Virus genome (UHGV): UHGV-0441209
Strand: one strand, 5' to 3'
Length of the DNA stretch: 41,109 nt
From: a virus
Shown here: piece by piece, positions 1 through 41,109 of the stretch
Layout: every line of letters starts with the position of its first letter
Position numbering within the stretch: the stretch's first letter is position 1
Program-made: the position numbers and the translations under genes
Notes under the pieces: generated by a model
Databases searched by the model: none
What the model was told of the DNA's origin: nothing
What the model saw: the letters and a program-made list of their open reading frames with translations, nothing else

Positions 1-396
1 GTAGATTTTCGACAAACAAAAGCGAATGCCAGAAATGTGTTGAAGAATTTTAGACGTTTAGAGCGAATAGCTGGTCGCTCTTTGATAGATTTAAAATCAC
101 CAATTATTACAGATATGCCTAAAAGCCAAAGTCATGGGAACAAAGCAGAAGATGCGCTAGTACAATTAGCAGATGCAGAAGCAGAAAGAGACGAAATTTT
201 ATCTGCGCTTATGGCATTAAGCCTAACTAGCAGACAAATTTTGCATTATAGTTTCTGTGTGCAGGACCATTACTCTAATTACAAGATAGCTAGGGAAGTT
301 GGATATTCCGAAAGAAGTATTCAACGAATGAAATCAGAGGCTTTAATCGAATTTGCCGAAGCGTATCGGAATGGAAAAATAATTGCATATAAATAA
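1..396 (+). CDS. ArpU-family late transcriptional regulator, 5'-truncated at the window start (continues from 41089-41109)
   Basis: The frame is open from base 1 (VDFRQTKANARNVLKNFRRLERIAGRSL...). It sits just upstream of the packaging genes, the usual ArpU position. The missing N-terminus and ribosome binding site are found at the window end. Confidence 0.6.
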   Translation, partial: VDFRQTKANARNVLKNFRRLERIAGRSLIDLKSPIITDMPKSQSHGNKAEDALVQLADAEAERDEILSALMALSLTSRQILHYSFCVQDHYSNYKIAREVGYSERSIQRMKSEALIEFAEAYRNGKIIAYK

Positions 397-401
397 AATT
401 T

Positions 402-430
402 TTGGCGGTTTTTTGGCGGAAAGTTGGCGG
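402..430. repeat. Three direct TTGGCGG repeats phased at 11 bp (402-408, 413-419, 424-430)
   Basis: Read directly: tTTGGCGGttttTTGGCGGaaagTTGGCGGttttt, immediately after the ArpU stop codon. Confidence 0.7.
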
Positions 431-775
431 TTTTTATCAATATTTAGATGTTATTATGGTAGTGTCGAAAGATAAGGAGACGATGGTAAGGCATGCATTA
501 CCTATCTTAGCTCCGTTTCACTTATCTTTTGAGGCTACCTATAAAAAATAAAGAATAAGGATGTGGAAAGTCCAGTTCTTTCTGTCTCGTTTAGTCATAG
601 GTAGCAAATATTGCAATAAACTTGGCATGAAGCTTACACGTAGACGTACGCCGAAAGCACTTGTCAAGATAGCGCTATGTAGTTTGCAATGATCACTCAC
701 AAATCAGACGTTCTCAAACTAAAAGAAATGGGGTGTAATTCCTCTCTCTTTTTTCTACAGGTTTGTGAGTGTTAA

Positions 776-847
776 TGGGATATAGCTTAACTGGTAGAGC
801 AGCGGTCTCCAAAACCGTCAGTATAGGTTCGAGTCCTATTGTTCCAG
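776..847 (+). tRNA. tRNA-Trp (anticodon CCA)
   Basis: Manual cloverleaf fold. Acceptor TGGGATA/TGTTCCA has two G-U wobbles. D arm is GCTT-AACTGGTA-GAGC. Anticodon arm is GCGGT-CTCCAAA-ACCGT. T arm is ATAGG-TTCGAGT-CCTAT. Discriminator is G and no CCA is encoded. It closely resembles Firmicute tRNA-Trp. Confidence 0.75.
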
Positions 848-942
848 TAGGTAGCATAGCTACTTAAATAAAAAATCGTCAATCATTCAAATGTAACTAC
901 CTTTACGGTCGAATGATGGCTAAGATTTTCCCTCCTATCCTA

Positions 943-971
943 GACTGCACTTTCACCGTGCAGTCTTTTTT
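943..971 (+). terminator. Rho-independent terminator
   Basis: GACTGCAC-tttcacc-GTGCAGTC followed by TTTTTTG. Confidence 0.7.
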
Positions 972-1149
972 GTACATAAAAAAGCCACTAGACTATGGGA
1001 TCTAGTGGCTAGGTAGCATTCGTGAAAAATTTTGTTAGTTGTAAGATTGTTAACGGTTGCTATTTATAAAAAGGAGTTGCTACCCATAAATAGTATAGCA
1101 AGAAGTGATTTATTGAATCAAGTACATAAAAATAACTAGGAGAGAAAAT

Positions 1150-1383
1150 ATGAAAAGCTATTGGTATGTATCGCTAACACATAAATATCCACAGTCGAAC
1201 CGCTCAACTGTTTCAATGCGTGTTGTAATGTCTGTGCAGATAAAAAAGAATGCATCTATTGTCGAAATGACGAGAGAAGCCACGCCAAAGGAAATTGATG
1301 ATTGTAAGCTTATTTATTGTGGGCATGGCTATTTTGATGAGAAGAACATTCAAGAAAATATTAAACGAAGCATGAGGGATTAG
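1150..1383 (+). CDS. hypothetical protein (77 aa)
   Basis: ORF preceded by GGAGAG 6 nt upstream; no recognisable domain. Confidence 0.45.
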   Translation: MKSYWYVSLTHKYPQSNRSTVSMRVVMSVQIKKNASIVEMTREATPKEIDDCKLIYCGHGYFDEKNIQENIKRSMRD

Positions 1384-1385
1384 AA

Positions 1386-1907
1386 ATGAAATTTGAAAAG
1401 ATGAAGTTATCAGAACTACGACCTGCTGAATATAATCCTAGGGTTGAATTAAAGCCAGGCATGGAAGAATACGAGAAGCTTAAACAATCCATTTTAGAAT
1501 TTGGTTTTGTTGATCCTCCCATTTTTAATAAAAATACAGGAAACTTGGTTGGTGGACATCAACGCGTTACCGTTGCAAAAGAATTGGGCCTATTTGATGA
1601 GATAGAGGTTTCTGTGGTTGATTTACCATTGAATAAAGAGAAAGCTCTAAACATAGCTTTAAATAAGATTTCTGGAAATTGGGATGAAGATAAACTAACA
1701 GAATTACTTAATGAACTAACTGCAGATAATTTGGAGTTAACAGGGTTTGACAACGAAGAATTAGAAAATTTAATTGAAGATGCTGACATTCCAAATTTTG
1801 AACCAGGTAGTATTAATGACCAAGGAGATTTGACGAAACTTGAACCGAAATTTGTTAAATGCCCTTGTTGTGGAGAGGAGTTCGATTTAAGAGATGTTGA
1901 AAGTTGA
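1386..1907 (+). CDS. ParB/Srx-fold nuclease-domain protein with C-terminal CxxC zinc ribbon
   Basis: N-terminal ParB-like motif (KLSELRPAEYNPR ... GGHQRVTVAKELG). C-terminal CPCCGEEF. Confidence 0.6.
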   Translation: MKFEKMKLSELRPAEYNPRVELKPGMEEYEKLKQSILEFGFVDPPIFNKNTGNLVGGHQRVTVAKELGLFDEIEVSVVDLPLNKEKALNIALNKISGNWDEDKLTELLNELTADNLELTGFDNEELENLIEDADIPNFEPGSINDQGDLTKLEPKFVKCPCCGEEFDLRDVES

Positions 1908-2502
1908 TTGGGCCACTCATGAAGCTACAAAGTATGCTTGCACGCACTTTCATTACAGCAAAAGTGTGCCTGTTGGAAAGCTCATTAAAATAGGAGCATG
2001 GGAAGATGGCCAATTTATAGGAGTAGTAATTTTTAGTAGAGGTGCAAATAAGAGCATAGGAAGCCCATATGGATTAGAACAAACAGAATGCTGTGAACTA
2101 ACTAGGGTTGCTTTAACCAATCACAAGTCGTTTGTATCTGAAATTTTGGCCAAAGCAATTAAGTTCCTAAAAGAATTTAATCCAAGCATGCAATTAATAG
2201 TAAGCTATGCAGATACGGACCAAAACCATCATGGAGGTATCTATCAAGCAACAAACTGGATATATACTGGAAAGACAGATGGGGAACGCTATTTCATTGT
2301 TAATGGAAAAAAGACACATCCTAAATCTATTCATGCTAAGTATGGGACAGGATCTCAAAGGTTAGAATTTTTGCATAAACATGTGGATCCAAAAGCTTCC
2401 ATTTATGAATCAGAAGGTAAACATAAGTATTTAATGCCACTAAATAAAAAGATTCGTAAAAAAATCATTAAATTATCAAAACCTTATCCAAAAGCTAAAT
2501 AA
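1894..2502 (+). CDS. hypothetical protein, possible Mom-like (acyltransferase-fold) DNA-modification enzyme
   Basis: Overlaps the ParB-like gene. Conserved-looking block VSYADTDQNHHGGIYQATNWIYTG resembles, from memory, the SYxDP..H.G.IY.A.NW.Y.G core of phage Mom-family proteins. The assignment is tentative. Confidence 0.3.
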   Translation: MLKVDWATHEATKYACTHFHYSKSVPVGKLIKIGAWEDGQFIGVVIFSRGANKSIGSPYGLEQTECCELTRVALTNHKSFVSEILAKAIKFLKEFNPSMQLIVSYADTDQNHHGGIYQATNWIYTGKTDGERYFIVNGKKTHPKSIHAKYGTGSQRLEFLHKHVDPKASIYESEGKHKYLMPLNKKIRKKIIKLSKPYPKAK

Positions 2503-2637
2503 AAAGAGACAAGTGCGCTAACACTTGCCTCAATTCAACGAGATACGAATACCCCGAAGACACAGAAACCACACGCGCGTGCTTTAAACCCAGTTCTGTG
2601 TCTTTTAGCATTATATAATAGTGCGAGGTATTCTACA

Positions 2638-2826
2638 ATGGAAACATTTGATTATGAAGTTCAACAAGCTTTAGAAAAGCAAAAGATTGCAGAAGAAAAC
2701 AACAAGATTATCAGGGCTGCAAAGGCTCAATGGATAAGCAATTTTAAAGCAGGTCATATCAAATTGGATACAGTTAAGGACCTAAAAGACTTAATTGAAA
2801 TTGAAAAAGAATTAACCAATATATAA
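2638..2826 (+). CDS. hypothetical protein (62 aa)
   Basis: ORF in the operon context; no motif recognised. Confidence 0.4.
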   Translation: METFDYEVQQALEKQKIAEENNKIIRAAKAQWISNFKAGHIKLDTVKDLKDLIEIEKELTNI

Positions 2827-2892
2827 TGAATGTTGAAAAAATTATCCAGTCGTTTATAATTATATTAAATAATTATTGGAGGACGTACAGCT

Positions 2893-3399
2893 ATGTTTTC
2901 TAAAAATGAAGAAATTTCAACTAAATCTATTCGGTTAGTAATTATAAGTGGTATTTCGCTCTGCTCAAGTTTATTTTATGTAAAAATAATGTATTGGTTA
3001 AATAATATTGGTTTTTTTGAAGTAAGTAGTAAGCGTAAAGAGTATCCTTTTGAAGCAAATTTTTCTGCATTATTATTTATGTTTGGAGTAATTTTTGTTT
3101 TTTGGGGACTTGCCTTATATATATTAAAAAATACGAATGGGGTTATAAGTTTTCTTATAGTTGGAGCAGCTCTTTCCATAATTTTGATTCTTACTAATAT
3201 AGGTTCTGATCCAACTGCATGGTGGCTATGGATAATAAACATTGTAATATGGTGTATTTTAGTAGGGTGTTTATTAGAGGTTATTTTTAATATTGTATGC
3301 TTGACTGTTAAAAACTATAGACAATTGGAAAATAAAGATCAATTTACTATAGGGTTAGCTATTGTTACATTTATACTAGGCTTTTTAGTAAGAAAATAG
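2893..3399 (+). CDS. integral membrane protein (about 4 TM helices)
   Basis: Strongly hydrophobic segments (LVIISGISLCSSLFYV, ALLFMFGVIFVFWGLALYIL, FLIVGAALSIILIL, WLWIINIVIWCILVGCLL). GGAGG ribosome binding site. Confidence 0.55.
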   Translation: MFSKNEEISTKSIRLVIISGISLCSSLFYVKIMYWLNNIGFFEVSSKRKEYPFEANFSALLFMFGVIFVFWGLALYILKNTNGVISFLIVGAALSIILILTNIGSDPTAWWLWIINIVIWCILVGCLLEVIFNIVCLTVKNYRQLENKDQFTIGLAIVTFILGFLVRK

Positions 3400-3446
3400 A
3401 AAACAAAACTCAACTATCAGCATGAAAAGCGAGGTGGTGTTAATGG

Positions 3447-4250
3447 ATGGCTAGAAAAAGAGATCCACGTCGTGACCAGGCTAAAGAAATTTGGTTAAAG
3501 TCAAACGGCAAAAAGGTTCTTAAAGAATTAGCTAATGAACTAAATGTTTCGGATTCTCAAATAAGGAAATGGAAATCGATAGATAAATGGGCTGATGAAT
3601 TAAAAGGTAATGTTACCAATGCAAAAGGTAACGTTACTAATCAAGGAGGCGCTCCTTTTGGTAATCAGAACGCAGTAGGCAACAAAGGTAATAGCCGGGC
3701 CTCGCCACCACTTGGTAATAAGAACGCTATTAAAACAGGCGAATACGAAACAATATTTGCCGATATGTTATCTGATGAAGAAAAGGACATCTATTCTAAT
3801 CTGAATGATGATCCTTTTTTTATTTTGGAGGAAGAAATAAGAATCCTAAAAATTCGTCAATATAGAATGCTTAAACGCATCAAAGATGCAGAGGTTGGCT
3901 TAAACGATGAAGAAGTTGAACGTTTGCAGCAGCTTCGGAAAGTCAAAGAGCCATCGGTGATTGATGGAAAAATGGTCACTGTCAAGAGAGAAGTTTTAAA
4001 AGATGTGCAAGTAACTCGTAAAACATTTAGAAAACTAGATGACATTTTGGCTATTGAGGAAGCATTGACAAGAATTAGCAATCAGTTAACAAAGGCTATT
4101 AAGCAACAGAATGCTTTGCTAGCAAATGATGCCAAATTACAACTATTGAAGGTTCAAACTGAAAAAGTTAAAGCTAGTTTAGATGCTACAAATGGAGACA
4201 TGGATATGCCAGTTTTCATCGATGATATATCAGGTGATGAATATGAGTAA
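3447..4250 (+). CDS. terS: terminase small subunit
   Basis: N-terminal HTH-like region, then G/N-rich repeats (GNVTNAKGNVTNQGG...GNKGN...GNKNAIKTGEYE) typical of Gram-positive phage TerS. Lies immediately upstream of and overlapping terL. Confidence 0.7.
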   Translation: MARKRDPRRDQAKEIWLKSNGKKVLKELANELNVSDSQIRKWKSIDKWADELKGNVTNAKGNVTNQGGAPFGNQNAVGNKGNSRASPPLGNKNAIKTGEYETIFADMLSDEEKDIYSNLNDDPFFILEEEIRILKIRQYRMLKRIKDAEVGLNDEEVERLQQLRKVKEPSVIDGKMVTVKREVLKDVQVTRKTFRKLDDILAIEEALTRISNQLTKAIKQQNALLANDAKLQLLKVQTEKVKASLDATNGDMDMPVFIDDISGDEYE

Positions 4251-5526
4251 AAAATTATCTGAATTTCTTCCTAAAGCATTTCATACTACTTGGAAGGTAG
4301 CATTAAACTCAAATATATTACATGTTGTTGAAAAAGGTGGCCGTGGGTCAGGTAAATCATCTGGCATAGCACACATAATCGTTCAATTGATTATGAGATA
4401 TCCTGTAAATGCTGTGGCCATTAGATATGTTGATAATACGATTGAGCTATCTATTTTTGAACAGATTAAGTGGGCCATTGAAGAGCAAGGTGTGTCTAAG
4501 TATTTTAAAGTAAATAAAAGTCCTATGAAAATCACCTATAAGCCTAGGGGTAATTATATTGTTTTTCGTGGCGCACAGAACCCAGAAAGGATTAAGTCAT
4601 TAAAGGATTCAAGATTTCCATTTGCTATAGCTTGGATTGAGGAATTAGCCGAGTTTAAAACTGAAGATGATGTAAAAACCATAACTAACTCATTGCTACG
4701 TGGTGAATTAGCAGATGGTCTTTTTTATAAATTTTTTTATTCGTACAATCCTCCTAAGCGACGACAATCATGGGTTAATAAGAAATATGAATCTAGCTTC
4801 CAACCTGAGAATACTTTTGTTCATCATTCAACATATAAGGATAATCCATTCATAGCTCAAGCATTTATTGAAGAAGTTAATGCCACGAGAGCTAAGAATC
4901 CGAAACGTGCTGAGTGGGAGTATGACGGCAAAGCTATTGGTTCAGGAGTTGTTCCGTTTGATAATTTACGAGTAATAAAAGGTTGTATAACTGATGAAAT
5001 GGTAACTAACTTTGATAATATCAGAAACGGTCTTGACTTCGGCTATGCAACTGATCCGTTAGCGTTCGTTCGATGGCATTATGATAAAAAGAAAAATGGT
5101 ATCTATGCTATTGATGAGATATATGGTGTGAAAATTAGTAATAGGGAATTAGCTAAAAAAGTAAAAGCAAAAGGATATGAAGCTGATAGGATTGGTGCAG
5201 ATTCGGCTGAACCAAAATCGATAGCTGAGCTTATTAATGAGCATTCCATAAAGAAACTATATGGAGTGAAAAAGGGACCTGATTCAGTTGAATACGGGGA
5301 AGGATGGCTTGACGATCTAGACTTCATTTGTATAGACCCTTTGAGAACACCAAACATAGCACATGAATTTGAAAACATTGATTATCAAACTGATAAAGAT
5401 GGCAATCCTAAGCCAAGATTAGAAGATAAAGATAATCACACAATCGATGCTACGCGATATGCATTTAGCGATGATATGAGAAATATAAAAGTAAGCATTA
5501 CGAATAAAGTTAAATTTGGATTTTAA
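4243..5526 (+). CDS. terL: terminase large subunit (ATPase/nuclease)
   Basis: Walker A VEKGGRGSGKSS near the N-terminus and a C-terminal nuclease-type acidic motif (DKDNHTIDATRYA). The ATG at 4243 overlaps the terS stop (ATGAGTAA) with AGGTGA upstream. The ORF track extends it to 4183. Confidence 0.8.
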   Translation: MSKKLSEFLPKAFHTTWKVALNSNILHVVEKGGRGSGKSSGIAHIIVQLIMRYPVNAVAIRYVDNTIELSIFEQIKWAIEEQGVSKYFKVNKSPMKITYKPRGNYIVFRGAQNPERIKSLKDSRFPFAIAWIEELAEFKTEDDVKTITNSLLRGELADGLFYKFFYSYNPPKRRQSWVNKKYESSFQPENTFVHHSTYKDNPFIAQAFIEEVNATRAKNPKRAEWEYDGKAIGSGVVPFDNLRVIKGCITDEMVTNFDNIRNGLDFGYATDPLAFVRWHYDKKKNGIYAIDEIYGVKISNRELAKKVKAKGYEADRIGADSAEPKSIAELINEHSIKKLYGVKKGPDSVEYGEGWLDDLDFICIDPLRTPNIAHEFENIDYQTDKDGNPKPRLEDKDNHTIDATRYAFSDDMRNIKVSITNKVKFGF

Positions 5527-6967
5527 GAGAGGTGATATTGTGTCAATAGTAGTTAATAGACAGATAGCTGGCGATTTGAATAAACCTTCAGCTGAACTTC
5601 TTAATTTTTGTATCAACAAACATGTGGAAGAGTTATTAAGATTACAAAAACTATCAGATTATTATGATGGTAAACATGATATTTTAAAACGAACAAAAGA
5701 AAATGAAGGAGCACCTAATAATAAAGTTCTAATCAATCATGCAAAATATGTTGTTGATATGAATGTAGGCTTTATGGTAGGTAATCCAATTTCATATGTT
5801 GCAGAGTCAGATAAAAATATTGGGCCTATTTTAGAAGCTTACGATCGGGTAGATATAGTCTCTCATGATACTGAACTAGAGAAAGATTTGTCTACATTTG
5901 GCGTTGGATATGAGCTTGTATATTTGAAAAAGACTAAGGATAATGATGCTACACAGCTAGAAATCAAATGTATTGATCCAAGAGGTATCTTTTTAGTGAC
6001 AGACGATACAGTAGACAAAAATCCTTTATTTGCCGTTCATTATCAGCCAGTGTTAACACTTCAAGGGGGGATAGATCATTATGTAATTAAGTACTATAAC
6101 GACAACAGAGTGATAACCTATCATGCTAAATCAAGAGGATCTGGTGAGTACTTGTTTATAAATGCTAAACCACATTATTTTAAAGCAGTTCCGGTGATTG
6201 AATACCGAAACAACGAAGAGAAGCAAGGAGACTTTGAACAAGCTATATCATTAATTGACGCTTACAATCTACTGCAATCTGATCGATTAAATGATAAAGA
6301 AGCTTTTGTTGACGCAATTTTATTCATAAGAGGGTTTATGTTGGAAGATGGAGATGGTGAAAAGTTAGCAAAAGAAAAAATGCTTCAAACAGGTGCGTTG
6401 CCAAGTGAAGTAGATGCTGGTTATCTTACTAAAGAATTAAATGAAGACGGAGTGAATCTTTTAAGATCAGCAATTCTAGATGATATTCATAAGATTACGT
6501 ATGTGCCAGATATGAATGATGAAAAGTTTTCAGGTAATGTTAGTGGAGAAGCGATGAAATATAAATTGTTTGGCTTGCTACAACTCATGTCTGTTAAATC
6601 AAGATACATGATTAAAGGTTTGAGGAAACGATTGGAACTATTTGAAACCATTCTAAAAGTTAAAGATAATTCTATTGATGCTCAAGGAACAAAAATCAAG
6701 CTTAAGCCTAATTTACCTGTCAATACTAGCGATATTATAAATCAAATCGTTAGCGCTTATCAAGCTGGCATCTTGCCCCTTAAAGTTCTTTTGGGATGGT
6801 TGCCTGATATAGACGATGTTGATGAGGTTCTAAAACAGCTTAATACTGAAAAAGAGAAAGCTATTGAGCTCAATCAGAAAGCGTTAGGTGTACAAGCTAA
6901 AGATAGCCATAGCGATTTAGATAAAGGTTCTGAGGAGGATAATTACGATGATTACAGCAATATTTAA
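5516..6967 (+). CDS. portal protein
   Basis: 483-aa ORF directly after terL. Size and position are typical of SPP1-like portals. The real start may be the GTG at 5543, after AGAGAGGTGA. Confidence 0.7.
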   Translation: MDFKRGDIVSIVVNRQIAGDLNKPSAELLNFCINKHVEELLRLQKLSDYYDGKHDILKRTKENEGAPNNKVLINHAKYVVDMNVGFMVGNPISYVAESDKNIGPILEAYDRVDIVSHDTELEKDLSTFGVGYELVYLKKTKDNDATQLEIKCIDPRGIFLVTDDTVDKNPLFAVHYQPVLTLQGGIDHYVIKYYNDNRVITYHAKSRGSGEYLFINAKPHYFKAVPVIEYRNNEEKQGDFEQAISLIDAYNLLQSDRLNDKEAFVDAILFIRGFMLEDGDGEKLAKEKMLQTGALPSEVDAGYLTKELNEDGVNLLRSAILDDIHKITYVPDMNDEKFSGNVSGEAMKYKLFGLLQLMSVKSRYMIKGLRKRLELFETILKVKDNSIDAQGTKIKLKPNLPVNTSDIINQIVSAYQAGILPLKVLLGWLPDIDDVDEVLKQLNTEKEKAIELNQKALGVQAKDSHSDLDKGSEEDNYDDYSNI

Positions 6968-7259
6968 AAAGGAAGATAATCAGTATGTAAGTTATTCCAT
7001 TTCAGGACATGCAAACTTTGCCCCAAAAGGACAAGATATTATTTGTGCTGGTGTATCAGCTCTATATATAGCTGTGACTAATGTATTGATAAAGCAACAT
7101 GCCGCAACGATTGATGTTGATGGATCTATTCAGTTAGGTATTATCAAAGATTCTCAGTATATAGTGACTGTTCTTTATGAAAACTTATGCGAAATAGCAA
7201 AAGAATATCCAAATCATATAGAAATAGTTAATCGTGATGAAAAATCAGGAGCTAATTAA
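6948..7259 (+). CDS. prp: Prp-family (DUF464, ribosomal-processing cysteine protease-like) phage protease
   Basis: 103 aa, MITAIFKKEDNQ...SISGHANFAPKGQDIICAGVSAL. The His...Cys arrangement and size match the Prp/YsxB family. It sits between the portal and the minor head gene, as in staphylococcal and streptococcal phages. Confidence 0.6.
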   Translation: MITAIFKKEDNQYVSYSISGHANFAPKGQDIICAGVSALYIAVTNVLIKQHAATIDVDGSIQLGIIKDSQYIVTVLYENLCEIAKEYPNHIEIVNRDEKSGAN

Positions 7260-8633
7260 ATGGCTAAAAAAAAGAAACAGGACGAACAAACATACTGGCA
7301 ATTACGAAATATTAAAGCGGAAAAAAGAATTAATGATGGGGCAAAAGCGCTAGAGGATAAATTAATAATAGCCTATCGTCAAGCACAATACTACTTGACT
7401 AAACAAACCCGAAAGCTCTTTGATAGGTCAAAAAAGCGTACAGGGTTAGATGAAAAAGAAGCAAGGAAATTGCTGAACGAAACTGTATCCCCTTCGGAAC
7501 TTGTAAAGTTAAAGGTCTTGTCTGAACAAATAAGTAATACTACTCTACAAAAAGAAGCCAAGAAAAAGTTAACCAGTTTAGCATTTAAAAAACGAATAAC
7601 TAAAGCTGAGGACTTAAAAGCCAAGTCTTTTTTAGTTTCTAAACAAATTGCTAATGTACAACTAGAAAAGCAAACAGAGTTCTATATCGATGTTATTCAT
7701 GAATCCTATCGTGAAGCAACTGCTGAATCAGTTATTCGACAAGCTAAAGAAAATGCTAAGAACGGCCTTGTAATTGAAGTATGGAATAAAAAAGGTTATC
7801 AGTTTAAAGAGTTATCGACTAGATACACAAAGAACATCCTTGATAGTCATTGGCATGGATCAAATTATTCTAAACGTTTGTGGAGTGATACTGAAGCTTT
7901 AGCAACAAGGCTAGAAGCGTTGTTCACAGTTGAGTCAATGACAGGAATGTCAGAGTTTGAAATGGCTAAGACAATAGCTAGAGAGTTTGACCGATCTATT
8001 GGTGTTGCAAGGCGTTTGATTCGTACAGAAGCGAATTATATGTCAAATCAAGCGAAACTTAAAGCATGGCAAAATAGAGGCATAAAATACTATATGCTTG
8101 TCGCAGTTTTAGATTTGAAAACTTCTAAAATCTGTAAAAATAAAGATCATAAAGTCTATTTAGTTTCCAAAGCGGTTGTTAATGGGGCTAACGGAACATA
8201 TCCTCCATTCCATCCCTGGTGTAGAACAATTGCCATTATCTATAGTAAACGAATATTGAACCTTCCTAGGGAAGCTATAGATCCAATTAGTGGCGATACA
8301 ATGCCTATCAGAGGTGCAACTACTTATAATGAGTGGATGGATAAGCTTAAAGAAAAGTATCCAGAAGAAAAGATAGCCTTGCAAAAAAAAAATATTAGGG
8401 TTGTGATTTATTTGGATTTTAGAGAATTGAAACGCAAGAAAGAACGTGGTGTTAGTAACGAGGAGTTTATGAATAAATCGAAAGAATTCTTTAAAGATGC
8501 AGACAGTATCATAGTTGTAGGAATGGACAAAGACGGCTACATCAGTACGTTTTACACTCAATTGAGTACAACGCAGGTTATTGGTATGGTTGAAATTGCT
8601 AAACAGCAGTTAATACAAGAGGCTGAGGTATAG
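7260..8633 (+). CDS. minor head / head morphogenesis protein (SPP1 gp7 / Mu F-like)
   Basis: 457-aa ORF after portal and Prp, the conserved position. Basic N-terminus. Confidence 0.6.
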   Translation: MAKKKKQDEQTYWQLRNIKAEKRINDGAKALEDKLIIAYRQAQYYLTKQTRKLFDRSKKRTGLDEKEARKLLNETVSPSELVKLKVLSEQISNTTLQKEAKKKLTSLAFKKRITKAEDLKAKSFLVSKQIANVQLEKQTEFYIDVIHESYREATAESVIRQAKENAKNGLVIEVWNKKGYQFKELSTRYTKNILDSHWHGSNYSKRLWSDTEALATRLEALFTVESMTGMSEFEMAKTIAREFDRSIGVARRLIRTEANYMSNQAKLKAWQNRGIKYYMLVAVLDLKTSKICKNKDHKVYLVSKAVVNGANGTYPPFHPWCRTIAIIYSKRILNLPREAIDPISGDTMPIRGATTYNEWMDKLKEKYPEEKIALQKKNIRVVIYLDFRELKRKKERGVSNEEFMNKSKEFFKDADSIIVVGMDKDGYISTFYTQLSTTQVIGMVEIAKQQLIQEAEV

Positions 8634-8919
8634 ATTAAACTTAATTAATTATTTTACTAACAGTGGTTAAATATATCATTTTAAAAGAATAGAAAACATA
8701 AGATCAACTACAACATGATTTAGTTTTTATTATATAGAAGTAGTCACAGACGTTAAAGACTTGGCTATGATTAATAATAATTGAACCTCAGGTTATAAAC
8801 TGATAGAAACGAAAGCTCAGCAACTGCTGGGCTTTTTATATGTCCAAGCGTGATGACGTTAAAAGCTCCGGAAGTGCAAGCATTTATCCACTTTAAAAGA
8901 TATGGAAGGAGTACTAATT

Positions 8920-9570
8920 ATGGAACAAAAAAAACTGTTGCTATTAAATCTACAATTCTTTGCTGAAAAAGATGAAACAGATATTCCAGACGGTTCTGAA
9001 ACATCCAAAAAGTTGAATGTAGATGAGTTGAGCGATGAAGAAATTACAGCAATTAAAGAAAAATTTGGTTTTAAAGATGACAAAGAAGTTGATTCTATTG
9101 TCAAAAGCAAAAAGTCACGTTGGCAGAAAGAGCTCGAAGAAGAAAAAAATGAAGCTGCTCGTTTAGCAAAACTTAGTGAGGAAGAACGACAAAAAGAATT
9201 ACTCAACAAAGAGAAGTCAGATTTCGAAAAGGAAAAAGAAGCATTTAGACAGGAACAATTATTTGTAGAAAAAGGTAACCAGTTGCAGTCAATCGGAATT
9301 AGCAAAGAATTAGCTTCGCGTATTAAAGGTGATACAGCAGAAGAAATTTTAGAAGATGTCAAAACGTTTAAAAAGGCTTGGGACGAAGCGTTAAAAATTG
9401 CTGTTGACCAGGCACTGTTGAGTTCGGTTGATTCACCGCTAGGATCGAATGCATCTATTCCTGACATAAACCCTTTTGCGCCTGAAACTTTAAACCTTAC
9501 AGAACAAGGAAGATTGCTACGAGAAGACCCAGAAAAAGCTAAAGCTTTACAAGCATTAGTTAATAAATAG
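8920..9570 (+). CDS. scaffolding protein
   Basis: Acidic, coiled-coil-rich, K/E-rich, immediately upstream of the capsid gene. GGAAGGAG ribosome binding site before the ATG at 8920. N-terminus is MEQKKLLLLNLQFFA|EKDE, a Prp cleavage motif. Confidence 0.7.
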   Translation: MEQKKLLLLNLQFFAEKDETDIPDGSETSKKLNVDELSDEEITAIKEKFGFKDDKEVDSIVKSKKSRWQKELEEEKNEAARLAKLSEEERQKELLNKEKSDFEKEKEAFRQEQLFVEKGNQLQSIGISKELASRIKGDTAEEILEDVKTFKKAWDEALKIAVDQALLSSVDSPLGSNASIPDINPFAPETLNLTEQGRLLREDPEKAKALQALVNK

Positions 9571-9585
9571 AAAGTAGGAGAAAAA

Positions 9586-10623
9586 ATGAAAAAAAGTTTA
9601 ATTAAAATGAATTTGCAAATATTTGCAGCGAAAACGAAGATCGAAGATGTCATCGTACCTGAGGTATTCAATAGTTATGTTATTGAACGTACAGCTGAAT
9701 TATCAGCATTGTATCAGTCAGGTATTGTTGTGAAAGACCCAGAACTAGATGCGTTAGCAACTGCTGGTGGTAAGCTGATTAACATGCCGTTTTGGCAAGA
9801 CTTAACTGGTGAAGATGAAGTGTTATCTGATACAGATTCTTTAGAAACAGATAAAATTACTGCTAGTCAAGATGTCGCTGCTCTTTTAATGCGAGGTAAA
9901 GCATGGAAAGTAAATGATTTATCTAAGGCTCTATCTGGGGATGATCCTATGCGTGCGATCGGTGATTTGGTCGCTGCTTATTGGGCACGTCGTCAACAAG
10001 CTACTTTGTTAAGCGTCTTAAAAGGTGTGTTTGGAGCAGCTTCTACTAAGATGAATGAAAATAGTTTAGATATTTCAGGCGAAACTGGTAATGATTCAGC
10101 GTTTACTGGCGAAACATTCTTAGATGCATCTTATAAACTAGGTGATGCCGAAGAAAAACTAACTGCGATCGCAGTCCATTCATCTGTTTATGCGAACTTA
10201 CGTAAGCAAAACTTGATTGAATTCTTATTAGATTCTAACAACACGAAGATTCCTACTTACATGGGAAAACGTGTAATTGTTGATGACGGAATGCCAGTAT
10301 CTGGAGATGTTTTTACATCCTATATTTTCGGGCAAGGTGCTATTGGTTTAGGTAATGGGGCAGCTCCTGTTCCTACAGAAACAGACCGGGATGCATTGGC
10401 TGGAGATGATATTTTAGTTAACCGTCAACACTTCTTATTGCATCCACGCGGAGTGAAATTTACAAATAAAACTGTTACGGGCTCATCACCTACGAATGCA
10501 GAATTAGCTACAGGAGGAAACTGGGAACGTGTTTATGAGTCTAAAAATGTTCGTATTGTTCAATTTAAGCATAAACTTTGGGTTCCTAAAACTGTTATTC
10601 CTGGTGGAGGAACGGGCGAATAA
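9586..10623 (+). CDS. major capsid protein
   Basis: 345 aa, after the scaffold. AGGAG ribosome binding site. N-terminus is MKKSLIKMNLQIFA|AKTK, a Prp cleavage motif. Confidence 0.75.
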   Translation: MKKSLIKMNLQIFAAKTKIEDVIVPEVFNSYVIERTAELSALYQSGIVVKDPELDALATAGGKLINMPFWQDLTGEDEVLSDTDSLETDKITASQDVAALLMRGKAWKVNDLSKALSGDDPMRAIGDLVAAYWARRQQATLLSVLKGVFGAASTKMNENSLDISGETGNDSAFTGETFLDASYKLGDAEEKLTAIAVHSSVYANLRKQNLIEFLLDSNNTKIPTYMGKRVIVDDGMPVSGDVFTSYIFGQGAIGLGNGAAPVPTETDRDALAGDDILVNRQHFLLHPRGVKFTNKTVTGSSPTNAELATGGNWERVYESKNVRIVQFKHKLWVPKTVIPGGGTGE

Positions 10624-10636
10624 AGGGGTAATCTTT

Positions 10637-10975
10637 ATGGATAAAGAAGAAGTAATCAAGCACACAAAAGCACTTGTTGTTCGACTTGGAATTGATGAGA
10701 CTGAATCTGAAAAAATCAAAGGAATGTTAGAGGATGCTATTGTTTTAGTTCTTGATTATACCAATAGAGAAAAAATGATAGACAAGCTATACTATTACGC
10801 TCGTCAACTAGTAATAATCACTTGGAATCAAGAAGGGAACGAGGGAGAGACTTCACGCTCAGAGGGTGGTGTCTCTCAAAGTTTTATTACAGATATTCCT
10901 GAAAAGCTAAAATCTGGATTGAATAACTATCGCATAGGAAAGGTTGTGAAATACTATGCGTCTAAGAAAACGTAA
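10637..10975 (+). CDS. head-tail connector protein (gp6-like)
   Basis: Small ORF (MDKEEVIKHTKALVVRLGIDE...) after an AAGGGG ribosome binding site. Position after the capsid gene. The ORF track's 10529 start lies inside the capsid gene. Confidence 0.5.
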   Translation: MDKEEVIKHTKALVVRLGIDETESEKIKGMLEDAIVLVLDYTNREKMIDKLYYYARQLVIITWNQEGNEGETSRSEGGVSQSFITDIPEKLKSGLNNYRIGKVVKYYASKKT

Positions 10976-11297
10976 TTTGGTTGTTGCCTACTTGAAAAAA
11001 CGTCATCTTGAAAAAGATGATGAAGGAAATGACGTTGTTACCTATTCAAGTGAGTTCAATGAACTACACATGAATATTCAGTCTGCGGGTGGACAAGTAG
11101 CAGCTACAATTTATGGTCAACATTTACCTTATATCAAACTCTGTAAATATCAAGGAGATTTGTTAAAGCCAAATAGAAATGAAAAAGATGGCATTTGTTT
11201 ATATGTTAAACCAGAAAATGATCCAGATTATGAGATTGAATCAATTCAGCCTTTCTCTTCTCATTTAAATATCACATTAAAGAAAAGAGGAGTGTAA
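10956..11297 (+). CDS. head closure / head-tail adaptor protein
   Basis: Position in the head-tail joining block; 113 aa. Confidence 0.45.
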   Translation: MRLRKRNLVVAYLKKRHLEKDDEGNDVVTYSSEFNELHMNIQSAGGQVAATIYGQHLPYIKLCKYQGDLLKPNRNEKDGICLYVKPENDPDYEIESIQPFSSHLNITLKKRGV

Positions 11298-11836
11298 TGG
11301 GTGTTGAGATTAGAGGCTTAGACCGCCTTAAACGTAAAACCAAGAAAGCGACAGAGTTAATATCTGATGCAGCATGGGATGCAACTTTTGAACTTACAGA
11401 ATTGATTCAGGGAGCTGCAGAACTACGCTTGGCTTCCAGCATTAAATACGGAAGTGGTGAACTGTCAGGAAGTTTAAAAAATGAGGTTGTAGTTGATGCG
11501 AGTGGTCATCTTGTCGGCCGTGTCTGGTCAGATAAAGAACAAGCAATTTACAGAGAGTTTGGTACTGGGCAAATTGGAGAAGCAAGTTCTAAAGACATTC
11601 CGACTGGAATAATGCCTGTTTATTCGCAGAAACCTTGGTTTATCCCGGCTGAAAAAGTAGCAATAGACTTAGAAGCTATGTATGGTATTCCAAAAATTAC
11701 GATTCAAGGCCAAGATTTTTTCATAACTAAAGGTCAGCCCTCGAGACCGTTCTTGTATCCGTCACTTCAAGAAATGATTGAACAAGCTTCAGAAATATAT
11801 ATAAAGCATGTTAAAGAAAGGCTGAGGGAATTATGA
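11297..11836 (+). CDS. HK97 gp10-like tail component
   Basis: 179 aa, in the head-tail joining block; translationally coupled (ATG overlaps the upstream stop). Confidence 0.45.
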   Translation: MGVEIRGLDRLKRKTKKATELISDAAWDATFELTELIQGAAELRLASSIKYGSGELSGSLKNEVVVDASGHLVGRVWSDKEQAIYREFGTGQIGEASSKDIPTGIMPVYSQKPWFIPAEKVAIDLEAMYGIPKITIQGQDFFITKGQPSRPFLYPSLQEMIEQASEIYIKHVKERLREL

Positions 11837-12195
11837 ATAAGATTGACTTGAAACCTATTGTTTATCAATTACTTACACAAGTTAAAGAGATTAAGAAAGT
11901 TGCAACTGATTATCCAAGTAACTGGACCTCATTCCCTTCCGCGATATATAGAACTAGCTCACAACCAAAAGAAATCGATTCGCAAAAAAAAGAGTTACAG
12001 ACAACTTGGATGATTACTATTGAGTTATATGGAAATACTAGTTTGACTGCATTGACGTCATTAGTTATAGAGAAGTTTAATTCTATAGGATTTACAGGTA
12101 CTAGTAAAGATGCAAACACAGCTGATATGCATCGAGTTATCATTGAACTAACTGGTGTAGTTGACAATGTAACAAAATATGTTTATAAAAAATGA
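11833..12195 (+). CDS. tail completion / tail terminator protein
   Basis: 120 aa, immediately upstream of the major tail protein. Confidence 0.4.
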   Translation: MNKIDLKPIVYQLLTQVKEIKKVATDYPSNWTSFPSAIYRTSSQPKEIDSQKKELQTTWMITIELYGNTSLTALTSLVIEKFNSIGFTGTSKDANTADMHRVIIELTGVVDNVTKYVYKK

Positions 12196-12214
12196 AAATT
12201 TGGAGGTAGCGACA

Positions 12215-12673
12215 ATGAAAAAATTAGATTTACAACTATTTGCTGGAGAACCAGCATTTGAAGGGCTATTATCAAAAGGCACTAAGTTGTCATACAAAGA
12301 TGGGGCAACTTCAAAAGATATCGCAGCAGTAAAATCCATTCCAGCATTAGGAACAGACCCTGAAAAAGTAGAAGTGACTCACTTGGGTTCAGAAAAAAAA
12401 GCATATATTAAAGGATTACAAGATAGTGAAAGCTTAGAATTTGCTATCGTTTATCAAGGAACAAACTTCAATGATATTCATACTATGGTAAAATCTGGCA
12501 AATCATTTGATTTCACGATTACCTATCCTGATGGATTAACAGCAACTTTTTCAGGAGAACCAGATTATAAATTTGATGGAGCAGAAGTCAATCAAGCTAT
12601 TGGTTTTAATTTAGTTGTAGTAGTATCCAAAGGACCAGATTTTACACCTGTCACTGCTCCAACAACAAAATAA
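12215..12673 (+). CDS. major tail protein
   Basis: GGAGGT ribosome binding site. N-terminus is MKKLDLQLFA|GEPAFEG, a third Prp motif. Followed by a strong terminator, a typical major-tail-protein expression signal. Confidence 0.65.
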   Translation: MKKLDLQLFAGEPAFEGLLSKGTKLSYKDGATSKDIAAVKSIPALGTDPEKVEVTHLGSEKKAYIKGLQDSESLEFAIVYQGTNFNDIHTMVKSGKSFDFTITYPDGLTATFSGEPDYKFDGAEVNQAIGFNLVVVVSKGPDFTPVTAPTTK

Positions 12674-12683
12674 ACAACAATTT

Positions 12684-12715
12684 AAAGAGCAGAGAAACTC
12701 TCTGCTCTTTTATTT
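12684..12715 (+). terminator. Rho-independent terminator after the major tail gene
   Basis: AAAGAGCAGAGA-aac-TCTCTGCTCTTT then TATTT. Confidence 0.7.
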
Positions 12716-12729
12716 AGGAGGAAATGTAA

Positions 12730-13140
12730 ATGTCAAAAAATAATTTAGTAGCTATGCCTTTAACAAAAGAGTTTGAATTTGGTGACTTAACACTTCAATT
12801 GCGATTAGATGGGAAATCTATTCTTAACATTGAAAAGCGATTAGATGAAGGTATCATGGGATTATTTGTAAAAAAACAAGGGGAACTTAAATTACCACCT
12901 GCAAATAGTTTACTCATCATTTTGCAAGGAGCAAATAAGACGAGTGGTGTAACAGATAAGGTTATGGTTGATGCATTCGAAAAATATATTGATTCAGGCA
13001 AAACTACAATGGATTTATTTGCAGAAATCAATGATTTCTTAGATGAATCTGGTTTTTTCGGAAAGAAAAAAACGGAGAAAGAAGAGACAAATGGGGAATC
13101 TCTGGATCAGGAAGTAACCGAGGAGGAAAGCATGCTGTAA
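12730..13140 (+). CDS. tail assembly chaperone (gpG-like)
   Basis: Acidic 136-aa ORF between the major tail protein and the tape measure protein. Confidence 0.5.
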   Translation: MSKNNLVAMPLTKEFEFGDLTLQLRLDGKSILNIEKRLDEGIMGLFVKKQGELKLPPANSLLIILQGANKTSGVTDKVMVDAFEKYIDSGKTTMDLFAEINDFLDESGFFGKKKTEKEETNGESLDQEVTEEESML

Positions 13141-13172
13141 CATACAGCACTTTAAGTGAGCTTCTAGAGGCT

Positions 13173-13532
13173 ATGTATCCACAAGCTGTAGAAGCAGGCA
13201 TCCCAGCTTCAGAATATTGGCTTATGACTTTTGATGAGCTTATGGTACAGATTCAAGCCAACAAAAAGTGTAAAGAAAACGAGCTGAGAGAAAAAGCAAT
13301 GTTCGATTACTCTCAACAAAAATTAGCAGTTTATGCTTTTAATGATCCAAAAAAATTCCCTAAGTTTGAAGAAGTATATCCTTTTTTGAAAGACGTTGAA
13401 CAAGTGGTTAATCAAGGAATAAAAGAATACAACACTCAAGAAGACTCAATGTATAGAGATCAGGATATTTTAATGAAAAATGCCAAGGCTATTAAAGAAA
13501 CTAGGAAACGAAAGATGATTGAAGAAAGGTAG
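13173..13532 (+). CDS. tail assembly protein (gpT-like) / hypothetical
   Basis: 119-aa ORF immediately upstream of the tape measure protein. Confidence 0.4.
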   Translation: MYPQAVEAGIPASEYWLMTFDELMVQIQANKKCKENELREKAMFDYSQQKLAVYAFNDPKKFPKFEEVYPFLKDVEQVVNQGIKEYNTQEDSMYRDQDILMKNAKAIKETRKRKMIEER

Positions 13533-13541
13533 GTGAAAAAT

Positions 13542-16500
13542 ATGGCGATAGAACTTGAAACATTAGAAGTTCTGCTAGATGTTAACTTATCAAAAATCGA
13601 TGCAGCTATGGAGAAAGTTTGGCCTAAGTTTGATTCTATGTTAAAAAAAATTGAAGGTACTTCAAAAGATAGCATGGATAAAACTGAAAAAAATCTAAAT
13701 ATAGATAAAGGCGTACAAGCGTTTAGTAAGCAATTGGATGAATTGTCTAAAAATGTTGAGCGTATGACTAATACTATTTCTAAAAATACCAAAGATGCAT
13801 CAAGTAATATTGGAAATAACTTTGCATCAGGTATAAGGAAAGCAAAACCAAAAGTTTCTAAAGAGGTTGACGCTCTGGTCAATGAAATTAATGCAAAAAT
13901 GGGTCAAGCAAAAGCAGCACAAGAGAAGGTTGCGTATTTAAAATCACAAAGACAAGATGCATCTGCAAAAGGTGATACGGGAAAAACAATTAAATACGAT
14001 GAACAAATCGCAAGAGCGCAAGCAAATATGACTAAATTTCATGATCAAGCAAAGGGATTAGCCAAAGGGATAAAATCTGAATTTGACTCGGTGCCAAGTT
14101 CTTTAGATAACATTGTGAAAAAAATGGCACTGAACGAAATTCAAATAGAAGCTATGAGAAAGAAAATAAAAGGATTAAAAAGTACGTATGAAGACCAAAG
14201 GATTCCGAAAGGTACTTTTCAAAATGGTTTTAAAGAGTTTAAAGATACTCCTGCATCAGACAAAACGGCAGAAGCTATTCAAAAGCAATCAGTCAAAATG
14301 AATAAATTAATTAATGACAATGATAGATTGCAAAAAGAATATGCTAAAACAGAAGATAGAGCTAATTCATTGAGAAAAGCTTTAGCACGAATTAATACGG
14401 CGTTGGGATCTTCGTCAATTCGTACAGGAGATGCTGTAGATGGAGCTACTAAAACAGGAGCCGGAATGAAACAATCAGAGCGTGCAGTTTCAAGATATGG
14501 TGGAGTATTTAATCGTATGCAAAATGCTCTTTCTCATGGATCAAGAGGATTAGGCAATGGTTTTAAAGATAGTCTAGGTTTTGTAAGTAAATTCGGTAGC
14601 ATATTTTCTTTAACTAGTAATAAAGTTAATCGAGGAACACAAGGAATGTCTCGGCGAACTGGACAGCTAGGTCAGTCGATGCGTGGATTGTTACCATCAT
14701 TAATTGTTTATCAATTAATTGGAAGAGCAATATCTGGATTAGCCAAAAATTTGTTTGCAGCTTTTAGGACCAATGAACAATTTTCTAATTCTTTAAATCA
14801 AATCAAAGTTAATCTTATGACTGCTTTTTATCCCATTTACACAGCGATTTTACCAGCAGTTAATACGTTAATGAATGCACTTGCAACGTTAACAGGCCAA
14901 TTTGCAGCTTTTATAGCATCTATTTTTGGAACTACTTATCAAGCAGCAAAGACAGGAGCTAGTGGACTTTATGATGATATTCAAGCATTGGAAGATACTG
15001 GAGATGCTGCAGAAAAAACTAAGGAAAAAGTGAAAAAATTAGAACGAGTATTGATGGGGTTTGACGAAATCAATAAATTGAGTCTAAATAATGACAAAGA
15101 GGATGGTAGTTCCTTAGATAAACCTAACAAACCGTCTACTGATTTTGGTGCAGCAACAGGGGATTACCAGCCGCCAGCATGGATGAAAAACTTTAAAAAT
15201 CTGCTTAAAGATTTTTTCAAACCATTTCAAGATGCTTGGAATAATCAAGGTAAAAAAGTAATAGATGCTTGGAACTATGCTTTAAAAGAAGTAATAGGAT
15301 TGGCAAAAGCTATAGGCAAGTCATTTATGGAAGTATGGACTAACGGGACAGGTCAGCGATTTATTGAAAATCTTCTAATATTATTAGCAGATGTATTAAA
15401 TATTATTGGTGACATAGCAGGTGCATTTAGAAGAGCATGGGAAGACGATGGTAGAGGAACGGCCCTTATACAATCTATATTTGATATGTGGAACTCTATC
15501 TTAGAACTTTTGCATAGTGTTGCGACCGCTTTTAGAGATGCGTGGAATGACGGTACTGGCGAATCAATTGCTGCTAATATATTAGAAATCTATACGAATA
15601 TTTTCAAGACAATAGGTAATATTGCTGATCAATTAAAGAAAGCATGGGAATCTAATAATACTGGAAGAGAAATCTTTTCAATAATTCTTGGAATTATTGA
15701 TGATATTCTAAGTCACATAAATGGTATAACTAAAGCGACTGCTGACTGGGCTAAAACTCTTGATTTTACGCCGTTATTAAGTAGTGTTAAAAATTTACTG
15801 AAAAGCATTCGTCCATTAGCTGACAAGGTCGGAGAAGGGTTAGAATGGTTCTATAAAAACGTCTTATTACCTTTAGCAAGCTATACTATTCAAGATTTAA
15901 TACCAGCATTTTTAGATACGTTAAAAGGAGTTATTGATTTACTTAGTGGCGTCATTGACGCATTTAAGCCAGCTTTTGATTATTTTTGGAACAATGTATT
16001 AAAACCCCTAGCCGAATGGACAGGGGGTATAGTAGTTGATGTATTGAAATCACTTGGTGATGTGTTGTCTACAATTGGTCAATGGCTTTCAGAACACGCA
16101 GAAGGTTTTTCAAATTTCGTTATAGCTTTTGGTACATTTGTAGGAGCGATTAAAGTAATAGGAGCTGCTGTGAAAGTTGTTGAAGTTCTATCTGGAATCT
16201 TCACTTTTCTTTCGAGTATTGGTGGCCTTAGTGGAGTGCTTTCTGCAGTAGGAACAGCGATTGGTACAGTAGTTGGTATTTTAGGAGGACCTATAACAGT
16301 AGCGATAGGAGCGGCTATTGCAGCAGGAGTGTTACTTTGGAAAAACTGGGATACAGTAAAAGAAAAAGCAGGACAATTAGGTAAATGGATTAATGAAAAG
16401 TGGAATGGAATTAAAAGTTCTACATCTGAAGCTTGGGATAGTGTAAAAAAATGGAGCTCTGAAAAATGGGAAGATACAAAAAAATCAGTTAGTGATAAAG

Positions 16501-18077
16501 TATCTACAATTAAAACTAATGTGTCAGATAAATGGAGTGAAATAAAAAGAGGAACATCTGATACTTGGGAAAATGTAAAAAGTACAGTATCTGATAAAGC
16601 AAATACAGCAAAAAATAATGCTGTTAGTGCGTGGTCGAATATGAAAGAAAAAATGGGAAGTTATTCGAGCACAATCAAATCAAATGCAAAAAATGCATTT
16701 GATAGTGTAGCTTCTTGGGCATCTGGAATGGGTGAAAAAATAGGCTCAGGATTAAGCAGAGGTGTAAATGCTGTGAAAAGAGGAGCAGCAGCGATTGGTA
16801 ATGGAATTGTTAGTGTTATTGGGGGCGCTGTAAATGGAGTCATCAATGGTATTAACTGGGTACTAGGAGCAGTAGGATCAAGTAATCGTTTAACTGCGTG
16901 GGAAGTTCCAAGGTATGCAAAAGGTACCAATGGACATCCAGGAGGGTATGCAATGGTTAATGATGCTGCTGGCAGCCGTTATCAAGAAATGTTTATGCTG
17001 CCTGACGGAAGAGCTGGTTTATTCCCTAAACAAAGAAATTTGTTAGTTAACTTACCTAAAGGTTCTCAGGTTATACCAGGAAATCAAATACCAAATTATG
17101 CTAAAGGAACTAGTGGGTGGCTGGATAATCTTCAAGATTTAGCTTCGAATATTTGGGACTATGCAACCAATCCTAAAAAAGTATTAGATGCTGCTGTATC
17201 AAAATTTACTGATTTATCTGGAGTGTTTGAACCCGCACTGTCAATTGCTAAAGGTGGAATATCAAAGATGACTGAAGGCGCAGTCGGTTTTGTTAAAAAA
17301 TTCTTTGATGAGGGTAGCGAATCCCCAAAAGGTACTGGAGTTGAAAGATGGAGGCCTGTTATTAAAAAGGCTTTAAGTATGAATGGATTACCTTCTAATG
17401 AAACATATACTGGTGCTTGGTTAAGGCAAGTGCAATCTGAATCTGGAGGAAATGAAAAAGCAGTACAAGGTGGATATGTTGATGTAAACACTATTTCAGG
17501 AGACCTTGCAAAAGGGCTACTACAAACAATATCTGCTACATTCAACGCATATAAATTCCCAGGTCATGGAAATATTTTTAATGGATTTGACAATTCATTG
17601 GCAGCAATAAACTATGCAAAAAACAGATACGGAGTTACAGGAATGCTTCAAGTTATTGGTCATGGACATGGCTATGCTAAAGGAACACCTTGGGTACCTG
17701 AGGACCAATTAGCAATGATTCATAAAGGAGAAATGGTTGTTCCAGCTGGCGCAAATCCTTTTAATCCAGATAATCAATTTAAAGACTTTAAAAATCTGCG
17801 TATGCCTGACCAATTATATTCGTCACAAAGTACAATAAATAATACTGATTTTAACAATTCCTCTCCAAATAATGTAAATAGTTATGGTATTTCTAAACTA
17901 GAGAATTCTTTGGTTAATGCAATTATGTCCCTAGTGAGTTCTCTTGGTGCATCAGCTTCGCAAAATCGGGATGGTGATATAATTATAAACATAGGCGGAG
18001 AAGAATTTGCTCGAATTGCTATTTCTAAAATTAATGAGTATAATCGGAAAATTGGTTATAATGCACTTGAAATATAG
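13542..18077 (+). CDS. tail tape measure protein with C-terminal lytic transglycosylase (SLT) domain
   Basis: 1511 aa; long coiled-coil N-terminal half; a Gly/Ala-rich TM-like segment (GGPITVAIGAAIAAGVLLW); and W-repeats. The C-terminal LRQVQSESGGNEKAVQGG...AINYAKNRYG resembles the SLT catalytic ES motif. Confidence 0.85.
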   Translation: MAIELETLEVLLDVNLSKIDAAMEKVWPKFDSMLKKIEGTSKDSMDKTEKNLNIDKGVQAFSKQLDELSKNVERMTNTISKNTKDASSNIGNNFASGIRKAKPKVSKEVDALVNEINAKMGQAKAAQEKVAYLKSQRQDASAKGDTGKTIKYDEQIARAQANMTKFHDQAKGLAKGIKSEFDSVPSSLDNIVKKMALNEIQIEAMRKKIKGLKSTYEDQRIPKGTFQNGFKEFKDTPASDKTAEAIQKQSVKMNKLINDNDRLQKEYAKTEDRANSLRKALARINTALGSSSIRTGDAVDGATKTGAGMKQSERAVSRYGGVFNRMQNALSHGSRGLGNGFKDSLGFVSKFGSIFSLTSNKVNRGTQGMSRRTGQLGQSMRGLLPSLIVYQLIGRAISGLAKNLFAAFRTNEQFSNSLNQIKVNLMTAFYPIYTAILPAVNTLMNALATLTGQFAAFIASIFGTTYQAAKTGASGLYDDIQALEDTGDAAEKTKEKVKKLERVLMGFDEINKLSLNNDKEDGSSLDKPNKPSTDFGAATGDYQPPAWMKNFKNLLKDFFKPFQDAWNNQGKKVIDAWNYALKEVIGLAKAIGKSFMEVWTNGTGQRFIENLLILLADVLNIIGDIAGAFRRAWEDDGRGTALIQSIFDMWNSILELLHSVATAFRDAWNDGTGESIAANILEIYTNIFKTIGNIADQLKKAWESNNTGREIFSIILGIIDDILSHINGITKATADWAKTLDFTPLLSSVKNLLKSIRPLADKVGEGLEWFYKNVLLPLASYTIQDLIPAFLDTLKGVIDLLSGVIDAFKPAFDYFWNNVLKPLAEWTGGIVVDVLKSLGDVLSTIGQWLSEHAEGFSNFVIAFGTFVGAIKVIGAAVKVVEVLSGIFTFLSSIGGLSGVLSAVGTAIGTVVGILGGPITVAIGAAIAAGVLLWKNWDTVKEKAGQLGKWINEKWNGIKSSTSEAWDSVKKWSSEKWEDTKKSVSDKVSTIKTNVSDKWSEIKRGTSDTWENVKSTVSDKANTAKNNAVSAWSNMKEKMGSYSSTIKSNAKNAFDSVASWASGMGEKIGSGLSRGVNAVKRGAAAIGNGIVSVIGGAVNGVINGINWVLGAVGSSNRLTAWEVPRYAKGTNGHPGGYAMVNDAAGSRYQEMFMLPDGRAGLFPKQRNLLVNLPKGSQVIPGNQIPNYAKGTSGWLDNLQDLASNIWDYATNPKKVLDAAVSKFTDLSGVFEPALSIAKGGISKMTEGAVGFVKKFFDEGSESPKGTGVERWRPVIKKALSMNGLPSNETYTGAWLRQVQSESGGNEKAVQGGYVDVNTISGDLAKGLLQTISATFNAYKFPGHGNIFNGFDNSLAAINYAKNRYGVTGMLQVIGHGHGYAKGTPWVPEDQLAMIHKGEMVVPAGANPFNPDNQFKDFKNLRMPDQLYSSQSTINNTDFNNSSPNNVNSYGISKLENSLVNAIMSLVSSLGASASQNRDGDIIINIGGEEFARIAISKINEYNRKIGYNALEI

Positions 18078-18086
18078 AGGTGAAAC

Positions 18087-18453
18087 TATGTCTGGAATGT
18101 TAAAAATAAACGGACAGACTGTTCGATATCCTAAAGAATATTCAGTAGGGATACAAGCAATTGATGCTGATTCTAGCGGCAGAAATGCTAACGGAGAAAT
18201 GGTACGAGATGTAATTGCAGAGAAAATTAAATTAACAATGAAGTGGGGGCCTCTGAGTGATTCAGAGGTCTCTTCCATTTTGCAAGCTGTAAAAAGTAAT
18301 TTCTTTCAAGTTGAATACCCAGACCCCTTGATTGGAAGGCAAAGAGTTAAAACATTTTATGTAGGTGATAGATCAGCTCCTTCTTATTCATGGAATGGTA
18401 AATTTGAAGAATTGAAGTGGGAAGGATTAGAAATGAACTTTATTGAACAGTAG
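18087..18453 (+). CDS. short distal tail (Dit-like) protein / hypothetical
   Basis: Position directly after the tape measure protein. GAGGTG ribosome binding site. MSGMLKINGQTVRYP.... Confidence 0.35.
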
Positions 18454-18469
18454 GCAGAAAGGAGTATAC

Positions 18470-20887
18470 ATGTTAAAAGTTTCAGAAAGATTTTTAGAAA
18501 AAATAAAAAGCATGGATAGAAATATCGTCACTCGTATAACTGCAAAAAATAAAGTATACACTGGTAATGATGTTAATTATTTAAAACTTGACTATGGTGC
18601 AATGGTCGGAGACAGCCTACAAATTGGCTCTACGTATTCTAACTCTTTAGAAATAGAATTTTGTTCAGTAATTACAGAGTTTGAAGAGATGGACGAAATC
18701 GTAATTGAATTAGGTGTTGTAATTCATGATGCAGAAAGTGATATCAGTTCAGTTAAACCGGCAAAAGTAGGCTCAGCTAAGATAGGTTCAGCTAAATTAG
18801 TTGGATATAAGCCAACTGAATATGAATATGTTAATATGGGAACTTTCTATATTACAGAATCAGATCCTGATAGAAATGAGAAAAAGACTACAATTAAAGC
18901 TTTAGACAGTTTCGTTTATATGGAAGGAATGTACAAGTCAAAATTACCTGAAATGGAAACAATAAGAAATATTGCAATTGATATTGCTAATAAAGCTGGT
19001 ATTAAAGTTGATTTATCGTCATTTAATGGATTAAGCACGGTTAGAATAAAAACTCCTAAAAACTGTACTTATAGACAAGCAATTGGAATGATAGCACAAT
19101 TTGAATGCGGATACGCTCATTTTAATAGAGATGGACTTTTAACTATAAGAAATCTGACAGATCCACGCTTTCAAATAACGCCAAGTGAATACTTTATGAA
19201 AGGCCTAAAAAAGAACGAATTAATGTACAAGCTTGGCGGTATTTCTTGTGAAGTAAGATCTGATGAAGAAGGTAGTAGTGAAACTATATTACTTAAAGCT
19301 GGTTCCGATAAAGGAGCTCAGATAAAGTTATCTAATAATTCTATGACACAAACATTATTAGATGATATGTATGTGAAATTAAGGAATTTAAACTTTTACC
19401 CATACAATTTATCTTGGCGAGGTAATCCAGCATTGGAAGTTGGAGATTGGATTACTTTTACAGATAGAGAAGGTAACAAATTCAAAAGTCCTAATCTAAG
19501 CTATTCTTTAGAATATAGAGGTGACTTAAAAGGAACGAGTTCAGCCGACACTAAAGCTATTTCATCACAAACAACTCAATTCAAAGGACCTATTCAACAA
19601 CAACTAGATGATTTATATTCTAGAGTTGATGCTGCTGGTAAAAATAATGTATATGATGGGACAGACGAACCTAAAAATCCGAAAGAAGGGGACCTGTGGT
19701 TTAAACCTAATGGCCCAGATACTGAAATTTGGATATATAGAGATGGAAAATGGGTAATGCAAACCTCAACTGCTTTAGATGAAGATATTAAGGAGAAAAT
19801 TGAAAATTCTACCCCTTCCGACGAAATCGTGAAAACAATTAATTTAAGTCAAGAAATGGATGGAAAAGAATGGCTTAAAATTACAGGTGCAAAAATTTGG
19901 CTAACAGATCAAACAAAAATTGATGATGCGATTATTACTCACGGGATGATAGGTTCTGTAGATGCTGGAACAATAAAAGTAGGAACTTTAGATGCTGGTA
20001 AAATAAGAGTAGTTAATCTTGATGCTAGCGCAATTAGTACGGGTACTTTGACTGCAATTAATATTGAAGGAGTAAGAATAAAGAGTGCTACAATAACGTC
20101 AATAGGACAAGATTTCACGATGATAGAAGATAATGGGTCAATTACTTGGAAAAGAAATAGTGATCAAAAAGAAATTTTCAAATTCTATACTACTCTCATA
20201 AATCAAAAAGAAGGAAATGTTAGGTTAGAAGTTTCAGATGAAGGATCTTTTACGATATTTAATAAAAAGCTTAATAAAGCATTTTTGTCATTTTTTGGCG
20301 CCACTAATAACATGTCAGGGACAGCTAATTTAGATAATTTTTATGTTGTTGGTAGTGGTCATAGTTTGAATTTTGCACCTGGGAGCTTTGGTTATTCTTC
20401 TACAGCCAGTAAGAGTCCTAGTTTAAATGTGAGTAGCAGTGGTTTTAGTATAGGGAATAATGATACTAAAGTATTAGGATCATCTGGAGGAAGGATTAGT
20501 ATATCCGCTACTTCTACAAGTGTCACAGGAAATCTTAGTGTTACTGGCTCTAAAAATTCTCTTGTTGATACAGAAAACTATGGACAGCGTTTATTAAATG
20601 CTTATGAAACTCCAGAATACTATTTTGCAGATTATGGAAAATCAGTAACTGGATCAGATGGCCAAGTAAAAATTGAAATCGAATCTATTTTCTTAGAAAC
20701 AATTTTTACTAACAATGAAAACTACCATGTTATGTTAAGTCCTTACGGAGAAGGTTCAATTTGGGTAGAAGAAATAAAGAGTACCTATTTTATTGTAAAA
20801 AGTGACAAGCCAGAAATACCTTTTTCTTGGAATATTATTGCATATAGAAAAAATTATGAAGATGTTAGACTGAACCAACCTCAATAG
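18470..20887 (+). CDS. phage tail tip protein (Tal-like or fused Dit-Tal)
   Basis: 806 aa after the TMP/Dit position. An N-terminal prophage-tail-type region (MLKVSERFLEKIKSM...) and a repetitive beta-rich C-terminus. Confidence 0.55.
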   Translation: MLKVSERFLEKIKSMDRNIVTRITAKNKVYTGNDVNYLKLDYGAMVGDSLQIGSTYSNSLEIEFCSVITEFEEMDEIVIELGVVIHDAESDISSVKPAKVGSAKIGSAKLVGYKPTEYEYVNMGTFYITESDPDRNEKKTTIKALDSFVYMEGMYKSKLPEMETIRNIAIDIANKAGIKVDLSSFNGLSTVRIKTPKNCTYRQAIGMIAQFECGYAHFNRDGLLTIRNLTDPRFQITPSEYFMKGLKKNELMYKLGGISCEVRSDEEGSSETILLKAGSDKGAQIKLSNNSMTQTLLDDMYVKLRNLNFYPYNLSWRGNPALEVGDWITFTDREGNKFKSPNLSYSLEYRGDLKGTSSADTKAISSQTTQFKGPIQQQLDDLYSRVDAAGKNNVYDGTDEPKNPKEGDLWFKPNGPDTEIWIYRDGKWVMQTSTALDEDIKEKIENSTPSDEIVKTINLSQEMDGKEWLKITGAKIWLTDQTKIDDAIITHGMIGSVDAGTIKVGTLDAGKIRVVNLDASAISTGTLTAINIEGVRIKSATITSIGQDFTMIEDNGSITWKRNSDQKEIFKFYTTLINQKEGNVRLEVSDEGSFTIFNKKLNKAFLSFFGATNNMSGTANLDNFYVVGSGHSLNFAPGSFGYSSTASKSPSLNVSSSGFSIGNNDTKVLGSSGGRISISATSTSVTGNLSVTGSKNSLVDTENYGQRLLNAYETPEYYFADYGKSVTGSDGQVKIEIESIFLETIFTNNENYHVMLSPYGEGSIWVEEIKSTYFIVKSDKPEIPFSWNIIAYRKNYEDVRLNQPQ

Positions 20888-20903
20888 TGGAAAAGGAGAA
20901 TAT

Positions 20904-21035
20904 ATGATGCCTATAAAAGAAATGGAAATTTCGTCAGAACAAGTAATTGATCAATTATTAAAAAAAATAACAGAGTTAGAATATGAAAATGCAGCTTTAA
21001 AAGCAGTTCTATCTAATAAAGACAGTAATGATTAA
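20904..21035 (+). CDS. small coiled-coil protein (43 aa), not in the ORF track
   Basis: GGAAAAGGAGAA ribosome binding site 4 nt before ATGATG. MMPIKEMEISSEQVIDQLLKKITELEYENAALKAVLSNKDSND. It exactly fills the gap between the two tail genes. Confidence 0.4.
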   Translation: MMPIKEMEISSEQVIDQLLKKITELEYENAALKAVLSNKDSND

Positions 21036-21046
21036 GGAGTGTTTTT

Positions 21047-22069
21047 ATGTCTTATGAAAAACAGCATTGGCAAACATATGATGAATTAAAGACAGAAGAA
21101 GAGAATAAAGCGTTAGGTGCAGTTGTAACATCTGAACGCATGAATCATGTAGAAGATGGAATCGCAATCTCACACGAAAACATTGATAGTCATACTAAGC
21201 AGTTTGATAATCCTCATAAGGTAACTTCTGAACAGGTAGGAGCTTATACTAAAGAAGAATCTAATAAAAAATTCGCAGCATTGGGCAGTTCGTATACAAA
21301 AAAAGAATCAGAGGATTTATTTATTGAACAAGCTGAAGCAGAAAATGGTCTATTTGTAAGGAAAAATTCTAAAATATTAGATTTAAATGATGCTGTGGAT
21401 CCAGGTATTTATTCGATTCCAGCTACAGGGGTGGAAAATAAACCATTACCAAACTCTGGAAGCTTGATTGTTAATAAAGATTCAGGTGGAGTCAGACAAT
21501 TATTTCAAACAGAACGGACAGTTGTTATTCGCCAATTTGGTGGAATCCCTTCAACATGGACAGACTGGAAAGAAGTCGCATTTGCACCGAATGTTGTGAA
21601 TTTAACTGAACCCCAGCGTATAGGTGGGATTAAAGAGTTTTCTGAAATTCCTTTAGTAAATGGAAAAGAAGTTGCTTTAAAAGATGAAACGTTTATTTAC
21701 AAAAAAGCAGGACTGGATGAAGTAGAAGCTGCATACAGAAGTGCTTTTGGAGCAGAAACCAATATTCTTTTAGTTCGTAAGGGAAATAAGGTCGATGCTT
21801 ATTTGCGAGTTAATGTGGTGGATGTAGAAAAATTAAAGCCAAACATGGTCCAAATTTTTAAAATTCCTAAAGGATTTATGATTGATCAAGAAATGAGAGC
21901 AGGATATTGGAATACCGCATTAACAACTGTGCAATATACCTATCCTCAAGGTAATTATGGAGCATTATATGAGGAAGGCGTGAAGGGAATTAGGTTTGGT
22001 AGTGACAGAAAAGGGAATCATTATGTTTGTGGTAGTTGGTACACTGCAGATGCTTTCCCGGAAACATAA
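21047..22069 (+). CDS. tail fibre / receptor-binding protein candidate
   Basis: 340 aa, last structural gene before the lysis cassette. AAGGAG ribosome binding site. Confidence 0.45.
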   Translation: MSYEKQHWQTYDELKTEEENKALGAVVTSERMNHVEDGIAISHENIDSHTKQFDNPHKVTSEQVGAYTKEESNKKFAALGSSYTKKESEDLFIEQAEAENGLFVRKNSKILDLNDAVDPGIYSIPATGVENKPLPNSGSLIVNKDSGGVRQLFQTERTVVIRQFGGIPSTWTDWKEVAFAPNVVNLTEPQRIGGIKEFSEIPLVNGKEVALKDETFIYKKAGLDEVEAAYRSAFGAETNILLVRKGNKVDAYLRVNVVDVEKLKPNMVQIFKIPKGFMIDQEMRAGYWNTALTTVQYTYPQGNYGALYEEGVKGIRFGSDRKGNHYVCGSWYTADAFPET

Positions 22070-22148
22070 AATAATGATGGAATAAACTAAAGATAAACCG
22101 TTTAGCGAAAGCTAAGCGGTTTTATTGTAAGTAGAAAGTAGGTGCAGG

Positions 22149-22370
22149 ATGAACTTAACACTAGAACAATGGTTAGCGGTGATTACATTTTTAAGCGGAA
22201 TTATCTTCGCATTAATGAAATTCTATCATGTCTTCTCTCAATTAGAAGATAGCATGAAAGAACTAAAACAGGCTGTTGACCGATTAAATAACCATGAAGT
22301 GCGCATTAGTCGATTGGAAGAACAAAATAAAACCCTCTTTCGAGGAATTGGAGGAAATAAAAATGATTGA
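22149..22370 (+). CDS. XhlA-like membrane protein (lysis accessory)
   Basis: N-terminal TM helix (LAVITFLSGIIFALM) plus a coiled coil. Position before the holin, as in the Bacillus xhlA-xhlB-xlyA arrangement. Confidence 0.5.
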   Translation: MNLTLEQWLAVITFLSGIIFALMKFYHVFSQLEDSMKELKQAVDRLNNHEVRISRLEEQNKTLFRGIGGNKND

Positions 22371-22599
22371 TTGGAAATCAAGAATAAAAAATAAACAATT
22401 CTGGTTGTCTCTTATTCCTGCAGTTTTGCTAGTTATTCAAGTAGTTGCAGTTCCTTTTGGGTATAAATTTCAAATTGATGTGATTAATCAGCAACTGCTA
22501 GATGTTGTCAATGCAGTGTTTGTTGTATTAACTATTTTAGGAATTGTGACAGACCATACAACGCCTGGTTTATCAGATAAAAAGGAGACAAATAAATGA
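22364..22599 (+). CDS. holin
   Basis: 78 aa, two TM helices ([18 protein letters not shown]; [15 protein letters not shown]) and a charged C-terminus. Immediately upstream of and overlapping the endolysin. Confidence 0.65.
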
Positions 22600-23897
22600 A
22601 AAAGAAAATTTTAGCAGGAGCGCTTGTCGCTCTGTTTTTTATGCCTACTGCTGTATTTGCCGCAAAAGGTGACCAAGGCGTTGACTGGGCGATTTATCAA
22701 GGTGAACAAGGTCGTTTTGGCTATGCGCATGATAAATTCGCTATTGCCCAGATTGGTGGCTACAATGCTAGCGGTATTTATGAACAATACACATATAAAA
22801 CGCAAGTAGCAAGTGCTATTGCTCAAGGTAAACGTGCGCATACCTATATTTGGTATGACACTTGGGGAAACATGGACATTGCGAAAACAACAATGGATTA
22901 CTTTTTGCCACGTATTCAAACGCCTAAAAATTCCATCGTTGCATTAGATTTTGAACATGGAGCGTTGGCTAGTGTTCCAGATGGATATGGAGGATATGTA
23001 AGTTCAGATGCCGAAAAAGCAGCAAATACAGAGACAATTTTGTACGGTATGCGCAGAATCAAACAGGCTGGCTATACTCCAATGTATTACAGCTATAAGC
23101 CATTTACACTAAATCATGTAAACTATCAACAAATCATCAAAGAGTTTCCTAATTCTTTATGGATTGCTGCGTATCCTATCGATGGTGTGTCACCATATCC
23201 ATTGTATGCTTATTTCCCAAGCATGAATGGTATTGGCATTTGGCAATTCACATCCGCTTATATTGCAGGTGGTTTAGATGGTAACGTAGATTTAACAGGA
23301 ATTACGGATAGTGGTTATACAGAAACCAATAAACCAGAAACGGACACGCCAGCAATAGATGCAGGTGAAGAAATCGAAAAAACACCGAATTCTGATGTTA
23401 AAGTTGGTGATACCGTCAAAGTGAAATTTAATGTCGATGCTTGGGCAACTGGTGAAGCTATTCCGCAATGGGTAAAAGGAAACAGCTATAAAGTACAAGA
23501 AGTAACTGGAAGCAGAGTATTGCTTGAAGGTATCTTGTCATGGATTAGCAAAGGCGATATTGAATTATTGCCAGATTCAACAACTGTTCCTGACAAGCAA
23601 CCAGAAGCAACCCATGTGGTACAATACGGCGAAACATTATCAAGTATTGCTTATCAATACGGAACAGACTATCAAACCTTAGCTTCGTTAAATGGATTGG
23701 CCAATCCAAATCTTATTTACCCTGGACAAGTTTTGAAAGTCAATGGATCAGTAGTAAGCAACGTTTATACAGTCCAATACGGTGATAATTTATCTAGCAT
23801 TGCAGCTAAACTTGGTACGACTTATCAAGCTTTAGCACAACGAAACGGGTTAGTTAACCCTAACTTGATTTATCCAGGGCAAACCTTAAACTATTGA
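22596..23897 (+). CDS. endolysin: signal peptide + GH25 muramidase + SH3b-like + 2x LysM
   Basis: N-terminal [25 protein letters not shown] is signal-peptide-like. GVDWAIYQG...FAIAQIG...AHTYIWY...VALDFE are GH25-like blocks. Two C-terminal LysM repeats ([28 protein letters not shown]...PGQVLKV and [29 protein letters not shown]...PGQTL). Confidence 0.8.
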
Positions 23898-23963
23898 AAA
23901 AAATTCTTGCCTGAAAGTAAAAATAATTGTATATTAGACATACAATAAAGGAGTCATTCACTT

Positions 23964-23998
23964 AAACCGTCCTTGCCAAGGGACGGTTTTTGTTTTAC
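23964..23998 (+). terminator. Rho-independent terminator after the lysis cassette
   Basis: AAACCGTCC-ttgccaag-GGACGGTTT then TTTGTTTT. Confidence 0.75.
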
Positions 23999-24255
23999 AT
24001 AAAAAAATCTGTATAGTATACTTTCTTTAGTGATGACATTCACTATAGAATCTCAATTAATGACAAAATCACTCACCGTCATACGACAGATTGTGGGTGA
24101 TTTTGTTTTTTTAGTCGCCTTCCCCAAGGTGGCTCTTTTTTGTAATTATGAAATTAAAGATTTGTAACATGAATTTAAATATTCTTGCCAGATACTTACC
24201 CATTGTGATATTATGTTATTCAAGAGTAACAAGTTTGTGAATAGTAGGTGTGGAA

Positions 24256-24642
24256 ATGTCGAGTGAAGAATTATTTACTAAAGTCAACCTTTTTCTCACA
24301 ACTTTCAAAGAATGTGTTTCTGATGGACATGTAAGTTTTTCTGAAGTTAATGCAAAAACAACTAGATTCTTAAGGGCATATGGTATAACTGTTGCTGCAA
24401 TGCATAACTTTATCATAGAAAATATAGAAGAAAAGCATTATTTTAGAGGACCCTCAGAGCATCACAGAGCCTCGAATAGAACTGTGACAGAATTCGGCTT
24501 AGTTTGGGATGAAATAAAAGTGTATGTGAAGTTGGAATTGATAGCACAAGAGAATAATTTTGTTGCAGCATATATGTCTTTTCATCCTAGAGAACAAGAA
24601 ATTGATTGCTTTCCATTAGACTATAAGGGAGAGGTGATTTAG
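24256..24642 (+). CDS. MqsR-like toxin (putative RNase toxin of the toxin-antitoxin-chaperone module)
   Basis: By-eye alignment to E. coli MqsR: AMHNFIIENIEEKHYFRG vs GMCNVIIGLSESDFYKSM; LVWDEIKVY vs TIWQDVYRP; FVAAYMSFHPRE vs VLIVSFKEK. The toxin is encoded upstream of the HTH antitoxin, as in mqsRA. AGGTG ribosome binding site before the ATG at 24256. Confidence 0.45.
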   Translation: MSSEELFTKVNLFLTTFKECVSDGHVSFSEVNAKTTRFLRAYGITVAAMHNFIIENIEEKHYFRGPSEHHRASNRTVTEFGLVWDEIKVYVKLELIAQENNFVAAYMSFHPREQEIDCFPLDYKGEVI

Positions 24643-24643
24643 T

Positions 24644-25342
24644 ATGTCTAAAATTATAGAAAAGTTTTCATATGAAACTAATCAAAATGAAAGATACGAA
24701 GTAATTTTTTTAGAAGAAGACGTTACAATTAAAAACGATACATTTAAAGTCAAACATGAATATTATAAAAGAATATCAGATGATGAATTATTTGAACCAT
24801 TTTCTAACCCAGATCAAAATTTAGAAAAAGACTATAATATTTACAGAGAAAGACACAATTTGTTATCTGCTAAAAAAGTAAAAGAAATTAGAGAAAAATA
24901 CGAACTAACTATAAGAGATTTTTCAGTATTGCTGGGTATTAGTTATAGTAACTTATCTTCTATTGAGAACGGTAGTATTCAAGCTAATTATATTGATTCT
25001 TTGATACGACTAGCAGATGACCCATATGCCTTTTACAAATGTATTGTAAAAATAAAGGGAAAAAAAGTTCTTAAAGAAAAAGTATATAATAGACTAGAAA
25101 AATTATTGGAGGATCTAATATTAAATAGCTATTCTGAACATCAACAAATAGCTCAAAAAGTATACGGTTGTCAGTTAGATCTAAGAAATAATATTATTAG
25201 AATTGCTAACGTAATGGAGTTTGAAACTGAAAATCGCATTAAAGGAGAATTGAAATGGGAAAAATCAAATTCAAACGAATCAATAGTGGAATCGAATCTC
25301 TTCAGTTTGGCTTGGCCGAAATCGAAGAGAGTATATCAGTAA
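24644..25342 (+). CDS. HTH-Xre antitoxin with long C-terminal extension (candidate chaperone-addiction region)
   Basis: Central Cro/C1-type HTH (KKVKEIREKYELTIRDFSVLLGISYSNLSSIENG). Its start is 1 nt after the toxin stop. It carries about 120 extra residues after the HTH. It is followed by a SecB-like gene. Confidence 0.5.
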   Translation: MSKIIEKFSYETNQNERYEVIFLEEDVTIKNDTFKVKHEYYKRISDDELFEPFSNPDQNLEKDYNIYRERHNLLSAKKVKEIREKYELTIRDFSVLLGISYSNLSSIENGSIQANYIDSLIRLADDPYAFYKCIVKIKGKKVLKEKVYNRLEKLLEDLILNSYSEHQQIAQKVYGCQLDLRNNIIRIANVMEFETENRIKGELKWEKSNSNESIVESNLFSLAWPKSKRVYQ

Positions 25343-25641
25343 ATGGACAATTTAAATTAGAGGTAAACAAAGAAGAATCAAAATTATTAAAATTAGATGC
25401 TCATGTTGAGCTATATAAAGATAAAAGTGAAGATTCTTTTATGCAACTAAATTTTTATGGTATTTATGAAACTGATAATAATGATCCTAATCTGACATTA
25501 GTAGATATAGATAATTCAACAGATTTATTAAAAGATATTGTTCCAGAATTAAATAGAGTACTGACGTTCATAACCAAAGAAGGGCTAGGATCATCATTAG
25601 AGCTTCCAGAAAATTTTTCGGAAATACACAAAGAGTCTTAA
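25255..25641 (+). CDS. SecB-like chaperone
   Basis: By-eye alignment to E. coli SecB: [14 protein letters not shown] vs [42 protein letters not shown] vs [38 protein letters not shown] ribosome binding site 5 nt before the ATG. It overlaps the antitoxin 3' end by 88 nt in another frame. Confidence 0.6.
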   Translation: [128 protein letters not shown]

Positions 25642-25661
25642 AGTAAATTAGGATTCTTTCA

Positions 25662-25735
25662 GGACCATTAGCTCAGTTGGTTAGAGCAAACGGCTCATAA
25701 CCGTTCGGTCACAGGTTCGAGTCCTGTATGGTCCA
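25662..25735 (+). tRNA. tRNA-Met/Ile2 (anticodon CAT)
   Basis: Cloverleaf: acceptor GGACCAT/ATGGTCC. D arm is AGCTCAGTTGGTTAGAGC. Anticodon arm is AACGG-CTCATAA-CCGTT. T arm is CAGGTTCGAGTCCTG. Discriminator is A and no CCA is encoded. Confidence 0.85.
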
Positions 25736-25741
25736 TAGTAA

Positions 25742-25785
25742 AACACCTACCTCTTTTTCTTATGAGAGATAGGTGTTTTTATGTT
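25742..25785 (+). terminator. Rho-independent terminator after the tRNA
   Basis: AACACCTACCTCT...AGAGATAGGTGTT followed by a T run. Confidence 0.7.
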
Positions 25786-25802
25786 ATGGCAATATTTTTT
25801 TG

Positions 25803-25830
25803 TTGAAAAATAGAACAAACGTTCGTATAA
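25803..25830 (+). promoter_or_regulatory. Consensus sigma-70 promoter (TTGAAA-17 nt-TATAAT)
   Basis: TTGAAA at 25803-25808, a 17-nt spacer, TATAAT at 25825-25830; about 25 nt upstream of the 25856 gene. Confidence 0.6.
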
Positions 25831-25855
25831 TGTTTCTGATAGGAGAGTGTATCAG

Positions 25856-26341
25856 ATGGTGAGACGAACTAAAAAAGAGTTTAAACCTTACAACGATTAT
25901 GTTGACCGTCCTTTTGAATTAAAGTGGCCAACGGCGTTTCCGTTAGGCGAATTGACTGAAGCAATAAAGAATACTGATGAATATCACGCTCGAAATATTG
26001 AGAGGCTACCACAGCAATCACAGCGACAAATAGAATATTTTTTAGATCGCTCTATTAAGCAAAACAAAGTGCTAGAGATTCAATTGAATTCGTTAGATGA
26101 ATATGACCGAGTTAAGCCACATGTTTTTGGTGTTTTCCGTGGGATGGCAGAATTCGATGTTGTGCTGATTGGTGAACAAGAAATCGATTTTTATGATATT
26201 AGAAACATTCAGATTCATAATTTCACCAAGTGGAGTGAAGAACATATACTTGAAGAAAATCCATTTGAAGAAGAAACGGAACATTGCGAAACGATAGATG
26301 AATTCGTAGACGAATATTTCGATGATGAATGGATAGAATAA
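25856..26341 (+). CDS. acidic hypothetical protein (moron; possible anti-defence / DNA-mimic candidate)
   Basis: AGGAGAG ribosome binding site, then ATG at 25856 (the track start 25847 is a GTG). The C-terminus is extremely acidic (EENPFEEETEHCETIDEFVDEYFDDEWIE). It has its own promoter and a flanking terminator. Confidence 0.5.
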   Translation: MVRRTKKEFKPYNDYVDRPFELKWPTAFPLGELTEAIKNTDEYHARNIERLPQQSQRQIEYFLDRSIKQNKVLEIQLNSLDEYDRVKPHVFGVFRGMAEFDVVLIGEQEIDFYDIRNIQIHNFTKWSEEHILEENPFEEETEHCETIDEFVDEYFDDEWIE

Positions 26342-26342
26342 T

Positions 26343-26380
26343 AAAACCCCAACTCTTATCTTGAGTTGGGGTTTTATTTT
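26343..26380. terminator. Bidirectional rho-independent terminator
   Basis: AAAACCCCAACTC-ttatctt-GAGTTGGGGTTTT, with A and T runs on both sides. It sits between convergent genes. Confidence 0.75.
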
Positions 26381-26431
26381 ATGGACTAATCAATTTTCTA
26401 ACTGCTTACTAGTAAATTGAAGAAGCTAAAT

Positions 26432-26584
26432 TTATTTAAGAATTCCAAAACGTAAGACTATATCTATTAGAAGTATGCTAACAATAATCCACAAAGTTAT
26501 ACGTTTGTGAATAGGTTTACAGTCATGAAAAATACTTCTTATTTGTTGTCTTCGTTTGCTTAAACGTTTTTTTAATTTTGCCAT
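26432..26584 (-). CDS. small basic membrane peptide (50 aa), not in the ORF track
   Basis: Minus-strand ORF MAKLKKRLSKRRQQIRSIFHDCKPIHKRITLWIIVSILLIDIVLRFGILK, with GGAGA 6 nt upstream and 21 nt downstream of the SHOCT gene. A basic N-terminus followed by one TM helix. Confidence 0.3.
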   Translation of the reverse strand: MAKLKKRLSKRRQQIRSIFHDCKPIHKRITLWIIVSILLIDIVLRFGILK

Positions 26585-26605
26585 AACATATCTCCGAAAT
26601 ATCTA

Positions 26606-27181
26606 TTATAAGTCTAACAATTTCTGTTTCTTTTTATCAAATTCCTCTTGAGAAAGAATCCCCATATCTAAAAGTTCTTTTAATTTTTTTAAATTATCAA
26701 ATTGGTCTATTGCAGTATCACTTGATGTTTGTGTTTCTATGTTATCCAATATATAGTTTAAACCACCTAAAATTTCCTTTGCGGTGTTTGCCATTTGCTT
26801 ATACATGAATTTTGACTTGTCAATTTTAAAAGTTATTAGCTTTATGAACTTAGTAGGTTTAGGACTATTTTTAACGTGAATCATTATATCTAATTGGGAG
26901 CAATAATCTTTATCTTCTTTTTTTATTTTTGATGCACCGGTAATCGCAGCACCTGAAGTTCCAAATAGTATTCCGCCTAATGCTGCTCTTCCTAAGCTTA
27001 TGCCTCCATGAGTAACTTGATTTCCATCTTCGATTAGTTCAAAGCTGATTAAATCAGTATAATTAAAAATTTCACTTTTATATTTAAATAGTTTTCTTGC
27101 TTCATCTATTTTTATAGGGCCGTAGGAGCTAGTTTCTGTAAATTCAATATCATCTTTCTTTTTATGTTTGAATAAACCCAT
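26606..27181 (-). CDS. SHOCT-domain protein (N-terminal PH-like domain + Gly-rich segment + C-terminal SHOCT)
   Basis: C-terminal LKKLKELLDMGILSQEEFDKKKQKLLDL is a SHOCT motif. AAAGGTGGA ribosome binding site before the internal Met (MGLFKHKKKDD...), so the track's 27307 start is probably an over-extension. Confidence 0.5.
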   Translation of the reverse strand: MGLFKHKKKDDIEFTETSSYGPIKIDEARKLFKYKSEIFNYTDLISFELIEDGNQVTHGGISLGRAALGGILFGTSGAAITGASKIKKEDKDYCSQLDIMIHVKNSPKPTKFIKLITFKIDKSKFMYKQMANTAKEILGGLNYILDNIETQTSSDTAIDQFDNLKKLKELLDMGILSQEEFDKKKQKLLDL

Positions 27182-27394
27182 AATTTTTATCCACCTTTCT
27201 TCAAATTTTCTTATTCTTCCAGTATCATTTATCCATTCTTGGAATGAATAAATATTTCTTCGGTAGACTGTTTGCTGACATCTAATATTTTTTCGACTTC
27301 TTTCCAAACTATAACGAACAGTCCGACTTATTAATTTAAGTTAATTTTATCATTTAATAAAGATTTTACAAAGAGAAATATTAAATACATAAAA

Positions 27395-27634
27395 TGACCA
27401 TACTTTGACCATACTTATCAGAAAAAAAGAGTGAAAATGAAGAAACCATAATTGATATAAATGTTAATTTAGAAAAGATAAGATAAGTTAACGATTGTCA
27501 GAAAATAAAAATCTAAAAGTATCAGTTTATCCAGTAGCTAACTAATGTAATAGCTCAAGCCTTTGTTTATCAAAGGTTTGGGCTTTTTTTGTTGGTTTCA
27601 GAAAAAATTGACCATACTTTTGACCATACTTATT
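27395..27634. repeat. Putative attP region: four direct copies of TGACCATACTT (27395, 27406, 27611, 27623) flanking about 190 bp, adjacent to the int 3' end
   Basis: The repeats TGACCATACTTTGACCATACTTAT and TGACCATACTTTTGACCATACTTAT were read directly. This is the typical arm-type site architecture next to a tyrosine integrase. Confidence 0.5.
27553..27597 (+). terminator. Rho-independent terminator within the putative attP region
   Basis: GCTCAAGCCTTTG-tttat-CAAAGGTTTGGGC then TTTTTTT. Confidence 0.55.
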
Positions 27635-28797
27635 CAAAACCCGATGTAGTTAGCTAATTTTTCAGTAGTCACTTCTTTTCTATCATCTGTTAAATGTGTG
27701 TAGGTGTCTAACGTAGTCTTTATATTAGCGTGCCCGAGACGTTCTTGTACTTCTTTATGATCAGCGCCAGCATTGTATAACAGTGAGGCGTGCGTATGTC
27801 TAAATCCATGTAAGCCTATATTAGGTAAATTTGCTTTTTTTTGATATATCTTATATCTTTCTGTAATGGATTGATTAATAGTGAACTCATTAGAGTCATT
27901 AGTAAAAATTCTTGAAGGTTGAGTGAAACCCAACTTAAAAAGAAACTTCTTCTGTTCTGATCTCCATTTCTTAAGACACTCTAAAGTGATTCTATCTAAT
28001 ATGATTATTCTATTTGATTTTTTTGTTTTTGGGGTGGAGGATACATAATACGTATCCGATTTTGTAACGGTTTTATTTATTTGCAATTCTCCTGTCTCTA
28101 AGTTTAAATCATCCCAGGTTAGTGCTAGTAATTCTCCTATTCTACATCCACTGAAAGACAATAATCTAAATAGTGTATAATCTCTGATAGTTATATAATT
28201 ATTTTCTTGCGGCTGTTGATGTATACACTCTAAAAATTTTTGTAATTGGTCTTTGTTGTAAAATTTTATTTTCGTATCTTTAGGATTTGCAGTTTCCTTA
28301 TTCTTTGGGATGATTACATTGGTTGTTGGGTTTTCGGCGGTAACTCCCATATTTATAGCAAACTTAAAAACTTTATTCATATAATTTAAAAATAAAGGGT
28401 ATTGTTTTGATGTCCCGTTAGTGTGCCAGTTATTAACTATTTTTTGACAATAAGCTGTATTTATTTTTGCTATTTCAATTTTTCCGAAGTGAGGAAAAAT
28501 ATGTTTATTGAAAATTATGTTAGTACGAGAATAGCTACTATCTTTAACTGTATTTTTGTAGTTTTCAAGCCACAATACTGCTATCTCCTGAAATGTTATA
28601 GAAGAAGATTGCTTTATTCCGTTACGTTCAATCTCCATCTCTAATCTTGCCAATGCAATTTTTGCTTCTTTTTGTGTTTTAAATCCTCTCTTGGTAGTGT
28701 ATTTCTTTTTTTTAGTTAGTGGATCAATCCCAAGATAGGTTTTGAAGTACCATGCTTTTTCGCCGCTTTTCTTTTGATATTGCCTAATCATTGCCAT
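27634..28797 (-). CDS. int: tyrosine-type site-specific integrase
   Basis: C-terminal catalytic region HGFRHTHASLLYNAGADHKEVQERLGHANIKTTLDTYTHL (R...HxxR...Y). N-terminal SAM-like domain. Confidence 0.9.
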   Translation of the reverse strand: MAMIRQYQKKSGEKAWYFKTYLGIDPLTKKKKYTTKRGFKTQKEAKIALARLEMEIERNGIKQSSSITFQEIAVLWLENYKNTVKDSSYSRTNIIFNKHIFPHFGKIEIAKINTAYCQKIVNNWHTNGTSKQYPLFLNYMNKVFKFAINMGVTAENPTTNVIIPKNKETANPKDTKIKFYNKDQLQKFLECIHQQPQENNYITIRDYTLFRLLSFSGCRIGELLALTWDDLNLETGELQINKTVTKSDTYYVSSTPKTKKSNRIIILDRITLECLKKWRSEQKKFLFKLGFTQPSRIFTNDSNEFTINQSITERYKIYQKKANLPNIGLHGFRHTHASLLYNAGADHKEVQERLGHANIKTTLDTYTHLTDDRKEVTTEKLANYIGF

Positions 28798-28799
28798 TT

Positions 28800-29039
28800 T
28801 TATCTCTCCCAGTATTTTTTACATAATTCATTTATTTCTTCAAAGCGCGGATGATTTTTATTGTTATCCCTAAATCTTATAGTTGTTTGTAAGTTGTTGA
28901 TTAGATAATCAAAAATTACCCCACGATCGTGTTCTGTTAATTTTTCTTTCGAGAAAAATTCTGCCCCAGCCAACGATTCACTAATCATTTGTAGTACTAA
29001 TTTCTTTTCATTTTTTGTTAAATCATTAAATGTTATCAT
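28800..29039 (-). CDS. hypothetical protein (79 aa) in the lysogeny module
   Basis: ORF between int and the repressor operon; no domain recognised. Confidence 0.4.
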   Translation of the reverse strand: MITFNDLTKNEKKLVLQMISESLAGAEFFSKEKLTEHDRGVIFDYLINNLQTTIRFRDNNKNHPRFEEINELCKKYWER

Positions 29040-29040
29040 A

Positions 29041-29280
29041 TTATTTTCCCTCTATATTTAATTCTATATCACTTTTTTGAACTCCAAATAGTCCTATAGA
29101 CAATTCGTTGTTGCTTGTAATTTTATACCCTTTTGATACTCGAAAAACAGGTGCGTGGAATGGAAGTAAATTTCCTGAACATAAAGTGGCCCCGATAAAG
29201 TGCACCTTTGTTTCTGGTGGCACTGTATTTAGTATGGAAATCAGTTCCTTGGCAGTTAAAGCTTTGTTAAAGTCAGTCAT
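29041..29280 (-). CDS. hypothetical protein (79 aa) in the lysogeny module
   Basis: ORF; no domain recognised. Confidence 0.4.
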   Translation of the reverse strand: MTDFNKALTAKELISILNTVPPETKVHFIGATLCSGNLLPFHAPVFRVSKGYKITSNNELSIGLFGVQKSDIELNIEGK

Positions 29281-29343
29281 TTTAATTACTCCTTTTGAAC
29301 ATACGTTCTTTTTTTGTGAAATTAATAATAGCCGAATGGCTAT

Positions 29344-29772
29344 TTAAAAGTATCTTGATAGTTCGTGTGGTAATCCTAAATAATCCATAATTTGAAATTT
29401 TGTTAGTCCGTGCATGATTGATTGATCTTGCATATGCAGAAGTAATTTCATAGCGAGAGAATTTGCTTCACATTCCATTTTAGAAACAAATGTATCTAAC
29501 CCTAAAGAACGGTAAAAAGGCGTACTAGCACCTTTGTGCAGTTTTATATGACTGAATTCATGTAATATCACAAACTTTTGATAGTGCTCAGGCCAATTTG
29601 CGTTAACAATAATCGTATGACACCTGTTGTTAGTTTGTGTACAACCTCCAGTTTCATCATCTATATCAGCATAAAGTATTTTACAGTTCGCCTTTTTTAC
29701 CAAGTCGTAGACACTGCTAGGTTGGTATTTTGTGACGATTTTATCGAATTGATTTTCGACATAATTATTCAT
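29344..29772 (-). CDS. ImmA/IrrE-family zinc metallopeptidase
   Basis: HEXXH motif (ILHEFSHIKLH), located directly downstream of the XRE repressor. This is the usual ImmR/ImmA pairing. Confidence 0.75.
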   Translation of the reverse strand: MNNYVENQFDKIVTKYQPSSVYDLVKKANCKILYADIDDETGGCTQTNNRCHTIIVNANWPEHYQKFVILHEFSHIKLHKGASTPFYRSLGLDTFVSKMECEANSLAMKLLLHMQDQSIMHGLTKFQIMDYLGLPHELSRYF

Positions 29773-29786
29773 AATACCAACCCCTA

Positions 29787-30200
29787 TTAGTTTCTATAAT
29801 CTTTACGTGTGAATTTCTTTTTGGCTTCTTCTTTGTTCATTTCCATCGCAGTACGTATAGCAATTAAAAGACGGTCTTTTTGTTCTTGAGTAGCTGGTTC
29901 ACCGTAAAAATTAAGATTTTCGCCATTAGCTATACCTTCAATTAATTCTTCTGCTTGAATAGCAATATCCTTCTTTTCTTTATTGGATAACTCATAATAT
30001 TTTTTCTTTTCAGTACGACCAAGTAAATAGTCAGTGGAAACATCAAAATAATCTGCTACTTTTTGTAATTTGTCAGACTGAGGGCTTGTTTTATCCCAAC
30101 GGTAAAGAGAATTTTCCCCTATACCAACTTTGCTAGCAAGTTCTTTGAGCGTGATTCCTCTTTGTTTAGCAAGTAACTTTATTCTTTCCAACGTATTCAT
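29787..30200 (-). CDS. cI-like XRE-family repressor
   Basis: N-terminal HTH (LAKQRGITLKELASKVGIGENSLYRWDK), divergent from the cro-like gene. Confidence 0.75.
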   Translation of the reverse strand: MNTLERIKLLAKQRGITLKELASKVGIGENSLYRWDKTSPQSDKLQKVADYFDVSTDYLLGRTEKKKYYELSNKEKKDIAIQAEELIEGIANGENLNFYGEPATQEQKDRLLIAIRTAMEMNKEEAKKKFTRKDYRN

Positions 30201-30243
30201 ATAATCACCTTTCAGAGAAAAAAGTACACTAAATAAAATTATC

Positions 30244-30388
30244 TACCAAAAATGGTTGACAACTATCTAATTCGGTAGTATACTGATTTCAGATATTAGA
30301 AATGAGCAAAATAATACTAAAAAATAGTATAAAATCTTGGCGGATTTGATATGCTTATTTCTTTATGTCTATAGTACCATATTTGGTA
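30244..30388. promoter_or_regulatory. Lysogeny-switch intergenic region: inverted-repeat operators TACCAAAAATGGT (30244-30256) and TACCATATTTGGTA (30375-30388), plus the half site CGGTAGTA, with a TTGACA-17-TATACT promoter (30256-30284)
   Basis: Read directly. ACCA-N5/6-TGGT dyads overlap the -35 element between the divergent repressor and cro genes. Confidence 0.55.
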
Positions 30389-30431
30389 GTTTTGTCAACT
30401 ATTTTTATCATAAAGGATTGGAGGTGTGGTA

Positions 30432-30641
30432 ATGACAATGTCTATTGTTGCAAATATCAAAAAGATTGCGTTAGAAAAAAATTTAACTGTTAAAAAAATT
30501 GGTAAAGAATCAGGGGTAGGGGAAAACGCAATTTATAGATGGGATAAGCAAAATCCTAATTTATCTAGTTTAAAAAAAGTTTCCAACTATTTAAATGTAT
30601 CTGTTGACGAGTTATTAGAAAATGAAAAACAGGAGGTGTAG
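30432..30641 (+). CDS. Cro-like HTH regulator
   Basis: HTH (KKIGKESGVGENAIYRWDK). GGAGGTG ribosome binding site. Divergent from the repressor. Confidence 0.65.
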   Translation: MTMSIVANIKKIALEKNLTVKKIGKESGVGENAIYRWDKQNPNLSSLKKVSNYLNVSVDELLENEKQEV

Positions 30642-30644
30642 TAT

Positions 30645-30929
30645 ATGCAGCTGAATATACCTGATGAGGTAATTCAAGATGAATTAGCTAATAATATTAC
30701 CTTTGTCATTTTAAAAGAGGTTGAAAAACGTTTAAGTTTGTTGACCAAGGTTATTGAATTACCACCATATCCTAACAAATCGCAAGTAAGAAAGATTTTA
30801 GAGATTGGCGATGAAAAATTGAATAATTGGATTTCAAAAGGTTTAAAAATTCAACAATGGAGTAATCAGGATATTCGGATTGAACGATCTGAATTACAAA
30901 GATTTCTAAAAGAAACTTTTGAAATTTAA
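30645..30929 (+). CDS. putative excisionase / small DNA-binding protein
   Basis: 94 aa, at the position typical of Xis in Gram-positive phages. The call is weak. Confidence 0.3.
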   Translation: MQLNIPDEVIQDELANNITFVILKEVEKRLSLLTKVIELPPYPNKSQVRKILEIGDEKLNNWISKGLKIQQWSNQDIRIERSELQRFLKETFEI

Positions 30930-30943
30930 AGGAGGAAAAGAAG

Positions 30944-31666
30944 ATGGAAAATCTAGTAATTACGAAAAACCAACAAGCAGTAACAACTAGTTTACAAGTC
31001 GCAGCAACGTTTAATAAAAATCATCGTGATGTTTTAGCAGCGATTGATGATTTAAAAGAGGGGGTTGCGGAAAATTACGCAGACCTATTTTACGAAGATA
31101 GCTATATTCATCCACAAAACAAACAAAAATATAGACAAATCATTATGAACCGTGACGGATTCACGTTACTAGCAATGGGATTCACTGGTCAAAAAGCTCT
31201 TAAGTTTAAACTGAAATATATTGAAGCTTTTAACCAAATGGAGGAACTGCTCAAAACTCAATCAAACTTACCGATTAATAACACAGAATTGTTATTAGAA
31301 GCTGCGTTAAAACATGAACGTGGATTGACTCTTGTAAATCAACGTTTAGATAAGCTAGAAACAGAAACAACAATTAATAGAAGCCAACAACGAAAGATAC
31401 AAGGACTAGTTTCATCAACTGTTATCAAAGTATTAGGTGGCAAAAAAACATTGGCCTATAAGGATTCAAGTATTAAGCAATCAGCCTTTAGTAATTGCTA
31501 TAAACAATTGAAAGCATTATTCGATGTAGCCTCTTATGTAGATATTCCAAAAGTTCGATATGAAGAAGCATTAACTCTAATTCCTAAATGGAAGCCTGAC
31601 TTGGAATTACAAGCAAGAATTGATATGGCTAATGGAAACGGAGATATGTTTAAAGAAGTGAGCTAG
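30944..31666 (+). CDS. Rha-family phage regulatory protein (antirepressor)
   Basis: N-terminus NLVITKNQQAVTTSLQVAATFNKNHRDVLAAIDDL matches the Rha N-terminal domain pattern. Confidence 0.65.
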   Translation: MENLVITKNQQAVTTSLQVAATFNKNHRDVLAAIDDLKEGVAENYADLFYEDSYIHPQNKQKYRQIIMNRDGFTLLAMGFTGQKALKFKLKYIEAFNQMEELLKTQSNLPINNTELLLEAALKHERGLTLVNQRLDKLETETTINRSQQRKIQGLVSSTVIKVLGGKKTLAYKDSSIKQSAFSNCYKQLKALFDVASYVDIPKVRYEEALTLIPKWKPDLELQARIDMANGNGDMFKEVS

Positions 31667-31846
31667 ATCAGTAAATAAAAGGATGGAAGCTAATGTTTAA
31701 TTTTTTAATCAATCCAGAGTTTTGGAAAGGATTTATAGTTTTAGGGATTTTAGTAATTATAGCTATCTATTTGTCGATTAAGCTTGATAATTAATCACCC
31801 CATTTTCAACTAAATTATATTAAAAAAAGTATAGGAGGTTAACAAC

Positions 31847-32047
31847 ATGAAAGCAATCCGAGAAGCACGATTGATAGGCGCATTTTTATTGATGATTGCG
31901 CTAGGTGTATTGCTGAAAAGTCACTTTTCAATGCCAATACTAGCAACACTAAGTGCACCTTTCTTTATTCATTGGTTTTTCAATTGGGATGAAGCAAAAT
32001 ACCAATATTCTAAAAAAAGACAAAATAAAAAGCCCCACTTTAGTTAG
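31847..32047 (+). CDS. small membrane protein
   Basis: Two hydrophobic segments (IGAFLLMIALGVLL; ILATLSAPFFIHWFF). Confidence 0.4.
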   Translation: MKAIREARLIGAFLLMIALGVLLKSHFSMPILATLSAPFFIHWFFNWDEAKYQYSKKRQNKKPHFS

Positions 32048-32115
32048 AGCTAAAGCAGGGGAAATAAAGTGAATAGAATCTAAATAAATTATATCACAGA
32101 AAGGACGGCAATAAA

Positions 32116-32523
32116 ATGTCAAAAAATATTAATGTTCCTTTAAGTGGGATTAGTGAGGGAGGATTACAAGAACGATTTGATTATGAGCTTGCTCAAGTCA
32201 TTAACAATATTAATGATCCTAATACCGATCCTACAAAAAAGAGAAAGATAACAATTGATTTAACGATTATTCCAGACGAATATCGTGAAGATATTTTGAT
32301 TGATTATCAAGTGAAATCAAAATTAGTTCCAAGAGAAGCATTAACTTCAAAAATTATTATTGGTCAAGATGGTAAAGGAAAACCGTTAGCAAATGAATTG
32401 AAAAGTGGACAACGAGGCCAGATGTATTTCGATCCAGATGATTCTGAATTGAAAGATGATAAAGGCACACCAGTAGAAGAAATTGAAGAAACAGATAAAA
32501 TAAAAAAATTTAAAACAAACTAG
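32116..32523 (+). CDS. hypothetical protein
   Basis: 135-aa ORF with AAAGGA ribosome binding site. Confidence 0.45.
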   Translation: MSKNINVPLSGISEGGLQERFDYELAQVINNINDPNTDPTKKRKITIDLTIIPDEYREDILIDYQVKSKLVPREALTSKIIIGQDGKGKPLANELKSGQRGQMYFDPDDSELKDDKGTPVEEIEETDKIKKFKTN

Positions 32524-32535
32524 GAGTGAAATATT

Positions 32536-33279
32536 ATGTCAGAACATTTAAAAGAAGCTTTAGCGTATGCAGTACGGTTACGTGATGACCAAAAAATTAT
32601 TTATAAAGAAGAGGAAAAAGTATTTTTTGATCGTTCAAAAGCGGATTTAGTTGAACTCGATCCAATTAAACGAGCAGAAACACTCACAGTTAATTCTTTA
32701 TCTGGATTAATTGGTTATCTACAATCAAAATTTTCCCATGAAGAAATTACGTCAAATTTATTAATTCATGTTGAAAGCCCAACAAACGTTGCTGTTTATT
32801 CAGCTTTAGATGCAGACCGTAAGCGTGAAAAAATTATTGAAGCAAAAGCGTTATTAGAAGTGTTTCCATATAGTCGCTTTATGGATTCAGAAGAATTTAT
32901 TATTAATGTTCAATCTCTTATTCAACGTGATCTTGATGCAAAAGCTATTCTGGAATGTGCCAGCGCTATTCGAATTGAAGGCGGGGGAGATTTAGTTGAT
33001 AACGGAGTTTCTCAAGTTGCTACAGTAAAAGAAGGAGCAGCAACGCTCACAAAAGCAGAAGTACCTAGTCCAGCAAATTTAAGACCTTATCGAACATTTT
33101 TAGAAGTTGAACAGCCAGATAGCCCATTTGTTTTTAGAATCAATAAATATGGTCATTGCGCATTGTTCGAAGCAGATGGTGGGATTTGGAAACATGTAGC
33201 TATGGAACGTATTCATGAATATTTAACTCAATCTTTAAATGAGTATGTTGAAAAAGGTTCAGTAACAATTATTGCGTAA
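32536..33279 (+). CDS. hypothetical protein (247 aa)
   Basis: ORF in the early region; no motif recognised. Confidence 0.45.
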   Translation: MSEHLKEALAYAVRLRDDQKIIYKEEEKVFFDRSKADLVELDPIKRAETLTVNSLSGLIGYLQSKFSHEEITSNLLIHVESPTNVAVYSALDADRKREKIIEAKALLEVFPYSRFMDSEEFIINVQSLIQRDLDAKAILECASAIRIEGGGDLVDNGVSQVATVKEGAATLTKAEVPSPANLRPYRTFLEVEQPDSPFVFRINKYGHCALFEADGGIWKHVAMERIHEYLTQSLNEYVEKGSVTIIA

Positions 33280-33350
33280 ATAAAAAGAGCCTCACTCGTT
33301 TTTTGACGAGTGGGGACACATATAAAATTAACTAAGGAGAGTATACCAAA

Positions 33351-33690
33351 ATGAACGACAAAATTCAAAAATTGATTAAAAAAACTAGCAAAAGAATGCC
33401 AGAAAGAAGATGTAGGTTTATCTTTGGCTGCTATCGATTTAGAAGGAAAATTGGCAATATCTCAAGTTGGAAAAGGTACGATGGTAGCCATTGCAGCATA
33501 TAGCCAATATGCATTAGCAAAAGAAAGACTGGAACAATCAGATTGTGATTGTCCAAAACATCGTTTATTAAAAGAGATGTACGGTATTGAAACAGAAACT
33601 ACGACTAAAAATACACATACTTTTGTCACAGATGATCCAAACGATTTGATGGATATATTATCGAAGATTTTTCGAGGTGAGTTTAAATGA
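33351..33690 (+). pseudogene. Early gene disrupted by, or dependent on, a frameshift in an A7 run (33378-33384)
   Basis: AAGGAGAG ribosome binding site, then ATG 33351 (MNDKIQKLIKK). The track ORF 33424-33690 continues the same protein (LAKECQKEDVGLSLAAIDLEGK...) in the +1 frame after AAAAAAA. Confidence 0.4.
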
Positions 33691-33886
33691 CTAGAAAAGA
33701 AAAGTTAAACCAAGCAAAAAGATTAGCTGATTTATGGTACAAGCAACAAAAAAGTCAACTATACATTGCGCAACAAAAAGAGCGCAGAGGGATTGCATGA
33801 TGAAAAAAGCGACTATGCCGCCAAGCAATTAGTCGCACACAAAAATTATACTAGAAAAATTGTAACACAGAAAAGAGGTTTTGTGA

Positions 33887-34219
33887 ATGAATCGTAGAGA
33901 AGCAAATGCACTAGATAGATATTTAACAGAATCGCCTGAAACGCTTAGCGAAGAGGATAATGAAGAAATTAGAGATTGGAAAGACAATGTATTGACAATC
34001 TATGACGAAGTATTGGAAGTAACGCTTAGGGATACTATTTCAGGGAAAACAATTGAAAAGATTACGAAATCAGAAGATTACATGGAACTTATTCTTGATG
34101 AGTATAAAGATTGTATTCCCATTAAAGTTACCTTTTTTGATGCAGGAGACTATATTCGATTAAACCCTTGTCGTTGGTCAGTTTGTTATAAAGAGGAGAG
34201 AGAACATGTCAGAAGATAA
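33887..34219 (+). CDS. hypothetical protein
   Basis: 110-aa acidic ORF. Confidence 0.45.
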   Translation: MNRREANALDRYLTESPETLSEEDNEEIRDWKDNVLTIYDEVLEVTLRDTISGKTIEKITKSEDYMELILDEYKDCIPIKVTFFDAGDYIRLNPCRWSVCYKEEREHVRR

Positions 34220-34856
34220 AAAAACATTTGTAGAAAAACTAATTGCTGTGCAAACAGCATTAAAAGCTCCTAAAGGGCAATACAACTCGTTTGGAAAATA
34301 TAAGTATCGATCAGCAGAAGATATTCTAAATGCTGTGAAGCCACTAAATGCAGAGCAAGGATTACTTTTGACACTATCAGATGAACCTTTGCTAATCGGA
34401 GATTGGCATTACATTAAGGCAACTGCGACTATAACCGATGGCATTATAAAAGAAAGTTTCACCGCGTACGCTAGAGAATCATTTACCAAGAAAGGGATGG
34501 ATGATAGCCAAATCACTGGAACTGCTTCTTCGTATGCACGGAAGTATGCGCTAAATGGATTATATCTAATTGATGATACAAAAGATGCGGATACAGATGA
34601 ATACAAGAAACAAGAAAAAAATGTAAAGAAGATTACTAAAAAACAATTGGAACAGTTGAAAGCAAATTTCCAAAAAATAGCTGCGTTAAAAAAAGTTTCA
34701 GAAAAAAGTGTCGAAGCTCAATTTCTGACGATTATAAAATTTGATGGAAAGATAGAAGATTTAGACACAGAAATACATCATAAGCTAATGGAATTAACCA
34801 ATAGAAATATTCATAAGCTAGAAAATGAACAATTTTTTAATGATGTGATGGAATGA
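34206..34856 (+). CDS. ERF-family single-strand annealing protein
   Basis: Motif GTASSYARKYALNGLYLIDD and position upstream of the replication genes. Confidence 0.55.
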   Translation: MSEDKKTFVEKLIAVQTALKAPKGQYNSFGKYKYRSAEDILNAVKPLNAEQGLLLTLSDEPLLIGDWHYIKATATITDGIIKESFTAYARESFTKKGMDDSQITGTASSYARKYALNGLYLIDDTKDADTDEYKKQEKNVKKITKKQLEQLKANFQKIAALKKVSEKSVEAQFLTIIKFDGKIEDLDTEIHHKLMELTNRNIHKLENEQFFNDVME

Positions 34857-35494
34857 TTGGAAAAATCATAAAACATAAAGGAAATAAATTAGCTATCGAG
34901 TTCGAGGAAGAAATTAACTCAAATTTCCTCGATCTCTTAGCTAACAATGATGACAATTTGGCAAAAGTTGAACTGTTAGATAATCGGCAAATGTCTCAAA
35001 AACAAAATGCACTTTCTCATGTTTTAATAGCCGACATCGCTCGTTGGAGTTATGACGAGCCTAAATGGATAGAAGGGGTTTTAAAATATTACTACGAAGC
35101 TAAAAGCGGTGTGTATTTTGAACACAGTAAGGCTACACGACATGAAGCAACAGAATGGATTAGTTTTTTAATCGAATTTATTTTGAAAAATGATGTGCCA
35201 CTAGAAAAGAGATACCAATACTTGCTAGAAAATAACACATGGTTTTATTACTGCCTTAAATACCGTAAGTGTTGTATTTGTGGGAAACATGCCGATGTTT
35301 GTCATATCGAGGTAGTCGGTATGGGGCGAAATCGTCAAAAGATTAATCACGAAACATTTACTTTTTACGCTGGTTGTCGTCAACATCATCAAGAAGAACA
35401 TCAGATAGGTACTAAGAACTTTTTAAACAAGTATCAAATTAAACCAGTAAAACTAAACGTTGAAGAACGTAAGAAGTTGAATATTGGAGGTTAA
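34853..35494 (+). CDS. DUF968/HNH-like Cys/His-rich protein
   Basis: CCICGKHADVCHIEVVGMG...CRQHHQEEHQIG cluster. Confidence 0.4.
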   Translation: MIGKIIKHKGNKLAIEFEEEINSNFLDLLANNDDNLAKVELLDNRQMSQKQNALSHVLIADIARWSYDEPKWIEGVLKYYYEAKSGVYFEHSKATRHEATEWISFLIEFILKNDVPLEKRYQYLLENNTWFYYCLKYRKCCICGKHADVCHIEVVGMGRNRQKINHETFTFYAGCRQHHQEEHQIGTKNFLNKYQIKPVKLNVEERKKLNIGG

Positions 35495-35546
35495 TTAGTG
35501 AATAAATAAAGAGAGGGAATTTTCCCCTCTTATCTAGGGAGGTGCG

Positions 35547-36455
35547 ATGATGGACTATATTAAGCAGATTTTAGCGTTTGACGATTATTTAATGTATAAT
35601 CAGGGACTTTCATCTGGGCAAATTGCTTTATGGCGCGCATTGATGAGCATAAACAATAAAACAAGATGGAGTGAGTGGTTTACGGCAAGTAATCAAACGC
35701 TTGAAACTCTAGCTGGTCTTTCACGCCAAGGAATAAATAAAAATCGAAATGTATTAAAACAACTAGGATTAATTGATTTTCAAACCAATGGAAGAAAAGC
35801 AACTTCTTACCATATATGTAAACTTTATACATCAGATAGTGTACAAGGAAGTTTACAAGAAGATGTACGTAAACTTTCTACGTCAAATAGTTTACAAGAG
35901 AGTGTACAAGACAGTTTACAAAGTAGTAGCGAAACAGTAGCGGAAAAGTGTACAACACAGTTGCGCAACAGTGGCACATTATATAAACATAAACAAAACA
36001 TAAATATAAACGAAAACACAAACATAAATGAGCATGAAGAAGATGTCGGTGTGTATGAGTTTATTCAAAGCCATTGGGGACAACAGCCTAATAACTTGTT
36101 GAAAGGTGCTTTAGGTCCATGGATTAGAGAATGGGGTCCAGAGCTAGTTTTGCATGCCATTAAACAGGCTTATGAGTACAGCGTAGATATGAGATGGCTA
36201 AAATCATACGTGGATAAAATTTTTGCGAATTGGAAAGATAAAAGCATAACCACGCTTGAAGAAGCAATAGAAGCGCAGAAAGCATTTAAGGCAACAAGCA
36301 AAAAAAATACAGGGATCAGTAGCTATCAAAATAAACCTGTTCGACAAGAAAAGGTGCCTGAGTGGATGAATCAAGCGAACGGTGAAGAAGAAAAAGTTTC
36401 ACCAGAAGAACAAGCTGAATTTGAAAGACAAATGCAAGAATTGTTGGGAGGATAA
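35547..36455 (+). CDS. phage replisome organizer / DnaD-domain replication initiation protein
   Basis: N-terminal replisome-organizer-like region (LSSGQIALWRALMSINNKTRWSEWFTASNQTLETLAGLSRQGINKNRNVLKQLGLIDF). C-terminal DnaD-like region (YVDKIFANWKDKSITTLEEA). Confidence 0.7.
   Translation: MMDYIKQILAFDDYLMYNQGLSSGQIALWRALMSINNKTRWSEWFTASNQTLETLAGLSRQGINKNRNVLKQLGLIDFQTNGRKATSYHICKLYTSDSVQGSLQEDVRKLSTSNSLQESVQDSLQSSSETVAEKCTTQLRNSGTLYKHKQNININENTNINEHEEDVGVYEFIQSHWGQQPNNLLKGALGPWIREWGPELVLHAIKQAYEYSVDMRWLKSYVDKIFANWKDKSITTLEEAIEAQKAFKATSKKNTGISSYQNKPVRQEKVPEWMNQANGEEEKVSPEEQAEFERQMQELLGG
35838..36032. repeat. Candidate origin of replication: about 7 iterons (AGTGTACAAG / AGTTTACAAGA) followed by an AT-rich AAACA(T)AAA tract, embedded in the replisome organizer gene
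   Basis: Read directly. The iterons encode the repetitive SVQGSLQEDV...SLQESVQDSLQSS peptide linker. Confidence 0.55.
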
Positions 36456-36459
36456 AAAC

Positions 36460-36759
36460 ATGGATGAATTAGTTAAATTAGTGGAAGAATGGGCGAAAGA
36501 AAAGCATTTAGATACAGCAGAGCCTGAAAAGCAAATGCTAAAAGTGATTGAGGAAGTCGGAGAAGTTGGTGCTGCATTAGCAAGAAACAACGAAAACGAT
36601 TTAAGAGATGGTATTGGCGATGTAGTTGTGACGTTAATTATTCTCGCTATGCAAAATAACATGGACTTATACGAATGCCTAAATCAAGCATATAGCGAAA
36701 TCAAAAATCGCCAAGGGGAAATGGTAAACGGAGTATTCGTCAAAGAAGCCGATTTGTAA
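36460..36759 (+). CDS. mazG: MazG-like nucleotide pyrophosphohydrolase
   Basis: EEVGEVGAALARNNENDLRDGIGDVVVTLIILA is the EExxE...D MazG fold pattern. GGAGGA ribosome binding site before the ATG at 36460 (the track start 36382 overlaps the upstream gene). Confidence 0.65.
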   Translation: MDELVKLVEEWAKEKHLDTAEPEKQMLKVIEEVGEVGAALARNNENDLRDGIGDVVVTLIILAMQNNMDLYECLNQAYSEIKNRQGEMVNGVFVKEADL

Positions 36760-36767
36760 GGTTCGAG

Positions 36768-37202
36768 GTGGAAGAGATGCGAATTATTTTGCCGATTGAA
36801 CCTAAGCCACAAAGTCGCCCTAGGTTTGCAAGACGTGGGAATTATGTTCAAACGTACGAAGATCGAGCGATGAAAGAATACAAAAATCAAGTAAAGAATT
36901 ATCTTCGTAAATCAAGAGCAAAGTTGATTGAAAAAGGGCCAATTTCCGCACGTGTGACGTTTTACATCCATCCGCCTAAATCAGCTCTAAGCAATAAACA
37001 GAAACGCTTAGAAGTGGAATTAGAGCGGAAATATTGCGATAAAAAGCCTGATTTGGACAACTATTTTAAAGCAGTCACAGATGCTGCTGAAGGTATTTTA
37101 TACAAAAATGATGGTCAAATTGCTGTGATGGTTTGCCAAAAACTGTATAGCATGCGACCACGAACAGAAATTGAAATTATGAGTTTGGAGGAAAAAGAAT
37201 GA
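36768..37202 (+). CDS. rusA: RusA-family Holliday junction resolvase
   Basis: PIEPKPQSRPRF...KKPDLDNYFKAVTDAAEGILYKNDGQI. Confidence 0.75.
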   Translation: MEEMRIILPIEPKPQSRPRFARRGNYVQTYEDRAMKEYKNQVKNYLRKSRAKLIEKGPISARVTFYIHPPKSALSNKQKRLEVELERKYCDKKPDLDNYFKAVTDAAEGILYKNDGQIAVMVCQKLYSMRPRTEIEIMSLEEKE

Positions 37203-37597
37203 CGAAAAACAAACTCAGAGAAACAAAAAGAGCCATTCGTCAGAGAATTCTTTTTTTGACTGGTGATGATGAATCATGGATGAATAATCCAGAAATCGTG
37301 GAAGAGGTCCAGAGATTATCCAAACAACTGAATTCTAACCTTATAAGCGATAAACGACCATTACCCAAATTAGAGCCTGACAAGCTAACGAAAGAAGAAT
37401 ATCAGCGCTTATTAGACTTAGGTTATCAAGTAAACGATATTAAGAAAGCTCTTGGACTTGGAACAACCACATTTCAAAACTGGCGAAAGGCAAACGGCAT
37501 AGAAAACATAATTAAGCGAAAAGAAAACAAAACAAAAAAACGCAAAAATTGCAAACGGCACATACAGCAAGCGAGGGAAAAGCGATGGTATGTATAA
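37199..37597 (+). CDS. hypothetical protein (basic C-terminus)
   Basis: 132-aa ORF. Confidence 0.45.
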   Translation: MTKNKLRETKRAIRQRILFLTGDDESWMNNPEIVEEVQRLSKQLNSNLISDKRPLPKLEPDKLTKEEYQRLLDLGYQVNDIKKALGLGTTTFQNWRKANGIENIIKRKENKTKKRKNCKRHIQQAREKRWYV

Positions 37598-37743
37598 AAT
37601 GCAAGGGACAGATGATTGTCTGGGAAAAAGATAGATTCGGCCATTCGAAAGCAACTTCTTGTCTGTTATGCAACAAAAGTGGACAATGTGTTGCGAAAAA
37701 GTTAGCTGAGATTAGGAGGTTGAATAATGATTCTAAAATTTAG
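37588..37743 (+). CDS. small zinc-ribbon protein
   Basis: CIKCKG...CLLCNKSGQC; ATG at 37588. Confidence 0.35.
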   Translation, partial: VCIKCKGQMIVWEKDRFGHSKATSCLLCNKSGQCVAKKLAEIRRLNNDSKI

Positions 37744-38155
37744 AGCGTGGGATAAAAACACTAATGACATGGTGGACGTTAAAACAATTGACCTAGAAAA
37801 AGACGGTAGTATTGGCTGCATAGTAGATTATAACGGCATCAATTTAGATGTGTCTGAATGTGTCCTCATGCAATCAACAGGGTTGAAAGACAAGAACGGC
37901 GTTGAAATTTTTGAGGGTGATATTTTGAAAATAATAGAAGTAACAAATGAAGGTATTTCAGAATACATTACTGATGTTATTTGGGAAGACTGTTCATTCG
38001 TGTTTAAAAGTGATGGTGTAGATTACTATGACTCTTTTTTAGGGTCATTTTCAGGAGATCCAAATAAGACATACCCACTTTTTGAACTATTAGTCATCGG
38101 AAATGTATGGGATAACCCAGAACTATTGGAGAGTGTGCAGAATGAGAGATTTTAG
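37727..38155 (+). CDS. YopX-family protein
   Basis: MILKFRAWDKNTNDM is the characteristic YopX N-terminus. Confidence 0.65.
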   Translation: MILKFRAWDKNTNDMVDVKTIDLEKDGSIGCIVDYNGINLDVSECVLMQSTGLKDKNGVEIFEGDILKIIEVTNEGISEYITDVIWEDCSFVFKSDGVDYYDSFLGSFSGDPNKTYPLFELLVIGNVWDNPELLESVQNERF

Positions 38156-38495
38156 TTTATTAGATTCAGCAATTGATGAAATGGAGCGTGTGTTGCTTGG
38201 TAATAAACCACGTGAAGCAGAAGAAATATACTTACAAAATGCTATAGATTTTATTGAACGTTTTATCAAACAACTTATTGAAGAATCAAAACTCAATGAA
38301 AATCAGCAGATTGTGCTTAATTGGTTGAAAGAAGAAATGAAAAAAGAGAATATGTTTCCTATCAGTTGTCTGTGGGAATTACAATCTTGGCATGCGCCTA
38401 AAAATGTATGTAGTGCTTATCTATCTTTGGATAAGGATCGGCAATTTCAATTATTAAGTGCATTTATTGAATGGTTTGAACAGGAGGAAAAATAA
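38141..38495 (+). CDS. hypothetical protein
   Basis: ORF (MRDFSLLDSAIDEM...); the track extends it 5' into the yopX gene. Confidence 0.4.
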
Positions 38496-38762
38496 ATGGC
38501 TTATGAAAAATTACGTTTAGTAACAGCATTATTAAGTGGAGATATTTATCTTGGTAAAGCCAAAGACGGCTTGATGGATGTAAATTATCGTCGAGTAATT
38601 ACAGATGAGGCTATTCAAGCAGTGGTAGATTGGTTTTATGTAAATAAAAAAAAGACAGTCCAATTTAAAGGTATTGATGGCAAAGAGCATAGCTTATTTT
38701 ATACATCTGATAAAACAAAAGCGAAAAAAATTCTAGCTATTTTAAAGGAGGAAGAAAAATGA
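38496..38762 (+). CDS. hypothetical protein
   Basis: ORF. Confidence 0.4.
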   Translation: MAYEKLRLVTALLSGDIYLGKAKDGLMDVNYRRVITDEAIQAVVDWFYVNKKKTVQFKGIDGKEHSLFYTSDKTKAKKILAILKEEEK

Positions 38763-39100
38763 AAAATTATGATCCAAATATCCGATGGGGCCTGCATACA
38801 ATCAAAGTAAGTTTCCAACGAGGTGTATACAAAGGATTTGTTACCTTTGTAAAAAGTGGAAATTGTAAAGGGTTAGACATATTAGGCATAGACGAAGAAG
38901 ATTTATATGACATGAAATTTAAAGAAAATCCAATCAATTTTGAATGGTTTGATACAGATGATGATGGCGAAGACTGGTTTACAATGACTTTGAAAAATGA
39001 TAAAGGCGACAAATTGTTAGTCGAAGATGTATGGGAAGAGTTAAGTGAGTACATTGTGGGGATTGAAATTATTGATTTTGTAGAGGAGGAAGCAGAATGA
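38759..39100 (+). CDS. hypothetical protein
   Basis: ORF. Confidence 0.4.
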   Translation: MKNYDPNIRWGLHTIKVSFQRGVYKGFVTFVKSGNCKGLDILGIDEEDLYDMKFKENPINFEWFDTDDDGEDWFTMTLKNDKGDKLLVEDVWEELSEYIVGIEIIDFVEEEAE

Positions 39101-39375
39101 AATTTTACGAAATTAAAGAACCTTTTTTTGCATTAATCGCTGCTAAAGATGAAAAACAATGTTTAAAACTTTACAAGGATATTGTTTGCGAAGTAGAAGA
39201 CGAAAAAGAGTTTTTCGATGATATGAAAACAATTGATAAATACGAAGCGTTCAAAATGCTTGCTAAAAGTCATACTGAAGAGGGTGACAAGACTGGCGCA
39301 GAAGAAGCTTTCAATCAGTTAGAAAATCTTGAAAAAGACGGCGAAGTATTGTTGATTGACGGCGGCTTGATTTAG
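39097..39375 (+). CDS. hypothetical protein
   Basis: ORF. Confidence 0.4.
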   Translation: MKFYEIKEPFFALIAAKDEKQCLKLYKDIVCEVEDEKEFFDDMKTIDKYEAFKMLAKSHTEEGDKTGAEEAFNQLENLEKDGEVLLIDGGLI

Positions 39376-39386
39376 GAGGAATCGGA

Positions 39387-39605
39387 ATGAGTATGAGCAT
39401 TCAATCAGGAGACAAAGTAAAGTATATCGGTAAAGGAGTTCCGCAATACACAAACCAATTTTTGGTAGTAAAAACAGTATTAGTGAATGGGCTGATTCTT
39501 GAATTTCCTGAGAAAGACAAAAGAAAAGTTGCTCTTGAAGGCGGCGGCATTTGGAACATGAACTCATTAGTTTGCGGATTTAACGAAGTGGAGGAATCTT
39601 GTTGA
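39387..39605 (+). CDS. hypothetical protein
   Basis: ORF with GGAGGAA ribosome binding site. Confidence 0.4.
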   Translation: MSMSIQSGDKVKYIGKGVPQYTNQFLVVKTVLVNGLILEFPEKDKRKVALEGGGIWNMNSLVCGFNEVEESC

Positions 39606-39784
39606 ATAAACGCCAAAAAAATAAGCAATTCAAAAAGTGGCTAATTAAAAACGGATATAGCGAAGATGGGAATGTCAGGTGTGTAGAATGCGGTAAAAAA
39701 ATTGATATGAATGATAAGTGGCAATTAACTTATCAAGCATGTGATTCTACTTGTTATGGCAAAGCAATAAATGCATATCCATAG
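39599..39784 (+). CDS. small CxxC...C zinc-finger protein
   Basis: CVECGKK...CDSTC. Confidence 0.35.
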   Translation: MLNKRQKNKQFKKWLIKNGYSEDGNVRCVECGKKIDMNDKWQLTYQACDSTCYGKAINAYP

Positions 39785-39797
39785 GAGGGAAACAGCG

Positions 39798-40316
39798 ATG
39801 AATAAACAAGAATTGATTGAAGAGTTAGAATGCATAGAAGTTTCTACAGACAGCCTTGATTATTTGAGAGGTGCTGACTATGCCAACGAAAGAGCAATTA
39901 GCTTAGCAAAACAGCTAGACGAACCGAAAAAAGTCGTTGTTCCGAAGTTCGTGGCAGAATGGATTGAGTTATGCAAAGGATTAGAGTGCACTCTGTATTG
40001 CTCAGCAACAAGTAAGCTTAGAGATACGATGCATATAGAAAAAGCTAAAGAAGTATCAGACTGGCTTGATACTTTTGAAAATCATGAGTTGTTTGCTCAC
40101 GCATGGCTTGACGGCTACGAAGTCGAGAAGGGACCTTTATATCACGTTTTATTACCAGACAAAGGGGCGACTAACACAGGATATACTTTTTTAAATTTAG
40201 CGGGAGCAATTGATTTTACGACATGTAAGGAAAAGGTGGATATGTTAACAGAACAAGAAATCAAAGCAGTTGATGAGCGCTATTGGCCGTTTGCTGTGAA
40301 GGTGGATGGTGAATAA
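39798..40316 (+). CDS. hypothetical protein (DUF1642-like early protein)
   Basis: ORF; GGAGGG ribosome binding site before the ATG at 39798. Confidence 0.4.
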   Translation: MNKQELIEELECIEVSTDSLDYLRGADYANERAISLAKQLDEPKKVVVPKFVAEWIELCKGLECTLYCSATSKLRDTMHIEKAKEVSDWLDTFENHELFAHAWLDGYEVEKGPLYHVLLPDKGATNTGYTFLNLAGAIDFTTCKEKVDMLTEQEIKAVDERYWPFAVKVDGE

Positions 40317-40502
40317 ATGAAACGCAACTGGAAAAGAGTAATAAATAAAGTTAGTGGCATTGCAATAATGATTCTTGTAGCAAAAGCAACCGTGAGCCAT
40401 TTCGTGTATAGCAATGACATAACAAGCAGTGACCTCGTTTATTTCCTTTCATGCTCGTTTATTTTGGGATTAGGGCTATATTTAGGAGGTTCCAGCGTAT
40501 GA
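40317..40502 (+). CDS. small membrane protein
   Basis: Two hydrophobic segments. Confidence 0.35.
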   Translation: MKRNWKRVINKVSGIAIMILVAKATVSHFVYSNDITSSDLVYFLSCSFILGLGLYLGGSSV

Positions 40503-40699
40503 GTTATCCAGAAGTTTATATCATAGGAAGGCAAGTCGATGGCGTTTATGTTGAATACTTACATGGAGCAGAGCAAGCCGATTTATTTTTCGATTATACG
40601 ATAGCTCGTGATGAAAGAAATCATATGAATAAAACCAATACAAAAGATGGCGAATGGAGAATTTTAAAATACGGGAGGCCAATTACATTGGAGTTTTAA
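40499..40699 (+). CDS. hypothetical protein
   Basis: ORF (MSYPEVYIIGRQ...). Confidence 0.4.
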   Translation: MSYPEVYIIGRQVDGVYVEYLHGAEQADLFFDYTIARDERNHMNKTNTKDGEWRILKYGRPITLEF

Positions 40700-41088
40700 C
40701 TTATTGCAACTTTTTTACAATAACTAGCCGATTTTTTGCAAACAAAAAGCCAGCCGACCAATGGCTGACTAATGTGGTAGTTAGCACTTTTCCCAAGTAA
40801 AGTGCTAATAGTGCCAACAAATAAGGTTGACATTGTGTCTCTGGTGGAGACAGGAACTATCGATAACTGTTTTCCGCCAGTTATCATAGAAAAGGAGAAA
40901 TTTATTTCAGAAATAAAATCCCCAAGAAAGTTAATATGATTATATCATGAGTAAATGTATTTGAAAATACTATCTCATAGTACGTATTGTAAAAAGTTTA
41001 TTTAGTAGAAAATAAAAAAAGCCAGATTGCTCCGGCTGTGAGAAATATTTTCGACATAGTTATTATACCACAAAAGGAGCGATTTCAC

Positions 41089-41109
41089 TTGATTAAATTG
41101 CTAAAAGAA
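41089..41109 (+). CDS. 5' end of the ArpU-family regulator gene (TTG start, continues at position 1 if the sequence is circular)
   Basis: AAAGGAG ribosome binding site (41073-41079), 9 nt, then TTG ATT AAA TTG CTA AAA GAA. 41109 is divisible by 3, so the frame continues exactly into the ORF open at base 1. Confidence 0.5.

Follow-up and report, generated by a model that had tools for sequence, protein, structure and literature searches.

A Prp-family protease in the late operon of an Enterococcus phage, and L27-like leaders on its scaffold, capsid and tail tube proteins

Introduction

Firmicutes make ribosomal protein L27 with a leader that has to be removed, and some phages copy this leader; the reason for either is an open question. 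The characterised cysteine protease Prp cleaves the Phe-Ala bond of its site, as in MLKLNLQFF'ASKK (PMC9405229, PMC5744158; the apostrophe marks the cut). In Staphylococcus aureus, the host Prp also cuts the scaffold (gp46) and the capsid protein (gp47) of phage 80α (Wall et al. 2015; Kizziah et al. 2017, PMC5744158), a precedent that the first-pass annotation of the DNA studied here had stated correctly. In preprints of 2025 and 2026, the discoverers of Prp still describe the leaders on phage proteins as 'especially intriguing' and mention only staphylococcal phages using the host enzyme.

The virus genome UHGV-0441209 (41,109 nucleotides, the whole of which is called the window below) raises the question of whether a phage may bring its own Prp to process its own virion proteins. 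Its source is an Enterococcus temperate phage: the window shares 99.4% identity with phiFL3A/B of Enterococcus faecalis. We found no paper describing a phage-borne Prp, although the gene is annotated, and no biochemical or proteomic data for the window's phage or for any phage-borne Prp.

Results

The 103-residue ORF of the late operon (Table 1) had been proposed to belong to the Prp/DUF464 family, and profile and fold searches bear this out. It scores 74.1 bits against Pfam PF04327 (E=1.1e-20; curated cut-off 27 bits), covering profile positions 1-90 of 90, and matches PHROG 4478 'peptidase' with E=4e-29. The best Foldseek match of its AlphaFold model (pLDDT 86.6) is 7kld_B, the S. aureus Prp of the Prp-peptide complex 7KLD (TM 0.81, probability 1.0); all 12 PDB matches with E<1e-3 belong to the Prp family, and the next has E=0.6. 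A profile built from 38 phage-type Prps, in turn, matches the Prp of S. mutans, S. aureus and S. pneumoniae with E=4e-15 to 2e-13.

The His/Cys dyad expected on alignment is also present. The predicted catalytic pair, His21/Cys33 (within ...SGHANFAPKGQDIICAGVSA...), does not vary in either of two alignments (5 and 38 sequences) and aligns with S. aureus His22/Cys34. The supporting residues Gly20, Ala22, Gly28, Asp30 and Ser37, all invariant in the 38 phage-type Prps, align with S. aureus Gly21, Ala23, Gly29, Asp31 and Ser38, each of which either inactivates the enzyme when mutated or binds substrate, inactivation being described for Gly, Asp and Ser; together with the pair, these make up seven catalytic or substrate-binding positions of the S. 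aureus enzyme (PMC9261936). As judged from these alignments, the ORF is a full-length Prp-family cysteine protease with all activity-required residues kept, and we infer that it is catalytically active.

The phage does carry a Prp of its own, as the first-pass annotation had it; the neighbours of the gene are those for the portal and minor head proteins and not rplU (L21) and rpmA (L27). From this location in a phage late operon, we take the gene to be a phage paralogue and not the ribosomal-operon orthologue. Its first 20 nt are also the last 20 nt of the portal gene, which suggests coupled late expression, and the minor head gene begins at the nucleotide after its end. The order portal-Prp-minor head is also found in TP712, BL3, phiS13, a Latilactobacillus phage and loci L088, L094 and L095, while the longer order portal-Prp-minor head-scaffold-capsid...tail tube is common to phages of Lactococcus, Brochothrix, Oenococcus, Latilactobacillus, Carnobacterium and Enterococcus. 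In the automatic annotation of NCBI, copies in prophages go by the name 'ribosomal-processing cysteine protease Prp'.

No Pfam domain of a herpesvirus-fold (HK97-type) prohead protease was found in any head-module ORF. Reading the minor head protein as a 'head maturation protease' (phrog_595) was rejected, as that match overlaps stronger 'minor head protein' families; the leader motif described below is absent from this protein.

Table 1. Late-operon genes of the window and the predicted leaders and cut sites (positions in the window)
Feature	Position	Strand	Basis or remark
Portal protein (SPP1 gp6-like)	5516..6967	+	Pfam PF05133 E=5.5e-109; directly 5' of Prp
RBS of Prp gene, GAGGAGG	6932..6938	+	read from sequence
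Prp-family cysteine protease, 103 aa, phiFL3A gp45 homologue	6948..7259	+	PF04327, PHROG 4478, fold
Minor head protein (Mu F / SPP1 gp7-like)	7260..8633	+	Pfam PF04233, PHROG 115
Scaffolding protein, 216 aa	8920..9570	+	DUF4355 E=2e-19; PHROG 172; RBS GAAGGAG
Scaffold leader MEQKKLLLLNLQFF, 14 aa	8920..8961	+	motif NLQFF'A, residue 14/15
Scaffold Ala codon after predicted cut	8962..8964	+	predicted mature start AEKDE...
Major capsid protein, 345 aa	9586..10623	+	Pfam PF20036 Gp13-like; PHROG 247 E=3e-126
Capsid leader MKKSLIKMNLQIF, 13 aa	9586..9624	+	motif NLQIF'A, residue 13/14
Capsid Ala codon after predicted cut	9625..9627	+	predicted mature start AAKTK, AAKTKIEDVIVPEVFN...
Major tail (tail tube) protein, 152 aa	12215..12673	+	PHROG 158 E=3e-23; RBS GGAGG
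Tail-tube leader MKKLDLQLF, 9 aa	12215..12241	+	motif DLQLF'A, residue 9/10
Tail-tube Ala codon after predicted cut	12242..12244	+	predicted mature start AGEPA, AGEPAFEGLLSKG...

The strict motif LQ[FILM][FL]A has five matches in the six-frame translation of the window. Three are on the + strand (nt 8950, 9613 and 12230), each in a real gene and each N-terminal; the remaining two fall in non-coding frames of the minus strand. The three observed matches compare with a chance expectation of 0.0105 in the first 30 residues and 0.08 anywhere, obtained by shuffling each protein of a 62-gene set that held an antisense ORF in place of the scaffold and so contained two of the matches.

The identities proposed for the three tagged proteins stand: scaffold (DUF4355), major capsid protein (Gp13-like) and tail tube. 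The model of the last (pLDDT 80.7) matches the lambda gpV tail tube (TM 0.69, probability 1.0), and its homologues have the precomputed Pfam domains PF16460/PF08813; residues 1-20 of the model, at a pLDDT of about 53, are of low confidence, with the leader outside the tail-tube fold. The longest-ORF starts at 8902 (scaffold) and 12179 (tail tube) were rejected in favour of those in Table 1, each of which has an RBS upstream and agrees with the phiFL3A RefSeq annotation (gp47 for the scaffold).

Counted from these RBS-supported starts, the leaders are 14, 13 and 9 residues long; the xLQ(F/I/L)FA-type motif of the first-pass annotation is indeed N-terminal in all three proteins, but not at its spacing of 13-17 residues. 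The mature ends given there, EKDE, AKTK and GEPA, are each one residue short, because Prp cuts between Phe and Ala (PMC9405229, PMC5744158) and the predicted ends become AEKDE, AAKTK and AGEPA. The peptides with the predicted cut sites are KLLLLNLQFFAEKD, LIKMNLQIFAAKT and KKLDLQLFAGEP. All three proteins have the Prp-substrate motif (K/L)x(N/D)LQxF plus a small residue (Ala/Ser), at most about 20 residues from Met1. Their sites, QFF, QIF and QLF, closely resemble host L27 (MNLQLF'AHKK in E. faecium, PMC9405229 Table 2); S. aureus L27 has NLQFF'A, and 80α has NLQFF'A and NLQHF'A (PMC9405229). Read as sequences, the window's three sites give no sign of a phage-specific specificity.

Phage-type Prps are encoded by at least 466 IMG/VR viral contigs, and the enzyme is kept, with invariant active-site residues, across many host genera. 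Among non-redundant Prp-carrying lineages, the scaffold leader occurs in 26/26, the capsid leader in 18/26 and the tail-tube leader in 19/24. The tail leader had been called less commonly reported, which holds for the literature searched, where we found one sentence on it, concerning phi13 (PMC5744158), but not for Prp-carrying phages themselves, in which it is common. With a relaxed leader pattern, 85 Prp-carrying loci gave 187 matches on the gene strand versus 2 on the opposite strand. Two independent contigs (L084 and L085) join the reading frame of Prp to that of a coiled-coil protein, rich in Gly and Asp and about 400 residues long, through a junction that is itself a cleavage motif (...NLQKF'AEGGDGG), and the next gene encodes a capsid protein with its own leader. 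The fusion partner has no profile match and is scaffold-like by composition only.

The close relatives L090, L092 and L093 have nearly the same head module and no phage Prp; all three retain the scaffold leader, and L090 the capsid leader too. This is what one would see if the host chromosomal Prp did all the cutting, as it does in 80α (PMC5744158), and the phage copy were a redundant passenger or a back-up, for instance where host Prp is limiting; the fit of the window's motifs to the host L27 consensus (PMC9405229 Table 2) points the same way. We nevertheless regard this as unlikely. Retention of the gene in so many contigs with an invariant active site argues for selection on the activity of the phage enzyme, and the Prp/scaffold-like fusions are sensible only if that enzyme acts on phage proteins. 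Tail-tube leaders, moreover, are found in 22/27 Prp-carrying phages and 0/5 Prp-less phages, so that in the sample examined this tag tracks with the phage-borne enzyme. Many Prp-carrying phages have R, K, Q or H at P2, and the Prp-less relatives have F or Y.

It is still less probable that the main target of the phage Prp is pre-L27, or some other protein, of the host, with the enzyme boosting or taking over ribosome maturation and the structural leaders being incidental. L27 is the cellular substrate of the family, the automatic naming of prophage copies fits such a role, and a mobile-element protease, Rrp (SP_1145), can process L27 in S. pneumoniae TIGR4 (bioRxiv 10.64898/2026.08.10.744006). 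However, a ribosome-directed role would be expected early in infection, and the gene sits in the late head-assembly operon, not among early genes; Prp is also found together with leader-bearing phage proteins, to one of which it is fused in some phages.

Leaderless capsid and tail-tube homologues begin 0-3 residues from the predicted P1' position. Bacillus phage 000TH010 and C. difficile phiCDKH01, which lack Prp, have capsids 52-55% identical to that of the window, and the starts of these, MAYTKISDVIVPELFN and MAVTKLSDVIVPELFN, coincide with its predicted mature end. Close tail-tube homologues form 117 clusters: 45 have such a leader, and in about 70 the protein opens with M(D/AT/TT)FAGLLSKG, which lines up with the mature end predicted for the tail tube. 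By these comparisons, the leader is a removable module, apparently gained and lost on three unrelated structural proteins. That leaders stay uncleaved as permanent N-terminal assembly or interaction tags, bound by a non-catalytic Prp-like binder or chaperone, is very improbable: the 80α scaffold leader is essential for assembly and its cleavage is not (PMC5744158), and T. maritima TM1457 has a Prp structure and does not cleave L27 (PMC9405229), but the catalytic and substrate-binding residues are all invariant in the phage clade, TM1457 lacks in the alignment the Gly-rich loop of the phage Prps, and the starts of the leaderless homologues are those expected if the mature protein is leaderless.

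Discussion

We consider it likely that the phage makes its own Prp, which would cut the leaders of scaffold, capsid and tail tube at the Phe-Ala bond. The enzyme would be produced from the late operon alongside the portal and head proteins, while the three substrates would be made with 14-, 13- and 9-residue leaders that end in (N/D)LQxF'A and copy that of host L27. Prp, probably a dimer like the cellular enzyme, would then bind each leader and cut it, leaving proteins that begin AEKDE, AAKTK and AGEPA. These sites are probably open to the host Prp as well, so that extra capacity or control of timing is the most likely contribution of the phage copy. The host enzyme probably suffices for the head proteins, because Prp-less relatives still carry their leaders, and here the phage Prp may be redundant; it may matter most for the tail tube. 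Cleavage, moreover, may not be the point of the leader, because 80α is viable without cleavage of capsid and scaffold (PMC5744158); by analogy with 80α, the leader may serve as an assembly or chaperoning tag rather than as a maturation trigger.

On this reading, the window encodes a phage-borne, head-plus-tail version of the 80α-type maturation system. It shares with 80α the protease family, the two head proteins as (here predicted) substrates, the scaffold family (DUF4355, 'Gp46') and the leader motif (KLNLQFF'A and LNLQHF'A, 13-14 residues from Met1, in 80α); the protease, however, is chromosomal in 80α and here lies between portal and minor head genes, and the tail tube is a third tagged protein. 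Compared with the chromosomal Prp (YsxB, MEROPS C108) and L27 of Firmicutes, the phage enzyme has the same fold, His/Cys pair and supporting residues, and the same recognition motif, with Phe-Ala at its end and then a small residue. It differs in lacking the rplU-rpmA location, in a shorter loop after helix 1 and in its presumed substrates, which are virion proteins; its identity with three chromosomal Prps of solved structure is 19-35%, against 32-42% for phage Prps from five host genera compared with one another.

Prohead proteases of the HK97 gp4 type are likewise phage-encoded, adjoin the portal gene and trim structural proteins during assembly, but their herpesvirus-protease fold and catalytic type are unrelated to those of Prp. 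They are packaged into the procapsid, where they remove scaffolds or delta domains, whereas Prp removes a tag of 9-14 residues and the proteins of 80α procapsids are already cut. We know of no prohead protease that acts on tail tubes. Besides Prp, MEROPS clan CR has a single further member, a cysteine protease of phage Cp-1 (PMC9405229): it too is phage-encoded and removes an N-terminal extension of a capsid protein, but by description it belongs to another family, and the extension is about 40 residues long with no L27-like motif reported. Rrp, on a phage-like mobile element, recognises the L27 leader and shows that mobile elements can supply L27-type processing (bioRxiv 10.64898/2026.08.10.744006); it differs from Prp in its proteasome-beta/Anbu-like fold, and it came to light by rescuing L27 processing and not in a virion-assembly operon.

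To what was known of phage leaders, this analysis adds hundreds of phages with their own Prp, gain and loss of the leader on three unrelated structural proteins, the tail tube among them, fusion of the protease to a scaffold-like protein in some phages, and a tail-tube tag that tracks with Prp in the sample. An inducible E. faecalis prophage is a tractable system for the leader's role in assembly. Prophage genes of this kind are labelled ribosomal Prp by automatic annotation. A prophage may also be the source of a second Prp-active enzyme, which is relevant to proposals of Prp as an antibiotic target. More tentatively, Prp and its portable L27-like leaders might form a self-contained system that Firmicutes phages attach in mix-and-match fashion, with the enzyme permitting both a tail-tube tag and drift of the leader from the host L27 consensus. 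If so, induced lysogens would hold a second enzyme able to process L27, which would bear on the reason for the cleavable L27 leader of Firmicutes and on the use of Prp as that target.

Results

The region under study is a late morphogenesis operon, and between positions 5500 and 13000 the window is 99.4% identical, a 350-nt insertion aside, to phiFL3A and phiFL3B, temperate phages of Enterococcus faecalis (genus Phifelvirus). With an endolysin and a minus-strand lysogeny module that includes a tyrosine integrase, the window is a complete temperate phage or prophage. The features are collected in the table, where an apostrophe, as in the text, marks a known or predicted Prp cut.

Features of the window, with leaders and predicted cuts
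Feature	Position	Family or context	Leader
ORF with weak ParB N-terminal domain match	1386-1907	E=1e-4, below cut-off; overlaps and precedes Mom ORF	
Mom-family ORF, 202 aa	1894-2502 (+)	PF25680, full length, E=2e-45	
Large terminase, 447 aa	4183-5526	single intact ORF	
Portal	5516-6967	PF05133	
103-aa ORF (Prp)	6948-7259	between portal and minor head genes	
Minor head protein	7260-8633	Mu-F-like	
Insertion relative to phiFL3A	8429-8778	350 nt	
Scaffold	8920-9570	DUF4355	MEQKKLLLLNLQFF'AEKDE
Major capsid protein	9586-10623	Gp13-like	MKKSLIKMNLQIF'AAKTK
Adaptor and neck genes		between capsid and tail tube	
Tail tube	12215-12673	followed by tail chaperone and tape measure	MKKLDLQLF'AGEPA
Endolysin	22596-23897	GH25 and two LysM domains	
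Lysogeny module	26600-30200 (-)		
Tyrosine integrase	27634-28797 (-)	PF00589, E=2e-27	

The large terminase is intact in the window, but the RefSeq record of phiFL3A divides it between gp42 and gp43 and so may contain a frameshift or a sequencing error. The Mom-family ORF lies immediately upstream of the terminase genes; Mom proteins are the DNA-modification enzyme family of phage Mu. Because of the insertion, the minor head ORF is 457 aa long, against 382 aa in phiFL3A. The roughly 70 residues added at its C-terminus, whose sole match is PHROG 7268 (unknown function), with no Pfam family, may be a separate small gene joined by the ORF call.

The 103-aa ORF had been proposed from sequence to be a Prp-family protease, and profile and structure comparisons bear this out. 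It covers the whole Pfam Peptidase_Prp profile (PF04327; E=1.1e-20, 74 bits against a cut-off of 27 bits) and also matches PHROG 4478. A structural model built from 38 homologues (pLDDT 86.6) aligns with the S. aureus Prp-peptide complex 7KLD at a TM score of 0.81; the twelve PDB matches below E=1e-3 all belong to the Prp family, and the one after them is at E=0.6. Activity of S. aureus Prp requires Gly21, His22, Asp31, Cys34 and Ser38, and its substrate contacts are Ala23, Gly29, Asp31 and Ser38 (PMC9261936). The phage enzyme has an intact active site: G20, H21, A22, G28, D30, C33 and S37 are present and fall in columns invariant among 38 phage-type Prps, so that the His/Cys dyad on which the first-pass annotation had staked its proposal is retained as H21 and C33.

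One family feature is absent: the gene does not lie between rplU and rpmA, which marks it as a phage paralogue and not as the ribosomal orthologue. Prps from phages of five host genera are 32-42% identical among themselves and 19-35% identical to three solved chromosomal enzymes, and their loop after helix 1 is shorter than in those three. Comparison with these three enzymes does not support a recent capture of the host gene, given the low identity and the compact loop common to the phage copies. Phage-type Prps of prophages (protein matches P0011, P0035, P0072, P0106 and others) carry the automatic NCBI name 'ribosomal-processing cysteine protease Prp'; judging by gene order in every examined locus, that name probably misstates their role.

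The scaffold, capsid and tail-tube proteins all begin with an L27-like motif, as the first-pass annotation had noticed. When the whole 41 kb is translated in six frames, the strict pattern LQ[FILM][FL]A is found five times: three times on the plus strand, in each case in a real gene and N-terminal, and twice in non-coding frames of the minus strand. Shuffling each protein of a 62-gene set gave an expectation of 0.0105 motifs among residues 1-30 and of 0.08 at any position. The start codons are fixed by ribosome-binding sites (GAAGGAG before 8920, AGGAG before 9586 and GGAGG before 12215) together with the phiFL3A annotation. From its supported start the tail-tube leader spans 9 residues, which corrects the earlier estimate of 13-17 residues. 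The cut had also been placed one residue too far, after Ala: characterised sites (MLKLNLQFF'ASKK in L27; NLQFF'ADQS and NLQHF'ASNN in staphylococcal phage 80alpha) are cleaved between Phe and Ala (PMC9405229, PMC5744158), and the mature ends are therefore expected to keep the Ala. The DNA of the capsid leader core (aatttgcaaatatttgca, 9607-9630) is partly palindromic, so LQIFA also appears in a non-coding minus-strand frame, by chance of sequence and not as a second motif.

IMG/VR was scanned with a five-sequence Prp alignment, and at least 466 viral contigs were found to encode a Prp relative. A word-based protein search with a single sequence gave only 5 matches, and a profile search was needed for more. 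When 80 loci, four reference phages and the window were searched with a relaxed leader pattern near the start codon, the gene strand gave 187 matches and the opposite strand 2. The portal match LRLQKL'S (residue 41) and ..IMVQVL'A (residue 28), in the gene that follows the tail chaperone of BL3-like phages, were rejected as substrates, being neither N-terminal nor in possession of the NLQxF core.

The 85 Prps form 28 clusters at 90% identity, from which 26 representative lineages were used. Leaders are present in 26/26 scaffolds, 18/26 capsids and 19/24 tail tubes, and about half of the lineages have all three proteins tagged. BL3 of Brochothrix and phiS13 of Oenococcus are named phages with all three; Lactococcus phage TP712 has only its scaffold and capsid tagged. 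Wherever compared, the N-terminus of a leaderless homologue coincides with the predicted mature end of its tagged counterparts. The TP712-type tail tube starts MATVAGLLSKG against ...LF'AGEPAFEGLLSKG in the window, leaderless capsids start MTTIADLFSQ against ...NLQRF'ADIAELFSQ in phiS13, and the 52-55% identical capsids of the Prp-less Bacillus phage 000TH010 and C. difficile phage phiCDKH01 start MAYTKISDVIVPELFN and MAVTKLSDVIVPELFN, respectively, against ...IF'AAKTKIEDVIVPEVFN in the window. Among 117 clusters of close tail-tube homologues (at least 59% identity, two excepted), 45 have the leader and about 70 lack it, in register. Both the motifs and their co-evolution count as shown. The modelled tail-tube protein aligns with lambda gpV (TM 0.69), its first 20 residues being of low confidence and outside the fold, and on this model we regard the tail-tube identity as secure.

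In two independent, high-GC IMG/VR contigs (3300029613_000035, L084:7905-9524; 3300045988_070319, L085:7737-9350) a Prp domain (E=1e-14 and 1e-16 by Pfam) is joined in frame to a coiled-coil protein of some 400 residues, rich in Gly and Asp, scaffold-like by composition and without a profile match. The junctions hold cleavage motifs (...ALNLQKF'AEGGDGG; ...DLQLF'A and LDLQRF'AEGAAASGG), and the ORF that follows encodes a capsid protein (PF25209) that bears a leader too. The fusion looks like a self-processing protease-substrate polyprotein, and the joining of enzyme to substrate through its own recognition site offers strong contextual evidence that phage Prp acts on phage proteins.

The gene neighbourhoods of tail-tube homologues served as a comparison sample. 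In three further Prp-carrying loci (L088/L089, L094 and L095) all three proteins are tagged. Profile search detected no Prp in three others, L090, L092 and L093, whose morphogenesis modules are closely related to that of the window; next after the portal gene they have either the minor head gene or small unrelated ORFs. L090, an E. casseliflavus prophage (GCA_050352335.1, JBNQWM010000012.1:37142-51561), has the head module closest to that of the window. These three keep scaffold leaders, ending NLQFF'A or NLQYF'A, and the L090 capsid is also tagged; none has a tail-tube leader, the protein starting MDFAGLLSKG. The situation resembles that of 80alpha, and by this analogy the host Prp very probably handles the head proteins. 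The tail-tube leader was found in 22/27 cases with a phage Prp and in 0/5 without (the two Prp-less Bacillus and Clostridium phages included), samples that are not phylogenetically independent. The motif is also reported on the tail protein of staphylococcal phi13 (PMC5744158), a phage that may lack a Prp of its own, so this association gives a lead rather than a rule.

The residue before the Phe (P2) could be taken as proof of a distinct specificity of the phage enzyme, since lactococcal, Oenococcus and Brochothrix phages have R or K where host L27 has L or F. In Prp-carrying phages P2 is L (23), R (11), K (10), M (8), H (4), F (3), Q (2), A (1) or I (1). Because the S. aureus host Prp cuts LQHF'A of 80alpha (PMC9405229), we do not conclude that specificity has changed; the window sites are host-like (F, I and L), and L is the commonest P2 even with a phage Prp. 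The F or Y in all four leaders of Prp-less relatives leaves a hint of distinct specificity.

Discussion

The Prp family, its motif and the cleavage of 80alpha scaffold and capsid by the host enzyme are established, the last being the precedent that the first-pass annotation invoked (PMC5744158). It was also right that the motif is little reported on tail proteins, phi13 being the single mention found (PMC5744158). The 103-aa gene was itself already annotated in a phage published in 2010: it is gp45 of phiFL3A, labelled 'ribosomal protein, domain DUF464' in GenBank and 'peptidase' in RefSeq. The only Prp papers that searches for a phage-encoded Prp brought up concern the enzymes of S. aureus and S. 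pneumoniae, and such a Prp is undescribed in the literature searched, although Wall et al. 2015, outside that literature, may mention phage homologues; the same literature does not describe triple head and tail tagging, the leader as a gain-and-loss module or Prp-scaffold-like fusions. Where preprints of 2025 and 2026 from the laboratory that discovered Prp mention phage leaders, these are solely those of staphylococcal phages.

A phage-borne Prp system with tagged head and tail proteins is well supported computationally. In the mechanism that we infer, the activity of the phage Prp, the exact cut site and the purpose of the leader included, the phage would co-express Prp late in infection with the scaffold, capsid and tail-tube proteins, each tagged by its leader, and the enzyme would remove leaders of 9-14 residues at F'A. 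In 80alpha the procapsid proteins are already cut and cleavage is dispensable, yet the scaffold leader is essential (PMC5744158); by analogy, the leader probably does its work ahead of cleavage, as a tag for folding, chaperoning or timing.

A virion requires hundreds of copies each of the capsid, scaffold and tail-tube proteins. With so many copies of each tagged protein, a phage-borne enzyme may, speculatively, spare the host's essential Prp from saturation or permit the tagging of an extra abundant substrate.

What the first reader, a model, noticed from the sequence alone, without database searches (positions are those of the whole stretch)
24256..25641. Tripartite toxin-antitoxin-chaperone module (MqsR-like toxin, HTH antitoxin with long C-terminal extension, SecB-like chaperone) in the prophage moron region
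Three consecutive, tightly coupled genes sit between the lysis-cassette terminator and a phage tRNA. The first aligns by eye to the MqsR RNase toxin. The second is an Xre-HTH protein with about 120 extra C-terminal residues, the expected position of a chaperone-addiction segment. The third aligns well to SecB ([67 protein letters not shown]). SecB-dependent TA systems are known mainly from Mycobacterium and a few Proteobacteria. A phage-borne MqsR-type version in a low-GC Gram-positive phage would be unusual. It could serve as abortive infection, superinfection exclusion or addiction.
Basis: partly seen in the sequence, partly recalled or inferred. Interest (0 to 1): 0.85.

Follow-up and report, generated by a model that had tools for sequence, protein, structure and literature searches.

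The report
Phage-borne toxin-antitoxin-chaperone module
An Enterococcus faecalis prophage carries, between its lysis genes and a tRNA, a three-gene cassette that looks like a very diverged toxin–antitoxin–chaperone system: an MqsR-type RNase, a zinc-less MqsA-type repressor with a long tail, and a SecB-fold chaperone. This kind of system is already known from Proteobacteria and Mycobacterium, where some act as anti-phage defence, but databases do not recognise this Lactobacillales lineage.

Summary
Three coupled ORFs lie at 24256-24642, 24644-25342 and 25255-25641, with a 1-nt gap and then an 88-nt overlap. They sit behind the endolysin terminator and before tRNA-Met. They form a ~1.75 kb insert compared with phiFL4A-like phages.

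- **ORF2:** a sub-threshold MqsA-family match. It is 38% identical, tail included, to a relative that passes the MqsA threshold and keeps both CxxCG zinc motifs. ORF2 has lost these motifs. It carries about 100 extra, fast-evolving C-terminal residues.

The cassette recurs in nine further loci, with the same order, Shine-Dalgarno sites and gene 2/3 overlap. Seven of ten loci examined keep a palindrome beside the -10 box. Hosts include prophages, a satellite-like element, chromosomes and plasmid pMP118.

The novelty is smaller than claimed, because MqsRA-type and prophage-borne defensive TACs are published. I rate it a new member of a known kind. Toxicity and chaperone dependence remain untested.

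The parts
24185..24214 (+). Promoter-like site of the cassette: -35 TTGCCA, 18-nt spacer, -10 TATTAT with an upstream TG
   Evidence: Consensus scan, 10 of 12 matches. The -10 region and its surroundings align across six loci. Function is inferred.
24215..24230 (+). Candidate operator: palindrome GTTAT-N6-GTAAC immediately after the -10 box
   Evidence: It is the only match to GTTAY-N6-GTAAC in the window (11 of 100 shuffles also gave at least one match). GTTRY-N6-RWAAC is conserved at the same place in six loci whose upstream DNA is otherwise unrelated. A similar GTTG-N8-CAAC follows the -10 on pMP118. Binding by ORF2 is inferred by analogy with MqsA autoregulation.
24256..24642 (+). ORF1, 128 aa: MqsR-like putative RNase toxin
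24644..24838 (+). ORF2 residues 1-65: degenerate, cysteine-free MqsA-type N-terminal domain, presumed to bind the toxin
   Evidence: It aligns with the zinc-ribbon domain of the L017 MqsA homologue (YYKRISDDE against YYKCEKCGE). Mean identity is 57% across modules.
24839..25033 (+). ORF2 residues 66-130: Xre-type HTH DNA-binding domain
   Evidence: Pfam HTH_3 and HTH_19 match residues 77-120. TIGR03830 MqsA family matches residues 55-126, E 1.9e-10. This is the most conserved part, at 68%.
25034..25342 (+). ORF2 residues 131-232 plus the stop codon: C-terminal extension, the candidate chaperone-addiction (ChAD) region. The last 29 codons are dual-coding with ORF3.
   Evidence: E. coli MqsA has no counterpart: it is 131 aa (my recollection) and TIGR03830 is 127 positions long, ending at about ORF2 residue 126. 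Only 26-30% identical across modules, against 57-68% for the core. Homologous up to about residue 204 with the L017 MqsA relative.
25241..25247 (+). Shine-Dalgarno AAAGGAG for ORF3, inside the ORF2 coding sequence
   Evidence: Read from the sequence. An SD at the same place was seen in the six modules inspected for it.
25255..25641 (+). ORF3, 128 aa: SecB-fold putative dedicated chaperone
25662..25735 (+). tRNA-Met (CAT), 20 nt after the ORF3 stop; possibly co-transcribed with the cassette
   Evidence: ARAGORN and Rfam at 73 bits. Related phages that lack the cassette also have it.
25740..25779 (+). Terminator-like hairpin followed by a U-run; probable end of the transcription unit
   Evidence: RNA fold gives -18.4 kcal/mol, z = -4.87.
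23964..23989 (+). Intrinsic terminator of the lysis cassette; upstream boundary of the region
   Evidence: Terminator scan: 11 pairs, then a T-run.

Best explanation
The cassette is a tripartite toxin-antitoxin-chaperone (TAC) module of the MqsRA type, carried as a moron by a temperate E. faecalis phage.

Shown here:
- It is three translationally coupled genes with their own promoter-like site, conserved as one unit on different mobile elements.
- Gene 1 has an MqsR-like fold.
- Gene 2 is a homologue of MqsA-family antitoxins that has lost the zinc ligands and carries a variable extension of about 100 residues.
- Gene 3 has a SecB fold closest to the M. tuberculosis TAC chaperone.

Inferred mechanism:
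- ORF1 is an mRNA endoribonuclease.
- ORF2 neutralises it through its N-terminal domain. Through its HTH, ORF2 represses the operon at the GTTAY-N6-GTAAC palindrome next to the -10 box.
- The ORF2 C-terminal extension makes it prone to aggregation or proteolysis unless ORF3, probably a SecB-like oligomer, binds it.
- The 88-nt overlap couples chaperone synthesis to translation of that tail.
- When the chaperone is titrated away, most plausibly by unfolded structural proteins of a superinfecting phage as shown for E. coli HigBAC and CmdTAC, or when synthesis stops after loss of the element, ORF2 is lost. ORF1 then cleaves mRNA and stops growth. The outcome is abortive infection or superinfection exclusion, or post-segregational addiction.
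For: Anatomy:
- ORFs, Shine-Dalgarno sites, the 1-nt gap and the 88-nt overlap.
- Promoter-like site plus a palindrome, unique in the window, that is conserved across loci.

ORF1:
- The secondary-structure order (helix, short strand, two helices, four strands) matches MqsR as I recall it from the published structure.
- PF15723 is virtually the only Pfam family hit by family members, at E 0.015 and 0.0057, the latter covering profile positions 17-94 of 95.
- Invariant Y90, K92, H69, S108 and F109 align with MqsR Y81, K83, H64, S94 and F95. The MqsR sequence used was checked as identical to 3hi2_B.

ORF2:
- TIGR03830 matches in all four aligned members, best E 1.3e-13.
- The L017 relative scores 73.4 bits against a cut-off of 61.8, has two CxxCG motifs, and is 38% identical over 190 residues to ORF2.

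ORF3:

Co-inheritance:
- The same three genes occur in prophages behind the lysin (L001, L014), in a satellite-like element (L007/L008), in chromosomes (L004 and L010 Trichococcus), on metagenomic contigs of unnamed origin (L015, L017), and on plasmid pMP118 next to MobL.
- The antitoxin extension and the chaperone are the fast-evolving parts (26-30% and 28% identity, against 57-68% for the rest). Published ChAD regions are likewise 'highly variable' with specific cognate chaperones (PMC5105189).

Precedent:
- MqsRA-type TACs have been validated (PMC5105189).
- MqsRAC, HigBAC and CmdTAC defend E. coli against phages and are often prophage-borne (PMC9519451; 10.1101/2024.02.24.581848; PMC11618068).
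Against: - None of the three window proteins reaches a curated threshold for MqsR, MqsA or SecB. Profile searches against PDB sequences and hhalign against MqsR and SecB are not significant.
- Foldseek on the ORF1 model finds no significant PDB hit. It lists only NTF2-like folds with poor TM-scores of about 0.37, and MqsR is not among the top 50.
- The ORF3 model rests on a four-sequence alignment, and two of the five ORF1 models had low confidence.
- ORF2 lacks the zinc ribbon that E. coli MqsA uses to bind MqsR, so the mode of neutralisation is uncertain.
- The extension is about 2.5 times longer than published ChADs (30-46 residues) and is partly conserved and probably helical. It could be a dimerisation or sensor domain.
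- The one conserved motif in the tail, (K/R)GE..KW, coincides with the SD and start codon of ORF3, so it is not independent evidence for a chaperone-binding site.
- A mirror-tree test did not tie the extension to the chaperone more closely than to the other parts.
- PADLOC does not recognise the system.
- No experiment exists for toxicity, RNase activity, chaperone dependence or defence.
Confidence: 0.72

Rival explanations
1. The mechanism is the same TAC, but its main role is addiction, meaning stabilisation of the prophage, satellite or plasmid by post-segregational killing, rather than anti-phage defence.
For: The cassette sits on a 242-kb megaplasmid next to the relaxase MobL and on integrated elements. 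Classical type II TAs stabilise replicons. Nothing in the sequence points to a phage trigger.
Against: Integrated prophages gain little from post-segregational killing. The position, a lysis-to-integrase moron with its own promoter, is typical of lysogen-expressed exclusion genes. Experimentally studied prophage TACs act in defence (10.1101/2024.02.24.581848; PMC9519451). The module also occurs at a chromosomal site with no obvious mobile element nearby (L004).
Confidence: 0.25
2. This is a two-component MqsRA-like TA plus an unrelated third gene. ORF3 has a SecB-like fold but does not chaperone the antitoxin. It could be a sensor, an adaptor or an anti-defence protein, or a relative of the DUF1149/gbs1413 SecB-fold proteins, which are described as SecB homologues in lactobacilli.
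Against: ORF3-family genes always follow, and overlap, the antitoxin gene in all ten loci examined. No family member hits DUF1149 or any other Pfam family consistently. The best structural match is the TAC-dedicated chaperone. The model lacks the second C-terminal helix that SecB uses to bind SecA (PMC6201924), as expected for a chaperone that does not work in export.
Confidence: 0.12
3. This is not a toxin system. ORF1 is a harmless NTF2-like or other small alpha+beta protein, and ORF2 is an ordinary Xre-type phage regulator with accessory proteins.
For: Foldseek ranks NTF2-like folds first for ORF1 and finds nothing significant. ORF1 has no profile hit of its own. HTH proteins are common in phages.
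Confidence: 0.06

Closest known systems
MqsRA-type TACs: Vibrio cholerae RC385 MqsR-MqsA-SecB(TA) (Bordes et al. 2016, PMC5105189) and E. coli C496_10 MqsRAC (Vassallo et al. 2022, PMC9519451)
   Same: Gene order is toxin, antitoxin, chaperone. The toxin is of MqsR type. The antitoxin is of MqsA type with a C-terminal extension beyond the HTH. The third gene has a SecB fold. The E. coli system defends against phage T2.
   Different: The window proteins cannot be detected with the MqsR, MqsA or SecB profiles. The antitoxin has no zinc-binding cysteines. The extension is about 100 residues, against 41 in Vcho-MqsA. Genes 2 and 3 overlap by 49-88 nt in this lineage. The host is a Gram-positive bacterium and the carrier is a temperate siphophage.
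M. tuberculosis HigBA1-SecB(TA) TAC, Rv1955-Rv1957 (PMC5105189, PMC6377645)
Prophage-encoded E. coli HigBAC (NT1F31) and CmdTAC (Mets et al. 2024, 10.1101/2024.02.24.581848; Vassallo et al. 2024, PMC11618068)
   Same: These are TACs carried in variable prophage loci. The chaperone acts as the phage sensor: it is titrated by major tail or capsid proteins, and abortive infection follows. This is the functional model proposed here.
   Different: The toxins differ (HigB RNase, CmdT ADP-ribosyltransferase). The hosts and phages are proteobacterial. No trigger is known for the enterococcal module.
Firmicute MqsR-like 'D2' toxins paired with ZBD-HTH-Panacea antitoxins (Bacillus fungorum and L. rossiae MqsR:PanA; Ernits et al. 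2023, PMC10440598), and the SecB-like protein next to an MqsRA-like TA in Lactiplantibacillus garii (WP_125072952, mentioned in 10.1101/2024.02.24.581848)
   Same: These are MqsR-like toxins of Bacillota with MqsA-like antitoxins that carry an extra C-terminal module. The L. garii case shows that a Lactobacillales MqsRA with a SecB-like gene has already been noticed.
   Different: PanA antitoxins use a Panacea domain instead of an extension plus a separate chaperone, and they keep the zinc-binding domain. I could not compare sequences with WP_125072952 because it is not available in the tools, so identity of lineage is untested. None of these is described as phage-borne in Enterococcus.
DUF1149 / gbs1413 (PDB 2o2a) SecB-fold proteins of Firmicutes (PMC6201924)
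   Different: The Lb. casei homologue is presented as a putative export chaperone, with no TA link reported. No ORF3-family member hits the DUF1149 profile.

Membership tests
MqsR toxin family (Pfam PF15723) | Profile match at or above the gathering score (26.2 bits) | tested here: not met
   ORF1 gives no hit even at E <= 10. One of 13 family members reaches E 0.015. The 38%-identical L017 homologue scores 17.5 bits, E 0.0057, over profile positions 17-94 of 95.
MqsR toxin family (Pfam PF15723) | MqsR three-dimensional fold (RelE-superfamily alpha/beta) | tested here: met
MqsR toxin family (Pfam PF15723) | Catalytic residues equivalent to E. coli K56, Q68, Y81 and K96 (recalled from Brown et al. 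2009) | tested here: inconclusive
   The MAFFT alignment puts invariant Y90 on Y81, R64 on K56 and H110 on K96. Alignment at this divergence is unreliable, and the Q68 equivalent is unclear.
MqsR toxin family (Pfam PF15723) | Toxin gene precedes an MqsA-type antitoxin gene | tested here: met
   The ORF1 stop is 1 nt before the ORF2 start. ORF2 is MqsA-related.
MqsR toxin family (Pfam PF15723) | Growth inhibition through mRNA cleavage | not testable with these tools
   Needs expression and RNA cleavage assays.
MqsA antitoxin family (NCBIfam TIGR03830 CxxCG_CxxCG_HTH; Pfam PF15731) | Profile score at or above the cut-off (61.8 bits for TIGR03830) | tested here: not met
   ORF2 scores 40.6 bits, E 1.9e-10, and matches only profile positions 46-118. 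The L017 homologue (38% identical, E 5e-41) scores 73.4 bits over the full profile, so ORF2 is a diverged relative of true members.
MqsA antitoxin family (NCBIfam TIGR03830 CxxCG_CxxCG_HTH; Pfam PF15731) | Two CxxCG motifs forming the N-terminal zinc ribbon | tested here: not met
   There are no cysteines in ORF2 residues 1-130. YYKRISDDE replaces YYKCEKCGE of L017, and the first motif (CFECGN in L017) is also absent. L001, L004, L008, L010, L014 and L015 lack the motifs as well.
MqsA antitoxin family (NCBIfam TIGR03830 CxxCG_CxxCG_HTH; Pfam PF15731) | Xre-type HTH C-terminal to the toxin-binding domain | tested here: met
   HTH_3 and HTH_19 match residues 77-120.
MqsA antitoxin family (NCBIfam TIGR03830 CxxCG_CxxCG_HTH; Pfam PF15731) | Palindromic operator in its own promoter (autoregulation) | tested here: inconclusive
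   A conserved palindrome GTTAY-N6-GTAAC abuts the -10 box. Binding was not tested, and the sequence differs from the E. coli mqsRA palindrome.
Toxin-antitoxin-chaperone (TAC) systems | Three co-oriented genes in one operon: type II TA pair plus a SecB-like gene | tested here: met
   The arrangement is conserved in nine other loci.
Toxin-antitoxin-chaperone (TAC) systems | Chaperone with the SecB fold | tested here: met
Toxin-antitoxin-chaperone (TAC) systems | Antitoxin carries a variable C-terminal extension absent from two-component homologues (ChAD) | tested here: met
   About 100 residues lie beyond the end of the MqsA profile. Identity is 26-30% there, against 57-68% in the core. The length is atypical.
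Toxin-antitoxin-chaperone (TAC) systems | Antitoxin stability and toxin neutralisation depend on the cognate chaperone | not testable with these tools
   Needs co-expression or rescue assays, or at least a complex prediction.
SecB export chaperone (Pfam PF02556) | Profile match to SecB | tested here: not met
   None of the 29 ORF3-family members scanned hits it at E <= 1. The profile against PDB sequences finds no SecB. hhalign against E. coli SecB gives E 0.11, although it aligns in topological register over 101 columns.
SecB export chaperone (Pfam PF02556) | C-terminal helix alpha-2 and tail that bind SecA | tested here: not met
   The model has four strands and one long helix (88-111), with only a three-residue helical turn after it. 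The protein ends at residue 128.

The most novel reading that the evidence does not exclude
The module represents an unannotated, Lactobacillales-wide lineage of TAC systems. It spreads on temperate phages, phage satellites and plasmids. It has re-engineered the MqsA scaffold by losing the zinc ribbon and adding a 100-residue helical extension in place of a short ChAD. Its minimal, SecA-independent SecB-fold protein acts as the sensor of superinfecting enterococcal phages. This would be the first chaperone-gated abortive-infection system in Gram-positive bacteria. It raises the question of how the carrier prophage keeps its own capsid and tail proteins from triggering the system on induction.
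Probability: 0.3. Interest if true: 0.65.

Novelty: new member of a known kind. Interest (0 to 1): 0.45.

Why it matters
TAC systems have been shown to sense phage structural proteins through their chaperone, but every studied example comes from Proteobacteria or Mycobacterium. A phage-borne version in Enterococcus faecalis, a clinically important target of phage therapy, could explain resistance of lysogens to therapeutic phages. It would also extend chaperone-gated immunity to Gram-positive bacteria that lack a SecB export pathway.

The practical point concerns annotation. All three proteins are labelled 'hypothetical' or 'HTH domain-containing' in RefSeq. They escape Pfam, PHROGs, NCBIfam and PADLOC thresholds. 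The lineage is therefore invisible to current defence and TA finders, and profiles built from alignments A5 and A8 would capture it.

The zinc-less MqsA domain and the conserved dual-coding overlap of antitoxin tail and chaperone start are small but real structural variations. They are worth noting for anyone studying TA evolution.

Tried and rejected
- **Direct profile searches.** All three proteins were scanned against Pfam, PHROGs, NCBIfam and PADLOC. Only ORF2 gave usable hits.
- **Family profiles against PDB sequences.** They found nothing real. The best ORF1 'hit' (8qsr) is an artefact: the family motif YFRGPSEHH matches a protease-site plus His-tag sequence, LEVLFQGPVDHHHHH. ORF3 gave ribosomal protein S4 at E 0.04.
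- **hhalign against MqsR and SecB.** The alignments are in plausible register but not significant: E 0.03-0.11, probability under 2%.
- **afdb50 fold search.** The library was unavailable.
- **Locus searches.** The search for related loci with the ORF3 alignment failed because no block is conserved enough. With the ORF1 alignment it found only two genome loci and three viral loci, so the lineage is rare in those collections.
- **tblastn of ORF1 against phages.** No match.
- **Mirror-tree correlation.** Pairwise identities of ORF3 against the other parts gave rho 0.33-0.52 with no preference for the extension. This is uninformative with eight modules.
- **Conserved Trp in the ORF2 tail.** I first took it for a ChAD aromatic like W108 and W137 of Mtb HigA1. 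I rejected this as independent evidence because the TGG codon overlaps the ORF3 start codon and the preceding KGE is the ORF3 Shine-Dalgarno site.
- **Rfam.** It found only the tRNA in 23800-26000.
Full report
**1. What is in the sequence**

The window is a temperate Enterococcus faecalis phage or prophage. DNA around the finding matches only Enterococcus phages. The local gene order is as follows:
- holin, 22294-22599
- GH25/LysM endolysin, 22596-23897
- the three ORFs of the finding
- tRNA-Met, 25662-25735
- a 164-aa ORF of unknown function
- a SHOCT-domain protein on the minus strand
- a tyrosine integrase, 27634-28797, minus strand
- an ImmA/HTH lysogeny pair

The finding's coordinates are exact. 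ORF1 is 24256-24642 (128 aa), ORF2 is 24644-25342 (232 aa) and ORF3 is 25255-25641 (128 aa). ORF1 and ORF2 are separated by one nucleotide. ORF2 and ORF3 overlap by 88 nt. Each start codon has a good Shine-Dalgarno sequence.

Control signals frame the unit. A strong terminator follows the endolysin at 23964-23989. A promoter-like site (TTGCCA-18-TATTAT with TG) lies at 24185-24214. A terminator-like hairpin follows the tRNA at 25740-25779.

In phiFL4A, EFP1 and AE4_2, the endolysin is followed within about 50-65 nt by the same tRNA-Met. Window positions of about 23905-25656 are therefore a ~1.75 kb insertion, which is a moron in the strict sense.

**2. The cassette is a conserved unit on many mobile elements**

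ORF1 has 15 homologue clusters, and every named one is from Enterococcus. I inspected the neighbourhoods of those and of distant ORF3 relatives. All show the same trio: a 120-135 aa gene, a 215-232 aa HTH gene, and a 124-138 aa gene that overlaps the end of the second by 49-88 nt. I checked Shine-Dalgarno sites in six modules and found them at the same places.

The carriers differ:
- prophages, directly after the lysin (L001, L014)
- a satellite-like element with capsid, small terminase and HNH genes (L007/L008)
- chromosomal sites in E. olivae (L004) and Trichococcus flocculiformis (L010)
- metagenomic contigs (L015, L017)
- the 242-kb plasmid pMP118 of Ligilactobacillus salivarius, next to MobL and a Fic protein (L018)

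Upstream DNA is unrelated among these loci, apart from about 50 nt before ORF1. That stretch contains the -10 box and, abutting it, the palindrome GTTRY-N6-RWAAC. In the window it is GTTATTCAAGAGTAAC at 24215-24230, the only such match in the window. pMP118 has GTTG-N8-CAAC at the same place. This is the expected appearance of an operator for an autoregulating HTH antitoxin. Binding is inferred, not shown.

**3. ORF1**

ORF1 has no hit in any profile library, and its family profile finds no PDB sequence.

Foldseek disagrees. It finds nothing significant, its best hits are NTF2-like, and those alignments are poor (TM about 0.37, rmsd 8-10 A).

There is weak sequence support. Among Pfam's 24,736 models, MqsR_toxin is practically the only family hit by members of the ORF1 family. 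One of 13 members hits it at E 0.015. The 38%-identical L017 homologue hits it at E 0.0057 across profile positions 17-94 of 95.

A multiple alignment with E. coli MqsR, whose sequence I verified against 3hi2_B, places invariant Y90, K92, H69, S108 and F109 on MqsR Y81, K83, H64, S94 and F95. It places R64 and H110 on K56 and K96. Y81, K56 and K96 are catalytic in MqsR by my recollection of Brown et al. 2009.

I conclude that ORF1 is very probably an MqsR-like RNase toxin. It is not a member of PF15723 as that family is currently defined.

**4. ORF2**

ORF2 has an HTH at residues 77-120. It matches the MqsA-family model TIGR03830 at E 1.9e-10, but at 40.6 bits against a cut-off of 61.8, and only over profile positions 46-118. 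All four aligned relatives hit the same model, best E 1.3e-13.

The decisive bridge is L017. Its middle gene, once the start is corrected to position 750, has both CxxCG motifs (CFECGN and CEKCGE). It scores 73.4 bits over the whole TIGR03830 profile. It is 38% identical to ORF2 over 190 residues, including most of the C-terminal extension (E 5e-41).

In ORF2 the second motif reads YYKRISDDE where L017 has YYKCEKCGE, and the first motif is also gone. ORF2 is therefore a zinc-less descendant of an MqsA-type antitoxin.

About 100 residues follow the end of the MqsA profile. Across six modules, mean pairwise identity is:

| Part | Identity |
|---|---|
| ORF1 | 62% |
| ORF2 N-terminal domain | 57% |
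| ORF2 HTH | 68% |
| ORF2 residues 131-200 | 30% |
| ORF2 tail | 26% |
| ORF3 | 28% |

The extension and the third protein are thus the fast-evolving parts. Published chaperone-addiction regions and their cognate SecB-like chaperones behave the same way (PMC5105189).

One caveat applies. The only conserved motif in the tail, (K/R)GE..KW, is the Shine-Dalgarno site and start codon of ORF3 read in the other frame. It says nothing about chaperone binding. A mirror-tree test was uninformative.

**5. ORF3**

- ORF3 has no Pfam, NCBIfam or PADLOC hit.
- None of 29 scanned family members hits SecB or DUF1149.
- Profile searches against PDB sequences find no SecB.
- hhalign against E. coli SecB is not significant, although it aligns the two proteins in the right topological register over 101 columns.

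The family is tiny, with 30 representatives at E <= 1e-3 among 1.84 billion cluster representatives.

The model lacks the second C-terminal helix through which SecB binds SecA (PMC6201924). This fits a dedicated chaperone that does not work in export.

**6. Most likely mechanism**

The module is an MqsRA-type toxin-antitoxin-chaperone system. The architecture, folds, homologies and conservation as a unit are shown here. The following steps are inferred:
- ORF1 cleaves mRNA.
- ORF2 blocks it through its N-terminal domain and represses the promoter at the palindrome.
- The ORF2 extension makes it unstable unless the ORF3 oligomer holds it.
- The conserved overlap couples ORF3 translation to translation of that tail.
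- Titration of ORF3 frees the toxin. For prophage-borne E. coli HigBAC and CmdTAC the titrating agents are unfolded major tail or capsid proteins of an infecting phage (10.1101/2024.02.24.581848; PMC11618068).

Confidence is about 0.7 for the TAC mechanism. For defence rather than addiction as the main role it is about 0.5. The module's presence on a megaplasmid keeps addiction a live possibility.

**7. Comparison with what is known, and novelty**

- MqsRA is one of the three TA families known to associate with SecB-like chaperones. The V. cholerae RC385 MqsRA-TAC was validated in 2016 (PMC5105189).
- E. coli C496_10 MqsRAC protects against T2 (PMC9519451, as summarised in 10.1101/2024.02.24.581848).
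- Prophage location is common for TACs.
- Firmicute MqsR-like toxins with ZBD-HTH antitoxins carrying another C-terminal module, Panacea, have been validated (PMC10440598).
[quoted passage not shown] A Lactobacillales version has therefore been seen, though not studied.
- I found no paper describing a TAC in Enterococcus or its phages.

The finding is thus a new, strongly diverged member of a known kind. Four features distinguish it: loss of the zinc ribbon, an extension about 2.5 times longer than described ChADs, a minimal SecB-fold protein beyond the reach of sequence profiles, and a conserved dual-coding overlap of genes 2 and 3. RefSeq annotates all three genes as hypothetical or generic HTH.

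**8. Verdict**

Novelty is modest and function is untested. Interest is 0.45.

Noticed in passing
window 23994-24142: A small structured unit lies between the lysin terminator and the cassette promoter. It has a promoter-like site (TTTACA-17-TATACT, 23994-22) and two strong hairpins: 24062-24107, followed by a U-run, and 24113-24134, also followed by a U-run. The fold is -39.4 kcal/mol, z = -5.8 against shuffles. It could be a small RNA or a double terminator. There is no Rfam match, and it is not conserved upstream of the cassette in other loci.
   Followed up: partly
window 25662-25735; L001 4795-4868; L014 4808-4881: The tRNA-Met (CAT) gene lies downstream of the cassette in the window but upstream of it in two other prophages. 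Cassette-free relatives such as phiFL4A have the lysin followed directly by the tRNA. The lysin-tRNA junction therefore looks like a hot spot where the cassette has inserted on either side. The copies differ by paired changes in the acceptor and T stems. I did not test whether it is a true Met tRNA or a lysidine-type Ile tRNA.
   Followed up: partly
window 24627-24642 and 25241-25257: There is dual use of sequence. The conserved C-terminal GEV of ORF1 is encoded by GGAGAGGTG, the Shine-Dalgarno site of ORF2. The conserved KGE..KW of the ORF2 tail is the Shine-Dalgarno site plus start codon of ORF3 (AAA TGG read as ATG G). Protein-level conservation here reflects translation signals.
   Followed up: yes
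L018 (NC_007930.1, pMP118 of Ligilactobacillus salivarius UCC118) 2504-3866: The same three-gene module sits on a 242-kb mobilisable megaplasmid, between the relaxase MobL and a Fic family protein. Its genes are annotated as hypothetical, HTH-domain and hypothetical. Its third gene matches the ORF3 family profile (hhalign probability 96%).
   Followed up: partly
L007/L008 1-4600: One copy of the module lies at the end of a small element. The element encodes HNH, a capsid-like protein and a small terminase, but no other structural genes within the 5 kb shown. This is reminiscent of a phage satellite (PICI-like).
   Followed up: no
L017 750-809: The gene caller started the L017 antitoxin at 810. 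The real start at 750, which has a Shine-Dalgarno site, adds the first CxxCG zinc motif and lifts the protein above the MqsA family cut-off. Precomputed annotations of such antitoxins may be systematically truncated.
   Followed up: yes
window 25847-26341 and 26606-27307 (minus strand): Two more cargo-like genes lie between the tRNA and the integrase. One is a 164-aa protein with an acidic C-terminus and no family hit. The other is a 233-aa protein ending in a SHOCT domain. PADLOC recognises neither. The 164-aa gene is shared at about 91% DNA identity with Enterococcus phage IME_EF3.
   Followed up: partly
window 776-847: The phage carries a second tRNA gene, tRNA-Trp (CCA).
   Followed up: no
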